64,000 bases of DNA from Minisyncoccota bacterium (GTDB lineage Bacteria > Patescibacteriota > Minisyncoccia > Phycocordibacterales > GWA1-40-21): assembly GCA_041674925.1 (NCBI GenBank), contig JBAYUW010000004.1, positions 482 through 64,481 on the forward strand. The letters are read 5' to 3'. The notes beneath the pieces were generated by a model. The model was not told where the DNA came from. It saw only the letters and a program-made list of their open reading frames with translations, and did no database searches. Positions 1 through 64,000 of this stretch are shown one piece after another. Positions within the stretch are counted from its first letter, which is position 1. Each line of letters opens with the position of its first letter. The translations under genes were made by a program, and so were the position numbers.

Positions 1-377
1 ATTCGAGCATAATGTCCAGTGGCGACATAATCAGCGCCTTTTTTCATGGCCCAATCAAAAAATCCACCGAATTTAATATATTTATTACACATCACATCTG
101 GGTTCGGTGTACGACCGTTTTTATATTCCGAGATCATATAATCAACTACTTCTTTTTTGTATTCTTTTTCTAGATCGAGAGTATAAAAAGGAATTTTTAG
201 TTTGGCACACACCCGCATGGCATCCAGACGGTCTTCTTTCCAAGTACAGGCGTAAAAATCCGGCTGCCAGACTTTAATAAAGACACCAGTGACATCATAA
301 CCCTGGGACAACAAAAGAGCCGCCGAGACCGACGAATCGACTCCACCTGATAAACCGACAAATACTTTCTGACGCAT
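1..377 (-). CDS. mnmA: tRNA 2-thiouridine synthase MnmA, N-terminal part (gene runs off left edge)
   Basis: Own translation from ATG at 377: [22 protein letters not shown] (PP-loop SGGxDS) ... CNKYIKFG ... ATGHYAR. Absent from ORF track because it is truncated by the window edge. Confidence 0.85.
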
Positions 378-381
378 ATTG

Positions 382-1338
382 TTATCTTAAGTATAATTCT
401 TTATTTTGCAAATGTTGCTGGTAGGTTTTAGCATAATGCATTTTGCCTTTATTGTCGGATAAGAAGTATAAATAATCAGTTTTAGTTGGAGTGACGGTCG
501 CTTTGATGGCGCCTAAACCTGGATTGGCAATCGGTGTTGGTGGCAAACCCTTGTATAAATAACTATTATAAGGCGAATCAATTTTCAAATCGTCCAAAGT
601 CAGACCGCTTGTAGTCTTTCCATTAATATATTTGAATGAAACATCAACTTGGAGTGGCATGCCTATCTCCAACCTTTTCCATAAAATCCCGGCAACAGTT
701 TGTCGGCTTTCCATGGTTCTAGCTTCACGTTCGACAATCGAGGCCATCTTTATAATATCTGATAACGGTTTATCAAAAGCGGTAATTTCTGCATTTAAAG
801 TTGTAATTTTCTTTTCAAAATTACTTTTCAACGCTTTGATGATATCACTCGATTCTACATTCGGTAAGAATAAATAGGTATCGGGAAATAAATAACCTTC
901 ATCTGATTTTGCGAGATCGATAAATGATTTTTGATCGACTTTACTAAATTTCGATGATAGCAGCTCGGCCAGATCCATCACATTCAGTCCTTCTTGAATC
1001 GTAACTTTAACTGCCTCCAAATTATAATCCCCTCGCGCCAAACGATATGCGAGCGTGATAGTATTTTCTCGGTGAGACAAAGCATAATCACCCGCCATAA
1101 TACCTTTTGTTCCACCAACTAAAACTGAGAAAGTTTTAAACCAAAATGGTGATCGAATAATTTTCTTGGTATTTAAGTCTTCAGACACTAAGTTTAAACC
1201 ACTACCAGTTGGTACAATATAAAGTGAACCGACCGGAAATTCTTTCGGCGAATCTAGAAATATGAAAAAGGTCGAGGCAGACAAGATTAAAATTACAATG
1301 ATAATGATCAGGATAATTGCTAATCTGGTCAGTCTCAT
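382..1338 (-). CDS. mltG: endolytic murein transglycosylase MltG (YceG-like)
   Basis: 318 aa with N-terminal TM helix. YceG-type motifs [10 protein letters not shown] and [20 protein letters not shown]. Confidence 0.85.
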
Positions 1339-1340
1339 AG

Positions 1341-2621
1341 CTATTTCTTAATTGGCAGATTGGCTGGTGGCTCGCTTTTCTTGGAAGCAATTTTAGCCAA
1401 AGTTGGAGTGGCCGAGACATTGCCTGGGAAGTGGAAAATTGTAGCTAACTCTTCAGTATTTAATATGAAAGGATTTTGTTTATAATGTTTGTATGGTGGA
1501 AAAAAGAAAGAACGCAGACGATAAGCATTGAACATCTCCTTTCGGTATTTTTCCTGCTGACGATCACGAGCCGGCAATAGAAATGGAAATATGGTACACC
1601 AATCTTTAAAGGCGTCCGAAGTATCAGTATAAAATTTCATTTTAAAACCATTTAAGGTTTGTGAATTGTATTGCCTCATCGAGCCAATCAGACCAGAGAT
1701 ATACGAAGGATTAAAACTTTCTTTTTCTGCTAAATAGAAACCACGAAGCATAGTATCGAAAGACATCTTACCGAGACTTCTTTCGATCGCATTAATTGTC
1801 TCAATCTGACCTTTGGTTGGATTTGGGAAACCAGGAAAATCACCAGTTGTCTTGGGAGTGGCTTCCTCTCTAATTTTATCGATTTCAGCTTTAGCCTCAC
1901 CGGTCCAATCAACTTTCTCTACCAAACGATGATTCTTCAAATCTTCTTTACTATGCATCTTGATTAAAATTTGCATCCAGATTTGATTTCCTTTAGTAGC
2001 TGAACCCAAAAATTCCAAAACTGCCGTCATCGGATCAATTTGGTATCCTTCTTTTTGATCTTTTTCCATACCATAATCAACATAAGTCTTGATGGGATAA
2101 ATATCTTTTTTTAAGAGTTTGAATTGATTACCCCAGATAATGTGTTTGGCTGGATCATAAACAAACTTTTTCACATAATCCTTCTCCGGTGGTACTTCAT
2201 AGATTTCCACGGTCGGATATTGAGCGTAAATTTGGGCCTCAAGAATTTTTTTAAATTTCGGCTCTGATGACCAAATATAAAAATGAACTTGGCCCTCAAT
2301 AGAGACAAGCTCTAATGAAAACCAGCCTTTCACCTTTCCCTGCAAATATGCTTCGGTATAAGTGGCCGCCCCAGTTGCCTGCATGGCACCAAAAATAATC
2401 TCCATCGCCAAAGGAGATTTCAAAATATCTTTAGGAATTCTGATTTCAAATAAAAAAGATTTCAGATTAGAAATATATTTCATCTGAACGTGTCTCACCC
2501 ACAACAAGACAGAAATATAGATTAAAATAAACGGCACAACGACCGGTGAAATCAAAAAAAGCATTCGATAAATCAAGGGCAGGATCTCGGTATTGAATTT
2601 AATTAAAAGATCCAAGAACAT
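1341..2621 (-). CDS. hypothetical membrane-anchored protein
   Basis: 426-aa ORF with N-terminal hydrophobic helices and no motif I recognise. A 2-nt gap to mltG suggests an operon. Confidence 0.5.
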   Translation of the reverse strand: MFLDLLIKFNTEILPLIYRMLFLISPVVVPFILIYISVLLWVRHVQMKYISNLKSFLFEIRIPKDILKSPLAMEIIFGAMQATGAATYTEAYLQGKVKGWFSLELVSIEGQVHFYIWSSEPKFKKILEAQIYAQYPTVEIYEVPPEKDYVKKFVYDPAKHIIWGNQFKLLKKDIYPIKTYVDYGMEKDQKEGYQIDPMTAVLEFLGSATKGNQIWMQILIKMHSKEDLKNHRLVEKVDWTGEAKAEIDKIREEATPKTTGDFPGFPNPTKGQIETINAIERSLGKMSFDTMLRGFYLAEKESFNPSYISGLIGSMRQYNSQTLNGFKMKFYTDTSDAFKDWCTIFPFLLPARDRQQEKYRKEMFNAYRLRSFFFPPYKHYKQNPFILNTEELATIFHFPGNVSATPTLAKIASKKSEPPANLPIKK

Positions 2622-2642
2622 GCATCTATTGTAGCACAGGAG

Positions 2643-3680
2643 CTATTTGCTGACAATTTCGTACTTGCCTTCTTTGTTCTTTTTGAAATATTTAGGATTC
2701 TGAAGATTGATGATAATGGTGTTTTCTTTGACGTATCTTTCCTTCAAAACTTTTTCTACCACTTCGGCTTTAGATAAAGGACCATTTTTGTCGATGATTT
2801 TTTTAATCACATCTTTGACCACTCCACTCATATAACCCCATTCAGCCAAAGCATATAAACCACGACCCACTAGGACAAAGCGTGGATCTTTGATTAATTC
2901 ATTGTGGCAAGTTGCGACATGAGCTTTAATTTTGAAAACTTCGGTGATAACCTTGGCCACCTCTCGAAAGTGAATTGGAGAACCGTGTTTACGAATAATT
3001 AAATATGCGTAATCACGCATACCCTTGGTACTAATACTGGAAGACTCACTCTTTCCCCATTCGCCGAGAGGATTTCTGCCGATTTTTTTAGACAAAGACA
3101 ACCAGCGTTTAGCTATTTCTTCATTTTTAAATTTCTCGGAAACATCTTCAATTTGCTCCAAAAAGGCTTTGATGATATCAGGTTCAGAAAGTAAATCGTC
3201 GTCTTTTAGAGTACTGTAAAGTTTGCGTAGAGCATTATGTACTTTCTCTGACAGAGAACTGTCAATAAACCAACGGTGTTTAAAATCATCATCTTCTTTG
3301 ATTTTAGTAAAAGGATGTCCAACGACTAAAATAAAGTTCATATGACTTTGAATCGAAGCGTCATGAGAGACGTGATCTAATAGATCTTGTTCAACGACAA
3401 TTCCACCGAGTGAATGAATCACCTCTTCCACTTCATCAAAAGCAGATTTCTCTTCAGTATATTGTTTAGACTTTCGAATGATGGCCAAAGCATGATTTTC
3501 AATCTGTCGAACTCTTTCTCGGGTGATTCCATAAGTCTGTCCGATGGCATCGAGAGTCATTGGTTCAGGATCTTTACCGAGACCATAGCGCTTGATCATG
3601 ACATCTTTAGAGCGAGTTGAAAGAGCGTCGATCAATCTCTTGGTGACTTGCTTAGGCTTGAAATTTATTGTCGTTGACAT
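2643..3680 (-). CDS. sigma-70 region 4 (HTH) domain protein with unknown C-terminal domain
   Basis: N-terminus MTLDAIGQTYGITRERVRQIENHAL matches the sigma region 4.2 HTH. Regions 2 and 3 are absent. Confidence 0.6.
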   Translation of the reverse strand: MSTTINFKPKQVTKRLIDALSTRSKDVMIKRYGLGKDPEPMTLDAIGQTYGITRERVRQIENHALAIIRKSKQYTEEKSAFDEVEEVIHSLGGIVVEQDLLDHVSHDASIQSHMNFILVVGHPFTKIKEDDDFKHRWFIDSSLSEKVHNALRKLYSTLKDDDLLSEPDIIKAFLEQIEDVSEKFKNEEIAKRWLSLSKKIGRNPLGEWGKSESSSISTKGMRDYAYLIIRKHGSPIHFREVAKVITEVFKIKAHVATCHNELIKDPRFVLVGRGLYALAEWGYMSGVVKDVIKKIIDKNGPLSKAEVVEKVLKERYVKENTIIINLQNPKYFKKNKEGKYEIVSK

Positions 3681-3726
3681 AAAATAATAAAATTACTGTT
3701 TTGACTAATAATAATGTCTTAAGTCT

Positions 3727-3755
3727 AGTATAGCACCGTTCTAATTTTAAGTCAA
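3727..3755 (-). promoter_or_regulatory. sigma70-type promoter TTGACT-N17-TATACT
   Basis: Minus strand reads TTGACTtaaaattagaacggtgcTATACT, about 40 nt upstream of the ATG at 3680. Confidence 0.6.
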
Positions 3756-3758
3756 ACC

Positions 3759-6602
3759 CTAATCGGTGATAATTGCCAAAATACGTCCTTTGATGAATAG
3801 TTTCTTTTTTATCTGCTTATCTGTTAGCCATTTAGTGACATCAGTAATTTTTAATGCTTCAGTTTCCACATCATTTTGATTGGATCCCGTTGGCATTTCA
3901 AAATTTGCTCGAGCTTTACCATTTATTTGCACCACGATTGTCATCATGTCGGACACAATCTTTTTTGGATCAAAGGTCGGCCATTTCTCTAAATGAATCG
4001 ATTTTTTGTGTCCCAAATTCGCCCAAATCTCTTCGGTCATATGGGGAGCAAAAGGAGACAACAATTTTAGAATTGCCTCATAATTTTTCTTACTAGTTCC
4101 TTCTTTTTCTGCCAAATTAACCAAGATCATAAAGGCAGAAATGGCTGTGTTGAAATTAAAACCAAGAATATCTTCGGTAACTTTTTTGATTGTCTTATGC
4201 AACAAAGTTTCGAAATCAGATGAGTTTTTTTCTGTAATTTTTTCTTGTAATTTCCAGACTTTTTCCAAAAATCTTCTTGAGCCCACCATATTATTAGTAC
4301 TCCAAGCAATTTCCTGATCAAATGGACCCATAAAACTTTCATATACGCGTAAGGTATCGGCGCCCACATCACGGACGACATCATCTGGGTTAACCACATT
4401 CCCCCAACGCTTGCTCATTTTACGGCCATCAGCTCCAAGAATCATTCCCAAATTTCTTAATTTGATAAACGGTTCTTTATAGTTCACGACGCCAACATCA
4501 TACAGAAACTTATGCCAGAATCGTGCGTAGATAAGATGACGAGTATTGTGTTCACCACCACCAACATAGAGATCGATCGGTGACCAATATTTTTCCTTTT
4601 TCTTATCAACTAAAACTTTTTTATTTTTTGGATCAATGTATCTCAAATAATACCAAGAAGAACCGGCCCATTGGGGCATGGTATTAGTCTCTCTTTTAGC
4701 TTTACCCTTACATTTAGGACATTTAACATTGACCCATTTATCAATTTTTGCCAGTGGCGACTCCCCGGTTCCGGTCGGTTCGTAAAATTTAACTTTTGGT
4801 AATTTTAAAGGTAATTCTTTCTCTGGTACCGGTACAACTCCACATTTTTCACAATGGATAAGTGGAATCGGCTCACCCCAATAACGCTGTCTTGAAAACA
4901 CCCAGTCTTTTAATTTGTAAGTCACTTTTTCCTGTCCATCGGCTGATTCGGTAATTTTTTTCTTAGCTTCTTCACTGTCTAGACCGTCAAATTGGCCGGA
5001 ATTAATAATCTTTCCTTGACCAGTAAAACAATCTTGACCAGTCTTATAAACTTGCCACATATATTTAAAAGCTTCGAGGTTCAGCCAGCCTTCCATTTTA
5101 TCAGCATCAATCCAAACTGTATTATGATTTTTTGTCTCTTCCTCTTTAATTTCTTCTTTATGTTCATCTATTAATTCAAACAAAAAGCCCTGTCCAATAC
5201 CATAACGATTAATATCCTTATGTGCGGCAAAAAAATGATTATGCTGTTCTCCACCCAGTTCTTTAATAAGTTTAATATTTACATACCCAGTTTCTTCTTT
5301 AACTTCACGGATTGCTGCATCCCTAAAACTTTCACCTTCTTCAAGCCCTCCAATAATACCAGAACGCCAACCAAATTTACCCCAGTCTAAACACAAAAAC
5401 TTGTTAGTTTTTTTGTTAAAAACTAGAGCATAGGCTGTTTTTCTTGCGACGGTTTCTTTATCTGCACGAACTTGATCTTGGTCGTTCTCAGATTTTATGA
5501 AAAAGGGAGCAATCACCTGTTTGACTGGCAAGTTATATTTTTTGGCAAAAGCAAAATCACGTTCGTCGTGGGCAGGGACAGCCATAACCGCGCCGGTGCC
5601 ATAATTTGCCAAAACATAATCGGCAATCCAGACCGGTAGAATTTCTTTAGTTAATGGATGTTTCGCCTCGACACCAAGCAATTGAATACCATTTTTAGGT
5701 TTATCAACTGCCGTTCTCTCAATTTCTGTTTTATTTTTTAGATCAACAATATATTTTTCGACTTCTTTCCAGTTTTTGATTAAAGGTTTTAATTTTTGGA
5801 CTAAATTACTTTCAGGAGACAAAACCAGATAAGTTACTCCAAACAAAGTATCTGGTCTGGTTGTGAAAACTCGAATTTTTTCTTCAGAATTTTTTACATT
5901 AAACCAAAGCTCTGACCCTTCACTTCGTCCAATCCAGTGCCTCTGGGCTTCTTTGACATTCTCCGGCCAGTCTTTTAACAAGTTTAAATCATTAAGAAGG
6001 CGATCAGCGTAATTGGTAATTTTAATTACCCACTGACGCAATGGCTTCTTTTCAATTTCTGTTCCACATCGTTCACATTTAGTACCATCCAAATCTTCGT
6101 TTGCCAAACCAGTTTTACATGATGGGCACCAATTGATTGGTTCATTACTTTCATAGACCAAACCCTTTTTATACATTTGTAAAAAGGCCCATTGTGTCCA
6201 TTTATAGTAATTTGGATCAGTCGTATTAATTTCTCGATCCCAATCATAATTCAAGCCGAGTATCTCAATCTGTTCTTTGTAGCGGGCCACATTTTTTTTA
6301 TCCATCACCATCGGATTAACTTTCATTTTGATGGCATAATTTTCTGCTGGCAAACCAAAAGCATCCCAACCCATTGGGTGTAAAACATTAAAGCCTTGCA
6401 TTCTTTTATAGCGCGAATAGATATCAGTGGCGACAAAACCGCGAGGATGACCGACGTGCAAACCCTGTCCAGACGGATAAGGAAACATATCCAAAATATA
6501 AAATTTTGGTTTATTATTTTTATTTTGTGTTTTATTTACGCCTTTCTTCTCCCAAACTTTTCGCCACTTCGGCTCTATCTTTTTATGATCGTAATTTTTC
6601 AT
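3759..6602 (-). CDS. leuS: leucyl-tRNA synthetase with an inserted NUDIX domain
   Basis: 947 aa with HVGH, CP1 editing motifs TTRPDT and GTGAVMAVPAHDERD, and KMSKR. An extra ~160 aa (aa ~365-528) contains a perfect NUDIX box. Confidence 0.9.
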   Translation of the reverse strand: MKNYDHKKIEPKWRKVWEKKGVNKTQNKNNKPKFYILDMFPYPSGQGLHVGHPRGFVATDIYSRYKRMQGFNVLHPMGWDAFGLPAENYAIKMKVNPMVMDKKNVARYKEQIEILGLNYDWDREINTTDPNYYKWTQWAFLQMYKKGLVYESNEPINWCPSCKTGLANEDLDGTKCERCGTEIEKKPLRQWVIKITNYADRLLNDLNLLKDWPENVKEAQRHWIGRSEGSELWFNVKNSEEKIRVFTTRPDTLFGVTYLVLSPESNLVQKLKPLIKNWKEVEKYIVDLKNKTEIERTAVDKPKNGIQLLGVEAKHPLTKEILPVWIADYVLANYGTGAVMAVPAHDERDFAFAKKYNLPVKQVIAPFFIKSENDQDQVRADKETVARKTAYALVFNKKTNKFLCLDWGKFGWRSGIIGGLEEGESFRDAAIREVKEETGYVNIKLIKELGGEQHNHFFAAHKDINRYGIGQGFLFELIDEHKEEIKEEETKNHNTVWIDADKMEGWLNLEAFKYMWQVYKTGQDCFTGQGKIINSGQFDGLDSEEAKKKITESADGQEKVTYKLKDWVFSRQRYWGEPIPLIHCEKCGVVPVPEKELPLKLPKVKFYEPTGTGESPLAKIDKWVNVKCPKCKGKAKRETNTMPQWAGSSWYYLRYIDPKNKKVLVDKKKEKYWSPIDLYVGGGEHNTRHLIYARFWHKFLYDVGVVNYKEPFIKLRNLGMILGADGRKMSKRWGNVVNPDDVVRDVGADTLRVYESFMGPFDQEIAWSTNNMVGSRRFLEKVWKLQEKITEKNSSDFETLLHKTIKKVTEDILGFNFNTAISAFMILVNLAEKEGTSKKNYEAILKLLSPFAPHMTEEIWANLGHKKSIHLEKWPTFDPKKIVSDMMTIVVQINGKARANFEMPTGSNQNDVETEALKITDVTKWLTDKQIKKKLFIKGRILAIITD

Positions 6603-6617
6603 AAGAAATAAATAATA

Positions 6618-7529
6618 TTAGATCTTGGTTGGTAGTTCTCCAGCGATGCGATCAAAACAGGTTCGTCCGACACCATGTTTCCATAAATCAGAATTTGGAT
6701 AAGTCTTAATTTTATCAGAACTATCGGCTGAAAAAGTCGCGCAGAGCTCGTATTTATTAGCAGAAATTAGACGGTACTCATAATCAGTGGCAGTTTTTGG
6801 ATCTTTTAGACTAGAAAGATAATAAGTGGAGCCTTGTGACAAAATATTCAAGTCTTTTGGCAGAGTATTATCATTGTTTCGATAATAATCTAAAACAGCA
6901 TTTTGAATATTTGATAAATCATTTGTTCGCTGCTCATCAAGACGAATATTTCTTTGGGTGGTAGGTGAACCGATGGCTAAAATTCCAACCACGATTACAA
7001 TCAGGACAATGACACTGGTAAAATATGATAGATATTTTCTCTTAGGAGTTGCGATTGTCACATCACGACGAAGTTCGTAAAGATAAAAACGAAAGACTGC
7101 AAAAGTAATAACAAACACAACTAGAACTTTTAGCAAGAAACGCAGAGTCAAATCTTCGCCACCAATAAAACGATAGACTAAAGTAACGAGGTCAACAGCC
7201 ATCGCTAGACCAGTCAGAAATAGTGTCAAAAAGAAAAACCAACGTCGCACCCAGAGGTCTTTTTTTTCTGGTGTAATTATGACTGCTTTAGTGCTTAGTT
7301 TAGATAGATAAATAAAGACTGGGAAGAAAATGATCAGAGCGGCCAGTGACATTCTTAGACTTTCAGCTGAATAATCATAACTATAAAGAGCTGTAGGATC
7401 TGGCAACCATTTATTTATCAAACTCATCAAGGTGCTGATTAGACTAAAGGTGCTGACATATAAACCAATAATGATGCCGAGATAGATAAAGAAATCCCCC
7501 GCTGTTGTCTTAACTTTAGTTTGATCCAT
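6618..7529 (-). CDS. multi-pass membrane protein (DUF5671-like) with pilin-like C-terminal domain
   Basis: 303 aa. The N-terminal half has 5-6 hydrophobic helices. The C-terminal part LSNIQNAVLDYYRNN..YELCATF resembles pseudopilin-type folds. Confidence 0.5.
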   Translation of the reverse strand: MDQTKVKTTAGDFFIYLGIIIGLYVSTFSLISTLMSLINKWLPDPTALYSYDYSAESLRMSLAALIIFFPVFIYLSKLSTKAVIITPEKKDLWVRRWFFFLTLFLTGLAMAVDLVTLVYRFIGGEDLTLRFLLKVLVVFVITFAVFRFYLYELRRDVTIATPKRKYLSYFTSVIVLIVIVVGILAIGSPTTQRNIRLDEQRTNDLSNIQNAVLDYYRNNDNTLPKDLNILSQGSTYYLSSLKDPKTATDYEYRLISANKYELCATFSADSSDKIKTYPNSDLWKHGVGRTCFDRIAGELPTKI

Positions 7530-7558
7530 AAAATTTATAATTAGTTGATAATGTTTAA

Positions 7559-8656
7559 TTATATCTTAAACTCTATAACATCGCCATCTTTAACCACATA
7601 CTCCTTACCCTCAGTTTTAATAAGCCCCTTCTCACGAGCGATGCCGTATGAACCAGCGGAAAGTAACACATCCCAATGTATAACTTCAGCTTTAACAAAC
7701 TTTTCCTTAAAATCGGCGTGAATTGCCGTTCCGGCCTCTGGTGCCTTCCAACCCTTTTTAATTGTCCAAGCGCGCGTCTCGTCTTCGCCGGTAGTGAAAT
7801 AAGTAATTAAACCCAAAATATCATAACCAGTTTTTATCAATTCATTTATTCCATCATCCTTCACTCCCAATCCTTCTTTCATCTCTTTCTTCTCAATATC
7901 AGTCATCTCTTTCATATCATGCTCAATCCCCGCATCAACAATCACATACTTTGAATTACTTTCTTTAAAGAATTTTATGAGCTTTTCCCAACGCTCATCT
8001 TTTGTCTCATCTAAATTTATTCCACCGGCTTTTTTGTTTAGAACGTAAATAATTGGCTTCATCGTCAAAAGATGTAATGAACGAACAGCTAAAATTTCTT
8101 TTTCATCAAACTGAATCGTGTTCGCCAATTTTCCTTCTTCAAAAATCTTTTCTAATTTCAATAAAGCACCGTGTTCAATCACCGCTTCCTTTTTTCCACT
8201 TTTAATTTCTCGACTGATATTGCCAATTCTTTTTGACACAGTTTGCATATCAGCGAGAATAAGTTCGAGATTGATGACCTCGATATCTTTCATCGGGTCA
8301 ATTTTCCCGTCGACGTGAATGATATTCGTATCTTCAAAAATTCGCACGACTTCGGCAATCGCATCGGTTTCTCTAATATTCGTTAAAAATTGATTACCTA
8401 GGCCTTCACCGGTCGAAGCACCTTTCACTAAACCAGCAATATCAACAAATTCCACTGCTGCCGGGATTTTTTTAGCTGATTTTGAAAATTCATTAAGCTT
8501 TTCCAAACGTTCATCGGGCACGGCCACCACACCGACTGAAGGATCAATCGTCGCAAAAGGATAATTAGCCACCAAAACACTCTTGCGCGTCAGCGCATTA
8601 AATAAAGTACTTTTTCCTACATTTGGTAAACCCACGATTCCGATTTTTAGATCCAT
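7559..8656 (-). CDS. ychF: ribosome-binding ATPase YchF
   Basis: 365 aa with P-loop [15 protein letters not shown] and a TGS-type C-terminus KDGDVIEFK. Confidence 0.9.
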
Positions 8657-8701
8657 GTTTTTATACTCAAAATATAGCTTAAAATAAGGATAAAATATAG
8701 C

Positions 8702-8730
8702 TTGACTTTTAGACTAAAAGGTGCTATACT
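8702..8730 (+). promoter_or_regulatory. sigma70-type promoter TTGACT-N17-TATACT (cassette A)
   Basis: TTGACTtttagactaaaaggtgcTATACT, followed by a ~35-nt leader and SD GGGAGG. Confidence 0.6.
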
Positions 8731-8771
8731 TATATAGAAAAGTTGAACATTGTCAGTTACGGGAGGTGTAC

Positions 8772-8915
8772 ATGAACAACCTGAAGCTTTTGGTAGAGGT
8801 GTTGTTTGACAACGGTCACTGGCTGATCCCCATGGCCTTTCTGGTCTATGGGATCATGAGCTGCGACTTCAACAATCCCATGGACTGGATTCCGGGTTTC
8901 ATGGCGTATCGGTAA
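8772..8915 (+). CDS. small hydrophobic protein, 47 aa (GC-rich cassette A)
   Basis: ATG 8 nt after GGGAGG: MNNLKLLVEVLFDNGHWLIPMAFLVYGIMSC.. Own promoter and terminator. In frame with track ORF 8721-8915. Confidence 0.5.
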   Translation: MNNLKLLVEVLFDNGHWLIPMAFLVYGIMSCDFNNPMDWIPGFMAYR

Positions 8916-8920
8916 TCTCA

Positions 8921-8974
8921 GCCGCCCTCACAGGCAAGGAATTCCGCCTTGCTTGTGGGGGCGGTTTTTCTTTT
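8921..8974 (+). terminator. rho-independent terminator
   Basis: Long stem CCGCCCTCACAGGCAAGG / CCTTGCTTGTGGGGGCGG followed by TTTTTCTTTT. Confidence 0.75.
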
Positions 8975-9003
8975 GGTAATAAAATTAATTTAAAAATATC
9001 AGA

Positions 9004-9423
9004 CTAAAACCTCACAGTGATTTCCAAGGCATCATCATGCTCAGGCAGACCAGAAGGATTATCTTTTTTCAAAATTAAAGAACCGGTCGAGCCATAACCT
9101 GGTTTAGCAAAATTTAGTGTTGCTGTAAACGGAACAAATTCCGTCGTCATCCATTCGCCTTCTGCTTGTGCTATTCCTTGAGCAATTATGAGCCCATCCC
9201 AATCTGTTAAAAAGACCGGAAAGCTGGCTTCAAAAAACCAATTCCCTCGTGCCTCACCTTTAATAATTAATGGACTTGCAATGAAGGTATTTGCCGTCGG
9301 AGTAAAGAGATGAATTTTATCATTCGCAGGATTTTCGTTGGGTGGAATATTTTTACTAATTAAAGCAATTATTAAAATCAGGACCGCCAGACCAATGCAT
9401 ACATAATAAATTATTTTTTTCAT
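9004..9423 (-). CDS. secreted/anchored Ig-like (Gmad2-type) domain protein
   Basis: 139 aa with N-terminal TM. KGEARGNWFFEASFPVFLTDWDG.. resembles Gmad2 immunoglobulin-like domains. Confidence 0.5.
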   Translation of the reverse strand: MKKIIYYVCIGLAVLILIIALISKNIPPNENPANDKIHLFTPTANTFIASPLIIKGEARGNWFFEASFPVFLTDWDGLIIAQGIAQAEGEWMTTEFVPFTATLNFAKPGYGSTGSLILKKDNPSGLPEHDDALEITVRF

Positions 9424-9431
9424 ACTGTTAC

Positions 9432-9440
9432 ATTATATCA
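9432..9440 (-). promoter_or_regulatory. extended -10 box TGaTATAAT, 8 nt before ATG (leaderless-type)
   Basis: Minus strand: ctGaTATAATgtaacagtATG. No SD between box and start. Confidence 0.5.
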
Positions 9441-9477
9441 GAAAATAGAAAAACCGCCGGGTCTCAAACCGGCGGTT
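9441..9477 (-). terminator. rho-independent terminator of the ABC exporter gene
   Basis: Minus strand ACCGCCGGtttgagaCCCGGCGGT followed by TTTTTCTATTTT. Confidence 0.7.
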
Positions 9478-9487
9478 TCGTTAAAGA

Positions 9488-11335
9488 TCAGTCTTCAGAA
9501 GAACTCGAACCGAGACGTTTCTTGTCCTGCTCCCGCAGGGAAACGTAGATGCCATTGAGGGCCATCAATTCCTGATGCGTCCCTTGTTCGGCGATTTCGC
9601 CCTTACCCATGACGATCACTTGATCGCAGCGTTCAGCCCGCGAGACATGATGAGTGATGATGATCACCGTCACGCCCTTCAGATCGAACACATGGTTAAG
9701 GATTTTTTCCGCCGACTCCGGATCCAACTGCGCATCTGGTTCATCCAGAATCAGGATGGGTGTTCCGCGATAGTGAACTCTCGCCAGAGCTAAACGTTGT
9801 CGTTCACCTCCAGAAAAATCTCGTCCACCGAACTCCGTGCCAATTTGTGACTCATACCCTTTCGTGTCTGTGGCCACAACCTCATCGAAGCAGGCAAACT
9901 TGGCCGACTGCTCGACCATCGCCAGATCAATTGGATCACTCAAGCGGGAAGAAGCGATCTCCTCACCCACCCGTCGTTCCAACACGGTGTACTCCTGCGT
10001 CAACGCTGAGGTAACTCTGCTCCAAACCGACGGTTCGATGTTCCGCAGATTAATATCTCCAGCATACACCGCGCCACCAGTCGGATCATAGTGCCTCATG
10101 AGCAACGCTTGAATTGTGGACTTGCCATTACCACTCTTGCCCACAATCGCCACCTTGCTCCCCGGCTCAATCGTGAAGCTTACATCTCGCAACACCAATT
10201 TTTCGGAGTTGGGATAAGCAAAGTTCACATGATCAAACCGCAGGGTTGGCACAATATCGAAACGAGGAACTACCGGATATTCAGTCTTGATTGCCGGTTT
10301 CATGCCGAGGAAATCTTTCTCAATGAGAATTATCCCCTTAGCACAGTTCCACTGATCCGCCACCGCTTGCACAATCGACTGCAGGTTGTTGTTGAACGTC
10401 TTCGCTGCCATCATGACGACCGTCAGAGTTCCCACTTCCCAGCGATGAGTAGTGGTAAGCCAAACAGCATGAATCACAATCGCACAAAAGCCAGTCGTGG
10501 ACAGCAAACCTGCCCAGATCCCCTGCCCGACATTTACTTTCCGCAGTCGATTGTTTGCTTCCAACACGTTCCCGACATTGATATCAATTTCTTTTCTCAA
10601 GGTCGGTAGTTGGTCAAACATGCGGGCTTGGACAAAGACGTTCGTCGAACGATACGCCTTTTCCAACAAATGCCTTCTCTTGTGAGCCGGGACGAGTTCT
10701 TGCGACAAGTTCCACCACATGATCACTCGCTTGAATTGCATCACCACCATCGGTATAGCCATGACAGACAAAACAACAACGTAGATTGGCTGATACCAGA
10801 CAAGCGAAGCGGCAAAGAAGATGAAGGAAATAATATCTGTGAAAACGTTCAGAACGTCCTCAGAGAAATTAACCCTCATCGACCAGCCCGATGGCAACTC
10901 CGAGATCCTTCTTTCCAGATCATCGTATTCCTTACTCCTGAACTGAGCCACATCGAGCGTCGCCCGATGATTGTTCAACTCACGTTGATTGGCAAAGTAC
11001 AGGGTTTGGCTCCACTTACTACGATAAAACGAATGGAGTCGGCTAATGATTACCAGCGAGAGCGAGATGACCACCAAAAGTATCAGTGGCCAAAACAAAT
11101 CACTCGCCAGAAACTCCTGTGCCGAGTTTATCCCCCCATCATTCTTCGCGTGCGTCTGTTGAACAGCGTTCAAAATCCAGCCCGTGGCTTGGATGAACGA
11201 ATATCCCAACAGAGTATTGATCACCGAGACGACGATTCGAATGGCCGTCTCTTTCTTGTTGTTTCGCCAGCAAAACGCCAGCGAATATCGCCCCGCCAAG
11301 ATCATCGTAACGACGGCTTCCTTAAACTTGTTCAT
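9488..11335 (-). CDS. ABC exporter, fused permease/ATPase (MsbA/multidrug type), GC-rich
   Basis: 615 aa with six-helix TMD. Walker A GKSGNGKST, signature FSGGERQRLALAR, Walker B ILILDEPDAQLD. Several long antisense ORFs are typical of high-GC coding DNA. Confidence 0.85.
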   Translation of the reverse strand: MNKFKEAVVTMILAGRYSLAFCWRNNKKETAIRIVVSVINTLLGYSFIQATGWILNAVQQTHAKNDGGINSAQEFLASDLFWPLILLVVISLSLVIISRLHSFYRSKWSQTLYFANQRELNNHRATLDVAQFRSKEYDDLERRISELPSGWSMRVNFSEDVLNVFTDIISFIFFAASLVWYQPIYVVVLSVMAIPMVVMQFKRVIMWWNLSQELVPAHKRRHLLEKAYRSTNVFVQARMFDQLPTLRKEIDINVGNVLEANNRLRKVNVGQGIWAGLLSTTGFCAIVIHAVWLTTTHRWEVGTLTVVMMAAKTFNNNLQSIVQAVADQWNCAKGIILIEKDFLGMKPAIKTEYPVVPRFDIVPTLRFDHVNFAYPNSEKLVLRDVSFTIEPGSKVAIVGKSGNGKSTIQALLMRHYDPTGGAVYAGDINLRNIEPSVWSRVTSALTQEYTVLERRVGEEIASSRLSDPIDLAMVEQSAKFACFDEVVATDTKGYESQIGTEFGGRDFSGGERQRLALARVHYRGTPILILDEPDAQLDPESAEKILNHVFDLKGVTVIIITHHVSRAERCDQVIVMGKGEIAEQGTHQELMALNGIYVSLREQDKKRLGSSSSED

Positions 11336-11396
11336 CGAACACCCCTTCTGTTAGTTTGACAAAGGACAAAATCGATTCTCCTTCTATTCCGGGACA

Positions 11397-11425
11397 ATTA
11401 TAGCAAATAATTATTGAAAAGTCAA
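11397..11425 (-). promoter_or_regulatory. sigma70 consensus promoter TTGACT-N17-TATAAT (cassette B)
   Basis: Minus strand TTGACTtttcaataattatttgcTATAAT, ~55-nt leader, SD GAAGGGG. Confidence 0.6.
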
Positions 11426-11431
11426 GGACGG

Positions 11432-11662
11432 CTATTCCATCGCTTTCTTCAAGTCCGCCTGATATTTCATCATGACTTCCATAGTCGCCTTTTGCTGATC
11501 CATACCACCTTTTATTTTCTCTTGAACTTCTCCGGCGATGTCGGAAAAAAGCTTGGGATTTTTTTCCACCGCGGCGATTATTTTATTTTGTTGATCCTCA
11601 GGAATCCCTTGCAACTGATTCTTCAACATTTTCTTTAATAATAAATCTTTAAAAAATGACAT
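11432..11662 (-). CDS. small hypothetical protein, 76 aa
   Basis: Lys/Gln-rich helical sequence, same strand as neighbours. The antisense track ORF is judged spurious. Confidence 0.4.
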   Translation of the reverse strand: MSFFKDLLLKKMLKNQLQGIPEDQQNKIIAAVEKNPKLFSDIAGEVQEKIKGGMDQQKATMEVMMKYQADLKKAME

Positions 11663-11674
11663 TGTTTGATTATA

Positions 11675-12694
11675 TCAAATTAACTCATCAAGTGGAAAGT
11701 CTAATCTTTTCAAAATCTTTTGGGCCTCATCGGGATTAGCGATTCTCGGCTGAGCAATTTGTTCCATAAATACCGGCTGAAGATGGATCTTTTCAATTCT
11801 ATTTTTGCTAAAGTAAATTTTAATAGCCAGACTTTCTCTGGTCTCGATTGACTGAGGTTGGTCGAAAATAAAGTTGCCTAAACTGTAAAAAATATACTTT
11901 CCTTGATATTTTTCTAAAGTTTGAATGACGTGCGGATGATGACCAAGGATCAAATCAGCTCCAGCCTCAATCGCCGCGTGAGCAAAACTAATTTGAGAAT
12001 CATTTGGTCTTTCAATATATTCTGTCCCCGAATGCATAGACACAATCACAAAGTCTGCTTTTTGTTTGGCTTCACTAACCGCCGCAGTCATCTTATCAAT
12101 CCGCATAAAAGCTGTGCCGAAATTGTTTTCTAAGGCTTCATAGGAAGCCGGGACAACATCGGGATCATTGTAGGCCAAAAAGGCAAATCTTATCCCTTGT
12201 CTCTCCAGATATACCGGACGATTAGCTTCTTGTTCATTCCTGCCAGCGCCAACGTATTTGATTCCCGCTAAATCTAGATAATTAAAGGTGTCACTCAATC
12301 CTTTATCGCCGAAATTTGGCGTGTGATTATTAGCTAGAGATAAAATGGAAAACCCAGCCTTCCTTAAAGCCTGTTCGGTTCCCGGATTTGATCGAAAGAG
12401 CATAGTAAAAGCTGGAATCTCTGTTCCAGGAGTAATTGGTGTTTCTAGATTTCCAAAGACTAAATCAGCACTTTTTAAATAATCAGATATTTTTAATAAA
12501 GGATAATTGACATCTTTATTTTTAGTCACCATTCTCTCTACCCCGCGCGAATAGGAAATATCGCCAACTGCAATCAGAGAGACGAGCGAGGTGTTTTGTT
12601 TCTGTGCTGGAGCATACAGAATCAGTGTTGTTAATATAAATAATACAATAGTGAAACCAATAATCTTTCTTGTCATACCCAAATAATATATCAC
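11675..12694 (-). CDS. CapA/PGA-cap family metallophosphoesterase
   Basis: 339 aa with N-terminal TM. Motifs VGDISYSR, LANNHTPNFG, GHHPHV. Confidence 0.75.
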   Translation of the reverse strand: MIYYLGMTRKIIGFTIVLFILTTLILYAPAQKQNTSLVSLIAVGDISYSRGVERMVTKNKDVNYPLLKISDYLKSADLVFGNLETPITPGTEIPAFTMLFRSNPGTEQALRKAGFSILSLANNHTPNFGDKGLSDTFNYLDLAGIKYVGAGRNEQEANRPVYLERQGIRFAFLAYNDPDVVPASYEALENNFGTAFMRIDKMTAAVSEAKQKADFVIVSMHSGTEYIERPNDSQISFAHAAIEAGADLILGHHPHVIQTLEKYQGKYIFYSLGNFIFDQPQSIETRESLAIKIYFSKNRIEKIHLQPVFMEQIAQPRIANPDEAQKILKRLDFPLDELI

Positions 12695-13215
12695 AAAATA
12701 CCACCCTCATATATCACCTTGAGTTTTTTCAAGCCACGGTGTAATTGCACAGTAATCGCGTTTTTACTTTGACCAGTCACTAATGAAATTTCATGCAAAG
12801 ACAAATCCTGCACGTAGCGCAAACGCATCACTTGTCTATATATTTCTGGTAGACGCTGAATTAAGATAATCGCTGTTTTACCGTCGAGAAAATTGATTAG
12901 CGGATCAGAATTACCCGTGCTTGGTTCAAAGCCTTTTTCCAATAGTGTATCAAGTGAACTGGTTTTACGTTTTCGATATTCATCTATAATTAAATTATTA
13001 AGGACATGATAAAGAAAAGCTTTCATCAGATCAATTTTTCCACCCTTGACCAAATATAGCCAAGTCTTCATGAAAGTTTCTTGAACCATACTTTCACTCA
13101 AAGCATGATCACTGAGCTTGAAAAAGGCTCGGGCATTCAGGCCTTTTTGAAAATCACGATGAGCGATCGTCAAGATTTCTTGTTGATCGATTGTTTGTTT
13201 TGGTGTCATCATCAT
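12691..13215 (-). CDS. ECF-type RNA polymerase sigma factor
   Basis: 174 aa. Region 2 ESMVQETFMKTWLYL and region 4 LSLHEISLVTGQSKNAITVQLHRGLKKLK. A 4-nt overlap with the capA-like gene. Confidence 0.8.
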   Translation of the reverse strand: MMMTPKQTIDQQEILTIAHRDFQKGLNARAFFKLSDHALSESMVQETFMKTWLYLVKGGKIDLMKAFLYHVLNNLIIDEYRKRKTSSLDTLLEKGFEPSTGNSDPLINFLDGKTAIILIQRLPEIYRQVMRLRYVQDLSLHEISLVTGQSKNAITVQLHRGLKKLKVIYEGGIL

Positions 13216-13384
13216 AAATTAAGCCGAATTAGGCTAGTTTATATTACCTAGATATTACAAAGTAAGAAAAATACAAGCCAAACAGCTCGAGGAGCTATTA
13301 CTTGAACATTACAAATAAGTGTATCATAGTTTGTTATTTATTACTAACTTGTAATAATTAAATAGTTTATACGACATTAAGGGT

Positions 13385-13942
13385 ATGAAAACATTTAATA
13401 AAGAAATCGAGCCGGAATTGATCGAGCATATTTGGGAAAAGAGTTGGACCTATGTTAAAACCGTGGTCGATATTGTCAGAGAGCCAGTCTTAATTTTAGA
13501 CAAAGACCTGCGGGTAATGGCCGCTAATGAATCGTTTTATAGGACCTTCCAGGTCGAACATATTGATACGGAAAAAAAGATTGTCTATGAACTGGGTAAC
13601 GGACAATGGAATATCCCCGCCTTAAAAAAGCTTCTTGAAGATATTTTACCAAAAAACACTTTTTTTAAGGGTTTTGAAGTAACTCATAATTTCCCGGTCA
13701 TCGGCCGAAAAATTATTATTCTCAATGCCAGACAAATTCACTTTAAAGAAGACGCTACCTCAGAAAAATTTCCACCGATTATCCTCCTCGCTATGGAAGA
13801 TGTGACTGACATGATGGTCGTAGCCGAAACTCTAGCTGATCACGCTAACCACTTGGAGATTAAAGTTTTAGCCAAGACGAAAAAACTTGAATCATATATC
13901 AAAAGACTAGAAACGGAGGTTAAAAATCTGAAGAAAAAATAA
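13385..13942 (+). CDS. stand-alone PAS (PAS_10-like) domain protein with C-terminal coiled coil
   Basis: ILDKDLRVMAANESFYRTFQV..YELGNGQWNIPALKKLLEDILP resembles the PAS fold found in CheB/CheR fusion sensors. Confidence 0.6.
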   Translation: MKTFNKEIEPELIEHIWEKSWTYVKTVVDIVREPVLILDKDLRVMAANESFYRTFQVEHIDTEKKIVYELGNGQWNIPALKKLLEDILPKNTFFKGFEVTHNFPVIGRKIIILNARQIHFKEDATSEKFPPIILLAMEDVTDMMVVAETLADHANHLEIKVLAKTKKLESYIKRLETEVKNLKKK

Positions 13943-14034
13943 AACTTGTAATATGCCCAATCGCTTCACGGCATCATTAGTGGTCGAAAGTTATACCAGA
14001 CATTCCTAAATTTAATATCTTAATAAAAAAACAC

Positions 14035-14400
14035 ATGACAAAAAAAATTAATCTAATAATCGGAACCAGCCTATCATTAGCTGTTGTGATGGCTATGTTG
14101 GTCTCTGTTCCTCAAGCTAGTGCCTATACAACAAATATCACAGTCGGTACTGACATGACAATCGGCAGCACCGGTGCCAATGTCGTCGCTCTTCAGGGTC
14201 TATTATCAGAGCTAGGACATCTAGATATCCCAATTAATGTTCCTCATGGTTATTTCGGTGCCATGACCCAAGATGCTGTCGCTCGATATCAAATGTCACA
14301 ATCAGTAACCCCAACCGCTGGTTATTTCGGACCAGTTTCCAAAGTGGCAATGCATAATCATTTCGCAGCTCACAATTGGTTGACCTTACTTGGTTGGTAA
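14035..14400 (+). CDS. secreted peptidoglycan-binding domain protein
   Basis: Signal peptide plus PG_binding_1-like GSTGANVVALQGLLSELG..GYFGAMTQDAVARYQ. Confidence 0.65.
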   Translation: MTKKINLIIGTSLSLAVVMAMLVSVPQASAYTTNITVGTDMTIGSTGANVVALQGLLSELGHLDIPINVPHGYFGAMTQDAVARYQMSQSVTPTAGYFGPVSKVAMHNHFAAHNWLTLLGW

Positions 14401-14435
14401 TATATTTCGGATTCTAGCTTATCTTGTATCAAATG

Positions 14436-14473
14436 AAACAGACATAACATAATAGTTGTGTCTGTTTCGTTTG
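14436..14473 (+). terminator. rho-independent terminator
   Basis: AAACAGACA..TGTGTCTGTTT stem followed by CGTTT. Confidence 0.6.
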
Positions 14474-14475
14474 AT

Positions 14476-14510
14476 AGAAAAAATCGCCCCAGCACAGGCC
14501 AGAGCGATTC
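14476..14510 (-). terminator. probable terminator of cassette C
   Basis: Minus strand GAATCGC...GCGATT followed by TTTTTC. Confidence 0.45.
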
Positions 14511-14526
14511 ACGTATCGGCGATGAC

Positions 14527-14754
14527 TCAAGTAGCCGTCGCCCGAATCAAAGGCTTCCCACCGATGACAACCCCATCCTTCAAATAAAGTGGTAGTCCTT
14601 GAGGATTGAAGACCCCACTTCCATCGTGGTGATGGAGACGCTTACACTCTTTTCTCCCGCATACCAGGACGTCCGTATATCCACGGCTCGTCATAGCGGA
14701 CACCTGAACGTGCATACCCACCTGAGCACCACAACCACTCTCACAGCAGTTCAT
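14527..14754 (-). CDS. small Cys/His-rich protein, 75 aa (GC-rich cassette C)
   Basis: SD AAGGAGGAG 3 nt before ATG: MNCCESGCGAQVG..CGRKECKRLHHHDG. No family recognised. Confidence 0.45.
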   Translation of the reverse strand: MNCCESGCGAQVGMHVQVSAMTSRGYTDVLVCGRKECKRLHHHDGSGVFNPQGLPLYLKDGVVIGGKPLIRATAT

Positions 14755-14839
14755 GTCTCCTCCTTCGGCGTCGAAAATATAAGTATCTTGTCTCTCTATA
14801 ATTAAATTACACCTTTTTATAAGAAATGCAATAGGTCGA

Positions 14840-15154
14840 TCATAGTGTGGTCGAAGTTAAAGGTGGTGTGTTTTTAGCGAAAATAGTTAATTCTTTTTGT
14901 TTTTTCAGCTCGTCCTCAAGTTTTAAATTAATTTTTTGTAGTTTTCTATATTGTAAATAATTTTTAAAACTTCCCGGCAGGGCCAATAGGGCAACAATTG
15001 CTAAAACAACGCTAATCGTTAGAAACATGACTAGAGATAAAGAGCCGGAAAATTGCCAGGAAAATAAACTGACCGTTACAATTTCGGTGTTTTGTAAAAT
15101 AAAAATCACCACTAAACCGCCGAGGATCAGACCACCAATGAAGAGTATTATCAT
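14840..15154 (-). CDS. LapA-domain (DUF1049-like) membrane protein
   Basis: 104 aa with two TM helices, a QNTEIVTVSLFSWQF motif and a C-terminal coiled coil. Confidence 0.55.
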   Translation of the reverse strand: MIILFIGGLILGGLVVIFILQNTEIVTVSLFSWQFSGSLSLVMFLTISVVLAIVALLALPGSFKNYLQYRKLQKINLKLEDELKKQKELTIFAKNTPPLTSTTL

Positions 15155-15228
15155 AATTTTAAATATTATCTTTTTTAAACTACACCTATATGCCGTTCGA
15201 GCTATTATTTAGTTACACTCGGAAAAAC

Positions 15229-15477
15229 TTATCTGGTCCTTATATCTCCCAGAATATTATTCAACTCTTCAGCAATATTCTGAAACCATGGCACCACCCC
15301 GATAATATTCAAAACCCAACCCAGCAAGGCAATCGCGATCAATAAACCCAGCAAATACCCCACCGCTCGCCAAATGCCTTGGGTAAACATTTTCCAGCGA
15401 GTAGGACGCAGTTCTTCTTCGATGACGGATAAATGTTTATTAATTATCCCTAATTGCTCTTTTAATTCTGGGTCCAT
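15229..15477 (-). CDS. small membrane protein (DUF5665-like)
   Basis: Start moved to MDPELKEQ because TGtTATAAT lies 6 nt upstream. The track ORF extends to 15507. Confidence 0.45.
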   Translation of the reverse strand: MDPELKEQLGIINKHLSVIEEELRPTRWKMFTQGIWRAVGYLLGLLIAIALLGWVLNIIGVVPWFQNIAEELNNILGDIRTR

Positions 15478-15483
15478 GTGGAT

Positions 15484-15492
15484 ATTATAACA
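15484..15492 (-). promoter_or_regulatory. extended -10 box TGtTATAAT, 6 nt before ATG (leaderless-type)
   Basis: Minus strand taTGtTATAATatccacATG, inside the 3' end of the upstream ORF. Confidence 0.5.
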
Positions 15493-15499
15493 TAAAATG

Positions 15500-16111
15500 C
15501 TAACCAAATCTGTTAATAAATTCTTCTCTGGACATTTTAAATACTAACGGCTCGCTATCATTACCTGGCTGAGCAATAAATCCAAATCTCTTGGCAAGGG
15601 GATGAATTAGTAAGAGAGAACTCCCACCAACCTCAGTGATATCCGGACTTCTTTCCAAAAGCTGGGCAATTAAATTTAGGGATTCTTTTATCTGACCCAG
15701 TTTCGGTGACTGATCGGTTGGGGGAATATGAATTACAATTTTATTATCTACTTTTCCATCACCAGTTAATTGATAGGCAAAAATACCAATTCTAATCCAG
15801 TCTTTCATCATTTCCGAGTCCCAATTATTATTATCTTCGTGGAAGTTGTTCTTGGTTTTAAAAATATACTCAAGATATGCCCTAGCGTTATCAAAATCAG
15901 TAAGGTCGTCTAGATTATAGTCGGGCATTTTTAAGACGAGTTCCCTAAGAGTCATTGCTTCATTATCTGTGCGACCACTCTTGTCGAATTCGGCAAGTAG
16001 TTTTTCTCTCGGCTGAATTTTATCATCCTGACAGATCCTCAGAATAAGACCAGCGTTTATTTTAACGTGTTCTTGTTCCCTTTCATTCGTGATTGATTTC
16101 GGTCCTTCCAT
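15500..16111 (-). CDS. hypothetical protein, 203 aa
   Basis: Long ORF in operon orientation with no motif recognised. Confidence 0.5.
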   Translation of the reverse strand: MEGPKSITNEREQEHVKINAGLILRICQDDKIQPREKLLAEFDKSGRTDNEAMTLRELVLKMPDYNLDDLTDFDNARAYLEYIFKTKNNFHEDNNNWDSEMMKDWIRIGIFAYQLTGDGKVDNKIVIHIPPTDQSPKLGQIKESLNLIAQLLERSPDITEVGGSSLLLIHPLAKRFGFIAQPGNDSEPLVFKMSREEFINRFG

Positions 16112-16125
16112 AATAAAATTATATC

Positions 16126-16521
16126 CTACATATGCCCTTTTTTTCTGTGTTCTTTTTTAATTTTCCAATATATATTCTCTGAACCGGCGTCAGTGTTTTT
16201 GTCTCTATTTTTAAACAAATTAGCCGGGTATTTTTTCTTAACTTTTTCTAATTTATCTAACAAGATCTTTCCGGTATCAAAACCCAACAACACACTCATA
16301 TCGAAACAATATGTCAACACATCAGCCAGTTCTTTTTTTATATGCTCAAGTTTTTCTTTGTCTTGTTTAACCTCCCCAAGGCTATTATTAGTCCATTGAA
16401 AGAGCTCCAGTAACTCTGCTGATTCAATACATATTGACTTTGCAATATCGGCTGGTCGCAGATTATCCCAACTTCTCTCCTCCAGGTATTTTTTAATTTC
16501 TCTCTCGTACTTTTTCATCAT
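16126..16521 (-). CDS. MazG-like nucleotide pyrophosphohydrolase
   Basis: IESAELLELFQW and ELADVLTYCFDM match the MazG/dCTPase-type four-helix motif pair. Start set at the first ATG; the track starts at a TTG at 16536. Confidence 0.7.
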   Translation of the reverse strand: MMKKYEREIKKYLEERSWDNLRPADIAKSICIESAELLELFQWTNNSLGEVKQDKEKLEHIKKELADVLTYCFDMSVLLGFDTGKILLDKLEKVKKKYPANLFKNRDKNTDAGSENIYWKIKKEHRKKGHM

Positions 16522-16588
16522 AGTATTATACACCAAAATCTTACTTATCGCTTTCTGAAATAAGATCCAGTATAATAGTGTTGTTTTC

Positions 16589-16662
16589 GGGCGATTAGCT
16601 CAGCTGGTTAGAGCGTACGATTCACATTCGTAAGGCCACAGGTTCGATTCCTGTATCGCCCA
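16589..16662 (+). tRNA. tRNA-Val (anticodon CAC)
   Basis: Hand-folded cloverleaf GGGCGAT/ATCGCCC, D arm GCTC..GAGC, anticodon stem TACGA/TCGTA with loop TTCACAT, T arm ACAGG TTCGATT CCTGT. A TATAAT lies 12 nt upstream. Confidence 0.85.
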
Positions 16663-16717
16663 CCGTTATCTTTTAGACAAATCGAGGAGATGTTATCCGT
16701 TGCGGTGTAAAAGTGGG

Positions 16718-16790
16718 TGGACCCTACAGGACTCGAACCTGCCACCCCCTCATTGCAAATGAGGTGCTCTACCAGATGAGCTAAGGGCCC
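16718..16790 (-). tRNA. tRNA-Cys (anticodon GCA)
   Basis: Minus strand GGGCCCT TA GCTC ATCTGGTA GAGC A CCTCA TTTGCAA TGAGG GGGTG GCAGG TTCGAGT CCTGT AGGGTCC A. Confidence 0.85.
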
Positions 16791-16799
16791 AGTGGATAT

Positions 16800-16828
16800 A
16801 GTCTAGCACAAATCAAAAAGCCGTTCAA
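16800..16828 (-). promoter_or_regulatory. promoter of tRNA-Cys, TTGAAC-N17-TAGACT
   Basis: Minus strand TTGAACggctttttgatttgtgcTAGACT, 9 nt before tRNA position 1. Confidence 0.55.
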
Positions 16829-16835
16829 CTGAAAA

Positions 16836-17129
16836 TTATTCTGGTTTTAGATCTTTGAGTTTATTTAATAAATCCTCGATCTCCTCGCGCCTTTTCTCAA
16901 CTTCTTCTGGCGGATGGTCCAACAAATCTTGTAACCCAACCAGTATTCCTGCCCGAGATTCAATTTTATGTTTTAAAAAATCCTGTCCAAGACGTATCAG
17001 GGTATCAACAATCTTAGCGTCCAGGACAAGTTTATCTTTATCTAATTTTACCAAAAGTTCACCCAGCGCCGCGTCATCTCGATGGATTTGCACTGTTTCT
17101 TCTTCAGTAATTGGTTTTTCTCTTGACAT
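16836..17129 (-). CDS. hypothetical acidic protein, 97 aa
   Basis: Starts 5 nt after the ddl stop on the same strand. The antisense track ORF 16855-17151 is judged spurious. Confidence 0.45.
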   Translation of the reverse strand: MSREKPITEEETVQIHRDDAALGELLVKLDKDKLVLDAKIVDTLIRLGQDFLKHKIESRAGILVGLQDLLDHPPEEVEKRREEIEDLLNKLKDLKPE

Positions 17130-17133
17130 AATT

Positions 17134-18105
17134 TTATTTATTAAGCGCTAAGTTAATAAGATGATCTAAAAATTGTGGCAAAGTACAACCGATCGCCATC
17201 ATCGACTGTGGCGTATGCGAATGGCTGGTCATACCTGGTAAGGTATTAGTTTCTAAGATATAAATTCCACGGCGGGGATGGATAATGAAATCTGAACGAG
17301 AATAATGTCTGAGGCCGAGAGCTTTGTGAGCGTTGACGGCCATCTCTTGAATAATTTTCTTTTCTGCTTCAGCAAAATTTCCCGGACACACAACAACTGG
17401 TTCTTCGCTGACATATTTCGCATTGTAGTCATAAAAATCACTACCAGTTGGTTTACGAATTTCATTTGGTAATAAAGCATAGACTTCTTGATTTCGAAAA
17501 TTATCAACCACGCCACAAGTTGCTTCTTTACCAACAATAAATTCCTCGATCAAAGCTGTATCGGAATAATTTAATGCGTCGGTGATGGCTGATTCTAATT
17601 CCATAATAGTTTTAGCGATATTAGTACCAACTGATGAGCCACCATCAACTGGTTTGACCACAACAGGCATGGGGAAAGTTTTAAAGAGTGTGACAGCTAT
17701 ATTTTTTAGATTATCTGTTTTTGAGACAGTAGCATGAAGCGGAGTTTTGAGTTTATTATTCTTATATACTTTTTTTGATAAGACTTTATTCATACCAACA
17801 GCAGAAGCCAAGGCGGTCGAGCCAGTGTAAGGAATATTAAAATAGTCTAAGAGTTTTTGCACAGTACCGTCTTCACCATAAGCACCGTGTAAAGCATTAA
17901 AAATCACATCCACCTTTTTAAAAAGATTTTCTGGTTTAATGGGTACACCTTGATGATGCCAGACGCCAGCTTTATCAATCAAAATATCCAGTACTTCATA
18001 TTTCTCGGGCAGTAAATTATCAATCACCGATTTACCAGTTTTTAGTGAGACTTCGTATTCGGTCGATGGACCACCCCGCAAAACTCCCACGCGTTTTTTT
18101 GACAT
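17134..18105 (-). CDS. ddl: D-alanine--D-alanine ligase
   Basis: 323 aa with VLRGGPSTEYEVSLKTG, HGAYGEDGTVQKLLDYFNIPYTGS and an ATP-grasp C-terminal LETNTLPGMT. Confidence 0.9.
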   Translation of the reverse strand: MSKKRVGVLRGGPSTEYEVSLKTGKSVIDNLLPEKYEVLDILIDKAGVWHHQGVPIKPENLFKKVDVIFNALHGAYGEDGTVQKLLDYFNIPYTGSTALASAVGMNKVLSKKVYKNNKLKTPLHATVSKTDNLKNIAVTLFKTFPMPVVVKPVDGGSSVGTNIAKTIMELESAITDALNYSDTALIEEFIVGKEATCGVVDNFRNQEVYALLPNEIRKPTGSDFYDYNAKYVSEEPVVVCPGNFAEAEKKIIQEMAVNAHKALGLRHYSRSDFIIHPRRGIYILETNTLPGMTSHSHTPQSMMAIGCTLPQFLDHLINLALNK

Positions 18106-18111
18106 AAAGAA

Positions 18112-18120
18112 ATTATACCA
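18112..18120 (-). promoter_or_regulatory. extended -10 box TGgTATAAT, 6 nt before ddl ATG (leaderless-type)
   Basis: Minus strand ttaTGgTATAATttctttATG. Confidence 0.5.
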
Positions 18121-18121
18121 T

Positions 18122-18152
18122 AAAAAAGACCGGCGAGACCATTCTCGCCGGC
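18122..18152 (-). terminator. rho-independent terminator of cassette D
   Basis: Minus strand GCCGGCGAGaatggtCTCGCCGGT followed by CTTTTTT. Confidence 0.7.
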
Positions 18153-18168
18153 ATTCGACTTCACAGTG

Positions 18169-18642
18169 TCAACAACGACGACGCCTGTGGTATCGTTCTC
18201 GTCGTAAACTCTGTATTTCCTCCCTGACCATAATGACTCCAGCAAGTGCTATAAATGCCCCCGCTAGAATGGTCATCCCCGAATTAAAGTATAACGTCCA
18301 CTGCTTGATGTGTGTGAAGTGACGATGAATTGTCAAATTCAACACATACAAACCGACTGAGACAGTCGCTATGCCAGCGATAACGACGAGCATGAACCCG
18401 ATCGGTTTCAACATCTCAACGCACCAAATTTTCCATCCTGGTTCGACCATCGAAACATATGCCCTCCGTCGCGCCTGCTGCAACAAATGCAAGAAGCAGC
18501 CAAAACAAATGATCTGACCGGCGATTATTTGCAGGCCAAGCCTGATCTCCGGAGGCAACCCTGGCGAAACCAAGGCTACGAAAAGACCGACATACATAGA
18601 CAGCCATAGCATCACCTGCGAATATTTGGACATTTCCTTCAT
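18169..18642 (-). CDS. four-TM membrane protein, 157 aa (GC-rich cassette D)
   Basis: SD AGGAG before ATG; Arg-rich C-terminus RRERYHRRRRC. Wedged between uvrC and ddl. Confidence 0.5.
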   Translation of the reverse strand: MKEMSKYSQVMLWLSMYVGLFVALVSPGLPPEIRLGLQIIAGQIICFGCFLHLLQQARRRAYVSMVEPGWKIWCVEMLKPIGFMLVVIAGIATVSVGLYVLNLTIHRHFTHIKQWTLYFNSGMTILAGAFIALAGVIMVREEIQSLRRERYHRRRRC

Positions 18643-18656
18643 TGCCCGACTCCTAC

Positions 18657-19871
18657 TTAGGGTTTTTCAACTCGATCACGATCTATAAAAAGTCTACCAC
18701 TTTTTCGGTGAAAAGCAATGGCAAAGCGATGAGCTTCACTATTGATAAGCAAAATTTCTTTTTTATATTTATTCACAATCTCTGGTGCGCCGATAATAGC
18801 TTTAGCCTTGTGCCTCTCGTCTTTTGTTACTGCGACCAAATCAATCGTCTTGCCAATCACCTGCCGAGCCGAATTTAATTGTATAAGTCCCCCATCCACC
18901 ACAATCAAATCTGCTTTCGGCCATTCTTGATGTTTCAGTCGCCTAGTCAAGATTTCTCTTAAAGCTCCAGTATCATTGGCCACGCTATCTCTAATTTTAA
19001 ATTTTCTATACTCCTCTTTTCTTAATTCTCCATCAACCATCACCACCATCACACCAACATTCGCTCGTCCTCCAAAATGCGCGACGTCGTAGGCTTCTAT
19101 TTTAAATTTATTATTATTTTTATTCTCCTCATTTATCAAAGCAATATCTTGAATATGTTCCAAAGCGAAAATTGTATCCCTCACCTGTCTCGCTAATTCG
19201 AAAAATTTATCATCCGCATAAACTTTCATTTCTTTCTTCAACTTTCTAATCAATTGCGAATTTTTTGAAGCAAAAAAGAGTTCGATATTTTTTATTGTCT
19301 TCAGATAATCTTTAGGTGAAATTAAATTAAAGCAAGTTCCAGGACAAAGACCAATTTGATAATTAAAGCACGGCTTATCCTGATTAAGTGCACACCTGTC
19401 TCTAAATGGAAAAATCTTTCTGATCAGATTCAGAGCCTGCTTGAGCTGTTTGCCGTTCGGATACGGACCAAATTGCGAACGGATTTTGTATGGCAAACCC
19501 AATTGTATTTCTTTACCGCGAACAATTAAAACCCGTGGATATTCTTCTTTCGTAATAACGACGTAATTGTAACTTTTATCATCTTTCTCTTTGGTATTAT
19601 ATCTTGGCTGATATTTTTTAATTAAATTATTTTCCAAAATTAAAGCCTCCAAAACCGAGTTAGTTTTTATAAAATCAATTTTTGTCGCTTGAAAAATTAG
19701 ATCAACAAGCAATGGCCCACGAGTCGCGATTAAATCATTAGAAAAATAGCTCTTCACTCTATCTCGTAAAGAAGTCGCTTTGCCAATATAAAGTACCGTT
19801 TTCCCTTTTTTGAAAAAATACACCCCGGGTGTATCGGGTAGCTTCACTTTTTTGATGTATTGACTGTTCAT
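18657..19871 (-). CDS. uvrC: excinuclease ABC subunit C, short form without C-terminal HhH domain
   Basis: GIY-YIG PGVYFFKKGKTVLYIGKATSLRDRV, UVR-like ELARQVRDTIFALEHI, endonuclease part IEAYDVAHFGG. Start set at MNSQYIKK (TGtTAGCAT 7 nt upstream); the track start is 19907. Confidence 0.8.
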   Translation of the reverse strand: MNSQYIKKVKLPDTPGVYFFKKGKTVLYIGKATSLRDRVKSYFSNDLIATRGPLLVDLIFQATKIDFIKTNSVLEALILENNLIKKYQPRYNTKEKDDKSYNYVVITKEEYPRVLIVRGKEIQLGLPYKIRSQFGPYPNGKQLKQALNLIRKIFPFRDRCALNQDKPCFNYQIGLCPGTCFNLISPKDYLKTIKNIELFFASKNSQLIRKLKKEMKVYADDKFFELARQVRDTIFALEHIQDIALINEENKNNNKFKIEAYDVAHFGGRANVGVMVVMVDGELRKEEYRKFKIRDSVANDTGALREILTRRLKHQEWPKADLIVVDGGLIQLNSARQVIGKTIDLVAVTKDERHKAKAIIGAPEIVNKYKKEILLINSEAHRFAIAFHRKSGRLFIDRDRVEKP

Positions 19872-19888
19872 TATTCTTATGCTAACAT
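19860..19888 (+). promoter_or_regulatory. promoter TTGACT-N17-TAACAT (cassette E)
   Basis: TTGACTgttcattattcttatgcTAACAT, then SD GGAGAT. Confidence 0.5.
19879..19887 (-). promoter_or_regulatory. extended -10 box TGtTAGCAT, 7 nt before uvrC ATG
   Basis: Minus strand aaaTGtTAGCATaagaataATG. It overlaps the divergent cassette E promoter. Confidence 0.45.
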
Positions 19889-19922
19889 TTTTATTGGACG
19901 TTCGCAAGAAATTGGAGATCAG

Positions 19923-20135
19923 ATGAACAATTATATGAAATGTACGAGATGCGACGATGTGGTTCCGTTTGTGATTATCAAGGTGTCAGTAGACGACGGT
20001 CTACCAATGGAAGCATACAAGTGTTCAAAGTGTAATGTGCTGTATCACACAGACGGAGATCCGCTGATCAACAACAAATGTATGGTGCTCTACTACATCG
20101 ACGATGTCATTGTCGAGAAACATCCTGGTGAATAA
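19923..20135 (+). CDS. small zinc-ribbon protein, 70 aa (cassette E)
   Basis: MNNYMKCTRCDD...YKCSKCNV: two CxxC pairs. Opposite strand to the flanking uvrC and uvrA. Confidence 0.5.
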   Translation: MNNYMKCTRCDDVVPFVIIKVSVDDGLPMEAYKCSKCNVLYHTDGDPLINNKCMVLYYIDDVIVEKHPGE

Positions 20136-20168
20136 ATAACAACAAGAACACTCGACCATGTCGTTTTA

Positions 20169-20198
20169 GCCCCGATGTCAGTCTCGGGGCAATTTTTT
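20169..20198 (+). terminator. rho-independent terminator
   Basis: GCCCCGAtgtcagtCTCGGGGC followed by AATTTTTT. Confidence 0.75.
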
Positions 20199-20207
20199 AC
20201 CACAAGA

Positions 20208-20334
20208 CCAACCTCACCCGGCGTCAGAACGCCACCCTCTCCTCGACTGAGGAGAGGGTTCTTGTTTCTAGAGTAATGTGATAGGAGCAGTTCCCCTCTC
20301 CTTAGCCAAGGAGAGGGGCTAGGGGTGAGGTTGG
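20208..20334. repeat. multi-hairpin palindromic element, copy 1
   Basis: 12-bp outer stem CCAACCTCACCC/GGGTGAGGTTGG encloses hairpins GGCG/CGCC, ACCCTCTCCTC/GAGGAGAGGGT and CCCCTCTCCTT/AAGGAGAGGGG. Confidence 0.6.
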
Positions 20335-20408
20335 CTTAATAAAGATTGACTATTCAGTTATTGTATAATAGTCTAATCTTGGAGTGCTCTCAAGGAAAGG
20401 AATATGAA

Positions 20409-20603
20409 ATGAACAGGATGACTGCGGTAATTCTCGTGTGTGTGGGTACAATATTTATGGGTATAGCTATTGCTATAGCTTCCATACCCACCACAACAAG
20501 TGATGTGGGAAGAAGGAAATTCCGCGTCAAAATTGTAACGATATTGTCTACCATTGGCATCGCCTGCTGGATGTCCATTGTGTTATTTCCACCGGCAGAA
20601 TGA
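20409..20603 (+). CDS. small two-TM membrane protein, 64 aa (cassette F)
   Basis: MNRMTAVILVCVGTIFMGIAIAIASIP.. after AAGGAAAGGA. In frame with track ORF 20346-20603. Confidence 0.45.
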   Translation: MNRMTAVILVCVGTIFMGIAIAIASIPTTTSDVGRRKFRVKIVTILSTIGIACWMSIVLFPPAE

Positions 20604-20621
20604 GCGGTTCAACACTACAAG

Positions 20622-20652
20622 GCCTCGGGATCACAACCGGGGCTATTTTTTT
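20622..20652 (+). terminator. rho-independent terminator
   Basis: GCCTCGGgatcacaaCCGGGGC (one G-U pair) followed by TATTTTTTT. Confidence 0.65.
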
Positions 20653-20657
20653 ACCAA

Positions 20658-23258
20658 TTACTTCTTCAAATGCTTTTTCAAATAATGCCCTGTGTGAGAT
20701 TTGACCGAGTTAGCAATATCTTCTGGCGTACCTTTAGCCACTACCTCACCACCTTTATCACCACCCTCAGGACCGATATCAATCACATAGTCAGAACATT
20801 TAATAATATCCATATTGTGTTCTATGATGATGACAGTATTTCCGTGCTCGACTAATCTTTCTAGAATTTCTATTAATTTTTTAACATCTTCGTAATGCAA
20901 ACCAATGGTTGGCTCGTCTAAGAGATAAACTGTTTTCTGTAAGTGAGGTTTGTAAAGCTCTGAAGCAATTTTCACGCGCTGAGCTTCACCACCAGAAAGT
21001 GTAGTGGCACTTTGACCAAGTTTCAAATAACCCAAGCCCACATCTTGCAAAGTTTTCAGACGATCATAAACAGCTGGTAAATCTTCGAAAAATTTCACGG
21101 CTTCCTCAACGGTCATTTCCAAAACTTCATACACATTTTTCTTTTTATATTTTACTTCTAAAGTCTCTTTCGTAAATCTTTTACCATTACAAACATCGCA
21201 AGGCACATAAACCGTCGGCAAGAAATACATCTCCACCTCGATCACACCGTTTCCTTCACACGCCTCACAGCGCCCGCCTTTCACGTTGAAAGAAAAACGA
21301 TTCGCTTTCCAACCACGCGCTTTGGCTTCGACACTGAGCGCAAACATATCGCGAATATGCGACCAAGCGCCGGTGTAAGTCGCAGGATTTGAACGCGGCG
21401 TCCTACCGATTGGTGACTGATCAATCAAGATCACTCGGCTCACATATTCTGTGCCAGTAAAACTTTTGCAGTTATAAATTTCATTAGTACGATGACGTTT
21501 GGTAAAACGAGCATTTAGATTCTTATCAATAATTTCATAAACAAAAGAACTTTTACCTGAACCAGAAACTCCCGTCACGCAAACCAATTTGCCAAGAGGC
21601 ACATCGACATTTAAATTTTTAATATTAAAGACATTACCACCACGGATTTTCAAAGTTCCTTTATCCGAATCACGGCGTTTTTTCGGCACTGGAATCACTT
21701 TATCACCACGTAAATAATCCAAAGTGACCGACCCTGAATCATTATTCTTATCAGTCAAAAGTTTATCCAAATAACCCGAGACCACAATCTCTCCCCCATG
21801 CACCCCCGCGCCCGGACCAATATCCACGAGATAATCCGAAGAATATATTGTATCTTCATCGTGCTCCACGACGATAATTGTATTGCCCAAGTCGCGTAAA
21901 TCAGTCAGAGTTTTAATCAAGCGATCATTATCACGCGAATGCAGACCAATAGTCGGCTCATCCAAAACGTAAAGCGCACCAACTAGACCCGAACCAAGTT
22001 GCGAAGCTAGACGAATTCTTTGAGCTTCACCACCAGACAAAGTGTGCGCCCGGCGATTGAGAGACAAATATTCAATACCGACATCCTTCATAAATTGCAG
22101 ACGGTCGTTTATTTCTTTGATAACCACAGTAGAAATTTCTTGTTCAACTTCATTTAATTTTAAATTATCAAAGAAGTTTTTTGCGTCAGTAATTGATAAA
22201 GCAGTAAGATCAACAATATTTTTACCGTTCAGTAAAACATGTAGGGCTTCTTCTCGCAATCGCGCGCCATTACAAATATCACAAATTTCTTCACCAAAAA
22301 ATTGTTTGGTACCGAGACCATTACATTGAGGGCAAGCGCCATAAGGCGAGTTAAAAGAAAATAAACGTGGTTCGATTTCGGGATAAGAATAGCCATCATA
22401 AGGGCACATAAATTTCACCGACATCATCTTATCTTCACCGTTTGTCTCAATCTTTAAGAGACCCTTACTTTCATCAATCGCTTTTTCAATCGCCTCGCTC
22501 AAACGCTCGCGGGTCGCCAGTTTCTTATCTTTGTCTTTGAACTCACTAATGTAAAATTCATCAACCAGAACATCAATATCGTGTTTCTTGGTTTTGGAAA
22601 GAATGATCTGCTCGCGGAGTTTTTTCATCACGCCATCAATTTTGACCCATTCATAACCTTTGTTTAATAGATCATAAAGTAATTGATAATATTCTCCCTT
22701 GCGACCAACGACGACGGGAGAAAATATTTTCACTTTCGCATCAGTATAAGGCACACCCAAGACTACTTTCTGATTTTTTTCCAGATTAGTGTTGGTAACG
22801 GTCTTAATAATAGTTTCTAAAATTTCTTCATTGGAGAGTTTTTTAATTTCGCGATTACAAGTCAGACAGTGCGGTCGGCCGATGCGGGCATATAAAATTC
22901 TTAAGTAGTCATAAATTTCAGTGATCGTAGCCACGGTTGAACGAGGATTATTGGAGCGTGATTTTTGATCAATGGAAATGGCTGGTGATAAGCCGAGAAT
23001 TTCATCCACATCTGGTTTTTGCATTTGGCGTAAAAATTGGCGAGCATAAGAAGACAGCGATTCGATATAGCGTCGTTGGCCTTCGGCAAAAATTGTATCA
23101 AAGGCTAAAGACGATTTGCCGGAGCCAGATAGACCGGTAAAAGCAATCATTTTATTGCGCGGTAATTCCACACTCACGTTTTTCAAATTGTGAGTTCTAG
23201 CGCCACGGATGATGATTTTCTCGTCACCATTATCGAATTTTATTTTAGTTTTTTTCAT
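20658..23258 (-). CDS. uvrA: excinuclease ABC subunit A
   Basis: 866 aa. Two ABC modules (GLSGSGKSSLAF, GVSGSGKSSF, two LSGGEAQR signatures) and zinc-finger Cys clusters. Confidence 0.9.
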   Translation of the reverse strand: MKKTKIKFDNGDEKIIIRGARTHNLKNVSVELPRNKMIAFTGLSGSGKSSLAFDTIFAEGQRRYIESLSSYARQFLRQMQKPDVDEILGLSPAISIDQKSRSNNPRSTVATITEIYDYLRILYARIGRPHCLTCNREIKKLSNEEILETIIKTVTNTNLEKNQKVVLGVPYTDAKVKIFSPVVVGRKGEYYQLLYDLLNKGYEWVKIDGVMKKLREQIILSKTKKHDIDVLVDEFYISEFKDKDKKLATRERLSEAIEKAIDESKGLLKIETNGEDKMMSVKFMCPYDGYSYPEIEPRLFSFNSPYGACPQCNGLGTKQFFGEEICDICNGARLREEALHVLLNGKNIVDLTALSITDAKNFFDNLKLNEVEQEISTVVIKEINDRLQFMKDVGIEYLSLNRRAHTLSGGEAQRIRLASQLGSGLVGALYVLDEPTIGLHSRDNDRLIKTLTDLRDLGNTIIVVEHDEDTIYSSDYLVDIGPGAGVHGGEIVVSGYLDKLLTDKNNDSGSVTLDYLRGDKVIPVPKKRRDSDKGTLKIRGGNVFNIKNLNVDVPLGKLVCVTGVSGSGKSSFVYEIIDKNLNARFTKRHRTNEIYNCKSFTGTEYVSRVILIDQSPIGRTPRSNPATYTGAWSHIRDMFALSVEAKARGWKANRFSFNVKGGRCEACEGNGVIEVEMYFLPTVYVPCDVCNGKRFTKETLEVKYKKKNVYEVLEMTVEEAVKFFEDLPAVYDRLKTLQDVGLGYLKLGQSATTLSGGEAQRVKIASELYKPHLQKTVYLLDEPTIGLHYEDVKKLIEILERLVEHGNTVIIIEHNMDIIKCSDYVIDIGPEGGDKGGEVVAKGTPEDIANSVKSHTGHYLKKHLKK

Positions 23259-23344
23259 AACTATAAATGTCCCCGGGCTTTACGCCTAGGGCTTACTATC
23301 GATTTATCTTACACCCTTTCAAGCTTTTAGCAAATATTAAATAA

Positions 23345-23421
23345 GTAAAACCGCCCACCTTCTGAGGGGTGGGCGGGGTGGGACCTACGTCGAAACTCGT
23401 GGAGTCGACATCCCCTATCCA
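23345..23421 (-). ncRNA. candidate ~75-nt small RNA or terminator-containing leader upstream of uvrA
   Basis: Bounded by a consensus promoter (23428-23455) and the terminator CCGCCCACCcctcagaaGGTGGGCGG+TTTTAC. Internal GUCGA/UCGAC hairpin. Confidence 0.3.
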
Positions 23422-23427
23422 TATACA

Positions 23428-23455
23428 AGTATAGCACAACCATATTAAAAGTCAA
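23428..23455 (-). promoter_or_regulatory. promoter TTGACT-N16-TATACT
   Basis: Minus strand TTGACTtttaatatggttgtgcTATACT. Confidence 0.55.
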
Positions 23456-23514
23456 GCAAAATATCATTTTCTTTTTTAAGTAGGGAAAATATGGCTAAAA
23501 ATAAGGAAAAATTA

Positions 23515-23757
23515 CTATCGGGCGTAAAACTTTAATCTTTTTTTGATGAAGAAAGAAGATAAAAGCAAGATTAGGGCAATGAGGGTGAAATAGTATGTAC
23601 TTTGAGCATAATAGATGTCCATTATCAGGCCGAAAATGATAATTTCATTAAAATGTTTTAAATAGTATAAAAGGAAGATGGCAAAAAGAGCACTCACCCA
23701 CCACGGGAGAATGATGATACTTAATAATAAAATTATACCGAAAATTAAATTCTTCAT
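23515..23757 (-). CDS. small three-TM membrane protein (positionally MreD-like)
   Basis: 80 aa, directly downstream of mreC. Too short and divergent for a confident MreD call. Confidence 0.35.
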   Translation of the reverse strand: MKNLIFGIILLLSIIILPWWVSALFAIFLLYYLKHFNEIIIFGLIMDIYYAQSTYYFTLIALILLLSSFFIKKRLKFYAR

Positions 23758-23760
23758 CGA

Positions 23761-24564
23761 TTATAAAATCACTTCTACCCAAGTCAGTTCAGAAATATTG
23801 ACTGGGCTTTTAAATAAGACGGTTTGGAAAGAATCTTTATCTTTAAAATTTACTTTTTCCACGATACCAAAAATGTTTGGGGTGATGGATGGAATAATGA
23901 TCACATCCCCTTCTTTTACTTCGATCTCTCGAGGTAAGAAAATATTAAAATTACCGCCACCAATACCAACCGCTTCAACACTAACGGAACTTGAGCCTAA
24001 AACCACTGGTAATTTATAACCTGGACTGGAATACAAAGTCACCTTGGCGGTTGTCGGATAAATTTCACTGACTTCACCAAGATAAATATTGGCATCGGCA
24101 ATCACCTTTGCGCCGACTTTCAGTGCTTGATTTTCACCAATATCAATAATAAGTGAGTCGTAGGGCGTCCGTGGCGGTTTCGCGAGCACGGTGGCCAAAA
24201 CCGTTTTAGCTTTTATTTCTTTTCGACCTAATAAATCTTTAAGGGTTTCGTTTTCAGTTCGTAAAATTTCGTTCTCTGCTAAAAGATGTCCAGCCAGGAA
24301 AAGTTTTTCTTCAACTTTTCTTTGATTATTTATTAAGACTTGTTTAGATTTAAAATATTCTCCCAGATTAGAATTGGCAATTGAGCTTTCTATTTGCCAA
24401 ATTGGCTTGGCAATATAGAAGAGCGTATTTCGTAAAGGAGTGGTGAGTAAAAGTAAAATTACTAATACTAAAATAACAACGATAATCAAGGCTCGTCGTT
24501 TGACATTCTTTTGTCGCTCGCGAGAATTACTGCTTTTTAGGGGGTAATTCATCTTCGTTTTCAA
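23761..24564 (-). CDS. mreC: rod shape-determining protein MreC
   Basis: 267 aa with N-terminal TM, coiled coil ENEILRTENETLKDLL, then beta-barrel repeats. Follows mreB. Confidence 0.8.
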   Translation of the reverse strand: MKTKMNYPLKSSNSRERQKNVKRRALIIVVILVLVILLLLTTPLRNTLFYIAKPIWQIESSIANSNLGEYFKSKQVLINNQRKVEEKLFLAGHLLAENEILRTENETLKDLLGRKEIKAKTVLATVLAKPPRTPYDSLIIDIGENQALKVGAKVIADANIYLGEVSEIYPTTAKVTLYSSPGYKLPVVLGSSSVSVEAVGIGGGNFNIFLPREIEVKEGDVIIIPSITPNIFGIVEKVNFKDKDSFQTVLFKSPVNISELTWVEVIL

Positions 24565-25597
24565 TTAAGACCTCGCGGAAATCTTCGAGATTCTCTAGAA
24601 TGATTCCCGTTCCCCGAGCAATCGCCGTCAAAGGATCGCTGGCAATATAGATTGGGATTTTTAGTTCTTCATGGAGTAAGACATCCAGACCACGAATCAA
24701 AGCTCCCCCACCCACCAAATAAATACCGCGTTGCATAATATCTGAGACAATTTCGGGCGGTGTCGTTTCCAAAACTTCCTTAACTGTTTCAACTAAGGTG
24801 GCAATTGATTGAGCCATGGCTTCGCGAATATCACCGTCAGTAATAATCACTTCGCGTGGCAAACCAGTGACCAAATCTCGGCCTTTGACTGGCAATTCCA
24901 TACTTTGCTCGGGTGTAACCGAACCAATATTGACTTTAATTTCTTCAGCGGTTTTTTCACCAATGAGAATTTTAAACTCACCGCGAATATAAGAAATAAT
25001 ATCATTGTTCAAACGATCACCAGCAATTTTTAAATTTTTAGATTTCACAATACCACCCAGCGAAATGACGGCGATATCCGATGTTCCGCCACCAATATCA
25101 ATCACCATGTTTCCAATCGGGCTTTTGATGGGAAGACGAATACCAATCGCTCCAGCCATCGGTTCTTCGACAATATAAACTTCGCGCGCACCAGCGTTTC
25201 TAGTCGCATCACGGACAGCGCGAATTTCCACATTTGTCACGCCAGACGGTACACCAACGACGACTCGTGGACCTAAAGGTTTTGGGGAGAGTTCTTCGGC
25301 TTTTTTCACGAGATAAGCAATCATTTCTTCGGTCACTTCGAAATCGGAAATCACACCATCAACCAAAGGTCTCACAGCAACAATGTGCGGTGGTGTTCGT
25401 CCGAGCATAGCTTTGGCTTGCGCACCAACAGCAACCACTTGTCCGGTCTTTTGATTCAAAGCCACAACCGATGGTTCGTTCATCACAATTCCTTTGCCGG
25501 CTAAATAGACCAAGGTATTAGCGGTACCCAAATCAATTCCAATGTCATTGGAAAATTTTCGATCAATTTTTTCTTTTATTTCGCCAAAAAATCCCAT
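24527..25597 (-). CDS. mreB: rod shape-determining protein MreB (copy 1)
   Basis: DIGIDLGTANTLVY, DIGGGTSDIAV, GIYLVGGGALIRGLD: actin-fold phosphate and adenosine motifs. Confidence 0.9.
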   Translation of the reverse strand: MGFFGEIKEKIDRKFSNDIGIDLGTANTLVYLAGKGIVMNEPSVVALNQKTGQVVAVGAQAKAMLGRTPPHIVAVRPLVDGVISDFEVTEEMIAYLVKKAEELSPKPLGPRVVVGVPSGVTNVEIRAVRDATRNAGAREVYIVEEPMAGAIGIRLPIKSPIGNMVIDIGGGTSDIAVISLGGIVKSKNLKIAGDRLNNDIISYIRGEFKILIGEKTAEEIKVNIGSVTPEQSMELPVKGRDLVTGLPREVIITDGDIREAMAQSIATLVETVKEVLETTPPEIVSDIMQRGIYLVGGGALIRGLDVLLHEELKIPIYIASDPLTAIARGTGIILENLEDFREVLIENEDELPPKKQ

Positions 25598-26826
25598 AAA
25601 TCTTTTTCTTTAATTAAACTGACGGTGCCACTGGCTCGATCTTTCACCTCAATTTCACCTTTGTCTAAATTTTTATCGCTGATAATCAAACGAGTTGGAA
25701 TACCTAATAAATCCGAGTCGGCAAATTTTTCCCCCGCTCTTGCTTCTCGATCATCAAACAATACTTCGATTCCTCTTTTTTGCAACTCTTGATAGATTTC
25801 CTTCGCTTTTTTCTTGGTTTTATCTTCATTGCTAATATTCAAGAGATGCACCGTAAACGGCGCCACTGACTTGGGCCACACAATACCTTTTTCATCAGAA
25901 AACTTTTCGACTATCACCCCCATTAGTCTAGTGATACCAATCCCATATGAGCCAAGAATAACCGGAACGACTTCACCTTTTTCATTTTTAAAATTTAAAC
26001 CAAGTTGTTCGCTTTTCATTCCACCGAAACTGAAGATATTACCAACCTCAGCGGTTTTGACTTCCTCCAAATCTGCCTGAGTGACACCGAGTTGTCTCAT
26101 TACTTGGTCATTGAATACTTCTTTATTAATAGCGACATTCTTTTTTCGATTGATATAAATAAGGTCTTCGCCGGCATCGGTGATGGTTTGAAATTCATGA
26201 CTGAACTGAGTAAAGGCGCCACCTGAGGCAAAAGTGACAAAAGTATCATTACCCAAGCCAACACGTTCAAAAATTTTTAAATAAGACTTTGTCACTCGAT
26301 CATAAAATTCTTGATGGGTTTTTTCATCAAGACAATATGAATACATATCTTTCATCAAAAATTCGCGACCCCGCATAATACCACTTTTTGCTCGAAGTTC
26401 ATTTCGAAGTTTAGTTTGAAATTGATAGACGTAAATTGGTAGATCACGATAGCTGGTAATAAAATTTCGCATCATGTCGGTAATCGGCTCTTCATGTGAC
26501 CAGCCTAAACCGATTTGTGCTCCGCTTTTTAATTCCGATTTAAACCAGATATCAACTTTTTTATCATCCCATCGATCAGTTTTTTCCCAAAGTTCTTTAC
26601 GTTGAAGTGCGGTCATACTCATTTCTTGGCCGCCAATTTCATTCATTTCTTCACGGACGATCTGTTTAATTTTTTCTACCACTTTTAAACCTAGAGGTAA
26701 GAAATCATACACCCCCGCCATTTCTTTATTGATAAAACCACCCTTAATTAGCAGTTGAGCGTTCTTGGCCACCTCGTCCTTTGGGGCCTCTTTTCGAGTC
26801 TTCGTAAAAAGCTGTGATTGCAACAT
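25576..26826 (-). CDS. proS: prolyl-tRNA synthetase, bacterial type without the INS editing domain
   Basis: 416 aa with class II motifs (FRNELRAKSGIMRGREFLMKD; GSYGIGITRL) and an anticodon-binding C-terminus. About 35 aa stand where E. coli has the ~180-aa INS. Confidence 0.85.
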   Translation of the reverse strand: MLQSQLFTKTRKEAPKDEVAKNAQLLIKGGFINKEMAGVYDFLPLGLKVVEKIKQIVREEMNEIGGQEMSMTALQRKELWEKTDRWDDKKVDIWFKSELKSGAQIGLGWSHEEPITDMMRNFITSYRDLPIYVYQFQTKLRNELRAKSGIMRGREFLMKDMYSYCLDEKTHQEFYDRVTKSYLKIFERVGLGNDTFVTFASGGAFTQFSHEFQTITDAGEDLIYINRKKNVAINKEVFNDQVMRQLGVTQADLEEVKTAEVGNIFSFGGMKSEQLGLNFKNEKGEVVPVILGSYGIGITRLMGVIVEKFSDEKGIVWPKSVAPFTVHLLNISNEDKTKKKAKEIYQELQKRGIEVLFDDREARAGEKFADSDLLGIPTRLIISDKNLDKGEIEVKDRASGTVSLIKEKDLWDFLAK

Positions 26827-26832
26827 CTAGCA

Positions 26833-26838
26833 ATCATA
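26833..26838 (-). promoter_or_regulatory. -10 box TATGAT, 6 nt before proS ATG (leaderless-type)
   Basis: Minus strand acgcTATGATtgctagATG. Confidence 0.4.
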
Positions 26839-26875
26839 GCGTATTTTGGGGGAAAATGAAAGAGTCACCTATACA

Positions 26876-26920
26876 ACAAAACCCGACCTCCAAGAACGGA
26901 TCTTGTTGGAACGGGTTTTT
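26876..26920 (-). terminator. terminator of cassette G
   Basis: Minus strand ACCCG-UUCCAA...UUGGA-GGU-CGGGU followed by UUUGUUG. Confidence 0.55.
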
Positions 26921-26924
26921 CATT

Positions 26925-27095
26925 TCACGGAAGAATTCCGGGTCGCTTGCCACGAAGCGCTTGTATGACAACCTTCACCGAGCGACACAGCTCCGGATCA
27001 TGACCATAGGCCGACTTGTAGTCAATGATCTTAAGCCACCTCAGGATTACCGCCTCCTCCCTTTGTGAGGGAAACTGAATCTTGTTTTCTGCCAT
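26925..27095 (-). CDS. small protein, 56 aa (GC-rich cassette G; below the ORF-track cutoff)
   Basis: Own translation: MAENKIQFPSQREEAVILRWLKIIDYKSAYGHDPELCRSVKVVIQALRGKRPGILP. SD AAGGAGGTGA 5 nt upstream. Hand count 88/171 G+C. Confidence 0.45.
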   Translation of the reverse strand: MAENKIQFPSQREEAVILRWLKIIDYKSAYGHDPELCRSVKVVIQALRGKRPGILP

Positions 27096-27122
27096 GACTT
27101 ATCACCTCCTTTTCTAAAAAAA

Positions 27123-27151
27123 ATATTAGCAATAAGTCTGTTAAAAGTCAA
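27123..27151 (-). promoter_or_regulatory. promoter TTGACT-N17-TAATAT (cassette G)
   Basis: Minus strand TTGACTtttaacagacttattgcTAATAT. Confidence 0.55.
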
Positions 27152-27153
27152 AT

Positions 27154-28251
27154 CTAGAAAAATTTCAAGACATCACGATAGGTGATGATGAGCATTAAGG
27201 AAATGAGGATAAAGAAACCGACGGTGTTTAGGGTATTGGCGATTTGGGGTTTGATGGGACGACGGATAATGATTTCGATGATCGCAAAAAGCACTCGCCC
27301 ACCATCGAGCGCGGGAAATGGAATGAGATTTATGACGGCCAAGTTGAGCGAAATGAAGGCCACGAAGCCGAGGAAATAGGCCAGACCAAATGTCGCTGCA
27401 TCACCAACTAGACCGACGATGCCGACTGGGCCGGAAACTTGCGTGAAATCACCTTGTCCGCGGACGGCTTGAGCAATGAAGACGGCTAGGCCGACAGCGA
27501 CTTCTTTGGTCGTGGTGATTGTTAATTTTCCTCCTTCGTACAAAGCCAAAAAAGGATTCAGTTTCACCACGCCGACATTCTCCATATAAATACCAATGAC
27601 TTTTTTATTTTCCGCTGAGTTCATTTCAGCCTCAACAATAATATTTCTTATTTCACCAGACCTTTCATAACTTACGTCAATTTGATTATCAGCACTTTTT
27701 TCAATCAACTCCCGGATTTTAGTCGTATTCAAATCTTGATTGGTGACATTCTCCACGGTAATCAAGCGATCACCTTGCACCAGTCCCGCTTTTTCGGCCG
27801 GTGAATCTTTTAGAACGCCAGTTAAAACTACTTGGCTATCTTTAATATATTTAGAATATTGTCCGTCAGTCCCCTCGCCAACAGGCACTAAAGAACCAAA
27901 CATAAAAGAAATCGAGATGAGTAGCCAAGCGAAAATAATATTGAAAGCAATACCCGCGAGCAAAACCGAAATCTGTTTCCATTTTTTTGCTTTGACAAAA
28001 CTTCGAGCGCTGTCTGGGCCAGAAATAGATTCATCGTCAGGATTTTCACCAAAGATTTTGACATAGCCACCAAATGGAATTAGGTTTAAAACATATTTTG
28101 TTTCACCTCGAGTCCAACCAAAAATTTTAGGCGGAAAGCCGATCGCGAATTCATCGACACGAATACCAGATTTCTTGGCTACCAAAAAATGCCCCAGTTC
28201 ATGGACGAAAATCAAGACCGCTAGGACAACAAGAAATAAAATTATAGTCAT
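27154..28251 (-). CDS. rseP: RIP metalloprotease RseP (site-2 protease, M50)
   Basis: HELGHFLVAKKSG zinc motif, central PDZ-like segment, C-terminal NLIPFPALDGG. Confidence 0.85.
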   Translation of the reverse strand: MTIILFLVVLAVLIFVHELGHFLVAKKSGIRVDEFAIGFPPKIFGWTRGETKYVLNLIPFGGYVKIFGENPDDESISGPDSARSFVKAKKWKQISVLLAGIAFNIIFAWLLISISFMFGSLVPVGEGTDGQYSKYIKDSQVVLTGVLKDSPAEKAGLVQGDRLITVENVTNQDLNTTKIRELIEKSADNQIDVSYERSGEIRNIIVEAEMNSAENKKVIGIYMENVGVVKLNPFLALYEGGKLTITTTKEVAVGLAVFIAQAVRGQGDFTQVSGPVGIVGLVGDAATFGLAYFLGFVAFISLNLAVINLIPFPALDGGRVLFAIIEIIIRRPIKPQIANTLNTVGFFILISLMLIITYRDVLKFF

Positions 28252-28802
28252 TAGCTGGTAATTTCTTTTTCTTTCTTAGTAAAGATTTCTTCTAAGGATT
28301 TATTGCCCGCATCCACTAATTTCTGCATGTCATTTTTAAAGCGAAATCTTTCATCTTCGCTCATACCACCTTCTTTTTCTTTATTTTGAATATCCGCCCA
28401 AACTTCTTCGCGAATAGTGCGTAAAGTGATTTTACCTTGCTCTAATTTTTCTTTAGCCAGCTTCATCAGCATTTCTCGCCGTTCGCTGGTTAAATCTGGA
28501 AAGAAAACTCGAACACTTTTCTCATCAGTCTTTAATGAAACACCGAGATTCGCTACGGTAATCGCCTTTTCTACCGCTTTCACCTGTGATGCATCCCAAG
28601 GTGTGACAATCAATGATTTCGCATCGGCAATCGAAACTGAACCAATTTGGTTAATCGGCATTCTTTGACCATAGCTTTCCACCTGAATCGCATCCAAAAG
28701 CTGTGGCGAGGCCATCCCGGTCCTAATTCCCTGATACTCTTTTTTCATCCAATCCTCGGTCTCCTTAATTTTGCTCTTTAATTTTGTGAAGTCGTATTGC
28801 AT
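28251..28802 (-). CDS. frr: ribosome recycling factor
   Basis: 183 aa with typical Frr sequence GIRTGMASPQLLD..VESYG...LTSERREMLMKLAK. Confidence 0.9.
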   Translation of the reverse strand: MQYDFTKLKSKIKETEDWMKKEYQGIRTGMASPQLLDAIQVESYGQRMPINQIGSVSIADAKSLIVTPWDASQVKAVEKAITVANLGVSLKTDEKSVRVFFPDLTSERREMLMKLAKEKLEQGKITLRTIREEVWADIQNKEKEGGMSEDERFRFKNDMQKLVDAGNKSLEEIFTKKEKEITS

Positions 28803-28946
28803 ATGTTTTTAGTTATCCTGTTTATTAGCTTATTATATCAGTCATTACTCTAAAAAACAATTTGACTGAAATCATCTTTTATACTACCTTTATTTTGGAG
28901 TAGATGGAACATAACGTGTTAGAAAACAAAGACAAGGACAAAATCC

Positions 28947-29273
28947 ATGAATAAACTGTTGGATGCCCTCAGAGATCTCGTCATTCTGACTTGCCTCGTA
29001 GTTTTGGCCGTCAATGTGACAATAAGCAATATGACGGAGCGCAGGCAGACAAGCCAGGAAGTCATTGAGGTCATGAGCTGTATACATGACCAGACGATGT
29101 TCGAAAACGACGTCGTACAATTTCTGGTCCGACGTGAAAAAGGACTGGGAATTGTCTCTTTTGATCAAACAAATCCAGCGAATCAGGAATTCAACGCGAC
29201 CAATCCACCAGATTACTTGATTGAGACGATACTCGGTGACGGAACCAAATACTACAACGCACTCAATCTTTGA
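28947..29273 (+). CDS. hypothetical protein, 108 aa (cassette H; strand uncertain)
   Basis: MNKLLDALRDL.. preceded by AAGGA. A TTGACT lies at 28862 and a plus-strand terminator at 29375-29415. An antisense ORF 28890-29168 overlaps. Confidence 0.35.
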   Translation: MNKLLDALRDLVILTCLVVLAVNVTISNMTERRQTSQEVIEVMSCIHDQTMFENDVVQFLVRREKGLGIVSFDQTNPANQEFNATNPPDYLIETILGDGTKYYNALNL

Positions 29274-29290
29274 CTCAATCTGTCGACCGC

Positions 29291-29319
29291 TTGACTTTTT
29301 GTTTCAAAGATGATAAGCT
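29291..29319 (+). promoter_or_regulatory. promoter TTGACT-N17-TAAGCT
   Basis: TTGACTttttgtttcaaagatgaTAAGCT. Confidence 0.45.
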
Positions 29320-29325
29320 AGTTGT

Positions 29326-29415
29326 AGGTCAAGACACACTGTTCCCTGTTGCTGTTTCTGACTTCTGTCCCCTTGGAGCCATGATCTCACCTGAGATTCT
29401 CTGGCTCCTTTTTTT
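29326..29415 (+). ncRNA. candidate ~90-nt small RNA, convergent with holB
   Basis: Promoter at 29291-29319 and terminator GGAGCCA-tg-ATCTCA-cc-TGAGAT..TGGCTCC+TTTTTTT. Only a 13-codon ORF inside. Confidence 0.3.
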
Positions 29416-29416
29416 A

Positions 29417-30115
29417 TTATAAAGTCACCGCCAGATGATCCAAAATAACTTTGATCGAAGGTGATTCATCATTGGCATAGCTGATGGCTTTTTCAATATC
29501 CTCAATCGCCAAGAGACTGCCGCTGCGACTATTGTGTGCGTTTTTAGCTTTTAGACTTTCCTTGATCGTCTTTTCAATATCTTTCATAAAAGTAATCGCA
29601 TCATTTTTCGTCAATTTTTCATCTTTAATGTCCTTGACCATTTTTGCGACGGCTTCTAATCTTTTAGTTATTCCTAAAGATAAAAAATTCGACGCATTGT
29701 TTTTTAATTCAGCAGTTTCGTGACGGACAATAATCAAACGCGATTTCAATGTTGCAATAAGTCCAGTGACAGCAGGTAAAACCAAGAAAAAAGTTGTCTC
29801 GGCTTTTGGTTCTTCGAAGATTTTTAATAAAGAATTTTGCGCGTCTTTGGTAATAGAATTAGCAAATACAATAAAAACTTTTCGATTATATTTTATCGGT
29901 TGATTAATGTGAGCTTCTTGCAAGGCGCGACTATCGTCAATTTTAAAAACGTTAAATTCCTCGTGCCAAAAATCTGGATTGCCTTTGGTCTGAAACGCTA
30001 AATCTTTTTCCAAAAATTCAAAAATCGCCTCTTTGACCTTGGCGCGTTCCCCCAATACCCCATAGGCATGGTGCAAACGCCCAGTCCTTTTAAAGCTGTT
30101 TCGTATTTGTTGCAT
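29417..30115 (-). CDS. holB: DNA polymerase III delta-prime-like clamp-loader subunit
   Basis: 232 aa with HAYGVLG, VFIVFANSITKDAQNSLLKIFEEPKAETTFFLV (the LLK.LEEP motif). Confidence 0.7.
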   Translation of the reverse strand: MQQIRNSFKRTGRLHHAYGVLGERAKVKEAIFEFLEKDLAFQTKGNPDFWHEEFNVFKIDDSRALQEAHINQPIKYNRKVFIVFANSITKDAQNSLLKIFEEPKAETTFFLVLPAVTGLIATLKSRLIIVRHETAELKNNASNFLSLGITKRLEAVAKMVKDIKDEKLTKNDAITFMKDIEKTIKESLKAKNAHNSRSGSLLAIEDIEKAISYANDESPSIKVILDHLAVTL

Positions 30116-30123
30116 GACTACTT

Positions 30124-30132
30124 AGTATAGCA
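30124..30132 (-). promoter_or_regulatory. extended -10 box TGcTATACT, 8 nt before holB ATG
   Basis: Minus strand gtgTGcTATACTaagtagtcATG. Confidence 0.5.
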
Positions 30133-30138
30133 CACTTT

Positions 30139-30280
30139 CCACCACCTCCCCCTCGCGGACTCGGGTACTCCTCCTTAAACAAGGAGGAGATCCGGAGTGA
30201 CGTAACAGAGTGAAGTAAAGGATTATCTGGAATCCCCTCCTTGTTCAAGGAGGGGTGTCATTCTGATGACGGGGTGGTGG
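30139..30280. repeat. multi-hairpin palindromic element, copy 2
   Basis: Outer stem CCACCACC/GGTGGTGG encloses hairpins CTCCTCCTT/AAGGAGGAG, CCCCTCCTT/AAGGAGGGG and GTCAT/ATGAC. Confidence 0.6.
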
Positions 30281-30293
30281 AAGAATTAATTAA

Positions 30294-30338
30294 CAAAAGA
30301 GCCCGACCAGAAAGCATCAAGGCTCAATTGTCGGACTC
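30294..30338 (-). terminator. terminator of cassette I
   Basis: Minus strand GAGTCCGAC...GTCGGGCTC (9 bp, one G-U) followed by TTTTG. Confidence 0.55.
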
Positions 30339-30354
30339 GCGCTCACTACACGAC

Positions 30355-30576
30355 TCACTCGTGGCAGGTGTTGATATACGTCGCAATAGACAATAGATCA
30401 AAGTTGTCCTCGATCACGTCTTGCTTTACTGCCTCAAGTTGCACATGATTGATCGTCGCAGTGGGATTCACATACTCTGAAAGCCAACGAAAAAAATTGC
30501 AGAGACGAACTTCATCGCCCTCTTCAAACCCTTCGTACTGCCGAGAAAGTTCCAGCATGGCCTTTTGTGCATTCAC
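30355..30576 (-). CDS. small acidic protein, 73 aa (GC-rich cassette I)
   Basis: GTG start 4 nt after AGGAGGTGA. (M)NAQKAMLELSRQYEGFEEGDE.. No family recognised. Confidence 0.45.
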   Translation of the reverse strand: MNAQKAMLELSRQYEGFEEGDEVRLCNFFRWLSEYVNPTATINHVQLEAVKQDVIEDNFDLLSIATYINTCHE

Positions 30577-30616
30577 GGCTCACCTCCTATAAATTTAAAA
30601 CTCAACCTCAGATTAT

Positions 30617-30646
30617 ATTATATACATAAAATAGAGTGCATGTCAA
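30617..30646 (-). promoter_or_regulatory. promoter TTGACA-N18-TATAAT (cassette I)
   Basis: Minus strand TTGACAtgcactctattttatgtaTATAAT. It abuts the stop of mreB copy 2. Confidence 0.55.
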
Positions 30647-31660
30647 CTATCTCTTTGCAATAATAGATTTTTTGTAAACATCCAAATGCTCGAGCGCGAT
30701 ACCGGTGCCCTTGGCGACGCAATACATAGGATCTTTGGCCACACTGGCCTTGACGCCGGTACGGCGGAAAACGAGTTCAGCCAAATTTCGAAGTTGAGAT
30801 GAGCCACCGGTCATAATAATTCCTTGATCGATAATATCAGCGGCGAGCTCGGGTGGAGTTTCTTGCAAGACATCTTTGATTGCCTTGATCATGTCGCGTA
30901 ATTCTTTACTGATCGCTTTCACGATTTCATTGGTTTTGATTTCCGCGGTTCGAGGTAAACCAGACAAGAAATCTCGGCCTTTAATAGTCATGGTCAATTC
31001 TTCTTCCATCGGCACAGCTGAGCCGACATTGATTTTAATATCTTCGGCTGTCTTGTCACCGATCGCCAGGTTGAAAGTTTTTTTAATATAATCGGCAATG
31101 GCATAATCAATTTTATTTCCCGCGCATTTCACCGAGGTCGAGGAAACAATTCCACCCAAAGAAATCACCGCCACATCGGTCGTACCACCACCGATATCCA
31201 CCACCATATGCCCCATCGGTTCTTGAATCGGAATGCCGGCACCAATCGCGGCTAAAATCGGTTCCTTCACCACATAAGCATTTTTAGCTCCCGCTTTCAT
31301 GGCCGCTTCGATCACCGCACGTCTTTCAGTGGAAGTCACACCGGCTGGAACAGAGACCATTACTTCAGGTTTAAAAAGATTCCATTTACCGAGAGCTTTA
31401 TCAATAAAATATCGAAGCATGGCTTCGGTCACGCGATAATCAGCAATCACACCGTCCTTCATTGGACGATATGCAATAATACTGTCAGGAGTTTTTCCAA
31501 GCATTTTTTTGGCTTCCACTCCAACGGCCAAGATTTTATTATCTTGTTCAGAAACCGCAACGACAGAAGGTTCAAATAACACCACACCTTTACCTGGCAA
31601 AAAGACTAGCGTATTCGCTGTTCCCAAGTCGATTCCTAGTTTTTTCGCGAAGAATGCCAT
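30647..31660 (-). CDS. mreB: MreB/Mbl actin-like protein (copy 2)
   Basis: Start set at MAFFAKKLGIDLGTANTLVF; the track ORF extends 38 codons further upstream. VDIGGGTTDVAV, IIMTGGSSQLRNL. Confidence 0.85.
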   Translation of the reverse strand: MAFFAKKLGIDLGTANTLVFLPGKGVVLFEPSVVAVSEQDNKILAVGVEAKKMLGKTPDSIIAYRPMKDGVIADYRVTEAMLRYFIDKALGKWNLFKPEVMVSVPAGVTSTERRAVIEAAMKAGAKNAYVVKEPILAAIGAGIPIQEPMGHMVVDIGGGTTDVAVISLGGIVSSTSVKCAGNKIDYAIADYIKKTFNLAIGDKTAEDIKINVGSAVPMEEELTMTIKGRDFLSGLPRTAEIKTNEIVKAISKELRDMIKAIKDVLQETPPELAADIIDQGIIMTGGSSQLRNLAELVFRRTGVKASVAKDPMYCVAKGTGIALEHLDVYKKSIIAKR

Positions 31661-31764
31661 AGATATATTCAATATAGCACTTCTGGAGAGTTTTACAATC
31701 CTTGCTTTTAAACACCAAAAGGTGTTAAATAATCTAGGGTTTGGTCTTAATAAAGGAGGATACC

Positions 31765-32025
31765 GTGAACACAAAGAAGGCTAACATCACTTGTTCGAGG
31801 ATTGCTCACACCCTTTGTGATTTATCACCGAACACCACGGCGATAATGGATGCCGTAAGGATTGCGGAAAATGGAAAGGACGGTCGCTACTGCATACCCG
31901 AACCTTACGTCAAGCGAATCACAATTACAGTGGAGGTGGAGATTTATGACCCTCTCAATTCTGCAAATTTTCGAGGTCATCCGAATCGGATCACTCGACG
32001 GGCCAGCAAGACCCGAACGATCTGA
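31765..32025 (+). CDS. small protein, 86 aa (cassette J)
   Basis: GTG 4 nt after AAAGGAGGA. (M)NTKKANITCSRIAHTLCDL.. with a basic C-terminus. Confidence 0.45.
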   Translation: MNTKKANITCSRIAHTLCDLSPNTTAIMDAVRIAENGKDGRYCIPEPYVKRITITVEVEIYDPLNSANFRGHPNRITRRASKTRTI

Positions 32026-32048
32026 CTCACTCGAATGAAAGTACTTTG

Positions 32049-32084
32049 TCCGGGGTTGCGCAACGCGCGACCTCGGCTTTTTTT
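32049..32084 (+). terminator. rho-independent terminator
   Basis: CCGGGGTTGCGCaacGCGCGACCTCGG stem followed by CTTTTTTT. Confidence 0.7.
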
Positions 32085-32155
32085 GACACATAAATATATT
32101 TATAGTAGATTTATGCACAGAATTGGTCTTGAACGATAAACGCAAGGGGTTAGAA

Positions 32156-32503
32156 ATGAACACATCGTATGACTTGTTTCATTTTGTTCTGAAACACTGG
32201 GTGTTTTTCTTGGGAGTAAGTTGCTATGCGGCCGTTTGGATAATCGAATATTTCAATAAGAACACCTACGTTCGACACGGGTTCGATATGCCACGACACA
32301 CTTACCAATTAGATACGGTCTGTATCGTTGTGCTCGCTAGCCTGTTTCTGGCTATCCTGACCAAACTGGTCAGCACAGGAACTCCTTTCGGGAGTAGCCT
32401 GATTGTGGAAATGATCACTATCTGGATTAAGTTCTGGGTCAGTATCATGATTTCAATGATCGTGGTCAGCATCATTTACGATCAGCTTATTAGTCCGACG
32501 TAG
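32156..32503 (+). CDS. four-TM membrane protein, 115 aa (cassette K)
   Basis: MNTSYDLFHFVLKHWVFFLGV.. after AAGGGG. TTGACA at 32083. Confidence 0.5.
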   Translation: MNTSYDLFHFVLKHWVFFLGVSCYAAVWIIEYFNKNTYVRHGFDMPRHTYQLDTVCIVVLASLFLAILTKLVSTGTPFGSSLIVEMITIWIKFWVSIMISMIVVSIIYDQLISPT

Positions 32504-32522
32504 CTGACCAAGGGATCAGCAA

Positions 32523-32553
32523 GTCGCCTCGATATCGGGGCGGCTTTTCTTTT
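32523..32553 (+). terminator. rho-independent terminator
   Basis: GTCGCCTCGatatCGGGGCGGC (two G-U pairs) followed by TTTTCTTTT. Confidence 0.65.
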
Positions 32554-32651
32554 ATCGCACTATAGATATTTTTTACAATATATTTGACAATCGAATAAAT
32601 TTACGTTAGTTTATTCATTGAATTGCTCGTTAACAATGAAAGGACTCAATC

Positions 32652-32933
32652 ATGAACACCCTATCTGAAATCTTTCAGCTCGCTATGACCCACCCGGCGA
32701 TATCTTTAGGTGTGGCGTTTACTGTGGTAACTTACGTTATTATGACCATCGAGAATTGGAGCAACAGAAAACAAACTGAGGCGTACTCGATTGTTTTGTG
32801 TTTGTTTTGTCTGGTTATAGTTGGTATTCTGTGTCATGGATCCTTAAGTCAACTCATTAACTTCTTGGCTGGATTACTTACATCCTTCGCTATTATAGGC
32901 ATAGTATTGGGTATTTTCGGTTGGACTAGATAA
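32652..32933 (+). CDS. three-TM membrane protein, 93 aa (cassette L)
   Basis: MNTLSEIFQLAMTHPAISLGVAF.. TTGACA at ~32585. Confidence 0.5.
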   Translation: MNTLSEIFQLAMTHPAISLGVAFTVVTYVIMTIENWSNRKQTEAYSIVLCLFCLVIVGILCHGSLSQLINFLAGLLTSFAIIGIVLGIFGWTR

Positions 32934-32948
32934 ACCAGTCTTCGGTGG

Positions 32949-32976
32949 CCGCCCTCACATAGGGCGACTTTTCTTT
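32949..32976 (+). terminator. rho-independent terminator
   Basis: CGCCCTcacatAGGGCG followed by ACTTTTCTTTT. The flank is identical to that at 32544-32560. Confidence 0.6.
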
Positions 32977-33025
32977 TATCGCACATATGCTATACTGATA
33001 CTTATATTAATTTAATCAATTATTT

Positions 33026-34531
33026 ATGTCACACACCCTATCAAACATCGGTCACTTAGTAAAAGAATTGCGCGAACGAAGAGGTATTACACAAAGTGAA
33101 TTTGCGGAAAAATTAAAGACGACACAGAGTGCGGTGGCACGAATTGAGAGTGGTGAACAGAATTTAACCACAGAAATGATTTCTAAAATTAGTGAAGCGT
33201 TGGGACGAAGCTTGGTGACAGTTGGAGCTGGAGCGATGAATTTTGAGGTCGAGGGAGGTCATAGATTGTCAGGAAAAGTTACAACTAAAACCTCAAAAAA
33301 TGGTGCCATGGGTGTAATTTGTGCTTCCCTACTTAATCAAGCAAAAACTACGATCAAAAATGTTCCGAAAATTGAGGAGGTTTATCGCATGATTGAAGTT
33401 CTACAGAGCATTAACGTCTCCGTAAAATGGAGTGGTAATGATTTAGAAATTGATCCAGGTAAAGTGAATCTTAAAAATTTGAATAAAGAAAGTGCCGAGA
33501 AAACTCGCAGTGTGATTATGCTGATTGGTCCGCTGATCCACTTTTTAAAAAAATTTTCTCTACCCCAAAGTGGCGGTTGTAAACTTGGGGCCAGAACAGT
33601 CACACCACATTTCTATGCTTTAGAAAATTTCGGCGTCAATATCAAAACGACTTCTAAGACCTATGATATTACAGCTGAGAATTTAAAACCGGCCGAATTT
33701 GCCTTATATGAAAGTGGTGACACTGTGACTGAAAATACGATTATGGCCGCCGCTTTAATTCCTAGAAAAACAGTCATCAAGTTTGCTTCAGCAAATTACA
33801 TGGTACAAGATGTCTGCTTCTTTTTGGAAAAATGTGGCGTCAAGATTGAAGGTGTTGGTACAACCACCCTCACGGTTCATGGAGTAGAAAAAATCAATAC
33901 CCCAATCACCTATTTTCTTGCCGAAGACCCGATCGATGCCATGTTTTTTATTGCCAGCGCTGTCGTTACAAATTCCTCAATGACAATTGACAGATGTCCG
34001 ATGGATTTTCTAGAAATTGAAATGTTGAAATTGGAGAAAATGGGCTTGAAGTTTAAAAAATCAAAAGCATATAAATCTCTTAATGGTCAGACAAATCTAG
34101 TTGATATAAAAATATTTCCTTCAAAGTTAACAGCCTTGGAAGAAAAAATCGAATGTCGTCCATATCCTGGTTTAAACATGGACAATCTCCCCTTCTTTGC
34201 GATTATTGCAACCCAAGCTGAAGGCACAACTTTGATTCACGATTGGCCTTATGAAAAAAGAGCAATTCATATTAAGGATATAGATAAATTAGGTGCCGAG
34301 ACCAATCTCGCTGACCCACATCGACTATTTGTTATTGGTAAAACTCAACTAAGACCAGCTGAAGTGATTTGCCCTCCCGCCTTGCGACCAGCGGCGATAC
34401 TTCTAATTGGTATGCTCTCAGCTAAAGGCAAGTCAATTTTAAGAAATGTGTATAGCATCAATCGCGGTTATGAAGAAATCGCCGAGCGATTAAACAGCTT
34501 GGGAGCGAAGATAAAAATCTTGCGAGATTAG
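33026..34531 (+). CDS. murA: UDP-N-acetylglucosamine 1-carboxyvinyltransferase fused to an N-terminal XRE-type HTH domain
   Basis: aa 1-66 LRERRGITQSEFAEKLKTTQSAVARIESGEQN is an XRE-type HTH. The rest is MurA/EPSP fold with GGCKLGARTV (active-site Cys loop). Confidence 0.8.
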   Translation: MSHTLSNIGHLVKELRERRGITQSEFAEKLKTTQSAVARIESGEQNLTTEMISKISEALGRSLVTVGAGAMNFEVEGGHRLSGKVTTKTSKNGAMGVICASLLNQAKTTIKNVPKIEEVYRMIEVLQSINVSVKWSGNDLEIDPGKVNLKNLNKESAEKTRSVIMLIGPLIHFLKKFSLPQSGGCKLGARTVTPHFYALENFGVNIKTTSKTYDITAENLKPAEFALYESGDTVTENTIMAAALIPRKTVIKFASANYMVQDVCFFLEKCGVKIEGVGTTTLTVHGVEKINTPITYFLAEDPIDAMFFIASAVVTNSSMTIDRCPMDFLEIEMLKLEKMGLKFKKSKAYKSLNGQTNLVDIKIFPSKLTALEEKIECRPYPGLNMDNLPFFAIIATQAEGTTLIHDWPYEKRAIHIKDIDKLGAETNLADPHRLFVIGKTQLRPAEVICPPALRPAAILLIGMLSAKGKSILRNVYSINRGYEEIAERLNSLGAKIKILRD

Positions 34532-34538
34532 GATTTTT

Positions 34539-36467
34539 GTGCCACTATATAGAGAAATGAAATTACTGGCTGTTATTCCTATATCCAAAGGCATAAACAA
34601 GGAAACCTTGTCCTATTTTACCAATGCTGAAGTAGAGATCGGCTCTGTCGTCAAAGTGCCACTCCGAAAAAAAGTAATTCCTGGGATTGTTGTCGGCATG
34701 AATGATGTTTCGGAGGTAAAAGCAGATATCAAGAATGCCGATTTTGCGACGCGTAAAATAAAAAAAATAAAATCATCGACACTCTTGTCACCAGCTTTTA
34801 TGCAGACTGTTGATACGGCGGCGCAGTATTTCGCTTCAACAGCAGGTGCAATTTTAAATTCTTTGATTCCAAAAAGTATTTTAGAGAATACTGATAAGAT
34901 TAAAATAAATATAAAAAATAATAGCGATTCCCGGGCGCACGAAAAACTTGTGATTCAAAGCGATGACGAGGAACGCTATGCTAATTATAAAAGTATCATC
35001 CGAGAAGAATTTGCTAAGGGTTACTCGGTCTTCTTTTGCCTACCGACGATTCAAGATATTAAAAAGGCATATGAAAAATTAGCCAAAGGTATCGAGCAGT
35101 ACACCTTTGTCTTGCATGGAAATTTAAGTAAAGCTGAGCAGATAGAAGCCTGGAATCAGGCCTCGAATGAGGAACATCCGATTTTAATTGTCGGCACTGG
35201 ACCATTCTTGTCTTTAGCCAGACACGACCTTGGTACGATCATAATTGATAAGGAAAATTCTCGTAGTTATAAAAACCAAACAAGACCTTTCGTCGATATA
35301 CGCACTTTTGCTGAAAAATTAGCGGAAAAATTAAAGGCTCGAATCATTTTTGGTGATTTATTATTACGAACAGAGACGCTTTATCGTCAAAATAATGCAG
35401 AACTATTTGAAATTGGTTCTCTAAAATTCCGCTCCCTCACCACCTCAGCCCAAGAACTTGTAAACATGAAAGAGCCCTTACCAGATAATACTTCCAGTGA
35501 CAAAGAGGGACGTGAACCAAAATTTAAACTCTTCAGTGATTCATTTTTAAATTTGATCAATACAACTTCTGAAAATGATGAAAATATGTTTATCTTTGTC
35601 GCTAGGCGCGGGCTTTTTCCAAGCACGGTTTGCGGTGATTGTGGCACTATCGTAATATGTCACAGTTGTGGCGCCCCGACCGTCTTGCATAAATCCACCA
35701 AGGAAAATTTCTTTCTTTGCCATCGTTGTGGCGAACGTCGCAGTGCCTTGGAAAAGTGTCGCGATTGTCAGAGTTGGCGTCTTGTGACGCTCGGTATTGG
35801 CATTGAAAAAGTCGAGGAAGAACTCAAAGAAAAATTCCCTAATTTAAAAATCTTTAAAATTGATTCAGATAGCGCCACGACTCACAAAAAAGCCTTGGAT
35901 ATTGCATCCAAATTTTATTCTTCGCCTGGTAGTATTTTGCTTGGAACGGAGATGGCCCTGCTTTATTTGACGGAAAAGATCGCCAATACCGCCGTCGTTT
36001 CTATTGATTCTTTCTTCTCTATTCCTGACTTTCGTATTAATGAAAAAGTTTTGAATATCTTACTTAAAATTCGCTCTTTGACTTCGAAAAAATTACTAGT
36101 GCAGACTCGCGATATTAATCAGAAAATCTTCAAAAACGCACTTCAGGGAAATCTAGCTGATTTTTACAAAGAAGAAATTGTCGAGAGAAAGACATTAGAT
36201 TATCCGCCTTTTTCAACCCTCATCAAAATTACTCTATCGGGCGAAAAAAGATCAGTTTTGGCAGGGATGGAGAAATTACAAAAAGATATGTCGCCTTTTG
36301 ACATGGACGTCTTTCCCGCCTTTATTCCTTTGACAAAAGGAAAATTCAGTATGCATGCCTTGATAAAGATTAAGAGAGAAGAGTGGGTTAGTTTGGAGTT
36401 GTTGAGTAAACTAAAGGAATTATCGCCAGCCTATACCGTCAATATAGACCCCGAGAGTCTTTTGTAA
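34539..36467 (+). CDS. priA: primosomal protein N' (PriA)-like, ATPase motifs degenerate
   Basis: PriA zinc cluster CGDCG..CHSCG..CHRCG..CRDC and C-terminal domain. No GxGKT, and DKEN stands in place of DEEH. GTG start; an alternative ATG is at 34557. Confidence 0.7.
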   Translation: MPLYREMKLLAVIPISKGINKETLSYFTNAEVEIGSVVKVPLRKKVIPGIVVGMNDVSEVKADIKNADFATRKIKKIKSSTLLSPAFMQTVDTAAQYFASTAGAILNSLIPKSILENTDKIKINIKNNSDSRAHEKLVIQSDDEERYANYKSIIREEFAKGYSVFFCLPTIQDIKKAYEKLAKGIEQYTFVLHGNLSKAEQIEAWNQASNEEHPILIVGTGPFLSLARHDLGTIIIDKENSRSYKNQTRPFVDIRTFAEKLAEKLKARIIFGDLLLRTETLYRQNNAELFEIGSLKFRSLTTSAQELVNMKEPLPDNTSSDKEGREPKFKLFSDSFLNLINTTSENDENMFIFVARRGLFPSTVCGDCGTIVICHSCGAPTVLHKSTKENFFLCHRCGERRSALEKCRDCQSWRLVTLGIGIEKVEEELKEKFPNLKIFKIDSDSATTHKKALDIASKFYSSPGSILLGTEMALLYLTEKIANTAVVSIDSFFSIPDFRINEKVLNILLKIRSLTSKKLLVQTRDINQKIFKNALQGNLADFYKEEIVERKTLDYPPFSTLIKITLSGEKRSVLAGMEKLQKDMSPFDMDVFPAFIPLTKGKFSMHALIKIKREEWVSLELLSKLKELSPAYTVNIDPESLL

Positions 36468-36474
36468 TAAGATA

Positions 36475-37038
36475 ATGGTAATGAAAAGGAAAAATATTGA
36501 AATAGTGCAACGCGAGGCAAAAATCCTGAGAAATCTGGCCCAGACTGTGCCAGTGGCCGAAATCAAGACAGCAAAAATTCAAAAAATTATTGCTGATATG
36601 AAATTAGCTCTGGATGCCCAAGATGATGGCGTAGCGATTGCTGCTCCTCAAATTGATATCCCCTTGAGGATTTTCGTCGTTTCCAAGAAAGCCGAGATGA
36701 TTATGAAGGGAATTGAAAAAATTGATGACGAGACTAAGAAAGACTTCCAGGACGTCGTTTATATTAATCCAGAAATTAAAAAAATATCCAAGACCAAAAC
36801 TCTGGTCGATGAGGGTTGTCTGTCAGTCCGTTATGCTTATGGTAAAGTCGAGCGTGCAAATAAGGCCACCGTCACCGCTTATGACGAGAATGGGAAAAAA
36901 TTTACCAGGGGCGGCAGTGGACTTTTGGCTCAAATCTTTCAGCATGAGACTGATCATTTGAATGGAGTCCTTTTTACTGATAAAGCTGTTGACTTAAAAG
37001 AACAACCACCGCTTGAACCAGAAAATTATGACAAATAA
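36475..37038 (+). CDS. def: peptide deformylase
   Basis: GVAIAAPQI, EGCLS and HETDHLNG motifs. Confidence 0.9.
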   Translation: MVMKRKNIEIVQREAKILRNLAQTVPVAEIKTAKIQKIIADMKLALDAQDDGVAIAAPQIDIPLRIFVVSKKAEMIMKGIEKIDDETKKDFQDVVYINPEIKKISKTKTLVDEGCLSVRYAYGKVERANKATVTAYDENGKKFTRGGSGLLAQIFQHETDHLNGVLFTDKAVDLKEQPPLEPENYDK

Positions 37039-37852
37039 GATCAAATTTGCTTTTTTTGGTAGTTCTAAATTTTCGGTTTTTTGTCTTGAAGAGTTAAAGA
37101 AACTCGACCATCTGCCGACCGTGATCGTGACAACAGCAGATAAACCCCAGGGACGAAAAATGGAGATTATAAAAAGTGAAGTAAAAATTTGGGCGGAAAA
37201 TAATCAGATTGAATATTTAACCACAGATCAGATTGAGAATTTTGATTGTGAATTATACCTCGTCGCTTCTTATGGAAAGATTATCTCTAAAAAAGTTTTA
37301 GATACTCCGAAATTTGGCGTTTTGAACATTCACCCTTCCCTACTACCAAAATATCGCGGTTCGTCTCCGCTCCAGACCCAAATTTTAAATGATGAGAAAA
37401 AAGTCGGTGTGACCATTATGCAAATTGATGAGCAAATAGATCACGGTCCAATCGTCGCACAAAAAGAATTAGAGATTAAAGATTGGCCAGTGAAGTTTGA
37501 GGCTTTAGAGAAAATTACCGCCGAAGAAGGTGTCAAATTATTTGCACAAGTTCTGCCAGATTGGATAGATGGAAAAATTGAACCGACTACCCAGAATCAT
37601 TCAGCAGCAACTTTTACTAAGAAAATAGAAAAAAGTGATGGTTTGATTGATATTGTGAATGGCAACCCTTACCAAAACTTTTTAAAAATTCAAGCTTATA
37701 GTCTTTGGCCTCAAGCTTATTTCTTTATTGGTGAAACACGAGTGATTATCAAGGACGCCGAGTTCAAAGACGGTGTTCTAAATATCAAAAGAGTTCTACC
37801 GGCTGGTAAAAAAGAGATGACTTATGAAGACTTCCAGCGTGGTCTGAAATAA
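37028..37852 (+). CDS. fmt: methionyl-tRNA formyltransferase (short)
   Basis: FFGSSKFS, NIHPSLLPKYRGSSPLQ, DHGPI. Start set at ATG 37028 (MTNKIKFAFFG); it overlaps def by 11 nt. Confidence 0.85.
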   Translation: MTNKIKFAFFGSSKFSVFCLEELKKLDHLPTVIVTTADKPQGRKMEIIKSEVKIWAENNQIEYLTTDQIENFDCELYLVASYGKIISKKVLDTPKFGVLNIHPSLLPKYRGSSPLQTQILNDEKKVGVTIMQIDEQIDHGPIVAQKELEIKDWPVKFEALEKITAEEGVKLFAQVLPDWIDGKIEPTTQNHSAATFTKKIEKSDGLIDIVNGNPYQNFLKIQAYSLWPQAYFFIGETRVIIKDAEFKDGVLNIKRVLPAGKKEMTYEDFQRGLK

Positions 37853-37854
37853 TA

Positions 37855-38457
37855 CTATTGAATAGTTATTTTTTGAATAATAGCTGAAGATAAAGGTAAA
37901 TCATTGGCATCCACTTTCAAATTTTCGATCTTATCCACTATTTCCATTCCCGAAACCACTTGTCCAAAAACAGTATGCTTACCGACTAACCAGGGTGTCG
38001 CATTGGCTGTAATAATAAAAAACTGACTACCATTAGTATTTGGACCAGAATTAGCCATCGCCAGCATTCCGCGTACCATTGGTAAATCATTTTGTTCATC
38101 GGCAAATTTATAACCTGGGCCACCGGTACCATAGACGCTGGTATCCTCGCCTTTGGTATAAGGGTCTCCACCTTGAATCATAAAGCCTTTAATCACGCGA
38201 TGAAATTTAGTGTTCTCATAGAAACCATCTTTCGCTAATTTGATAAAATTAGCTACGGTTTTTGGCGCCTGTGATGAGAGCAAACTAATCTCGATGTTTC
38301 CAAGATTTGTTTCAAGAATAATATTTTGTTTTGTTTCAGTCATAATATTTATTTTTTTATTATCATCAGATGAAGATAAATAGCCGATCAAAATTGTCAC
38401 TGCAATAATCAGAATAATATACAAGACAGCTTGAGGGTTAATAATTTTTTTCCACAT
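37855..38457 (-). CDS. cyclophilin-type peptidyl-prolyl isomerase with N-terminal membrane anchor
   Basis: FHRVIKGFMIQGGDP, MANSGPNTNGSQFFI. Start set at MWKKIINPQ; the track starts 27 codons upstream. Confidence 0.85.
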   Translation of the reverse strand: MWKKIINPQAVLYIILIIAVTILIGYLSSSDDNKKINIMTETKQNIILETNLGNIEISLLSSQAPKTVANFIKLAKDGFYENTKFHRVIKGFMIQGGDPYTKGEDTSVYGTGGPGYKFADEQNDLPMVRGMLAMANSGPNTNGSQFFIITANATPWLVGKHTVFGQVVSGMEIVDKIENLKVDANDLPLSSAIIQKITIQ

Positions 38458-38800
38458 TTGATTTAGCTTTAGCTCCACCGCGACGAACCGCGCTGACTTT
38501 CTTGTCCTTACTTTTTTGTAATTCGCGAACCATTTCATCTTTAGCTACATCAATCGAAGCAAACAAATCATTCATCTCGGAAACAGCCCGAAAATTCTTG
38601 CCAGCGATAGCTAGATTTATTTCTGTTCGAAAGATCTCACCATTTTTGTGATGTTTGTTTATCTTCCCTAATTCGACTTCACATAAAACGCTGTCGGCCG
38701 GTACGGTGATAAATTTATCTAGATGCGCTAGTTTCTTGTAGAGATAGTCTTTTATCCCTACCGTGATCTTCATATTAGTTGCTTTTTCGTTGATTCGCAT
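38438..38800 (-). CDS. hpf: ribosome hibernation factor (HPF/RaiA, S30AE family)
   Basis: MKITVGIKDYLYKKL..EVELGK..FRTEINLAIAGKNFRAVSEMNDLFASIDVAKDEMVRELQK. Confidence 0.75.
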   Translation of the reverse strand: MRINEKATNMKITVGIKDYLYKKLAHLDKFITVPADSVLCEVELGKINKHHKNGEIFRTEINLAIAGKNFRAVSEMNDLFASIDVAKDEMVRELQKSKDKKVSAVRRGGAKAKSNVEKNY

Positions 38801-38801
38801 A

Positions 38802-39602
38802 TTATTTCAAGATATCAATAATTTTTTGAAACATGACCAAAGGCAAAGCCCCGCTAATTGAGACCTTGGCCTTGTCTCCAGAAATAGACATATTTTCCTG
38901 CAAGCCATTTTGCTTAATATAATCAGTCAAACTCTTTTCTTGACTACTAGACATTTTTTCTTTCAGAACCACAATATTCCAAGGGGTACCATTACCGCCT
39001 GTATCCTGAGCATTTTGCACGTCTTGTTGAACTTTTGCACTATATTTACCGCTGTTTAAACAGGAATTAAATTTAACGACATCTAAACCAACATGCTCAG
39101 CAATTTTAGGTAATTCAGCGACATCCAAACCGTTGTTAGCGGGAGTAATTTCATAAATCCGATCGGTGTAGGCCCAAAATTTATCATTACCACCCAGTTC
39201 GCCAGCACACTCAAGTGCCGCCGCCTCATTTCTGGCTTTTGGATGTAATTGATCTAAAGGAAAATGACGATAAACCCAAGCTACTTCGCCAGTCTTGCCA
39301 TATTGATCCATCACCTGCTTCATTGTTTGGTGCAATCTGACACAAAATGGACATTCGGTATCAGAATACTCAACAATAACAATTTTAGCATTTGGATTAC
39401 CACGAATATGATCCTCGGCTGAAATCTCTCGAACTTTTTCTAGACTAGAAGCTTGCACTAATGGTTTTGTATCAACCGGATTATTTGTTTTTGAACCATC
39501 ACTAAAATACATGGCCCCAGCAATTATGATTCCGGCGATTACAATCGCAATCGGTGTTCCTAGATTTGATTTAACTCCACCAACATTATTTTCTGTTTCC
39601 AT
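38802..39602 (-). CDS. DsbA-family thiol:disulfide oxidoreductase
   Basis: N-terminal TM and thioredoxin-fold active site CPFC in VEYSDTECPFCVRLH. Confidence 0.75.
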   Translation of the reverse strand: METENNVGGVKSNLGTPIAIVIAGIIIAGAMYFSDGSKTNNPVDTKPLVQASSLEKVREISAEDHIRGNPNAKIVIVEYSDTECPFCVRLHQTMKQVMDQYGKTGEVAWVYRHFPLDQLHPKARNEAAALECAGELGGNDKFWAYTDRIYEITPANNGLDVAELPKIAEHVGLDVVKFNSCLNSGKYSAKVQQDVQNAQDTGGNGTPWNIVVLKEKMSSSQEKSLTDYIKQNGLQENMSISGDKAKVSISGALPLVMFQKIIDILK

Positions 39603-39674
39603 TGATAATTATATTTATTAACTTATTACTAATAATTTCATTATAACAAACCGAAAGAGAGATGCAATCAAACT

Positions 39675-40592
39675 TTAGTCAAAAATATTGACTAAATATT
39701 TATCAATATCGCGTTGATCCATGTCGGAGAAATTTAAACCATCGCGATGAAGTCTCGTGGCTAATTTAATACCGACAAAGCGCCAATGCCAAGGCTCATA
39801 TTGATAATAAGCGTTGCCCTTGGGATAGGATAAGACAAAACCATATTTATAAGCATTGCTCTCCAACCACTTAAAAGCTGGAGTATTTTCGAAAGTCGTG
39901 GCTAATACCGGCAGTTGATTAGCTGTGGTAATGTCGAGTGCGGTGCCCAATTGATGCTCAGAATATCCCTGATCAGCGGAAAATTGATTGGCTCCAGAAC
40001 CGTAAGTCACTAGATAGTTAGTTTTCAAAGCCGATTGTGTTCCAAACGAACGATAAGCAGATACAATTTGTAAGGACATACCATCATCTTCAGCATCGTC
40101 AAACATGTCTTCCAAATACTTAAGAGCTGAAGCATGGAACTGTAAATTTTTATAATTAATTGCCAGATAATTTTGATCTATATCCTTTAAACGTAGAGGG
40201 ATATAATTATCACTCAAAAAATATACTTTAGAATATTTTTGTAATAATTCCTGATCCGTCTTGGATAATTTTTCCAAAGTATTGACGGTGCCAGCAATAT
40301 CATCGATCGTGTCAGCAAACTCTTCGGTTTGATTCTGTTGATCTTTCAATCTCTGGGCTAGTTCCTGACTAGTTAAAGTCGTTGTCGCCAAAGCCGCCTC
40401 TAAATTATTTAACTTCTGATTTAAAGTATTTGTCGATAAAACCATTTCTTTTTTAAAAGAAAGTAAATCAATCAGAAAAAAACCTCCGCCAATCAAGACA
40501 CCTAATAAAATTAAAACGATAATAAAAATAATTACCTCTAAAACAACTGGCATTTTCTCCGTAGTCAAATGCTTGCGAATATAATTTCTCAT
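39675..40592 (-). CDS. D-alanyl-D-alanine carboxypeptidase (VanY / peptidase M15B)
   Basis: SAYRSFGTQ, SEHQLGTALD, EPWHWRFVG zinc-ligand motifs. N-terminal TM and coiled coil. Confidence 0.75.
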   Translation of the reverse strand: MRNYIRKHLTTEKMPVVLEVIIFIIVLILLGVLIGGGFFLIDLLSFKKEMVLSTNTLNQKLNNLEAALATTTLTSQELAQRLKDQQNQTEEFADTIDDIAGTVNTLEKLSKTDQELLQKYSKVYFLSDNYIPLRLKDIDQNYLAINYKNLQFHASALKYLEDMFDDAEDDGMSLQIVSAYRSFGTQSALKTNYLVTYGSGANQFSADQGYSEHQLGTALDITTANQLPVLATTFENTPAFKWLESNAYKYGFVLSYPKGNAYYQYEPWHWRFVGIKLATRLHRDGLNFSDMDQRDIDKYLVNIFD

Positions 40593-40627
40593 TCCCCTAT
40601 TTTAGCCTATTTTGGGCCAAATTACCA

Positions 40628-41752
40628 TCAACGGAAGTCGATTTCAAACGGGTACATACCCATTCCACAAGAGCCTTTAAATAGTCCAATTTCTGGAACT
40701 CCGATATTAATATCAGTCGTGCCAGTTTGAGGTAAAAATTTATTTATATTTAGACTTGGAATTTTAACTGAGGATGAACAATCAAAAGTCCCGCTCGTCT
40801 CAAATCTAATGATGGTGGGCAAGCCAGCCTGAGCAACACTTTTACGCGGCTGATAACCACCCTTAGCCTTTAATTCAACAATTTGTTCATTATTTATAAA
40901 TGAAACATTGTTTGATTCAGCCTTCGATTGAACATTAAAATAACTTGCTCCACCGAGAGCATAATATAAATTAAATAAAGCAAAAAAGATGATGACTAGT
41001 CCGGCGGTTTTTAAAAAGATAACTGAATTAACTTTACTATTTATTGTCGAGGAACCAAAACTGATCAAAGCCAAGGTGGGTAAAGTTCCTAACGCAAAAG
41101 CGAGCATGGTCAATCCACCAGAAATAAAACTGCCCGTTGATAAAGTATAAATCTGCATTGATTGAGTGAAGCCACAGGGTAAAAAGAAAGTCGCTACTCC
41201 AATCAAAAATGGGGTGTATTTGTGACTAAAACTGGAAACTAAGGTAACAAATTTTGAAAAAGTCCGCGGAAAAGTAATCTGACAGGTTTTTAGACGTTGA
41301 AAAACATTTAATAAATTTAAACCCAAAAGCAACATTATTACAGCAATGATTATTTTTAGTATCGAGTCTGCAGTTGGTGATAAAGTAAAAATTGAACCGA
41401 GAGAACCAATCACACCTCCCAAAATAAAAAAGGAAACTAAACGACCGAGATGAAACAAAACTTGTGGTTTAATCTTATCATCGCCTTTTGAATAAGTAGC
41501 TGAGATTGATAAGACCAGACCGCCAATCACCGCCATACACGTCGAAACTGACGCCACTAAGCCAATTACCAAAGCTGTGCCGTAGGTCATGCTGGTGGGG
41601 TCAATAAAATCTACCAGGCCTAATCTCTGTAAAGCAAAGAATAAAACAATAATCAAAAAAGTGACAGAAAAAGCCCAAATAAATTCTAATTGATTTTTAT
41701 TTTTGTTTTCATTCATTTGACTATAATCATAGCACATCTCTCGACTTGACAA
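40628..41752 (-). CDS. DsbD_2/TauE-like membrane protein with C-terminal cupredoxin-like domain
   Basis: Membrane Cys motifs VSTCMAVIGG and FFLPCGFTQ. The soluble C-terminus ..FDCSSS..GSCGMGMYPF resembles a small copper/cupredoxin-type domain. Confidence 0.5.
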   Translation of the reverse strand: MSSREMCYDYSQMNENKNKNQLEFIWAFSVTFLIIVLFFALQRLGLVDFIDPTSMTYGTALVIGLVASVSTCMAVIGGLVLSISATYSKGDDKIKPQVLFHLGRLVSFFILGGVIGSLGSIFTLSPTADSILKIIIAVIMLLLGLNLLNVFQRLKTCQITFPRTFSKFVTLVSSFSHKYTPFLIGVATFFLPCGFTQSMQIYTLSTGSFISGGLTMLAFALGTLPTLALISFGSSTINSKVNSVIFLKTAGLVIIFFALFNLYYALGGASYFNVQSKAESNNVSFINNEQIVELKAKGGYQPRKSVAQAGLPTIIRFETSGTFDCSSSVKIPSLNINKFLPQTGTTDINIGVPEIGLFKGSCGMGMYPFEIDFR

Positions 41753-41825
41753 AAACTTGTTCTAATATAATCTAAAATTAGATGCACACTGACAGTTAAT
41801 GATAGTGAGAAGAGGAGAAATAGCC

Positions 41826-42725
41826 ATGAGTAATACCTGGCCAATAACATCGGTTCGACACATTTGTGCAACGATCACTCCGTTCAATCGGAAGGGTGGT
41901 ATCGATTACCCGAGACACGAGAGACACCTGCATTGGTTGGCAAATCAAGGGGTTGAAGCGACCGTAGAAGTGGGAACGACGGGCGAATCCACAACCATTC
42001 CACCCGACGAACACATCGAGATGGTTCGATGGGCGGTGAAGTTTTCGCCAATACCAGTGATTGCCGGAGCGGGAGCAAACAGCACCGAAGAGGCTGTCCA
42101 TCTGACGCGGGAGTCGGAACAAGCCGGTGCCAGAGCAATTCTGTCAGTGGTTCCCTACTACAACAAACCGAATCAGGAGGGATTGTACCGACACTTCGTC
42201 AAGATTTGTCAGTCCACTGGCCTGCCGGTCTTGGTGTACAACGTGCCAGGCCGAACAGTTCGGGAAATCCCTCCCAAGGTAACCCTGCGGATTCGAGACA
42301 AGTGTCCGAACATGGTCGGTATCAAGGAAGCCACGAGCAATACGACCAACGTCCATCGGTATGTCCGCGAGGGTTTGCCGGTGTTCTGCGGCGAAGACGC
42401 GATGAACTTCCCAATGCTCTGTCTGGGGGCACAAGGGGTCATCAGTGTGGTCTCGAATTTCGCTCCGCATGTGGTCAGTGATTTGATCCAGCGGGTGCGC
42501 GAAGAGAGATTGTCGGATGCACGTTCGATCAATAAAGCGATGGTCGATTTGAGTGAGGCGGCCTTCGTGGATAGCAATCCGATTCCGGTCAAGTACATTT
42601 GTTCGTTACTGGGCTTCTGCGAAGATCGGTTTCGCCTGCCGATGACACCACTCTCTCAGGCCCTGCGAAAGAAGGTCCGAGCGGCGGTTAGCAAGTATGT
42701 TCCTCTCACTCGTATTCTGAAGTAA
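41826..42725 (+). CDS. dapA: 4-hydroxy-tetrahydrodipicolinate synthase / DapA-family aldolase, GC-rich
   Basis: VGTTGEST, VYNVPGRT, Schiff-base lysine in GIKEAT. SD AGGAG; TTGACA at 41741. Multiple antisense ORFs are typical of high GC. Confidence 0.8.
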   Translation: MSNTWPITSVRHICATITPFNRKGGIDYPRHERHLHWLANQGVEATVEVGTTGESTTIPPDEHIEMVRWAVKFSPIPVIAGAGANSTEEAVHLTRESEQAGARAILSVVPYYNKPNQEGLYRHFVKICQSTGLPVLVYNVPGRTVREIPPKVTLRIRDKCPNMVGIKEATSNTTNVHRYVREGLPVFCGEDAMNFPMLCLGAQGVISVVSNFAPHVVSDLIQRVREERLSDARSINKAMVDLSEAAFVDSNPIPVKYICSLLGFCEDRFRLPMTPLSQALRKKVRAAVSKYVPLTRILK

Positions 42726-42748
42726 GCCACGGCCGTGGCCTGACTTCC

Positions 42749-42780
42749 CCCCGCTCTTTTCGAGAGCGGGGTCTTTTTTT
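42749..42780 (+). terminator. rho-independent terminator of dapA
   Basis: CCCCGCTCttttcgaGAGCGGGG followed by TCTTTTTTT. The palindrome GCCACGGCCGTGGC lies just upstream. Confidence 0.75.
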
Positions 42781-45424
42781 AAGTTAACTTAAGACGATAG
42801 AAAAATTTTCGGATTTCCTCCACCCATAAAATGGATGAGGCGATTAGGATAATCATCAACCATTCTGATAAAGTCAGAGCCGTGGTCTTAAACAGATTTT
42901 GCATGATTGGATTATAAACCAGACAAAGCTGTAGGATAATAACTATTACCATCGCTCCTAATAAATACTTATTAGAAAATGGATTCATTTGAAAAACTGA
43001 TTTTGATTCGTGCCGACAATTCCAGGCATTGAACCATTGAAAGACGGCTAAAGTTGTCACCGAAATCGTCCAGGCTTTGGTCAAATCATCAACAATATAA
43101 AAACTGAATAAAATTAATGTTCCGACGACCATCGGAATCGCCATCGAAAACATTCTTTGAACCATCAATTTATCGAGAATATATTTTCTCGGCTTATCAA
43201 ATTTAGCCTGAAGTAAACCGCTTTCTTTTGGATCCATCGCCAGAGAAACATCGAGAAAGCCATCAGTCACAAAGTTTAGCCAGATGATTTGAGCTGGCAA
43301 TAAGGGTAGAGGAAAACCAAGTATCATTGCGCCCATGATCGTCAAAGCTTCTCCCCAACTGGTCGAGAAAAGATAGAGAATAACTTTTTTAATAGTTTTA
43401 TAAATATTTCTCCCCTCTTCAACGGCGCCAATTATACTACCAAAGTTATCGTCGAGCAGGACGATATCAGAAGCTTCTTTAGCGACTTCCGTTCCAATTT
43501 TTCCCATCGCCACACCTAAATCCGCCGCGACCAAGGATGGAGCGTCATTCACACCATCACCAGTCATGGCTACAATTTCCCCTCGAGTCTTATAACAATT
43601 AATAATTCGTAGCTTATGTTCAGGTGTAACTCTTGCGAATACTGTAACCTTGGCTAATTTTAAAGACAATTCTTTGTCTGATAAATTATCAACATCGGTT
43701 CCCGATAAAACTTCATCACCTTTTTTATAAATCCCCGCTTCAGTTGCTATCGCTTGAGCGGTAATTTTATGATCCCCAGTAATCATCACCACTCGCATAC
43801 CAGCATTGTGTGCATCAGCCATGGCCAAAGCCACCTCTGAACGCAGTGGGTCTTTCATTCCCAAGAAACCAACGAAAGATAATTTATCAATAAATTTATC
43901 GGTCAAAATATCAGTAAAATTATTTTTAACCGCCAAGGCGATGATTCTCAAACCCTCTTTCGACATTTCCTGAAAGACTAATTCTAATTTATTCTTTATT
44001 TCATCAGAGAGATGCTGACAGCGATTTAGAATTTCTTCTGGTGCACCGACAACAGCTAGGACTTCATCTTTATCAACCTGATGAACAGTAGCATGATACT
44101 TTAATTTATAATCAAAAGGTAATTCCGCCAAAACAGGATTTTCTTTTTCCAAACTATCTTTATGGAAACCGAGTTTCTGGCTAAAGACCAGCATCGCGGC
44201 CTCGGTCGGGTCGCCAGCCACCCGCCAAACTTTTTCTGCTTCGGAAAATAAAACTCTGGCATTAGAACAGAAGGCACTCAACCTACCCATCAAGGCTAAC
44301 TCGGGATGATTTATCGGATCAATTAAGTTACCCAATAAATGGATTCCACCTTTTGGTTCATAGCCATTACCTTCAATTTCAAACAGTTGACCGGAGGCCA
44401 AATACACTTTCTGAACCGTCATTTCATTCTTAGTAATCGTTCCGGTTTTGTCCACGGCAATCACCCGCGCTTGCCCCAGAGCTTCCACCGCCTGGAGTTT
44501 TTTCACCAAGGCATTACGTTTAGACATTCGCCAAACACCTGTAGCCAAAACAAGTGTGATGACGATCGGTAAACCTTCGGGAATAATAGACACCGCCAAA
44601 GAAATCACTGTTCCAAACATTTCTCGATAAGATTTTCCAGAAAAAACTCCGATTAAAAACAAGATCACGCTCATGAGAGACACCACTAAAATAATCAAGC
44701 GGGAGAGATTGCGAATATTTGTCTTTAAAGGCATTTCAGCATCAATCGCCGACAATTCTTTTGAGATTTTCCCAATCACCGTATCTACCCCGGTCATCAC
44801 CACCACAGCTCGCCCGCTGCCAGCCAGAATATTTGTTCCCTTAAAAAGCATGTTGTTCTGATCGGCGATCGTCAGTCCACTTTGATTTAATGGGTCAATT
44901 ATTTTTTGTACTGGTTCGGATTCTCCTGTCATGGTTGACTCATCCACCTTTAAGTTTGTGACGGCAATAAGCCTGGCATCGGCCGAGACCTTTTCTCCTT
45001 CTTGCAAGATTAAAATATCCCCGGGGACAATTTCTTCATCAGAGACAATCAACTCTCGACCATCACGTAGAACGGTCGCCTTAGTCTCGGTAATTTTTTT
45101 CAAAGCCAGTAAAGTATTTTGGGCCTTACCTTCCTGGATTGTACCAACTAAAGCATTAAAAATCAGAACGATTAAAATAATTATACTATCGACAACCTCG
45201 CCCATCAAAAAAATAATCAAACAGGCTAATAATAAAATATAAATAAGTGAACTTTGAAATTGCCTGAGAAAAATTATAAAATAATTATCCACCTTACCGA
45301 CTGGTAATTTATTCGGGCCATAATCGGTAAGTCTTTTCTGAGCTTCATTTTCGGTCAAACCTTGTTCATTTGACTGGACTCGCTCCAAGACGTCTTTGCT
45401 GCTCTGCTGATAAAAATCTTTCAT
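42779..45424 (-). CDS. cation-transporting P-type ATPase (Ca2+ type, P2)
   Basis: 881 aa with TGES, DKTGTIT, MITGDH, TGDGVNDAPSL and about 10 TM helices. Confidence 0.85.
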   Translation of the reverse strand: MKDFYQQSSKDVLERVQSNEQGLTENEAQKRLTDYGPNKLPVGKVDNYFIIFLRQFQSSLIYILLLACLIIFLMGEVVDSIIILIVLIFNALVGTIQEGKAQNTLLALKKITETKATVLRDGRELIVSDEEIVPGDILILQEGEKVSADARLIAVTNLKVDESTMTGESEPVQKIIDPLNQSGLTIADQNNMLFKGTNILAGSGRAVVVMTGVDTVIGKISKELSAIDAEMPLKTNIRNLSRLIILVVSLMSVILFLIGVFSGKSYREMFGTVISLAVSIIPEGLPIVITLVLATGVWRMSKRNALVKKLQAVEALGQARVIAVDKTGTITKNEMTVQKVYLASGQLFEIEGNGYEPKGGIHLLGNLIDPINHPELALMGRLSAFCSNARVLFSEAEKVWRVAGDPTEAAMLVFSQKLGFHKDSLEKENPVLAELPFDYKLKYHATVHQVDKDEVLAVVGAPEEILNRCQHLSDEIKNKLELVFQEMSKEGLRIIALAVKNNFTDILTDKFIDKLSFVGFLGMKDPLRSEVALAMADAHNAGMRVVMITGDHKITAQAIATEAGIYKKGDEVLSGTDVDNLSDKELSLKLAKVTVFARVTPEHKLRIINCYKTRGEIVAMTGDGVNDAPSLVAADLGVAMGKIGTEVAKEASDIVLLDDNFGSIIGAVEEGRNIYKTIKKVILYLFSTSWGEALTIMGAMILGFPLPLLPAQIIWLNFVTDGFLDVSLAMDPKESGLLQAKFDKPRKYILDKLMVQRMFSMAIPMVVGTLILFSFYIVDDLTKAWTISVTTLAVFQWFNAWNCRHESKSVFQMNPFSNKYLLGAMVIVIILQLCLVYNPIMQNLFKTTALTLSEWLMIILIASSILWVEEIRKFFYRLKLT

Positions 45425-45433
45425 GATAAATAT

Positions 45434-46399
45434 TTATTTAATAAAAATTTCTAGGCTAATAAATAGTAAATAAATCAAAAGCAGAATCCAACTTTCTTTG
45501 GTTGAAACTTTTCGTCCGGTCAACATAAAATAGATAAAAAATATAACTGAAACAAACAGAGCTAGACGACTCCAAAAATAAGAAAAAAAATCTATATTAC
45601 TGATTGGCGAAATGAGTGAGACTAGACCCAGGACCAAACAAGTTGATACCACGGTCGAACCAAAAAGATTCCCCGCCATGAGTTCACCTTCTTTTTTGTT
45701 GGCCGAGAAGGCTGAAAAATAAACTTCTGGCAAAGCCGTACCCAAACCAACAATCAGGACACCAATCATCACGAGCGGCATATTTAATTTCTCAGCAAAA
45801 AATATGGACGATTTGACAATACCCTGTGACGCGGTCATGAGCAATACGGCCCCAAAAATAAAGCCACCAAAGTCTCTAAAAAATAAAATAATTTTTTTAA
45901 GAATTGAAAGATTATTTTTTGTCCTCAAATCGTCAAAAGGGATGTCATGTCTCTTGCCATTTTTCAGCATTCTTAAGACATAGACCACAAATAGACCTAT
46001 TAATATCAGACCGTCGATTCTGGATAAATCACCATCTAAGATTAACAGTAATGGAAAGAGAGCGATGAAAGCAGAGAACAGAGCAGTCGTTTTAACTGTC
46101 TTAGATCGAACCCAAAAACCACCGCTAACCAAAACGCAAATAAAAATCGCCGCCGTAAAATGAACGATGTTTTGTCCAATAATATTACCGAGAGATAATT
46201 CGGGTATACCCCTTAAGGCCGAACTGATACCGATAAAAAGTTCTGGCGCGGCAGTCGCCAAAGACATCAACAAGAAAGCCACTGTAAACCGTTTCAAGCC
46301 TAAAAACTCGGAAATTCTGGAGAGGGACTTTACGAGCCAGCTACCTGAGTAGATTAAAAGTAAGCAAGAAAACAAAAACAATAAAATATAAAAAGTCAT
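45434..46399 (-). CDS. Ca2+/Na+ antiporter (CaCA / YrbG-like)
   Basis: 321 aa with two alpha-repeat motifs (ATAAPELF and GTALPEV). Confidence 0.75.
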   Translation of the reverse strand: MTFYILLFLFSCLLLIYSGSWLVKSLSRISEFLGLKRFTVAFLLMSLATAAPELFIGISSALRGIPELSLGNIIGQNIVHFTAAIFICVLVSGGFWVRSKTVKTTALFSAFIALFPLLLILDGDLSRIDGLILIGLFVVYVLRMLKNGKRHDIPFDDLRTKNNLSILKKIILFFRDFGGFIFGAVLLMTASQGIVKSSIFFAEKLNMPLVMIGVLIVGLGTALPEVYFSAFSANKKEGELMAGNLFGSTVVSTCLVLGLVSLISPISNIDFFSYFWSRLALFVSVIFFIYFMLTGRKVSTKESWILLLIYLLFISLEIFIK

Positions 46400-46440
46400 G
46401 ACTAACTTATTTTAGCAGATTTTATGATATAATTAAAGGA

Positions 46441-46686
46441 ATGGACCAAGTGATAATAACTCTTGAAAATAAGATTGCTTTAATTTCTCCTATTATTTTA
46501 TGGCTGATCTTTATCGTGATTTTTCTCTTTGCTCTAGTTTTTACTCTCATCCTAAATCATCATTGGCGTCTGTATGAAAGCACTAATCCTAAAATGCATC
46601 GTGGGCGATTGCTTTATTTTTGGGTCTTAGGTTTGCTTCTTTTATCCGCCTTGATTTCTTTAATCATTTTTCAAAACCTTAATTAA
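46441..46686 (+). CDS. small two-TM membrane protein
   Basis: 81 aa, immediately upstream of the PH-domain protein (ydbS/ydbT-like pairing). Confidence 0.4.
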   Translation: MDQVIITLENKIALISPIILWLIFIVIFLFALVFTLILNHHWRLYESTNPKMHRGRLLYFWVLGLLLLSALISLIIFQNLN

Positions 46687-46690
46687 AATT

Positions 46691-47209
46691 ATGACCGTCT
46701 TATTAGAAAATGAAAAAAGTATAGCTGAAGTCCGAAAACATCCTTTTTATTTTTATACCCAATCGCTGGGTTTAATGATTCTCATGATAGCACCTTTTTT
46801 TATTTTTAGGATTTTTTCCTTGATAATCAACTGGACCTATTTAACCGCCGAAGTTGTATCTTTTTTAATCTTTGCCTATACAATGTTTTTATCAGTAATT
46901 TGGATACTTTTGTTTATTTCCTGGACCGACTATTTTGTCGATGTTTGGATTATTACCGATACTCGAATCATCGATTTTGAACTTAAGGGCCTATACCATA
47001 AAGATGTGGCCAGTGTCAGACTTGAAGATATTGAAGATGTGAAAGTCGTGGTCACCGGTATCATTGAGTCTTGGCTAAAGATTGGTAATTTATATATTCA
47101 AACCGCCGGCATGGAAAGAGAGTTTGTGATAAAAGGCGTTTGCGAACCAGATAAAATGAAACTAGCAATCATGAAGGCGGTTGAGGCTCATCATCAAAGT
47201 AAAAACTAA
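46691..47209 (+). CDS. membrane protein with bacterial PH (bPH_2/YdbT-like) domain
   Basis: EVRKHPFYF, two TM helices, then a beta-rich C-terminal domain. Confidence 0.55.
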   Translation: MTVLLENEKSIAEVRKHPFYFYTQSLGLMILMIAPFFIFRIFSLIINWTYLTAEVVSFLIFAYTMFLSVIWILLFISWTDYFVDVWIITDTRIIDFELKGLYHKDVASVRLEDIEDVKVVVTGIIESWLKIGNLYIQTAGMEREFVIKGVCEPDKMKLAIMKAVEAHHQSKN

Positions 47210-47457
47210 GCTCGTCTTAGTACTTTGACGATAAAAAGAAGAATGATCGCGCCAATAATAGCGACAATAAAGCTATAGAGATTAAAACCATTCACTCCAC
47301 CTTGGCCTAAGATACTCATTAGCCAGCCACCAACGACCGCACCAACGACACCCACAACAATATTCAATACGACCCCCTGCTCAGCATTTGTGCCCATAAT
47401 CATCGACGCAATCCAACCCGCTAAAGCCCCAAAGATAATCCAAATTATTATTCCCAT
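47206..47457 (-). CDS. GlsB/YeaQ/YmgE family stress membrane protein
   Basis: 83 aa, MGIIIWIIFGALAGWIA..GVVGAVVGGWL: typical transglycosylase-associated family sequence. Confidence 0.8.
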   Translation of the reverse strand: MGIIIWIIFGALAGWIASMIMGTNAEQGVVLNIVVGVVGAVVGGWLMSILGQGGVNGFNLYSFIVAIIGAIILLFIVKVLRRA

Positions 47458-47500
47458 ATATTTATAATTTATTACTAATTAATAAAATGACCTGATACTA

Positions 47501-48268
47501 TCAATGCCGTCTGAAGTAGTTAAAAATTACAAAATAGATAAACGCTATCAAACAAATAATTGTTGTAATAGTAATACTTGCGTATTTCCCATCAAAACCA
47601 GATACTGAGACATGCTTGAGTAAGATTCCAAGATACGCCCAAATCAAGACTAGACCGTAAGCTATATCTTTGTCTTTATTCATTCTCAAAATACCAATAA
47701 GCGCTCCAACTAATAAAATAATACTTGTCCAGACAAAGTCAGCGAGACCAAATCCTTGCCAACCAAGACTGACTAAATAGACAGAAATATTGGCAATGGC
47801 TGCGACCGTAATCCAACCAAAATACACACTAAATGGCAGTCGAATAAAAACTTTTTGCGATGGTGTGAAATTTTCTACTCGTAAAATATCAGCAATTTTT
47901 ATGAGTGAGACAAGCAGAACAATCATAATCAAAACCGATAGACCGATATAATCATAATGCCAAGCAAAAATCCAACACACGTTAGCTAAAGACGTGAGAA
48001 TAAAAAACGGGTTAATTTTTTTAATAAGATCAGCTATTTTTTGTTCTTTATTTACAAATTGATATAGAACGTAACCAGCGAGTAAAAGATAAATCAAACC
48101 CCAAATCGAAAAAGTAATCCCGGCTGGGGCAAAAAGATTTGGATAGGCGTCAGATATTTCACCCGTCGAACGATTATTGATTGGTAAAGCGTTGGCCAAG
48201 AAATTTACCACGATCATCGCAATATAAGCACCCCCAGCAATTATTTTTATTAGTATATTTTTTTGCAT
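47501..48268 (-). CDS. multi-pass membrane protein, TspO/MBR-related (tentative)
   Basis: 255 aa. NFLANALPINNRSTGEISDAYPNLFAPAGITFSIWGLIY resembles long TspO-like proteins of Firmicutes (from memory). Confidence 0.4.
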   Translation of the reverse strand: MQKNILIKIIAGGAYIAMIVVNFLANALPINNRSTGEISDAYPNLFAPAGITFSIWGLIYLLLAGYVLYQFVNKEQKIADLIKKINPFFILTSLANVCWIFAWHYDYIGLSVLIMIVLLVSLIKIADILRVENFTPSQKVFIRLPFSVYFGWITVAAIANISVYLVSLGWQGFGLADFVWTSIILLVGALIGILRMNKDKDIAYGLVLIWAYLGILLKHVSVSGFDGKYASITITTIICLIAFIYFVIFNYFRRH

Positions 48269-48269
48269 G

Positions 48270-48791
48270 TTATTTTGACTCCAAATAAAATCTCCAGAGT
48301 TTTTTCATGTCTCTTCTGGTCAAGGTATCTTCAATATCACTTTTCTTCATCCAGACAAATTTGGCGATGGCCAGTTCCTCCTCTGAAACTTCTTGTTTTT
48401 CTAAGTTTGCTAATTTGGCAAAAACTAAATGATAGTGAGCAAATCTATTGACCTGTTTAACCGTATGATAAAAAAGTCCATGTGAGACACAATTCATCGG
48501 CAGTATTTCAGCAACATTTTTATAACCGGTTTCTTCCAAAATCTCTTTACGCACAGTGTCTTGTAGAGTGTCTCCTGGTTCGATTCCACCCGTTAAAAAT
48601 CCGCACCAACCATTGCTCCATTTTGCAATCAGATACAAGTTTTCCGTCGGATGTTGAATGATTACAGCTATAGGATCACGCTCGACTATACGCACATCTG
48701 GTCGAAAATTATCCAATCCCCCACTTTCGTTTATATCAGCGTCTGGATAAAGCTCCAATATTTTCTCTTTTGTTAAATTTGGTTCCATCAT
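48270..48791 (-). CDS. NUDIX hydrolase
   Basis: NUDIX box GGIEPGDTLQDTVRKEILEETGY. Confidence 0.8.
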   Translation of the reverse strand: MMEPNLTKEKILELYPDADINESGGLDNFRPDVRIVERDPIAVIIQHPTENLYLIAKWSNGWCGFLTGGIEPGDTLQDTVRKEILEETGYKNVAEILPMNCVSHGLFYHTVKQVNRFAHYHLVFAKLANLEKQEVSEEELAIAKFVWMKKSDIEDTLTRRDMKKLWRFYLESK

Positions 48792-48826
48792 CTAACAAAT
48801 ATATCAGAAATGTGCCCAAAGTTCTA

Positions 48827-49459
48827 TTAGTCTAATTTGACTTCTATACCATCTCCGACAAAAGTGTATTTTCCGTCCTGGACAACAATACCCTGTCCGT
48901 CTCTTAATATTCTTAATGGATATTTTAAATTTTTCATTTTAGTTCTAACCTCTAGTTCTTTTTCGTCTGCATAATGAGCCCTTAAGCAAAACGGAATATA
49001 GTTGAGCGCTGTAAAATCAGAAACCCCAAACCTGTCTATTGTCTCATCGCTCCAATCTGAGACTTCAATAGTCGGACACATAATATATGACCCGGCGCTG
49101 GTGCCAATGTAAACCCTATTCTCACTAAGTAATTCTTTCAAAATATCAGCAAAACCTGTTTCCCTTATAATTTTTAGAAGATAAAAAGTATTACCGCCTT
49201 CAATATGAATAACATTTTTGTCTTTGAAAAAAGTCAGTAGTTCTTCTTTACTTTTATCTTTAATATCTATCTCTTCAAGGTTATAACCATTTTCTCTTAT
49301 AGTTGGTATTATGATTTCTTGCACTCGTTGACCAAAGGTTCTAGCACCTTTTGAGGCCGTGGTAACATAACCAATTTTCATCTTGTCTTTTGAAATACCA
49401 GTTAGGTTGTAGCCATATTTCAAGAGAAAACTTAAATCTGAAGCGAGAATGAGTTTCAT
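48827..49459 (-). CDS. peptidase E (S51 family dipeptidase)
   Basis: IHIEGGNTFYLL and the GTSAGS nucleophile motif. Confidence 0.75.
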   Translation of the reverse strand: MKLILASDLSFLLKYGYNLTGISKDKMKIGYVTTASKGARTFGQRVQEIIIPTIRENGYNLEEIDIKDKSKEELLTFFKDKNVIHIEGGNTFYLLKIIRETGFADILKELLSENRVYIGTSAGSYIMCPTIEVSDWSDETIDRFGVSDFTALNYIPFCLRAHYADEKELEVRTKMKNLKYPLRILRDGQGIVVQDGKYTFVGDGIEVKLD

Positions 49460-49776
49460 AAAGTATTACTATCCTTTATTTTCCAATTAATCTCAAACGA
49501 AATAGAATATTTACCAGGAATTTTCCACTTAGAAAATCTTAAGCATAAAAACTGAAACTTATTTTCAGCAATTTTACCCAGCCCCCACCGATTCAGGGTC
49601 AATTCAATATCGATGACGCCACCCGAACTTCTGTCCCTCACGATGTTAAAGGCACCTACGATAACTACTAACAGCCCGAGTCCCTGAGCGCCAGGGCTGT
49701 CGTCGTATCCACCATATATAAATAAAAATATACCGAGCAGTATTGCCAGTATTGAAAATATTATTTTACTATTCAT
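49456..49776 (-). CDS. small membrane protein, 106 aa
   Basis: Two TM helices. A 4-nt overlap with the peptidase E gene. Confidence 0.35.
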   Translation of the reverse strand: MNSKIIFSILAILLGIFLFIYGGYDDSPGAQGLGLLVVIVGAFNIVRDRSSGGVIDIELTLNRWGLGKIAENKFQFLCLRFSKWKIPGKYSISFEINWKIKDSNTL

Positions 49777-49808
49777 CTTATAAATATAACAGAAATATTA
49801 CAAAAGTT

Positions 49809-50294
49809 CTATAAATAACTATCAAACCAAATAGCATGACAAGTATATCCCCCCGGATTCTTTTGCAGATAATCTTGATGATAATCCTCGGCTGGATAAA
49901 ACTTAATAAGTGGCTCTAAAGTGGTAACCACGGGATTAGGCCAGCGTTTTGATTTGTTTACAATTTCAATAAAGTTTTGAACCTCTTCTCGCTCCCCTTC
50001 ATTGCTGTAGAAAACAGCAGAGCGATACGAAGTGCCCATGTCATTACCTTGTTGATTTAAAGTGGTGGGATTATGGATCTGAAAGAAAAAATCCAGCATC
50101 TTTTTGTATGAAGTTTTTTCTGTATCATATTCAATTTCTACCGCTTCAGCGTGACCAGGATGATTTTCGTATGTTGGATTATCATTCTGACCGCCAGTAT
50201 ATCCAACCCGAGTATTTACGACACCAGGCTGTTCTCGAATCAAATCCTGTAACCCCCAAAAACATCCGCCGGCCAAGATTATTTTTTTAATCAT
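49809..50294 (-). CDS. msrA: peptide methionine (S)-sulfoxide reductase MsrA
   Basis: The GGCFWG active site near the N-terminus; 161 aa. Confidence 0.9.
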
Positions 50295-50307
50295 GATTCT
50301 TATTTTG

Positions 50308-50676
50308 TTATTTATCCTGCCCAGGAATAAATTTCATTGAGACAGAATTCACACAGTGTCGGATATTCTTTTTCGTTAAATTTTCGCCTTTAAATATATG
50401 ACCGAGATGTCCGCCACATTGGGCACAGGTTATTTCAGTTCTGACCCCGTCTTTATCCAAATTTTTCTTCACCGCATTTAAAATCTAATCATCAAAACTT
50501 GGCCAACCACAATCTGATTCGAATTTATCTTTCGAGTCATAAAGTGGGGCGCCACACTGGCGACAAACATAAATTCCGGTCGCTTTATTATTTACATATT
50601 CACCAATAAAAGGTGCTTCTGTTCCCTTATCGATAATAATTCTTTTTTCCTCTGGGGTTAATTCTTTCATTTTCAT
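50308..50676 (-). pseudogene. msrB: methionine (R)-sulfoxide reductase MsrB interrupted by one in-frame TAG
   Basis: Track ORF ends ..CGWPSFDD at TAG 50485-50487. The same frame continues [40 protein letters not shown] to TAA at 50308. Confidence 0.7.
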
Positions 50677-50709
50677 TTTTCTAATTCGAACGGGTAGTGA
50701 TTAATATTA

Positions 50710-50973
50710 TCATTTGTGGCGATGGGGGCAACCACCCCAACAACATGGTCGACGTACTCCTTCCTTGAGTTCGACGCGCACTCTTTCTACGTGTTGTTTT
50801 CTTGTCTTTGTCTTTTTAACCGATGTGACCCAACAAATCCATTCGTTACGAGCAAGTGGAGTTATATCCTCCCACATTTTTAATGCTTTTTTATCTGAAG
50901 TCAAGACATTAAGTAAATCGCTTGGTACTTCATGTATCACACCCTTAGAAATTTCTTTTTTAATCATTGTCAA
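50710..50973 (-). CDS. YdeI/OmpD-associated family protein
   Basis: 87 aa; LARNEWICWVTSVKK.TRKQHVERV is typical of the family. Confidence 0.6.
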   Translation of the reverse strand: MTMIKKEISKGVIHEVPSDLLNVLTSDKKALKMWEDITPLARNEWICWVTSVKKTKTRKQHVERVRVELKEGVRRPCCWGGCPHRHK

Positions 50974-51361
50974 TATCTACTATCACCTTAAACCCACCAT
51001 AAGCAAAGCGTTTTATATCAAAGGGAATGGGTGTATCTTTGTATTTTTCAGCTTTCTTATTCATCTCGGTCATAACTTTTTTATTTACCTGATCACGGTG
51101 CGCCTTGGACTTATAGACAATAAAAGAAAACCACACTGATTCGTTTTTCTTTGCCTTTATCATTTTTGGAAAAGTAAGCGCTGGAGTCATTCCACCCATG
51201 TTCGGGTTCATGTCCTCACCCACACATTCTTTATAATCAAGCGCACCGTATTTAAGCCACATTTTGGCTCCTTCCTGGGCCATTTTGTGATAATCGGCAA
51301 AATTTCTTTTTGGCACCACAAGCACAAAGCCATCAATATATTTTTTGCTATTTATTTTCAT
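50960..51361 (-). CDS. DUF1428 family protein
   Basis: YIDGFVLVVPKRNFADY..MWLKYGALDYKECVGEDM matches DUF1428 (YbaA-like) as I recall it. Confidence 0.65.
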   Translation of the reverse strand: MKINSKKYIDGFVLVVPKRNFADYHKMAQEGAKMWLKYGALDYKECVGEDMNPNMGGMTPALTFPKMIKAKKNESVWFSFIVYKSKAHRDQVNKKVMTEMNKKAEKYKDTPIPFDIKRFAYGGFKVIVDIDND

Positions 51362-51460
51362 AGTATTATTTAAATTAATATAAAATGTCTTTTAATAATT
51401 AATTATAACAAAATGAGATGAATTTTACATTAATAAGAGGAAGTCAAAAATTGTTTTGTA

Positions 51461-51492
51461 TAAAAAGAACCCGCCAGCAAGCCAGCGGGTTC
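51461..51492 (-). terminator. rho-independent terminator of cassette N
   Basis: Minus strand GAACCCGCtggcttgctgGCGGGTTC followed by TTTTT. Confidence 0.75.
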
Positions 51493-51513
51493 TCCGTTCT
51501 GCTTGTTAGCGGG

Positions 51514-51927
51514 TTATTGAGGAAGGAGCTTGATGTTCATATTCTGGAGATCTGCTCCACCGGCCTCGATCTGGATCTTACGGCTGGTCGTCTTGGACCA
51601 AGGCACTCGAATGACGATGCATCCGACTTTGACTTCACGTAGTGCCGCCTGAACTCCTTTGATGAAATTCGCCTGGAGATTATCACCAAAAGAACAAAAA
51701 CGGCAGAGAAACTCACGACTGCTTATCTGGAGTCGCACCGTGTGGTCGCCACGCTGATCGCGCACTTCCACGGCCAGATAATACCTGGCGGGCGACTCGC
51801 AGTCTCCCTGGAACCGATGGACAACAAAGTCGTTGTCCGCCACCGGTGGCGGTTCCTGTGTCTCCCAGTATTGAGCCAGAAATTCCTTCAGCTCACACTC
51901 CAGACTCTGGATAGTTACCAGTTGCAT
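51514..51927 (-). CDS. hypothetical protein, 137 aa (GC-rich cassette N)
   Basis: MQLVTIQSLECELKEF.. No motif recognised. Own promoter, an 80-nt structured leader and a terminator. Confidence 0.5.
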   Translation of the reverse strand: MQLVTIQSLECELKEFLAQYWETQEPPPVADNDFVVHRFQGDCESPARYYLAVEVRDQRGDHTVRLQISSREFLCRFCSFGDNLQANFIKGVQAALREVKVGCIVIRVPWSKTTSRKIQIEAGGADLQNMNIKLLPQ

Positions 51928-52013
51928 ACTGGACCTTCTTTCTTCCTATATGCCGAATCACCGCGCAAAGATGCGATATTGCGCACATTCGGCATTGTTT
52001 GCATCCATACAGT

Positions 52014-52041
52014 ATTATACAAACGAGAAAGCTTTTGTCAA
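52014..52041 (-). promoter_or_regulatory. promoter TTGACA-N16-TATAAT (cassette N)
   Basis: Minus strand TTGACAaaagctttctcgtttgTATAAT. Confidence 0.55.
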
Positions 52042-52214
52042 TTTAAACTCCCTATGGCGAACAAGCTCAGAACTGCAATCAGGTTGTATTGAACGAGAAC
52101 TGTAAATGAGTAAAATTTTACAAACTTTCGACTACGTTCAATTCCTTAGTGATTATCCTTGCAGAATGTTCAGCATCAGACGGTCGATCAAAAAGAAACG
52201 AACCTTTGAAGGAT

Positions 52215-52601
52215 TTATTTTCTAAAAAATAATGGGAACCAATATTCATCGTCAGACCACATTTGAGAAAATGGAATAGAATCGAGAGAAAACCATTCCG
52301 GTCGCATTTCTTCAGTCTCTATTGGTTCCCCGATAAAATGAGTTAGCTTAAAAATGTGAACTTCCAAAACTTTTTCGTCGTTTTGAAAAGAAAAATCAAG
52401 TACTCCTCTTTTTTCTAAGACACCATCCGTTATTCCAGTCTCCTCACCAATCTCTCGAAGCGCACCTTGTTCGATTGTCTCACCCGACTCAACCTTTCCG
52501 CCAAAGCCGTTCCACCTTCCAACACCAAATCCCCTCTTCTTCATACCGAGAAGAATTTTACCATCTTTGACGGGAACACATAATGTTAGTACTTTCTTCA
52601 T
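52215..52601 (-). CDS. NUDIX hydrolase, MutT/NUDT1-like
   Basis: NUDIX box GGKVESGETIEQGALREIGEETG; 128 aa. Confidence 0.8.
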   Translation of the reverse strand: MKKVLTLCVPVKDGKILLGMKKRGFGVGRWNGFGGKVESGETIEQGALREIGEETGITDGVLEKRGVLDFSFQNDEKVLEVHIFKLTHFIGEPIETEEMRPEWFSLDSIPFSQMWSDDEYWFPLFFRK

Positions 52602-52629
52602 AAATTTTTATCCTTATCTATGACTATAT

Positions 52630-53013
52630 TTATAACTTATACTCCCACCCTGGTTGCCATTTAAAAGTCGAGGATATTAATTTTTCTATTGGAAAAGGTA
52701 CGTTAATCCTCTTTGGTTTTTCCGCTTCCACTTCAGCACTAGGATACTGAGTATAATCTCCATAATTACACTCCCTTAATCTAGCATCTTTTATAATTGG
52801 CCATTTATTACCAAAACCAATCTCGGCACTTTTAACTGCTCGTTGTAAATCAGACACAAAAATTACATCAAAATGATCATTCATATATCTTTCGCCCATT
52901 TCTTTTGATTGTTTTTCTCCTAAAGGTGATAAAGCCACATCATTCCAGCCAGATGATAAATGTGCCTCATTATCAAAAGTTGTCCCGTGAGCTTCAAAAA
53001 TTATCGTCATCAT
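52630..53013 (-). CDS. histidine phosphatase (PGM-like) family protein, short
   Basis: IIFEAHGTTFDN (AHG in place of the canonical RHG), FVSDLQRAVKSAEI, RLRECNYGDY. Only 127 aa. Confidence 0.55.
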   Translation of the reverse strand: MMTIIFEAHGTTFDNEAHLSSGWNDVALSPLGEKQSKEMGERYMNDHFDVIFVSDLQRAVKSAEIGFGNKWPIIKDARLRECNYGDYTQYPSAEVEAEKPKRINVPFPIEKLISSTFKWQPGWEYKL

Positions 53014-53063
53014 CTAGAAAGTATAGCAAAGATTAAAAGTTTTTAACACTTATTAAATTTTAT

Positions 53064-53102
53064 ATAAAAAAAGAGCCCCAACGGTATCGTACCGTGAGAC
53101 TC
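53064..53102 (-). terminator. rho-independent terminator of cassette O
   Basis: Minus strand GAGUCUCACGGUAcgaUACCGUUGGGGCUC (13 bp, 1 bulge) followed by UUUUUUU. Confidence 0.7.
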
Positions 53103-53122
53103 ATTTGCAAGCATTTGTAGCC

Positions 53123-53386
53123 TTAGGACCGTGAAAGAAACAGAAGGAGTGCAGCGAAAATCGCGCCCACAATCCACAGTATGTGTTGAATTGTTCTTCT
53201 CCTCCTGACTATCGCCGAGCGTCCAGGCAGCCCCAGCTTCTGGCAGGAATGACATACGCCGTCCTTGTGGTGAATAGCGTACCATATTTCACCGCAATGT
53301 ATGCAAGGCTCTTTCCTTTCATTCTCCACCTGAGCGAGACTGTGGGCCAAATCAATAGCTGCATCATCCACACCAGGCTTATGCAT
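53123..53386 (-). CDS. zinc-ribbon protein with C-terminal TM anchor, 87 aa (GC-rich cassette O)
   Basis: CIHCG...CHSC, a basic stretch RRRR, then ILWIVGAIFAALLLFL. Confidence 0.5.
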   Translation of the reverse strand: MHKPGVDDAAIDLAHSLAQVENERKEPCIHCGEIWYAIHHKDGVCHSCQKLGLPGRSAIVRRRRTIQHILWIVGAIFAALLLFLSRS

Positions 53387-53420
53387 GATATTTCCTTTCG
53401 ATTGCGTTGAATCTATTTCG

Positions 53421-53448
53421 ATATTACATCATTCCACACAAAAGTCAA
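53421..53448 (-). promoter_or_regulatory. promoter TTGACT-N16-TAATAT (cassette O)
   Basis: Minus strand TTGACTtttgtgtggaatgatgTAATAT. Confidence 0.5.
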
Positions 53449-53464
53449 ATCACTAAAGAGCAAC

Positions 53465-53734
53465 TCATTTTCTCTTAACTATAAAAAATATCAGACGACC
53501 CATGAGTGAAAAAAGTAGAATGAAAACTATTGCTGCAGTAATATTAGATAGTGCTGTGGCGACAACGCTGCAATCACTGCTACCACTCATAATGTCAAAA
53601 TTTATCTGACATTTAAATAAAGTTTCAGCGAATGCGGCAGAAAGAAACAAAAAGATGATAGCAACAACAAATAAGAAACTGTTTCCGCCAAGACCAATAT
53701 CAGATATATTTAAAATGATATAAAAGATAGCCAA
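53465..53734 (-). CDS. small membrane protein, 89 aa
   Basis: Three hydrophobic helices, low GC, no motif. Confidence 0.35.
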   Translation of the reverse strand: MAIFYIILNISDIGLGGNSFLFVVAIIFLFLSAAFAETLFKCQINFDIMSGSSDCSVVATALSNITAAIVFILLFSLMGRLIFFIVKRK

Positions 53735-53817
53735 TATGACTATTCCAAAGATTGCCCCCTGAAGCCAGCCTCTTCGTAGATTTTCATATTACAAGAATTA
53801 TATCACAATTAATAATT

Positions 53818-54426
53818 TTATCTAAATGAATCGATAAGCTTATTAAACTCATCTAAATATATATTTTTTTTTGAATTACCACTATAATTATTAACATACT
53901 GATTATATTCCAACCCAATAAAAATATAACAATTATCACTTACAATCCCCCTCCCTTCATGAGCATATATACCTTCGAAAGTCCCCCACGGCTGATTATA
54001 TAGTACAAAATCTTTTTCAGCAGAAATTATTGTCCTTGGAAAGTCATCTTTTTTATTTTCTTCTTCAACCAACTTCAAATATTCTTCCTTAGTAGTTCCT
54101 AGTTCTTGTACACTAACAAAAAGCCTGGCCCCATCTATTAATGCGCCTTTAATTAGATTCTGTGTTCTATTACCATTCTGATCATAGGAAAAAGCGTATG
54201 GTCCATCTGGGATCATATAGTCACCATATGTTGTATCACTTGTTTGATACAAATATTCAATTTTTGTTGGTGTCTCAGCAGACCTTGTTGAACTGGAAAG
54301 TCTGAACGAGTCTGGGATCGGGTAGGTAATACCACAATCGAGCTTGTCGTGATTGTATCCACCGAAGAAGATAATTAGGAAAATAAGAATTACTCCTGGT
54401 ATTATAAGCTTGATCCATGTGGCCAT
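53818..54426 (-). CDS. membrane-anchored hypothetical protein, 202 aa
   Basis: N-terminal TM followed by a soluble domain. No motif recognised. Confidence 0.45.
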   Translation of the reverse strand: MATWIKLIIPGVILIFLIIFFGGYNHDKLDCGITYPIPDSFRLSSSTRSAETPTKIEYLYQTSDTTYGDYMIPDGPYAFSYDQNGNRTQNLIKGALIDGARLFVSVQELGTTKEEYLKLVEEENKKDDFPRTIISAEKDFVLYNQPWGTFEGIYAHEGRGIVSDNCYIFIGLEYNQYVNNYSGNSKKNIYLDEFNKLIDSFR

Positions 54427-54442
54427 AATTAATAAATTTTAA

Positions 54443-54652
54443 TTAAGATTTGTCGGTCAAATATTTCCCGGTAATACTCAGTGCGAATGAGGGAAGAATA
54501 ATAAATACTGTGGTAAACAATAATCTGATCAACATTTCACTTAAAGGAGAGTCTGGGGTGTCTGGTCCAGAGGCGGTAAGGATAATCAAAATACCAATGA
54601 TTCCAAAAAGGATGGATGAATAAATAAAAATTTTTGTAGCAATCTTTTGCAT
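54443..54652 (-). CDS. small two-TM membrane protein, 69 aa
   Basis: TGaTATACT lies 6 nt upstream of the ATG. Confidence 0.4.
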   Translation of the reverse strand: MQKIATKIFIYSSILFGIIGILIILTASGPDTPDSPLSEMLIRLLFTTVFIILPSFALSITGKYLTDKS

Positions 54653-54658
54653 GAATTA

Positions 54659-54667
54659 AGTATATCA
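54659..54667 (-). promoter_or_regulatory. extended -10 box TGaTATACT, 6 nt before ATG
   Basis: Minus strand tttTGaTATACTtaattcATG. Confidence 0.5.
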
Positions 54668-54912
54668 AAATTACAAAATAAATAACACTTTACTTTGGTT
54701 TGCAAATGCTCCACTGGTTAGAAAACGTTAGAACCTGTTTTGAGTATAAATAAGGGTTAATTGACGGGGGTGGTCATAAAGAATCATTTTTTACTCACAA
54801 CTCAAGACTGCCTATCTCTTGGACAATGTTGGAACCTCCGTTTTGGCAAAACAATAACAGCCCGTTCATACTTACTACTAAATTAGCAGGTGTGAACAAG
54901 CGTCGGAATAAA

Positions 54913-56844
54913 CTAAATCCCAGGTTGCGGAATCACTACGCGCTCACGACGCGAAGCGAGACGGGTAAGCTTATCTGAGAGCCGATAAATATAGATCTCG
55001 GGTCCGCCATTATATCGATCCACGCCTGCAACAAAAAACTCGTCACCCACCTTAAACAGAAAGTAGGTCATCCACTTGTAGGGGTGTAGGTGCTCTGTTT
55101 TCTTTTCGCAGAATTCAATAATCTGATCCTGTGTAAAACACAAACGATCAAGATCTACACCAAATCCACTGAAGATCTGCTGGAAAAGGCCATCATTGAT
55201 CATTTCCAGAACATGAACAGGAGTTGCAGGCCTTTCTTCACTCTCAATATCTGTTCCGTAATTGATGAAATCTTCATCAATATATCTAGGAAAAAGGTCT
55301 TTTGCTTTCGCAATCGTCTTTTTTCCGCTAGTAGGTCCAATTGTGATTATCTTACCCTCGGAGACCGAATGAAGATACGGATTTTCCTCTAATGTGTTAT
55401 TGTTTTCCAATCTATTCCTTTCGTCCTCCATTTCTTTTTTCGAGCTAATCATCTTGAGAACACTAATACCATTTTTTGTTGGAATGTACGCATGAGAAGA
55501 ATTACACCACCTCAGATCTGGGATATTAGGATGAGAAATTACTATTGGAATTAGTGGGTGTGGTGGATTAGTTTTGAAATAAAAAGGATTATCTGGAGAT
55601 GCCACTACAGCTTTTTTAAGCACTCCATCCTGCTGATCAAATAGTTTTTTAACTGACTCAATATATCTATTGTAAGTGGCGTTTCCTTCGCTAAAGCCAA
55701 ACATCGGTCTATTAAAATTATCAAAGACAGATAAGGGACTACTCTTATCTCTATCTAAATTCCAAATTCCTCCTTTCTGAACACTTAGACCGAAGCCGTG
55801 TATTAAAAAATTACCATCCTCAATATATGTTTGAAGTTTTTTGTAATCTCCCGGGTCATCAGATACTATTCTATCAATTTCACTTATTTCACCGTTAGGA
55901 CCAATAGAAGAAAATACAGTGTAGCCATAATCTTTTGTGCCATCGGATCTCACGGCCTCTCCAACCTCAGGGTCAAATATCTTCTGCATTAAGATTTTGT
56001 CAGAAAAACTCTCAAAACCTGGACCGTGGTATAGACTCATAACATGAATATTTTCTTTTTTAAAAAAAGAATTTCCTAATATATCGATAATATTTTTCAG
56101 CGTAGAGATTATTTTCCATATATTCTCTTCTAGTTCGTCGAGGCTTTTATTTTTATAACGAACGTAATGATCCGCTTTCAAAATATTGTTTCTAATAAAA
56201 TAGATCATTGTGTGATAATTATCAAAAGACTCAAGAGAATCTATAGAATTTAACTTTCTAAAATTAACAATATCTTCGTCAAGAGAAAAATTTTTATCTA
56301 AATTTTCAATATAAAGTTCTATTATCTCTTTAATTTCATTTATGGATAAAATCTGCGAAAAAATATCATTTATCTCTTTCCATGTCAATTCTTTTCTCAA
56401 ATACCCCTCAACTCCACCGGTCTCCTTAATTAAACGTTCTGGAAATTTAACTAATTTTTCCTTTGGAGTAACCTCTATACCATTTATAATGACTTTATGA
56501 AAAATAGATTCTATCTCATTCGCGCGTATATTAAAAGATTTTCTAATAATATCGGGCATTTCATTACCCATGATGAAGTCTCTATAATAATTACTTAGTG
56601 TATTACTAAAGAATCCGGGGTGCGTTTCACAATATTTATATATATCAAAATGCCTGAAACTATTTCTCTGTAAAAATTCTCTTATAAATTCTGCTTTTAC
56701 CTCATCTGGAGGAACATATTCATCAAATATTTTGGAATACTCCCATTTGGTTTTATCTTGCTGATTAATGAAATCGTCATACATTTGATTTGGATCCAGA
56801 ATATCACACTCCTCTTGTTTATTTTCTATTTTGAATGATTCCAT
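54913..56844 (-). CDS. large orphan cytoplasmic protein, 643 aa
   Basis: Uninterrupted 1.9-kb ORF with no signal peptide and no motif I recognise. Leaderless-type TGcTATATT box. Confidence 0.6.
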   Translation of the reverse strand: MESFKIENKQEECDILDPNQMYDDFINQQDKTKWEYSKIFDEYVPPDEVKAEFIREFLQRNSFRHFDIYKYCETHPGFFSNTLSNYYRDFIMGNEMPDIIRKSFNIRANEIESIFHKVIINGIEVTPKEKLVKFPERLIKETGGVEGYLRKELTWKEINDIFSQILSINEIKEIIELYIENLDKNFSLDEDIVNFRKLNSIDSLESFDNYHTMIYFIRNNILKADHYVRYKNKSLDELEENIWKIISTLKNIIDILGNSFFKKENIHVMSLYHGPGFESFSDKILMQKIFDPEVGEAVRSDGTKDYGYTVFSSIGPNGEISEIDRIVSDDPGDYKKLQTYIEDGNFLIHGFGLSVQKGGIWNLDRDKSSPLSVFDNFNRPMFGFSEGNATYNRYIESVKKLFDQQDGVLKKAVVASPDNPFYFKTNPPHPLIPIVISHPNIPDLRWCNSSHAYIPTKNGISVLKMISSKKEMEDERNRLENNNTLEENPYLHSVSEGKIITIGPTSGKKTIAKAKDLFPRYIDEDFINYGTDIESEERPATPVHVLEMINDGLFQQIFSGFGVDLDRLCFTQDQIIEFCEKKTEHLHPYKWMTYFLFKVGDEFFVAGVDRYNGGPEIYIYRLSDKLTRLASRRERVVIPQPGI

Positions 56845-56850
56845 ATTAAA

Positions 56851-56859
56851 AATATAGCA
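56851..56859 (-). promoter_or_regulatory. extended -10 box TGcTATATT, 6 nt before ATG
   Basis: Minus strand tttGcTATATTtttaatATG. Confidence 0.5.
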
Positions 56860-57072
56860 AATTATTGTACTCGAGACAAATTATTGAGAATATGTTGAAA
56901 AGTAAATGTGTATGATTTGGCTAACAAGATTGGTGTGACATAAATAGGATTCCGCCTTTTACCAAAGATAAAAAGTTCGAACCATCAGAATGGGTACCTC
57001 AAAACACCTTTGATTTATAGGGCTGAAACTTTTGCTCCGTGGGTAGGGATCGAACCTACGACCAATCGCTTA

Positions 57073-57653
57073 CATTTTGTCCAAAATTTCTTTTGGTATG
57101 GACTATATCATCATCCTTCATTTTATTGAGTGGGATGTGGGGCGCTTCGCTAGTCATCCTAAAATGACAGCTACTCTCTTGCGAGATAGTCTCTGAACCT
57201 TTACGTCAATCGACGCACTTGGCTGCTGATTGCCCACGACTTTCTTTAAAAAAGATACGTTTGGGTTTCCAGCAATTCACCTCATTTTTCATCCTAAATT
57301 ACTTTAGGAAGCTGCGTAATACCGTCATGTACTTCCATATGACAATTAGAACAGACCAGGACACATTTCTTAATTTCTCTCTCAATTTTTTCCCAAGAAC
57401 GAGTCAAACCCCTCGACGAGAGATCGAAATTTTTCTTCTTTGGATCAATATGATGGAAACTAAGTGCTCTCTGACATTTACTATAGCCACACAAAATACA
57501 CTTATTGCCTTTAGATGTTCTGGCCATCTCACGAAGTTTTCTTCTTCTTCGTTTAACAGCCTCTCGCATATAAACAGCACGGTCGGCATAAGTCCTTGTT
57601 TCTTTTTTGGTATACATATATGAAGTATACCAAGAAAATTAGAACTTCTCAAC
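57073..57653 (-). mobile_element. group I-like intron (~581 nt) with homing-endonuclease ORF
   Basis: 5' exon ends in U and the intron ends in G. AAGGUUCAGAGACUAUC (57185-57201) matches the conserved core of bacterial tRNA group I introns. The HNH ORF occupies the 5' part. Confidence 0.7.
57294..57617 (-). CDS. HNH homing endonuclease, 107 aa (intron-encoded)
   Basis: CILCGY..ALSFHHIDP..(N)..LVCSNCHMEVH: HNH motif with flanking Cys pairs. Basic N-terminus. Confidence 0.8.
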   Translation of the reverse strand: MYTKKETRTYADRAVYMREAVKRRRRKLREMARTSKGNKCILCGYSKCQRALSFHHIDPKKKNFDLSSRGLTRSWEKIEREIKKCVLVCSNCHMEVHDGITQLPKVI

Positions 57654-57773
57654 ACAGGCGATCGCTCTACCGCTGAGCTACCACGGAATATCTATTCAAT
57701 TGTAATGAACAGTGTTCTTGTCAGAACTCTCATATACTAACAGAAAGTCAGAGAAAAATAAAGAGGACAGCGA

Positions 57774-58637
57774 CTAGCGCTTGATTGGCAATTGCAAACA
57801 GAACGTCGAGCCCTTGTTCGGTCCGGGTGATTCGGCCCAGAGTTTACCGCCATGATGCTTGGTGATATTACGAGCGGTGTAGAGACCGAGACCCAAACCT
57901 TCAGTGTCGGCCAAACGTGCACTTTTGGAACGATAAAAATGTTTGAAAATTTTTCGACCATCAAAGAAGCCGAAACCGATGCCGTTATCTTTTATCTTTA
58001 GGGTGATGTATTTTTCTGAAACACCAAACAGAGCGTTGATTTGACCTTCACGTGGAGTGTATTTGAGAGCATTATCGATCAACATATCAACGACAAATTG
58101 TATTTTCGCTTTATCAATTATCACTAACGGTAATTCCCTATCGGAATCAACTGAGAATTTAATATTTTTATCGCGAATCATCGCTGAGTATTTATTCATC
58201 GACGTTGTGACAATTTCTCTCAAAGAGACAGCCTCAAAAGCATACTCCAACCGTCGATCAAACTTGGCGAAACCAACCAAGAGATCCACAATTTCCATCA
58301 GTCTCTCGTTAGCTTTTTCCATCTCCATTAAAAGATCTTTTTTCTCCAATAGAGTTATGTCTTTTTGCAGCATGTTTATCGTCCAGCGAATACCAGTCAG
58401 CGGGGTTCGAAATTTATGAGTAATGATGGTGATAAATTGATCCCGAGCTTTCGTATTTTCAATTTCACGATAAATAAATAACAAAATAATAACGATAATT
58501 AGAATAAGGGATAAAAATAGAATAACTGACTCATCAAGTAGGGCGAGACGAGTATCTTTAAAGAAGTTGATTCCCGTTAAAAAGACTAGGGATAGAGCCA
58601 AGAAAATGACGAACAAAAAACTATAGCTTCTTTTCAT
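57774..58637 (-). CDS. sensor histidine kinase
   Basis: Two TM helices, H-box ITHKFRTPLTGI, N box DNALKYT, G boxes DNGIGF and GLGLGLY. Start set at ATG 58637; the track starts at a TTG at 58658. Confidence 0.8.
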   Translation of the reverse strand: MKRSYSFLFVIFLALSLVFLTGINFFKDTRLALLDESVILFLSLILIIVIILLFIYREIENTKARDQFITIITHKFRTPLTGIRWTINMLQKDITLLEKKDLLMEMEKANERLMEIVDLLVGFAKFDRRLEYAFEAVSLREIVTTSMNKYSAMIRDKNIKFSVDSDRELPLVIIDKAKIQFVVDMLIDNALKYTPREGQINALFGVSEKYITLKIKDNGIGFGFFDGRKIFKHFYRSKSARLADTEGLGLGLYTARNITKHHGGKLWAESPGPNKGSTFCLQLPIKR

Positions 58638-58646
58638 AACTAGTTT

Positions 58647-58652
58647 ATTATA
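58647..58652 (-). promoter_or_regulatory. -10 box TATAAT, 9 nt before the kinase ATG
   Basis: Minus strand tgtatTATAATaaactagttATG. Confidence 0.4.
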
Positions 58653-58670
58653 ATACAAAAGACAGATTTG

Positions 58671-58679
58671 TGCTATAAT
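58671..58679 (+). promoter_or_regulatory. extended -10 box TGcTATAAT, 6 nt before ATG
   Basis: tgTGcTATAATaaacccATG. Confidence 0.5.
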
Positions 58680-58685
58680 AAACCC

Positions 58686-58982
58686 ATGGGATTATACAAT
58701 ATACTTTTCGGTGGTTCATCGAAACCCCGAGTGACAGAAAAAGAATTTAAAAGAACTAAATCAGAATTATACGCTGAGGGTTTTAGTAAAAGAGAACGAT
58801 CAAAAATTGACGAAATCTTTGGAGCTGATTTTAATATGCTCGGAACCGACAATCATCCTCGAGGCTTGGAAAGAGATGAAATAGACGCCCGAATAAAATG
58901 GATGAGGGCAAACAAAAGCAAACACGGCTTTAGTGATAGTGAGATTAGTGAAGTCGAGGCGGCTTTAAAGAAGAGACTCTAA
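58686..58982 (+). CDS. hypothetical protein, 98 aa
   Basis: MGLYNILFGGSSKPR.. Start moved to the ATG behind the extended -10 box. No motif recognised. Confidence 0.45.
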   Translation: MGLYNILFGGSSKPRVTEKEFKRTKSELYAEGFSKRERSKIDEIFGADFNMLGTDNHPRGLERDEIDARIKWMRANKSKHGFSDSEISEVEAALKKRL

Positions 58983-60152
58983 AACCTGCATTGTATCTTT
59001 CGCAATCTGACCCATCTCGTCAGTCTTTCGGACCAGGATTTTTACTTTTGAATCAACTGCTGAAATATCAACATCGATTGATTCACTGTTATCATTTTTT
59101 ATCTTATCTAATTTTACACCCAGACTTTCCAAACCGGAACAAATCTTTTCTCGCATCACAAACGATCGCTCGCCCACAGTGGCGGTGAAAATTAAAGTAT
59201 CTAAACCACCGAGCACAACAAAGTAAGAGCCAATATATTTTTGAAGATGGTAGGCATACATATCGAGAGCTAATTTGGCTTGACTGTTCCCTTCTTTTTC
59301 TAGTTTGATTAAATCGCGAACGTCCGAGCTTTTTCCACTAACGCCAAGTAGGCCACATCTTTTATTCAAATATTCTTTCAATTTTTTGCCTTTTAAGCCG
59401 AGATTATCGGTCAAGAAAGCCAAGACTCCGGGGTCGATATCGCCCGCCCGGGTCGCCATCATCACGCCTTCAAGGGGTGTAAAGCCCATAGAATTTTCCA
59501 CACATTTGCCATCTTTAATTGCCGTCACGCTCACACCGCTACCAATATGGCAGATAATCAAACGACTTGGTAAAACACCGCTTTCTTTTTGTAATTTATT
59601 TAAGACAGACTCGACTGAAATTCCATGATAACCGTATTTTTGAATATTAAATTTTTGTGAATCTTCAAAAGGTAGTCCATAATATTTAGCTTTATCAGGA
59701 ATCGTGTCGTGAAAATCGCTGTCAGATACTCCAACAATCGGAATATTTTTGAAAGTCTTTTTCAGGGTCTTAATCATTTCATAAGTTGGCAGAAGATGTA
59801 GCGGCGCATCGTGCACCATCTTTTTTATTTCTTTTTCATAAGCTTTATCGATAATTTTATCATCTTGGAAATGCTTACCGGGAGCCACGATTCTAATGCC
59901 AACACCGGCAATCTCCTTTTGGTTTATGATAATACCCTTCATGACAAAACCAGACAGAGCGTATTGTAAAGAATGCTCGAATTCTTTTTTGGTTAAAGTC
60001 TTAACCTCTTTCTGATTGTCAAAATAAAGTGTTCCGACATATTCAGCTCTTTCCAAATGCCAAAAACCCAAACACTTTTCTTTGGTATAGATAGCGTATT
60101 TTTCTGATGCACTTCCCCTATTTACAATTAAATATTTTTTTTCCATTGCCAT
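58965..60152 (-). CDS. ackA: acetate kinase
   Basis: 395 aa with VNRGSASEKY, GYHGIS, CHIGSGVS, TATVGE: acetate/propionate kinase motifs. Confidence 0.85.
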   Translation of the reverse strand: MAMEKKYLIVNRGSASEKYAIYTKEKCLGFWHLERAEYVGTLYFDNQKEVKTLTKKEFEHSLQYALSGFVMKGIIINQKEIAGVGIRIVAPGKHFQDDKIIDKAYEKEIKKMVHDAPLHLLPTYEMIKTLKKTFKNIPIVGVSDSDFHDTIPDKAKYYGLPFEDSQKFNIQKYGYHGISVESVLNKLQKESGVLPSRLIICHIGSGVSVTAIKDGKCVENSMGFTPLEGVMMATRAGDIDPGVLAFLTDNLGLKGKKLKEYLNKRCGLLGVSGKSSDVRDLIKLEKEGNSQAKLALDMYAYHLQKYIGSYFVVLGGLDTLIFTATVGERSFVMREKICSGLESLGVKLDKIKNDNSESIDVDISAVDSKVKILVRKTDEMGQIAKDTMQVLESLL

Positions 60153-62515
60153 TTCAAGATCTCTTCTGGATCATCACCAACGCGCATAATATAATCCTTA
60201 TGATCTTTGATTTTATTCTGATAAATTAAGACAAGTCCATTAGCTTTTTCTTGATCGATTACTCCATTTTTGGCCACCTTTTCGATCGCCTCGATGAACA
60301 AGTTGTAACGATCAGTTTTGTTGCGAATATGAAGATCGAGGGGGGTGGTAGTGGAACCACTTTCCATATAACCATGAATCGAGATGCGTCCTAGTTCATT
60401 TACGAATCTGAATAGGGTTTGCTCCAAAGTATCGGGATAGCCGTGGAAATTGAAAATTACTGGTTTATCTTTGGTAAAATATTTTTCGAAATCTGTTTCT
60501 GAAATCTCATTATCATTACCGACTGTGTTTGGTGACAATTCCAAAATATTCACAAAACGAGTTTTGACCATCGGTGCTTCTTTTTTAATCAGATCAATCG
60601 CCGCCAATACTTCATTGACCAGATATTGTCCACAAGCGGCAAAAACCACATCGGGATTTTCATCACTAGCAAATTTCCAAATCGACAAACCATCTTCTAC
60701 TTCTCGTTTTGCTTCTGCAAGATTCAACCACACTGGCTCGATTGTCTTTTCGGCCACTATCACATTTATCTCGTTTTTGGACGCTAGACATTTTTCCATA
60801 ATCAAGACTGATTCTTGAGCATCGGCGGGAAAATACACATTGATAAAATTATGTCCTTTTTGTAATAAACTATCAATAAAACCCGGGTTCTGATGAGAAA
60901 AGCCATTGTGCTCCTGGCGCCAACCGGTGGAAGTCAGAATATAATTGAAGGAAGGAACATCACCACGCCAATCGGTCTTGCGGGCAATCTTTAAAAATTT
61001 AGTGTACTGATCCGCCATACTAGTCACAATCGGTATGAAAGCTTCATAGGAAGTAAAGATCGCAAAACGGCCAGTTAAAATATAACCTTGTGCCAAACCT
61101 TGCAATGATTGCTCGGAAAGCATTTCAATAATTCGGCCATCGCGAGACATGTCTTTGTCCCAATCTTCAATTTTGCCGGCAAAGGAGCGCGTCGTGTTTT
61201 TAAACATATCCTGCAAACGGTTTGAGTAAGTTTCATCAGGAGAAAATAATCTAAAGTTTCTTTTTGATTGATTTAGTTTCACTACTTCAGATAGATACTC
61301 GCCGATTCGTTTCATAGCGCCAATTTTTTCTACACCCGGTTCAGAAATTTTAATTTCAAAATTATCAACCGCGGGCAAAATCAAATCGCGGGCATGATCT
61401 CCTTTTTTAATACCAAAAGTAGTTTGATTATCCCCCATTCTTAGTCCATCTTTTGGCACATTAGCTAGCACATCTGAAGAAAAACCACTCTGTGAATCAA
61501 ATAGTTCTTCAAACTTATAAGACTTGAGCCATTTTTCCACCATTTTCATTTGGCTTTTATCAGTCTTGCTTTCTTTACCGACGACTTGATGCGACAAGGC
61601 ATTACCCTCAATCTTATCGCCACTACCCTCGATTTTTGGTCCAGCTAAATATTTTGGTCCAGTCCAACCCTTTGGAGTTTTCAGAATAATCATCGGGAAA
61701 CGGAAATAGTCATCCAGTTTTCGATTGGGATTCTCTCTGGCTTCTTTTTGAATCTTTCTTATTGAAGCGTAGGCATCGTCCAAAGCCTGGATCATTTTTT
61801 GATAAACTTTATCACCTTTTCCTTCAACGATGATTGGCTCATAACCGTAGCCTTTGAACAAAGATTTCAAATCAGCATTTTTCATGCGACCAAAAATTGT
61901 TGGTCCGGAAATTTTGTAACCATTTAAATGCAAGATTGGAAGCACAGCGCCGTTGACAGCGGGATCAATAAACTTATTTAAATGCCAAGCAGTCGCCGAG
62001 GCGCCAGTTTCATTTTCACCATCACCAACTAAGCAGGTAGCGATTAAATTTGGATTGTCTAAAACAGCACCGTAAGAGGTAGATAAAGAATAGCCAAGCT
62101 CACCTCCCTCTAAAATTACACCGGGGGTCATAGGTGAAGAGTGGCTGGGAAAACCATACGGCCAACTGAAATTTTTGGTAATATAGGCAATACCATTTTC
62201 GGTTAATTTGGCTTCGGGATAATATTTACCAAGCGTGCTTTCCAAAAAAACATTTGATTGGATCGCTGGAAAACCGTGACCAGGACCAAGGACAAACATC
62301 ATCTCGGCGTTGGTCTTAATTATAAGATTATTTAGACAAGCATAGACAAAGTTGATACCCGGACAGGTTCCCCAGTGACCAAGTAAACGCGACTTGATAT
62401 GATCGAAAGTCAGTTTCTCTTTTAATAAAAAATTATCTTGTAAATAGATTTGACCGACCGACAAATAATTTGTGGCACGGACATATTTCTTGATTCGCTC
62501 GACTTGTTCATTCAT
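60128..62515 (-). CDS. xfp: xylulose-5-phosphate/fructose-6-phosphate phosphoketolase
   Basis: ~795 aa. YLQDNFLLKE, GHWGTCPG, EGGELGY, GDGE: XFP signature motifs. Start set at MNEQVERIKKY (62515). Confidence 0.9.
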   Translation of the reverse strand: MNEQVERIKKYVRATNYLSVGQIYLQDNFLLKEKLTFDHIKSRLLGHWGTCPGINFVYACLNNLIIKTNAEMMFVLGPGHGFPAIQSNVFLESTLGKYYPEAKLTENGIAYITKNFSWPYGFPSHSSPMTPGVILEGGELGYSLSTSYGAVLDNPNLIATCLVGDGENETGASATAWHLNKFIDPAVNGAVLPILHLNGYKISGPTIFGRMKNADLKSLFKGYGYEPIIVEGKGDKVYQKMIQALDDAYASIRKIQKEARENPNRKLDDYFRFPMIILKTPKGWTGPKYLAGPKIEGSGDKIEGNALSHQVVGKESKTDKSQMKMVEKWLKSYKFEELFDSQSGFSSDVLANVPKDGLRMGDNQTTFGIKKGDHARDLILPAVDNFEIKISEPGVEKIGAMKRIGEYLSEVVKLNQSKRNFRLFSPDETYSNRLQDMFKNTTRSFAGKIEDWDKDMSRDGRIIEMLSEQSLQGLAQGYILTGRFAIFTSYEAFIPIVTSMADQYTKFLKIARKTDWRGDVPSFNYILTSTGWRQEHNGFSHQNPGFIDSLLQKGHNFINVYFPADAQESVLIMEKCLASKNEINVIVAEKTIEPVWLNLAEAKREVEDGLSIWKFASDENPDVVFAACGQYLVNEVLAAIDLIKKEAPMVKTRFVNILELSPNTVGNDNEISETDFEKYFTKDKPVIFNFHGYPDTLEQTLFRFVNELGRISIHGYMESGSTTTPLDLHIRNKTDRYNLFIEAIEKVAKNGVIDQEKANGLVLIYQNKIKDHKDYIMRVGDDPEEILKWQWKKNI

Positions 62516-62534
62516 GGCGATAATTATATCATAG

Positions 62535-62543
62535 TGATATAAT
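62535..62543 (+). promoter_or_regulatory. extended -10 box TGaTATAAT, 6 nt before ATG
   Basis: agTGaTATAATatatccATG. Confidence 0.5.
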
Positions 62544-62549
62544 ATATCC

Positions 62550-63122
62550 ATGCTTAAAGAAACTACACCAACCAAGCAAATTAATACTCAAAACGTGACG
62601 GGTTTACATCTAGAAATCTTTGGTGATTTTTCTTTGATTCGTGGAGATGTTAAAAATATTAAAGGAAATTTGAGTTTACATAAAATCACTGGTGACGTTT
62701 CAAATATCAGTGGAGATATTCAAGGTGTGTCTGGTGATGTTACAAAATCCCGAGGCGATGTGACGGATATTATTGGTGATGTTTCAAACATCCGCGGACT
62801 TATTTCTCCCATTGCCGGCGATATTAGTGGAATTATTGGCGATGTATCTAATATTTCTGGCGATGTTAGCAATATCCGCGGTAATGTTAGTAAAATTTCT
62901 GGCGACACTTCCAATATTATCGGCAGTGTCAGTGATTTATCTGGCGACGTCAGTCGGTTGAAAGGTAATGTTACCGGACTCAAAGGTTTTGTCAGTAATC
63001 TTTCTGGCCTAGCTACAAATATTAAAGGCGATGTCACAAATGTGTACGGCGATGTCACCGGTCTCGAAGGCGACGCGACGGGGCTGTCTGGGGATGTGAG
63101 GGAGTTGTTGGGCAAGAAATAG
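62550..63122 (+). CDS. heptad-repeat (GDVSNIx)n protein, 190 aa
   Basis: After a 24-aa head, 23 consecutive 7-residue units G-[DNS]-[VI]-[ST]-x-[IL]-x. No signal peptide. Confidence 0.6.
   Translation: MLKETTPTKQINTQNVTGLHLEIFGDFSLIRGDVKNIKGNLSLHKITGDVSNISGDIQGVSGDVTKSRGDVTDIIGDVSNIRGLISPIAGDISGIIGDVSNISGDVSNIRGNVSKISGDTSNIIGSVSDLSGDVSRLKGNVTGLKGFVSNLSGLATNIKGDVTNVYGDVTGLEGDATGLSGDVRELLGKK
62622..63110 (+). repeat. imperfect 21-nt tandem repeat array (coding, in frame)
   Basis: Units such as GGTGATGTTTCAAATATCAGT / GGCGATGTTAGCAATATCCGC. Codons vary while the peptide pattern is kept. Confidence 0.8.
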
Positions 63123-63182
63123 TTGGGCTTCTCTGGGCTAAGCCTTGCTTTTGGCCTTATTTTACTGTATATTTATGGACTA

Positions 63183-64000
63183 ATGGAAATTCGAAACATT
63201 GCAATTATCGCCCATGTGGACCATGGGAAAACCACCCTGACCGACGCTATTATGAAGCAAACGGGTGCGGGAGAAGAAGGGGTCTCGATGGACTCAAACA
63301 AACTCGAACAAGAGCGTGGTATTACTATTTATGCCAAAAATACTTCGATCTATTATAAAGGCACAAAGATAAACATCGTGGACACCCCGGGTCACGCCGA
63401 TTTTGGTTCAGAAGTTGAACGAGTATTAAGATCTATTGATACGGTTTTATTAGTTGTGGATGCTCAAGAAGGTCCTATGCCTCAGACTCGTTTTGTTTTG
63501 AAAAAATCTTTGGAGCTTGGTTTAAAACCAATTGTTGTAATTAATAAAATTGATAAAAGTGCCGCGCGTCCAGCTGAAGCACATGAAGAAGTTTTGGAAT
63601 TATTCATGGAATTAGGTGCAAACAATGAACAACTCGACTTCCCTACTATTTATGCTATTGGCCGAAAGGGTGTAGCAATGAAAAATCTATCCGACGAACA
63701 AAAAGATTTAACGCCATTGTTAGATTTAATTCTAGAAAAAGTTCCCGCCGCCGCCACAGTCGAACAAACCAGCTCGCCTTTAACCGCCCAAATTTTCAAT
63801 CTTGGTTATGACAATTTCATGGGCCGCCTAGCGATTGCCAGAATTTATAATGGAAAAATAAAAAGTGGTCAAAGAATTTTTGCTAAAACTCCAACGGGTG
63901 AGTCTCGAGCTTTTAAGATCACTAAACTTTTCACTTTTGAAGGAGTAGCTAAAAAAGAAATCACCGAAGCGGAAGCTGGCGATATTGTTATGTTTGCTGG
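63183..64000 (+). CDS. typA: translational GTPase TypA/BipA, N-terminal part (runs off right edge)
   Basis: Own translation: MEIRNIAIIAHVDHGKTTLTDAIMKQTG.., DTPGHADFG, NKID. Confidence 0.9.
   Translation, partial: MEIRNIAIIAHVDHGKTTLTDAIMKQTGAGEEGVSMDSNKLEQERGITIYAKNTSIYYKGTKINIVDTPGHADFGSEVERVLRSIDTVLLVVDAQEGPMPQTRFVLKKSLELGLKPIVVINKIDKSAARPAEAHEEVLELFMELGANNEQLDFPTIYAIGRKGVAMKNLSDEQKDLTPLLDLILEKVPAAATVEQTSSPLTAQIFNLGYDNFMGRLAIARIYNGKIKSGQRIFAKTPTGESRAFKITKLFTFEGVAKKEITEAEAGDIVMFA

What the first reader, a model, noticed from the sequence alone, without database searches (positions are those of the whole stretch)
62550..63122. Protein built from 23 consecutive GDVSNIx heptads, expressed from a leaderless-type promoter
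After the 24-aa head MLKETTPTKQINTQNVTGLHLEIF, the ORF is an uninterrupted run of 7-residue units: GDFSLIR GDVKNIK .. GDVSNIS GDIQGVS GDVTKSR GDVTDII GDVSNIR .. GDVTGLE GDATGLS GDVRELL.

The DNA repeat is imperfect, with codons varied, so the periodicity is maintained at the protein level rather than by recent slippage. A strict G-D-V-x-x-[IL]-x heptad is not the hexapeptide, pentapeptide or bactofilin pattern I know. It suggests a beta-solenoid with 7-residue or 21-residue turns.

There is no signal peptide. The gene is transcribed divergently from xfp. The antisense 131-aa track ORF is a mirror artefact of the repeat.
Basis: seen in the sequence. Interest (0 to 1): 0.6.

Follow-up and report, generated by a model that had tools for sequence, protein, structure and literature searches.

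The report
Glycine-marked heptad-repeat rod protein, leaderless
A small, conserved gene of an ultra-small (Patescibacteria/CPR) bacterium encodes a protein made almost wholly of 23 seven-residue G-D-V-S-N-I-x units; it belongs to a large unnamed family common in phages, and most likely forms a three-stranded coiled-coil rod rather than a beta-solenoid, though the fold is not settled.

Summary
The ORF (62550-63122, +, 190 aa) is real and under purifying selection (dN/dS 0.11-0.23). It has colinear orthologues in nine Patescibacteria genomes. It holds 23 units, each starting with Gly: 22 heptads and one conserved 9-residue unit, so the run is not uninterrupted.

The leaderless promoter is supported. 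TGnTAnnnT lies 6-7 nt before the ATG in 9 of 10 loci. The arrangement is common in this genome (12 sites against 2.7 expected), so it is not special to this gene.

The fold is unresolved:
- **For a coiled coil.** The hydrophobic positions (V at 3, I/L at 6) fall at coiled-coil a/d spacing. All solved-structure matches are alpha coiled coils, mostly trimeric fibres. AlphaFold2 without an alignment gives one long helix (pLDDT 89). The same heptad forms the post-neck stalk of trimeric autotransporters.
- **Against.** Gly occurs in every unit. Position 5 is Gly or Asn in 59% of family units. Pro is frequent in the 8-residue variant units. AlphaFold2 with a 42-sequence alignment collapses (pLDDT 56).

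My estimates are about 0.5 for a trimeric coiled-coil rod and about 0.25 for a beta-solenoid. No curated family covers it and the cellular function is unknown. The conserved unit number suggests a length-constrained structural rod.

The parts
62535..62543 (+). Extended -10 promoter element TGaTATAAT. Its last base is 6 nt before the A of the ATG, so the predicted transcript is leaderless.
   Evidence: Read. No Shine-Dalgarno motif lies between it and the ATG. The same TGnTAnnnT lies 6 nt before the ATG (7 nt in L014) in orthologous loci L010-L014 and L016-L018. The pattern TGNTANNNTNNNNNNATG occurs 12 times in the window against 2.7 expected.
62550..63122 (+). Coding sequence of the 190-aa heptad-repeat protein, stop codon included.
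   Evidence: ORF list. dN/dS is 0.11-0.23 against orthologues. Colinear orthologues of 188-193 aa occur in Patescibacteria genomes.
62550..62621 (+). N-terminal head, residues 1-24, with the conserved motif Q-x-N-T-x-N-V-T-G-L-H-x-x-I. The invariant His20 sits where V sits in later units, that is, in the first core position.
   Evidence: Invariant N12 and H20 and nearly invariant Q10, V16, G18 and L19 in alignment A2. A G-x-H-x-x-[IL]-x-G-D first unit recurs across distant and phage-borne homologues.
62622..62663 (+). Units 1-2 (GDFSLIR GDVKNIK), residues 25-38. Phe27 is invariant.
62664..62690 (+). The 9-residue unit GNLSLHKIT (residues 39-47), which is a heptad plus 2 residues. It is the only discontinuity in the array.
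   Evidence: It is conserved in 7 of the 8 orthologues aligned, as G-[ND]-[LIV]-[STD]-[LIQ]-[HS]-[KR]-I-x; L017 has deleted it. The single-sequence AlphaFold2 model breaks its helix at residues 41-42. In trimeric coiled coils a 2-residue insertion forms a beta-layer (PMC4786415).
62691..63110 (+). Twenty consecutive in-register heptads, residues 48-187, consensus G-D-V-S-N-I-x.
   Evidence: The family consensus over 973 heptads is G100 / D66 N17 / V68 / S58 T30 / G36 N23 / I52 L42 / variable, in percent by position.
63111..63122 (+). C-terminal GKK and the stop codon.
   Evidence: Orthologues end in LLKK, ILKNN, ELIK, QMV or QLIS, so the terminal Lys is not conserved.
63135..63167 (+). Terminator-like hairpin followed by a T-rich tail, between the ORF and typA (whose ATG is at 63183).
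   Evidence: Consensus scan. This is a weak pattern match only: 1 site found against 0.8 expected.
62513..62531 (-). The divergent xfp start: an extended -10 TGATATAAT, then 7 nt, then the xfp ATG at 62515-62513. The two promoters lie back to back in a 34-bp intergenic space that holds a 17-bp tandem duplication.
   Evidence: Promoter scan, minus strand, 10/12 matches with TG. TRF array at 62512-62548. Sequence. xfp identity by Pfam.
62720..63115 (-). Antisense 131-aa ORF. It is not a gene but a mirror artefact of the repeat.
   Evidence: The frame is interrupted by 1-5 stops in the orthologues and its dN/dS is higher than in the sense frame. Antisense ORFs of 100 aa or more appear in only 3 of 9 orthologous loci.

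Best explanation
The gene encodes a cytoplasmic fibrous protein with no signal peptide. Its 23 Gly-initiated units most likely fold as a parallel, probably three-stranded, alpha-helical coiled-coil rod about 20-25 nm long.

In this reading each heptad position has a role:
- V (position 3) and I/L (position 6) are the a and d core positions.
- D (position 2) is at g, and can pair with R/K/S at e of the neighbouring helix.
- G, S/T and N/G (positions 1, 4 and 5, i.e. f, b and c) make an outer face of very small residues.
- The invariant His20 and Phe27 form the first core layers.
- The conserved 9-residue unit (39-47) is a heptad plus 2 residues. That is the kind of insertion that makes a beta-layer in trimeric coiled coils.

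The gene is transcribed from an extended -10 promoter as a leaderless mRNA, as are many genes of this genome.

The number of units is kept at 23 while the sequence has diverged to about 50% identity. I therefore infer a length-constrained structural role (spacer, ruler or scaffold).

Shown: the gene, its conservation, its periodicity, the promoter geometry, and the exclusive similarity to coiled coils. Inferred: the helical fold, the trimeric state and the structural role.
For: **Core spacing and periodicity**
- Hydrophobic residues lie at positions 3 and 6 of every unit, a 3/4 spacing.
- The strongest hydrophobicity harmonic is at period 3.5.

**Similarity to solved and known coiled coils**
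- phmmer and a profile of the orthologues match only alpha-helical coiled coils in the PDB. Most are trimeric fibres: tail needle gp26 4lin (1.3e-8), SlaB 8qox, cavin HR1, reovirus sigma1, SadA fragments, fibritin and Lpp.
- Pfam LPP scores 33.9 bits, above its cut-off of 29.1. All other Pfam and PHROG hits are coiled-coil or fibre families.
- G-x-V-x-x-L-x heptads occur in solved proteins. Hia has GQVNNLE GKVNKVG after its neck. T4-type fibritin has GNISSLQ GDVQALQ before its foldon. That these particular segments are helical is from my own knowledge of those structures.
- A trimeric autotransporter (P0137) has 8 consecutive G[DN]VTTLQ heptads directly after its neck, where the stalk coiled coil begins. 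P0218 shows the same arrangement.
- The exhaustive search also finds arrays with Gly in every heptad but classical helix-forming residues elsewhere, such as GELAEVK x13, GDIARLQ x8 and GEVANLK.

**Structure prediction**
- AlphaFold2 without an alignment gives two helices, 14-40 and 43-188. Mean pLDDT is 89.4, and 94-98 across the central heptads. The helix breaks at the nonad.

**Discontinuities in homologues**
- The commonest is a regular alternation of 7- and 8-residue units, a 15-residue period. Coiled-coil theory allows this as 15/4.
- 9- and 6-residue units are the beta-layer cases of the same theory (PMC4786415).

**Length constraint**
- Eight of nine orthologues are 188-193 aa and align without gaps.
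Against: - **Invariant Gly.** Gly is invariant at what would be the most exposed position (f). Coiled-coil theory gives no reason for that.
- **Turn-type residues at position 5.** Across 973 family heptads, position 5 is Gly 36%, Asn 23% and Asp 7%, the residues typical of left-handed turn conformations. Position 4 is Ser/Thr 88%.
- **Poor helix propensity.** The array is 18% Gly. Its mean helix penalty is 0.60 kcal/mol per residue.
- **Proline in variant units.** The 8-residue variant units carry Pro at position 5 in 36% of cases. One relative (P0202) has GDIDPFx x18, which cannot be a helix.
- **The helix prediction is not robust.** AlphaFold2 with a 42-sequence alignment gave pLDDT 56 and almost no secondary structure. 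Foldseek found no PDB match for that model.
- **No evidence on state or function.** Nothing here bears directly on oligomeric state, cellular location or function. Apart from adjacency to xfp in 6 of the 11 loci compared (window included), the gene neighbourhood is not informative.
Confidence: 0.5

Rival explanations
1. Beta-solenoid. In each heptad, Phi-x-G-[DN]-Phi forms a 5-residue strand with I/L, G and V pointing inward. [ST]-[GND] forms a 2-residue arc with its second residue in a left-handed conformation. Rungs of 14, 21 or 28 residues stack into a rod, possibly capped by the His-containing first unit and, in phage relatives, by a C-terminal motif.
For: - I, G and V alternate at i, i+2 and i+4, as inward residues of a strand do.
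- Gly is invariant.
- Position 5 is 66% G/N/D and position 4 is 88% S/T. Both are typical of beta-arcs (the arc preferences come from my knowledge of beta-solenoid surveys).
- Extra residues fall between position 3 and the next position 6, where an arc would be, and are often Pro, as in G-x-I-N-P-x-L-x.
- GDIDPFx arrays exist.
- Homologues carry cap-like motifs at both ends.
- The composition resembles the Lolium heptad beta-roll.
- AlphaFold2 with an alignment abandons the helix.
Against: - No 14- or 21-residue super-period. Unit similarity at a lag of 3 units is not raised (shuffle p = 0.74).
- No match to hexapeptide, pentapeptide, bactofilin or any other solenoid family or structure, even at E <= 10.
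- Neither AlphaFold2 run produced a solenoid. By my general knowledge, the method usually recovers intrachain solenoids.
- The same heptad sits in the coiled-coil stalk position of trimeric autotransporters.
Confidence: 0.25
2. An intertwined trimeric beta fibre, such as a triple-stranded beta-helix of the phage T4 gp5C type. One unit per chain would form one face of a triangular prism.
For: - The local motif Phi-x-G-[DN]-Phi is the same as in the gp5C octads V-x-G-[DN]-x-x-x-x, for example VKGNVKVV and VEGNGTIL.
- The 8-residue variant units G-x-Phi-x-x-x-L-x fit the octad exactly.
- Many family members are phage-encoded.
- A monomer AlphaFold2 run cannot build an intertwined trimer and would give a low-confidence coil, as was seen.
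Against: - The period is 7, not 8. With 7 residues, V3 and I6 cannot both face inward in a regular strand.
- The phage homologues are small proteins among early or accessory genes, not in tail modules.
- No sequence match to any beta-helix spike was found.
Confidence: 0.1
3. A largely disordered or conditionally folded low-complexity protein, for example a stress protectant or a protein that folds on binding. A related possibility is a multi-core precursor of a modified peptide (RiPP).
For: - Low helix propensity and a low-confidence AlphaFold2 model with an alignment.
- JGI names two homologues YjbJ/CsbD-like.
- There is a weak NCBIfam hit to the repeat RiPP precursor TigB, 27.5 bits.
Against: - Strong position-specific purifying selection, with unit-for-unit orthology.
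- CsbD scores 13.5 bits against a cut-off of 40. TigB scores 27.5 against 70.
- No radical-SAM or other modifying enzyme lies nearby. The neighbours are xfp, ackA, typA and a histidine kinase.
Confidence: 0.1
4. The minus-strand 131-aa ORF (62720-63115) is the real gene.
For: It is open in the window. Antisense ORFs of at least 100 aa also occur in 3 orthologous loci.
Against: - The same frame has 1-5 stops in the orthologues.
- Its dN/dS is higher than in the sense frame.
- The plus-strand ORF has a conserved start, promoter and length.
Confidence: 0.01

Closest known systems
Trimeric coiled-coil fibres of phages and surface proteins: P22-type tail needle gp26, T4 fibritin, stalks of trimeric autotransporter adhesins (Hia, SadA), archaeal SlaB
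   Same: They share the heptad x-[DN/x]-[VI]-[ST]-x-[LI]-x, with beta-branched core residues and small polar outer residues. Gly at f occurs in some of their heptads. They are the best and only solved-structure matches. The autotransporter P0137 has 8 consecutive G[DN]VTTLQ units after its neck.
   Different: Here Gly is in every one of 23 units, and Gly/Asn is common at c. There is no head, neck, anchor, foldon or signal peptide. The protein is only 190 aa and is cytoplasmic by sequence. Helix propensity is lower than in all the solved examples compared.
Braun's lipoprotein Lpp (Pfam PF04728)
   Same: Lpp has heptads S-D-V-Q-T-L-N and N-D-V-N-A-M-R. It is a trimeric coiled coil that acts as a spacer of fixed length (my own knowledge). 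The score is above Pfam's cut-off, 33.9 against 29.1.
   Different: The match covers only 30 residues (44-73). The window protein has no signal peptide, lipobox or Cys. The C-terminal Lys is not conserved among orthologues. The NCBIfam Lpp model scores 17.5 against a cut-off of 108.
Alpha/beta coiled coils with beta-layers (Hartmann et al. 2016, PMC4786415)
   Same: A 9-residue unit embedded in heptads (residues 39-47) is conserved in 7 of the 8 orthologues aligned. In homologues, 6- and 9-residue units interrupt the heptads.
   Different: The sequence of the nonad (GNLSLHKIT) is unlike the MATKDD/IENKADKAD motifs in that paper. Formation of a beta-layer is inferred, not shown.
Lolium perenne ice-binding protein (x-x-N-x-V-x-G heptads; beta-roll with two heptads per turn)
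   Same: It is the one heptad-based beta-solenoid I know of. It has Gly every 7th residue, a hydrophobic residue two positions before the Gly, and a similar Gly/Ser/Asn-rich composition (the sequence and structure are from memory).
   Different: It has one hydrophobic residue per heptad rather than two. No sequence match to it appears in the PDB searches. The window protein has no 14-residue super-period.
Phage T4 gp5 C-terminal triple-stranded beta-helix (V-x-G-x-x-x-x-x octads)
   Same: It shares the motif Phi-x-G-[DN]-Phi.
   Different: Its period is 8, not 7. It is part of a large tail-spike protein. No detectable sequence relationship was found.
Hexapeptide (left-handed beta-helix), pentapeptide and bactofilin repeats
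   Same: Short repeats built around an aliphatic residue next to Gly or Asp/Asn; rod-like solenoids.
   Different: Their periods are 6, 5 and about 6x3. There are no Pfam hits even at E <= 10.

Membership tests
Alpha-helical (trimeric) coiled coil | Heptad periodicity with hydrophobic residues at a and d | tested here: met
   V/I/A at position 3 and I/L/V at position 6 in 21 of 22 heptads. Family-wide, V68 and I52+L42 percent. The period-3.5 harmonic is the strongest.
Alpha-helical (trimeric) coiled coil | Alpha-helical secondary structure along the repeat | tested here: inconclusive
   AlphaFold2 on the single sequence gives helices 14-40 and 43-188 at pLDDT 89.4. AlphaFold2 with a 42-sequence alignment gives pLDDT 56 and almost no helix.
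Alpha-helical (trimeric) coiled coil | Helix-compatible composition | tested here: not met
   18% Gly and a mean helix penalty of 0.60, against 0.40-0.48 for solved coiled-coil segments. Position 5 is G36/N23 percent, and Pro fills position 5 in 36% of the 8-residue units.
Alpha-helical (trimeric) coiled coil | Discontinuities of the kinds coiled coils tolerate (+3, +4, +1 spread as 15/4; +2 or +6 as beta-layers) | tested here: inconclusive
   Unit lengths in 130 homologues: 7 (973), 8 (85, often alternating with 7 to give a 15-residue period), 6 (19), 9 (6), 10 (7), 11 (7). The rules are from PMC4786415. The lengths fit, but the Pro in the 8-residue units does not.
Alpha-helical (trimeric) coiled coil | Parallel homotrimer | not testable with these tools
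   No multimer prediction was available. Inferred from beta-branched a/d residues (Harbury rules, my own knowledge) and from the mostly trimeric nature of the PDB matches.
Lpp (Pfam PF04728 / NCBIfam PRK15396) | Score above the curated cut-off | tested here: inconclusive
   Pfam 33.9 against 29.1: met. NCBIfam 17.5 against 108: not met.
Lpp (Pfam PF04728 / NCBIfam PRK15396) | Signal peptide with lipobox Cys; C-terminal Lys for attachment to peptidoglycan | tested here: not met
   The N-terminus MLKETTPTKQ... is hydrophilic and the protein has no Cys. The terminal Lys is not conserved.
Trimeric autotransporter adhesin | C-terminal YadA-type membrane anchor, neck motifs, signal peptide | tested here: not met
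   None is present in the 190-aa protein. Only the stalk-type heptad is shared.
Hexapeptide / pentapeptide / bactofilin beta-solenoids | Repeat of 6, 5 or about 18 residues matching the Pfam models | tested here: not met
   The period is 7. No such family appears among Pfam hits at E <= 10.
Heptad beta-roll (Lolium ice-binding protein type) | Coils of 14-15 residues, one inward Val per heptad, an Asn ladder | tested here: not met
   No 14-residue super-period. There are two hydrophobic residues per heptad. No PDB sequence match. The definition of the family is from memory.
CsbD/YjbJ (the name JGI gives to homologues P0004 and P0045) | Match to PF05532 above its cut-off | tested here: not met
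   13.5 bits against a cut-off of 40.
TigB-type repeat RiPP precursor | Match above the cut-off and a neighbouring radical-SAM maturase | tested here: not met
   27.5 bits against a cut-off of 70. The neighbours are xfp, ackA, typA and a histidine kinase.
Leaderless gene | A -10 element about 6-7 nt before the start codon, no Shine-Dalgarno motif, conserved in orthologues | tested here: met
   The transcription start itself cannot be tested with these tools.

The most novel reading that the evidence does not exclude
The G-[DN]-V-[ST]-[GN]-[IL]-x unit is the building block of a beta-solenoid class not yet described. Each side or half-turn would have 7 residues, with strand Phi-x-G-D-Phi and arc [ST]-[GN]. 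The class would have its own N-terminal His cap and, in phage members, a C-terminal L-D-x-C-x-I-T-x-E-E-R-x-x-G-I-x-I-x-D-L cap. It would be widespread in phages and in CPR and DPANN organisms. A variant of this reading is that the Gly/Ser outer face of a coiled coil drives side-by-side assembly into a cytoskeletal filament in ultra-small bacteria.
Probability: 0.25. Interest if true: 0.75.

Novelty: new variant of a known kind. Interest (0 to 1): 0.45.

Why it matters
The repeat defines a large family without a name. An exhaustive search found 2842 cluster representatives at E <= 1e-3 and 378 at E <= 1e-10. Of the 130 best hits not already found by the first two searches, 63 carry runs of at least 5 Gly-marked heptads. 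No Pfam, NCBIfam or PADLOC model describes the family, and its PHROG matches are generic fibre families.

It appears in three settings:
- a conserved, probably well-expressed core gene in Patescibacteria;
- many small phage proteins;
- long arrays in giant proteins.

If it is a coiled coil, it shows that arrays with Gly in every heptad are a natural class, and it offers a candidate structural element for cells with almost no known cytoskeleton. If it is a solenoid, it is a new repeat fold. Either result would be cheap to obtain, by CD, SEC-MALS or a trimer prediction.

Tried and rejected
- **Locus scans with an alignment.** Scanning genome and viral collections with an 18-sequence alignment failed because no stretch was conserved enough. 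The single protein worked instead.
- **AlphaFold2 on the clean orthologue alignment.** The substitute alignment of 42 database homologues is gappy (772 columns, 11% mean column identity), which may itself explain the poor model.
- **Structure comparison.** The afdb50 library was not available. Foldseek against PDB and BFVD with either model was uninformative.
- **Literature.** Searches for the motif strings and for 'heptapeptide repeat' with 'beta-solenoid' found nothing relevant.
- **Defence systems.** PADLOC gave no hit for the protein or seven homologues.
- **Gene neighbourhood as a guide to function.**
  - Adjacency to xfp-ackA is kept in the window and in L011-L014 and L017, in two orientations.
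  - It is absent from L015, L016 and L018.
  - The relatives are close (xfp 72-85% identical), so the linkage may be mere ancestry.
- **DNA-mimic idea.** Rejected: the pI is 5.1 and family pI values range from 4.1 to 9.9.
- **Family names.** Membership of LPP and the CsbD and TigB names were rejected on defining features (see the membership tests).
- **A 21-residue turn.** No super-period was found.
Full report
**1. The observation**

Gly occupies residues 25, 32 and 39, then every seventh residue from 48 to 188. That gives 23 units, but the third (GNLSLHKIT) has nine residues. The array is therefore 22 heptads plus one nonad, not an uninterrupted run.

Residue autocorrelation is 0.50 at lag 7 and 0.45-0.50 at its multiples. 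It is 0.01-0.13 elsewhere. At the DNA level the repeat is degenerate: Tandem Repeats Finder sees only two short period-21 arrays with 65-82% matches. The neighbours are as stated. Phosphoketolase (XFP_N, XFP, XFP_C) is transcribed divergently, followed by acetate kinase. A TypA/BipA-type GTPase lies downstream on the same strand.

**2. It is a real, old gene**

A scan of species-representative genomes found ten related loci. Nine of them, all in Patescibacteria (CPR) assemblies, hold orthologues. The tenth, L019, holds a different type of heptad gene (see section 8).

- The eight orthologues aligned are 47-78% identical to the window protein; the ninth, L013, is nearly identical to L012. Eight of the nine are 188-193 aa long.
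- They align unit for unit without gaps, and the nonad is kept. Only L017 differs: it has lost about seven units in frame.
- Against these orthologues dN/dS is 0.11-0.23, and synonymous sites are close to saturation.

The antisense 131-aa ORF shares its wobble positions with the sense frame, which is why it stays open. In the orthologues that frame carries 1-5 stops and its dN/dS is higher.

The array is therefore maintained at protein level and its unit number is nearly fixed. It is not a contingency-type variable repeat.

**3. The promoter**

TGATATAAT lies at 62535-62543. Six bases then separate it from the ATG, and there is no Shine-Dalgarno motif.

- The same TGnTAnnnT lies six bases before the ATG in the window and in L010, L011, L012, L013, L016, L017 and L018. 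In L014 the gap is seven bases. Only L015 lacks it.
- xfp has the mirror arrangement on the other strand: TGATATAAT, seven bases, then its ATG at 62515. The two promoters lie back to back in 34 bp.
- The pattern TGNTANNNTNNNNNNATG occurs 12 times in the window against 2.7 expected; none of 100 shuffles reached 12.
- Thirteen of 57 long ORFs have a TAnnnT exactly six bases before their first ATG. Only 10 have a Shine-Dalgarno-like motif.

The leaderless reading is well supported, but it is how this genome starts many transcription units. It is not special to this gene.

**4. A large unnamed family**

- The word-indexed search gave 58 relatives, and 146 when a profile of the orthologues was used. 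None has an informative name.
- The exhaustive search gave 2842 cluster representatives at E <= 1e-3 and 378 at E <= 1e-10.
- Of the 130 best hits that the first two searches had not already found, 63 have runs of at least five Gly-marked heptads. Examples are proteins of more than 1000 residues with runs of up to 29 consecutive units (P0131) or several arrays (P0132).

Many short members sit in phage-like contigs or phage genomes, among small early or accessory genes.

Typical members begin with a motif such as Y-Y-x-x-D-G-x-K-I-x-G-x-H-x-N-I-x-G-D, in which a His takes the place of the first core Val. The window protein has the related N-V-T-G-L-H-x-E-I-F-G-D-F, with His20 invariant. Many phage members end with G-[DN]-L-D-x-C-x-[IL]-T-x-x-[DE]-R-x-x-G-[IV]-x-I-x-D-L; the CPR orthologues do not.

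The repeat is combined with many unrelated small domains, including zinc ribbons, a FYVE-like finger, DUF7296, a trypsin-like protease and lipoprotein signals. No Pfam, NCBIfam or PADLOC family describes it, and its PHROG matches are generic fibre families.

**5. The fold: evidence for a coiled coil**

- V at position 3 and I/L at position 6 are spaced 3 and 4 residues apart.
- Every solved structure matched by the protein or by the orthologue profile is an alpha-helical coiled coil, and most are trimeric fibres. They are a P22-type tail needle (4lin, 1.3e-8), archaeal SlaB (8qox), cavin HR1, reovirus sigma1, SadA fragments, fibritin and Lpp.
- G-x-V-x-x-L-x heptads are present in Hia right after the neck (GQVNNLE GKVNKVG) and in T4-type fibritin just before the foldon (GNISSLQ GDVQALQ). 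From my knowledge of those structures, both segments are helical.
- A trimeric autotransporter found by the exhaustive search (P0137) has 8 consecutive G[DN]VTTLQ units directly after its neck, exactly where stalk coiled coils begin.
- The same Gly-marked frame also occurs with classical helix formers, as in GELAEVK x13 and GDIARLQ x8.
- AlphaFold2 on the single sequence gives helices 14-40 and 43-188 with pLDDT 89. The only break is at the nonad.
- Coiled-coil theory (PMC4786415) accommodates the commonest discontinuity in homologues. That is a regular alternation of 7- and 8-residue units, giving 15 residues over 4 turns. The theory predicts a beta-layer for a 2-residue insertion in a trimer, which is what the conserved nonad would be.

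**6. The fold: evidence against a coiled coil**

- Gly is invariant at what would be the most exposed position.
- Over 973 family heptads the consensus by position, in percent, is G100 / D66 N17 / V68 / S58 T30 / G36 N23 D7 / I52 L42 / variable. The family thus averages 1.36 Gly per heptad, and position 5 is filled with the residues that favour left-handed turn conformations.
- The 8-residue units read G-x-[IVL]-[SND]-P(36%)-x-L-x. One relative has GDIDPFx eighteen times. Neither can be a regular helix.
- The mean helix penalty of the array (0.60 kcal/mol per residue) is worse than for four solved coiled-coil segments (0.40-0.48).
- With a 42-sequence alignment, AlphaFold2 dropped to pLDDT 56 with almost no secondary structure, and that model matched nothing in the PDB. 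The alignment was poor, which weakens this point.

A self-consistent solenoid reading exists. Phi-x-G-[DN]-Phi would be a strand with I, G and V pointing inward, and [ST]-[GN] would be a two-residue arc. Insertions would fall in the arc.

Against the solenoid: there is no 14- or 21-residue super-period, no similarity to any solenoid family, and no solenoid in either prediction.

A triple-stranded beta-helix like T4 gp5C shares the local motif Phi-x-G-[DN]-Phi. Its period is 8, however, and with 7 residues the two hydrophobic positions cannot both face inward.

**7. Judgement**

My estimates are:

| Reading | Probability |
|---|---|
| Parallel, probably trimeric, coiled-coil rod of the phage-fibre / autotransporter-stalk type, with a possible beta-layer at residues 39-47 | about 0.5 |
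| Beta-solenoid | about 0.25 |
| Intertwined beta fibre | about 0.1 |
| Disordered or conditionally folded protein (includes RiPP precursor) | about 0.1 |

On function there is no direct evidence. The points that bear on it are:

- There is no signal peptide, no membrane segment and no catalytic domain.
- There is no conserved functional partner. The xfp-ackA adjacency holds in six of the eleven loci compared (window included), in two orientations, but among close relatives.
- The promoter is strong.
- Unit number is conserved despite about 50% sequence divergence.

These features fit a structural rod whose length matters (a spacer, ruler or scaffold), which is how Lpp works. The protein is not a member of the Lpp family: it lacks the signal peptide, lipobox and conserved terminal Lys.

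**8. Novelty and other observations**

This is a new variant of a known kind of protein, in a family that has no description. The unexplained core is why Gly is kept in every unit.

Things seen on the way:
- a group I intron with no recognisable host gene;
- a contig with at least eight tandem paralogous heptad-repeat genes;
- phage members with Cys instead of Val in every unit.

Noticed in passing
window 57080-57340 (-): A complete group I intron match (Rfam RF00028, 79 bits, model positions 1-253). No tRNA was found in 56500-58900, no rRNA match appears anywhere in the window, and the flanking ORFs have no Pfam match. The host gene of the intron is therefore unclear.
   Followed up: partly
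whole window, e.g. 2619-2636(-), 18103-18120(-), 48789-48806(-), 53011-53028(-), 56842-56859(-): Leaderless gene starts look like the norm in this genome. TGnTAnnnT followed by 6 nt and ATG occurs 12 times against 2.7 expected. Only 10 of 57 long ORFs have a Shine-Dalgarno-like motif.
   Followed up: partly
window 62512-62548: A 17-bp tandem duplication (TCATAGCGATATAATATA, 2.1 copies) makes up the 34-bp xfp/heptad-gene intergenic space. It supplies the -10 regions of the two back-to-back promoters, which lie on opposite strands; the plus-strand TGATATAAT lies in its second copy.
   Followed up: partly
L019 3200-11600 (DYJL01000023.1, labelled as a Nitrospira japonica MAG): A tandem array of at least eight paralogous heptad-repeat genes. 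Each starts M-S-K/E-E-R-K-L-I-N-x-x-N-L-x-G-D-x-x-x-I-W-G. The one checked has a classical Shine-Dalgarno motif (aaggaggtg) rather than a leaderless start.
   Followed up: no
L007 3926-4327 (phage MW202691.1); also P0135, P0010, P0188, P0258: Family members in which the core Val is replaced by Cys in nearly every unit (GDCSSLR GDCTGLS ...). That gives a ladder of a dozen or more Cys residues.
   Followed up: no
P0202 (996 aa): Eighteen consecutive GDIDPFx heptads with Pro in every unit. This variant of the same frame cannot be alpha-helical.
   Followed up: no
C-termini of P0002, P0009, P0017, P0031, P0037, P0099, P0117, P0139, P0142: A recurrent motif of about 22 residues, G-[DN]-[LI]-D-x-C-x-[IL]-T-x-x-[DE]-R-x-x-G-[IV]-x-I-x-D-L-[IV], closes the repeat array in phage-borne members. 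It is absent from the CPR orthologues and has no Pfam match. It might be a cap or a trimerisation knob.
   Followed up: partly
L012 and L013 compared with window 58965-63122: In two orthologous loci the heptad gene is followed co-directionally by xfp and ackA. In the window it faces them divergently. Adjacency has thus survived an inversion.
   Followed up: partly
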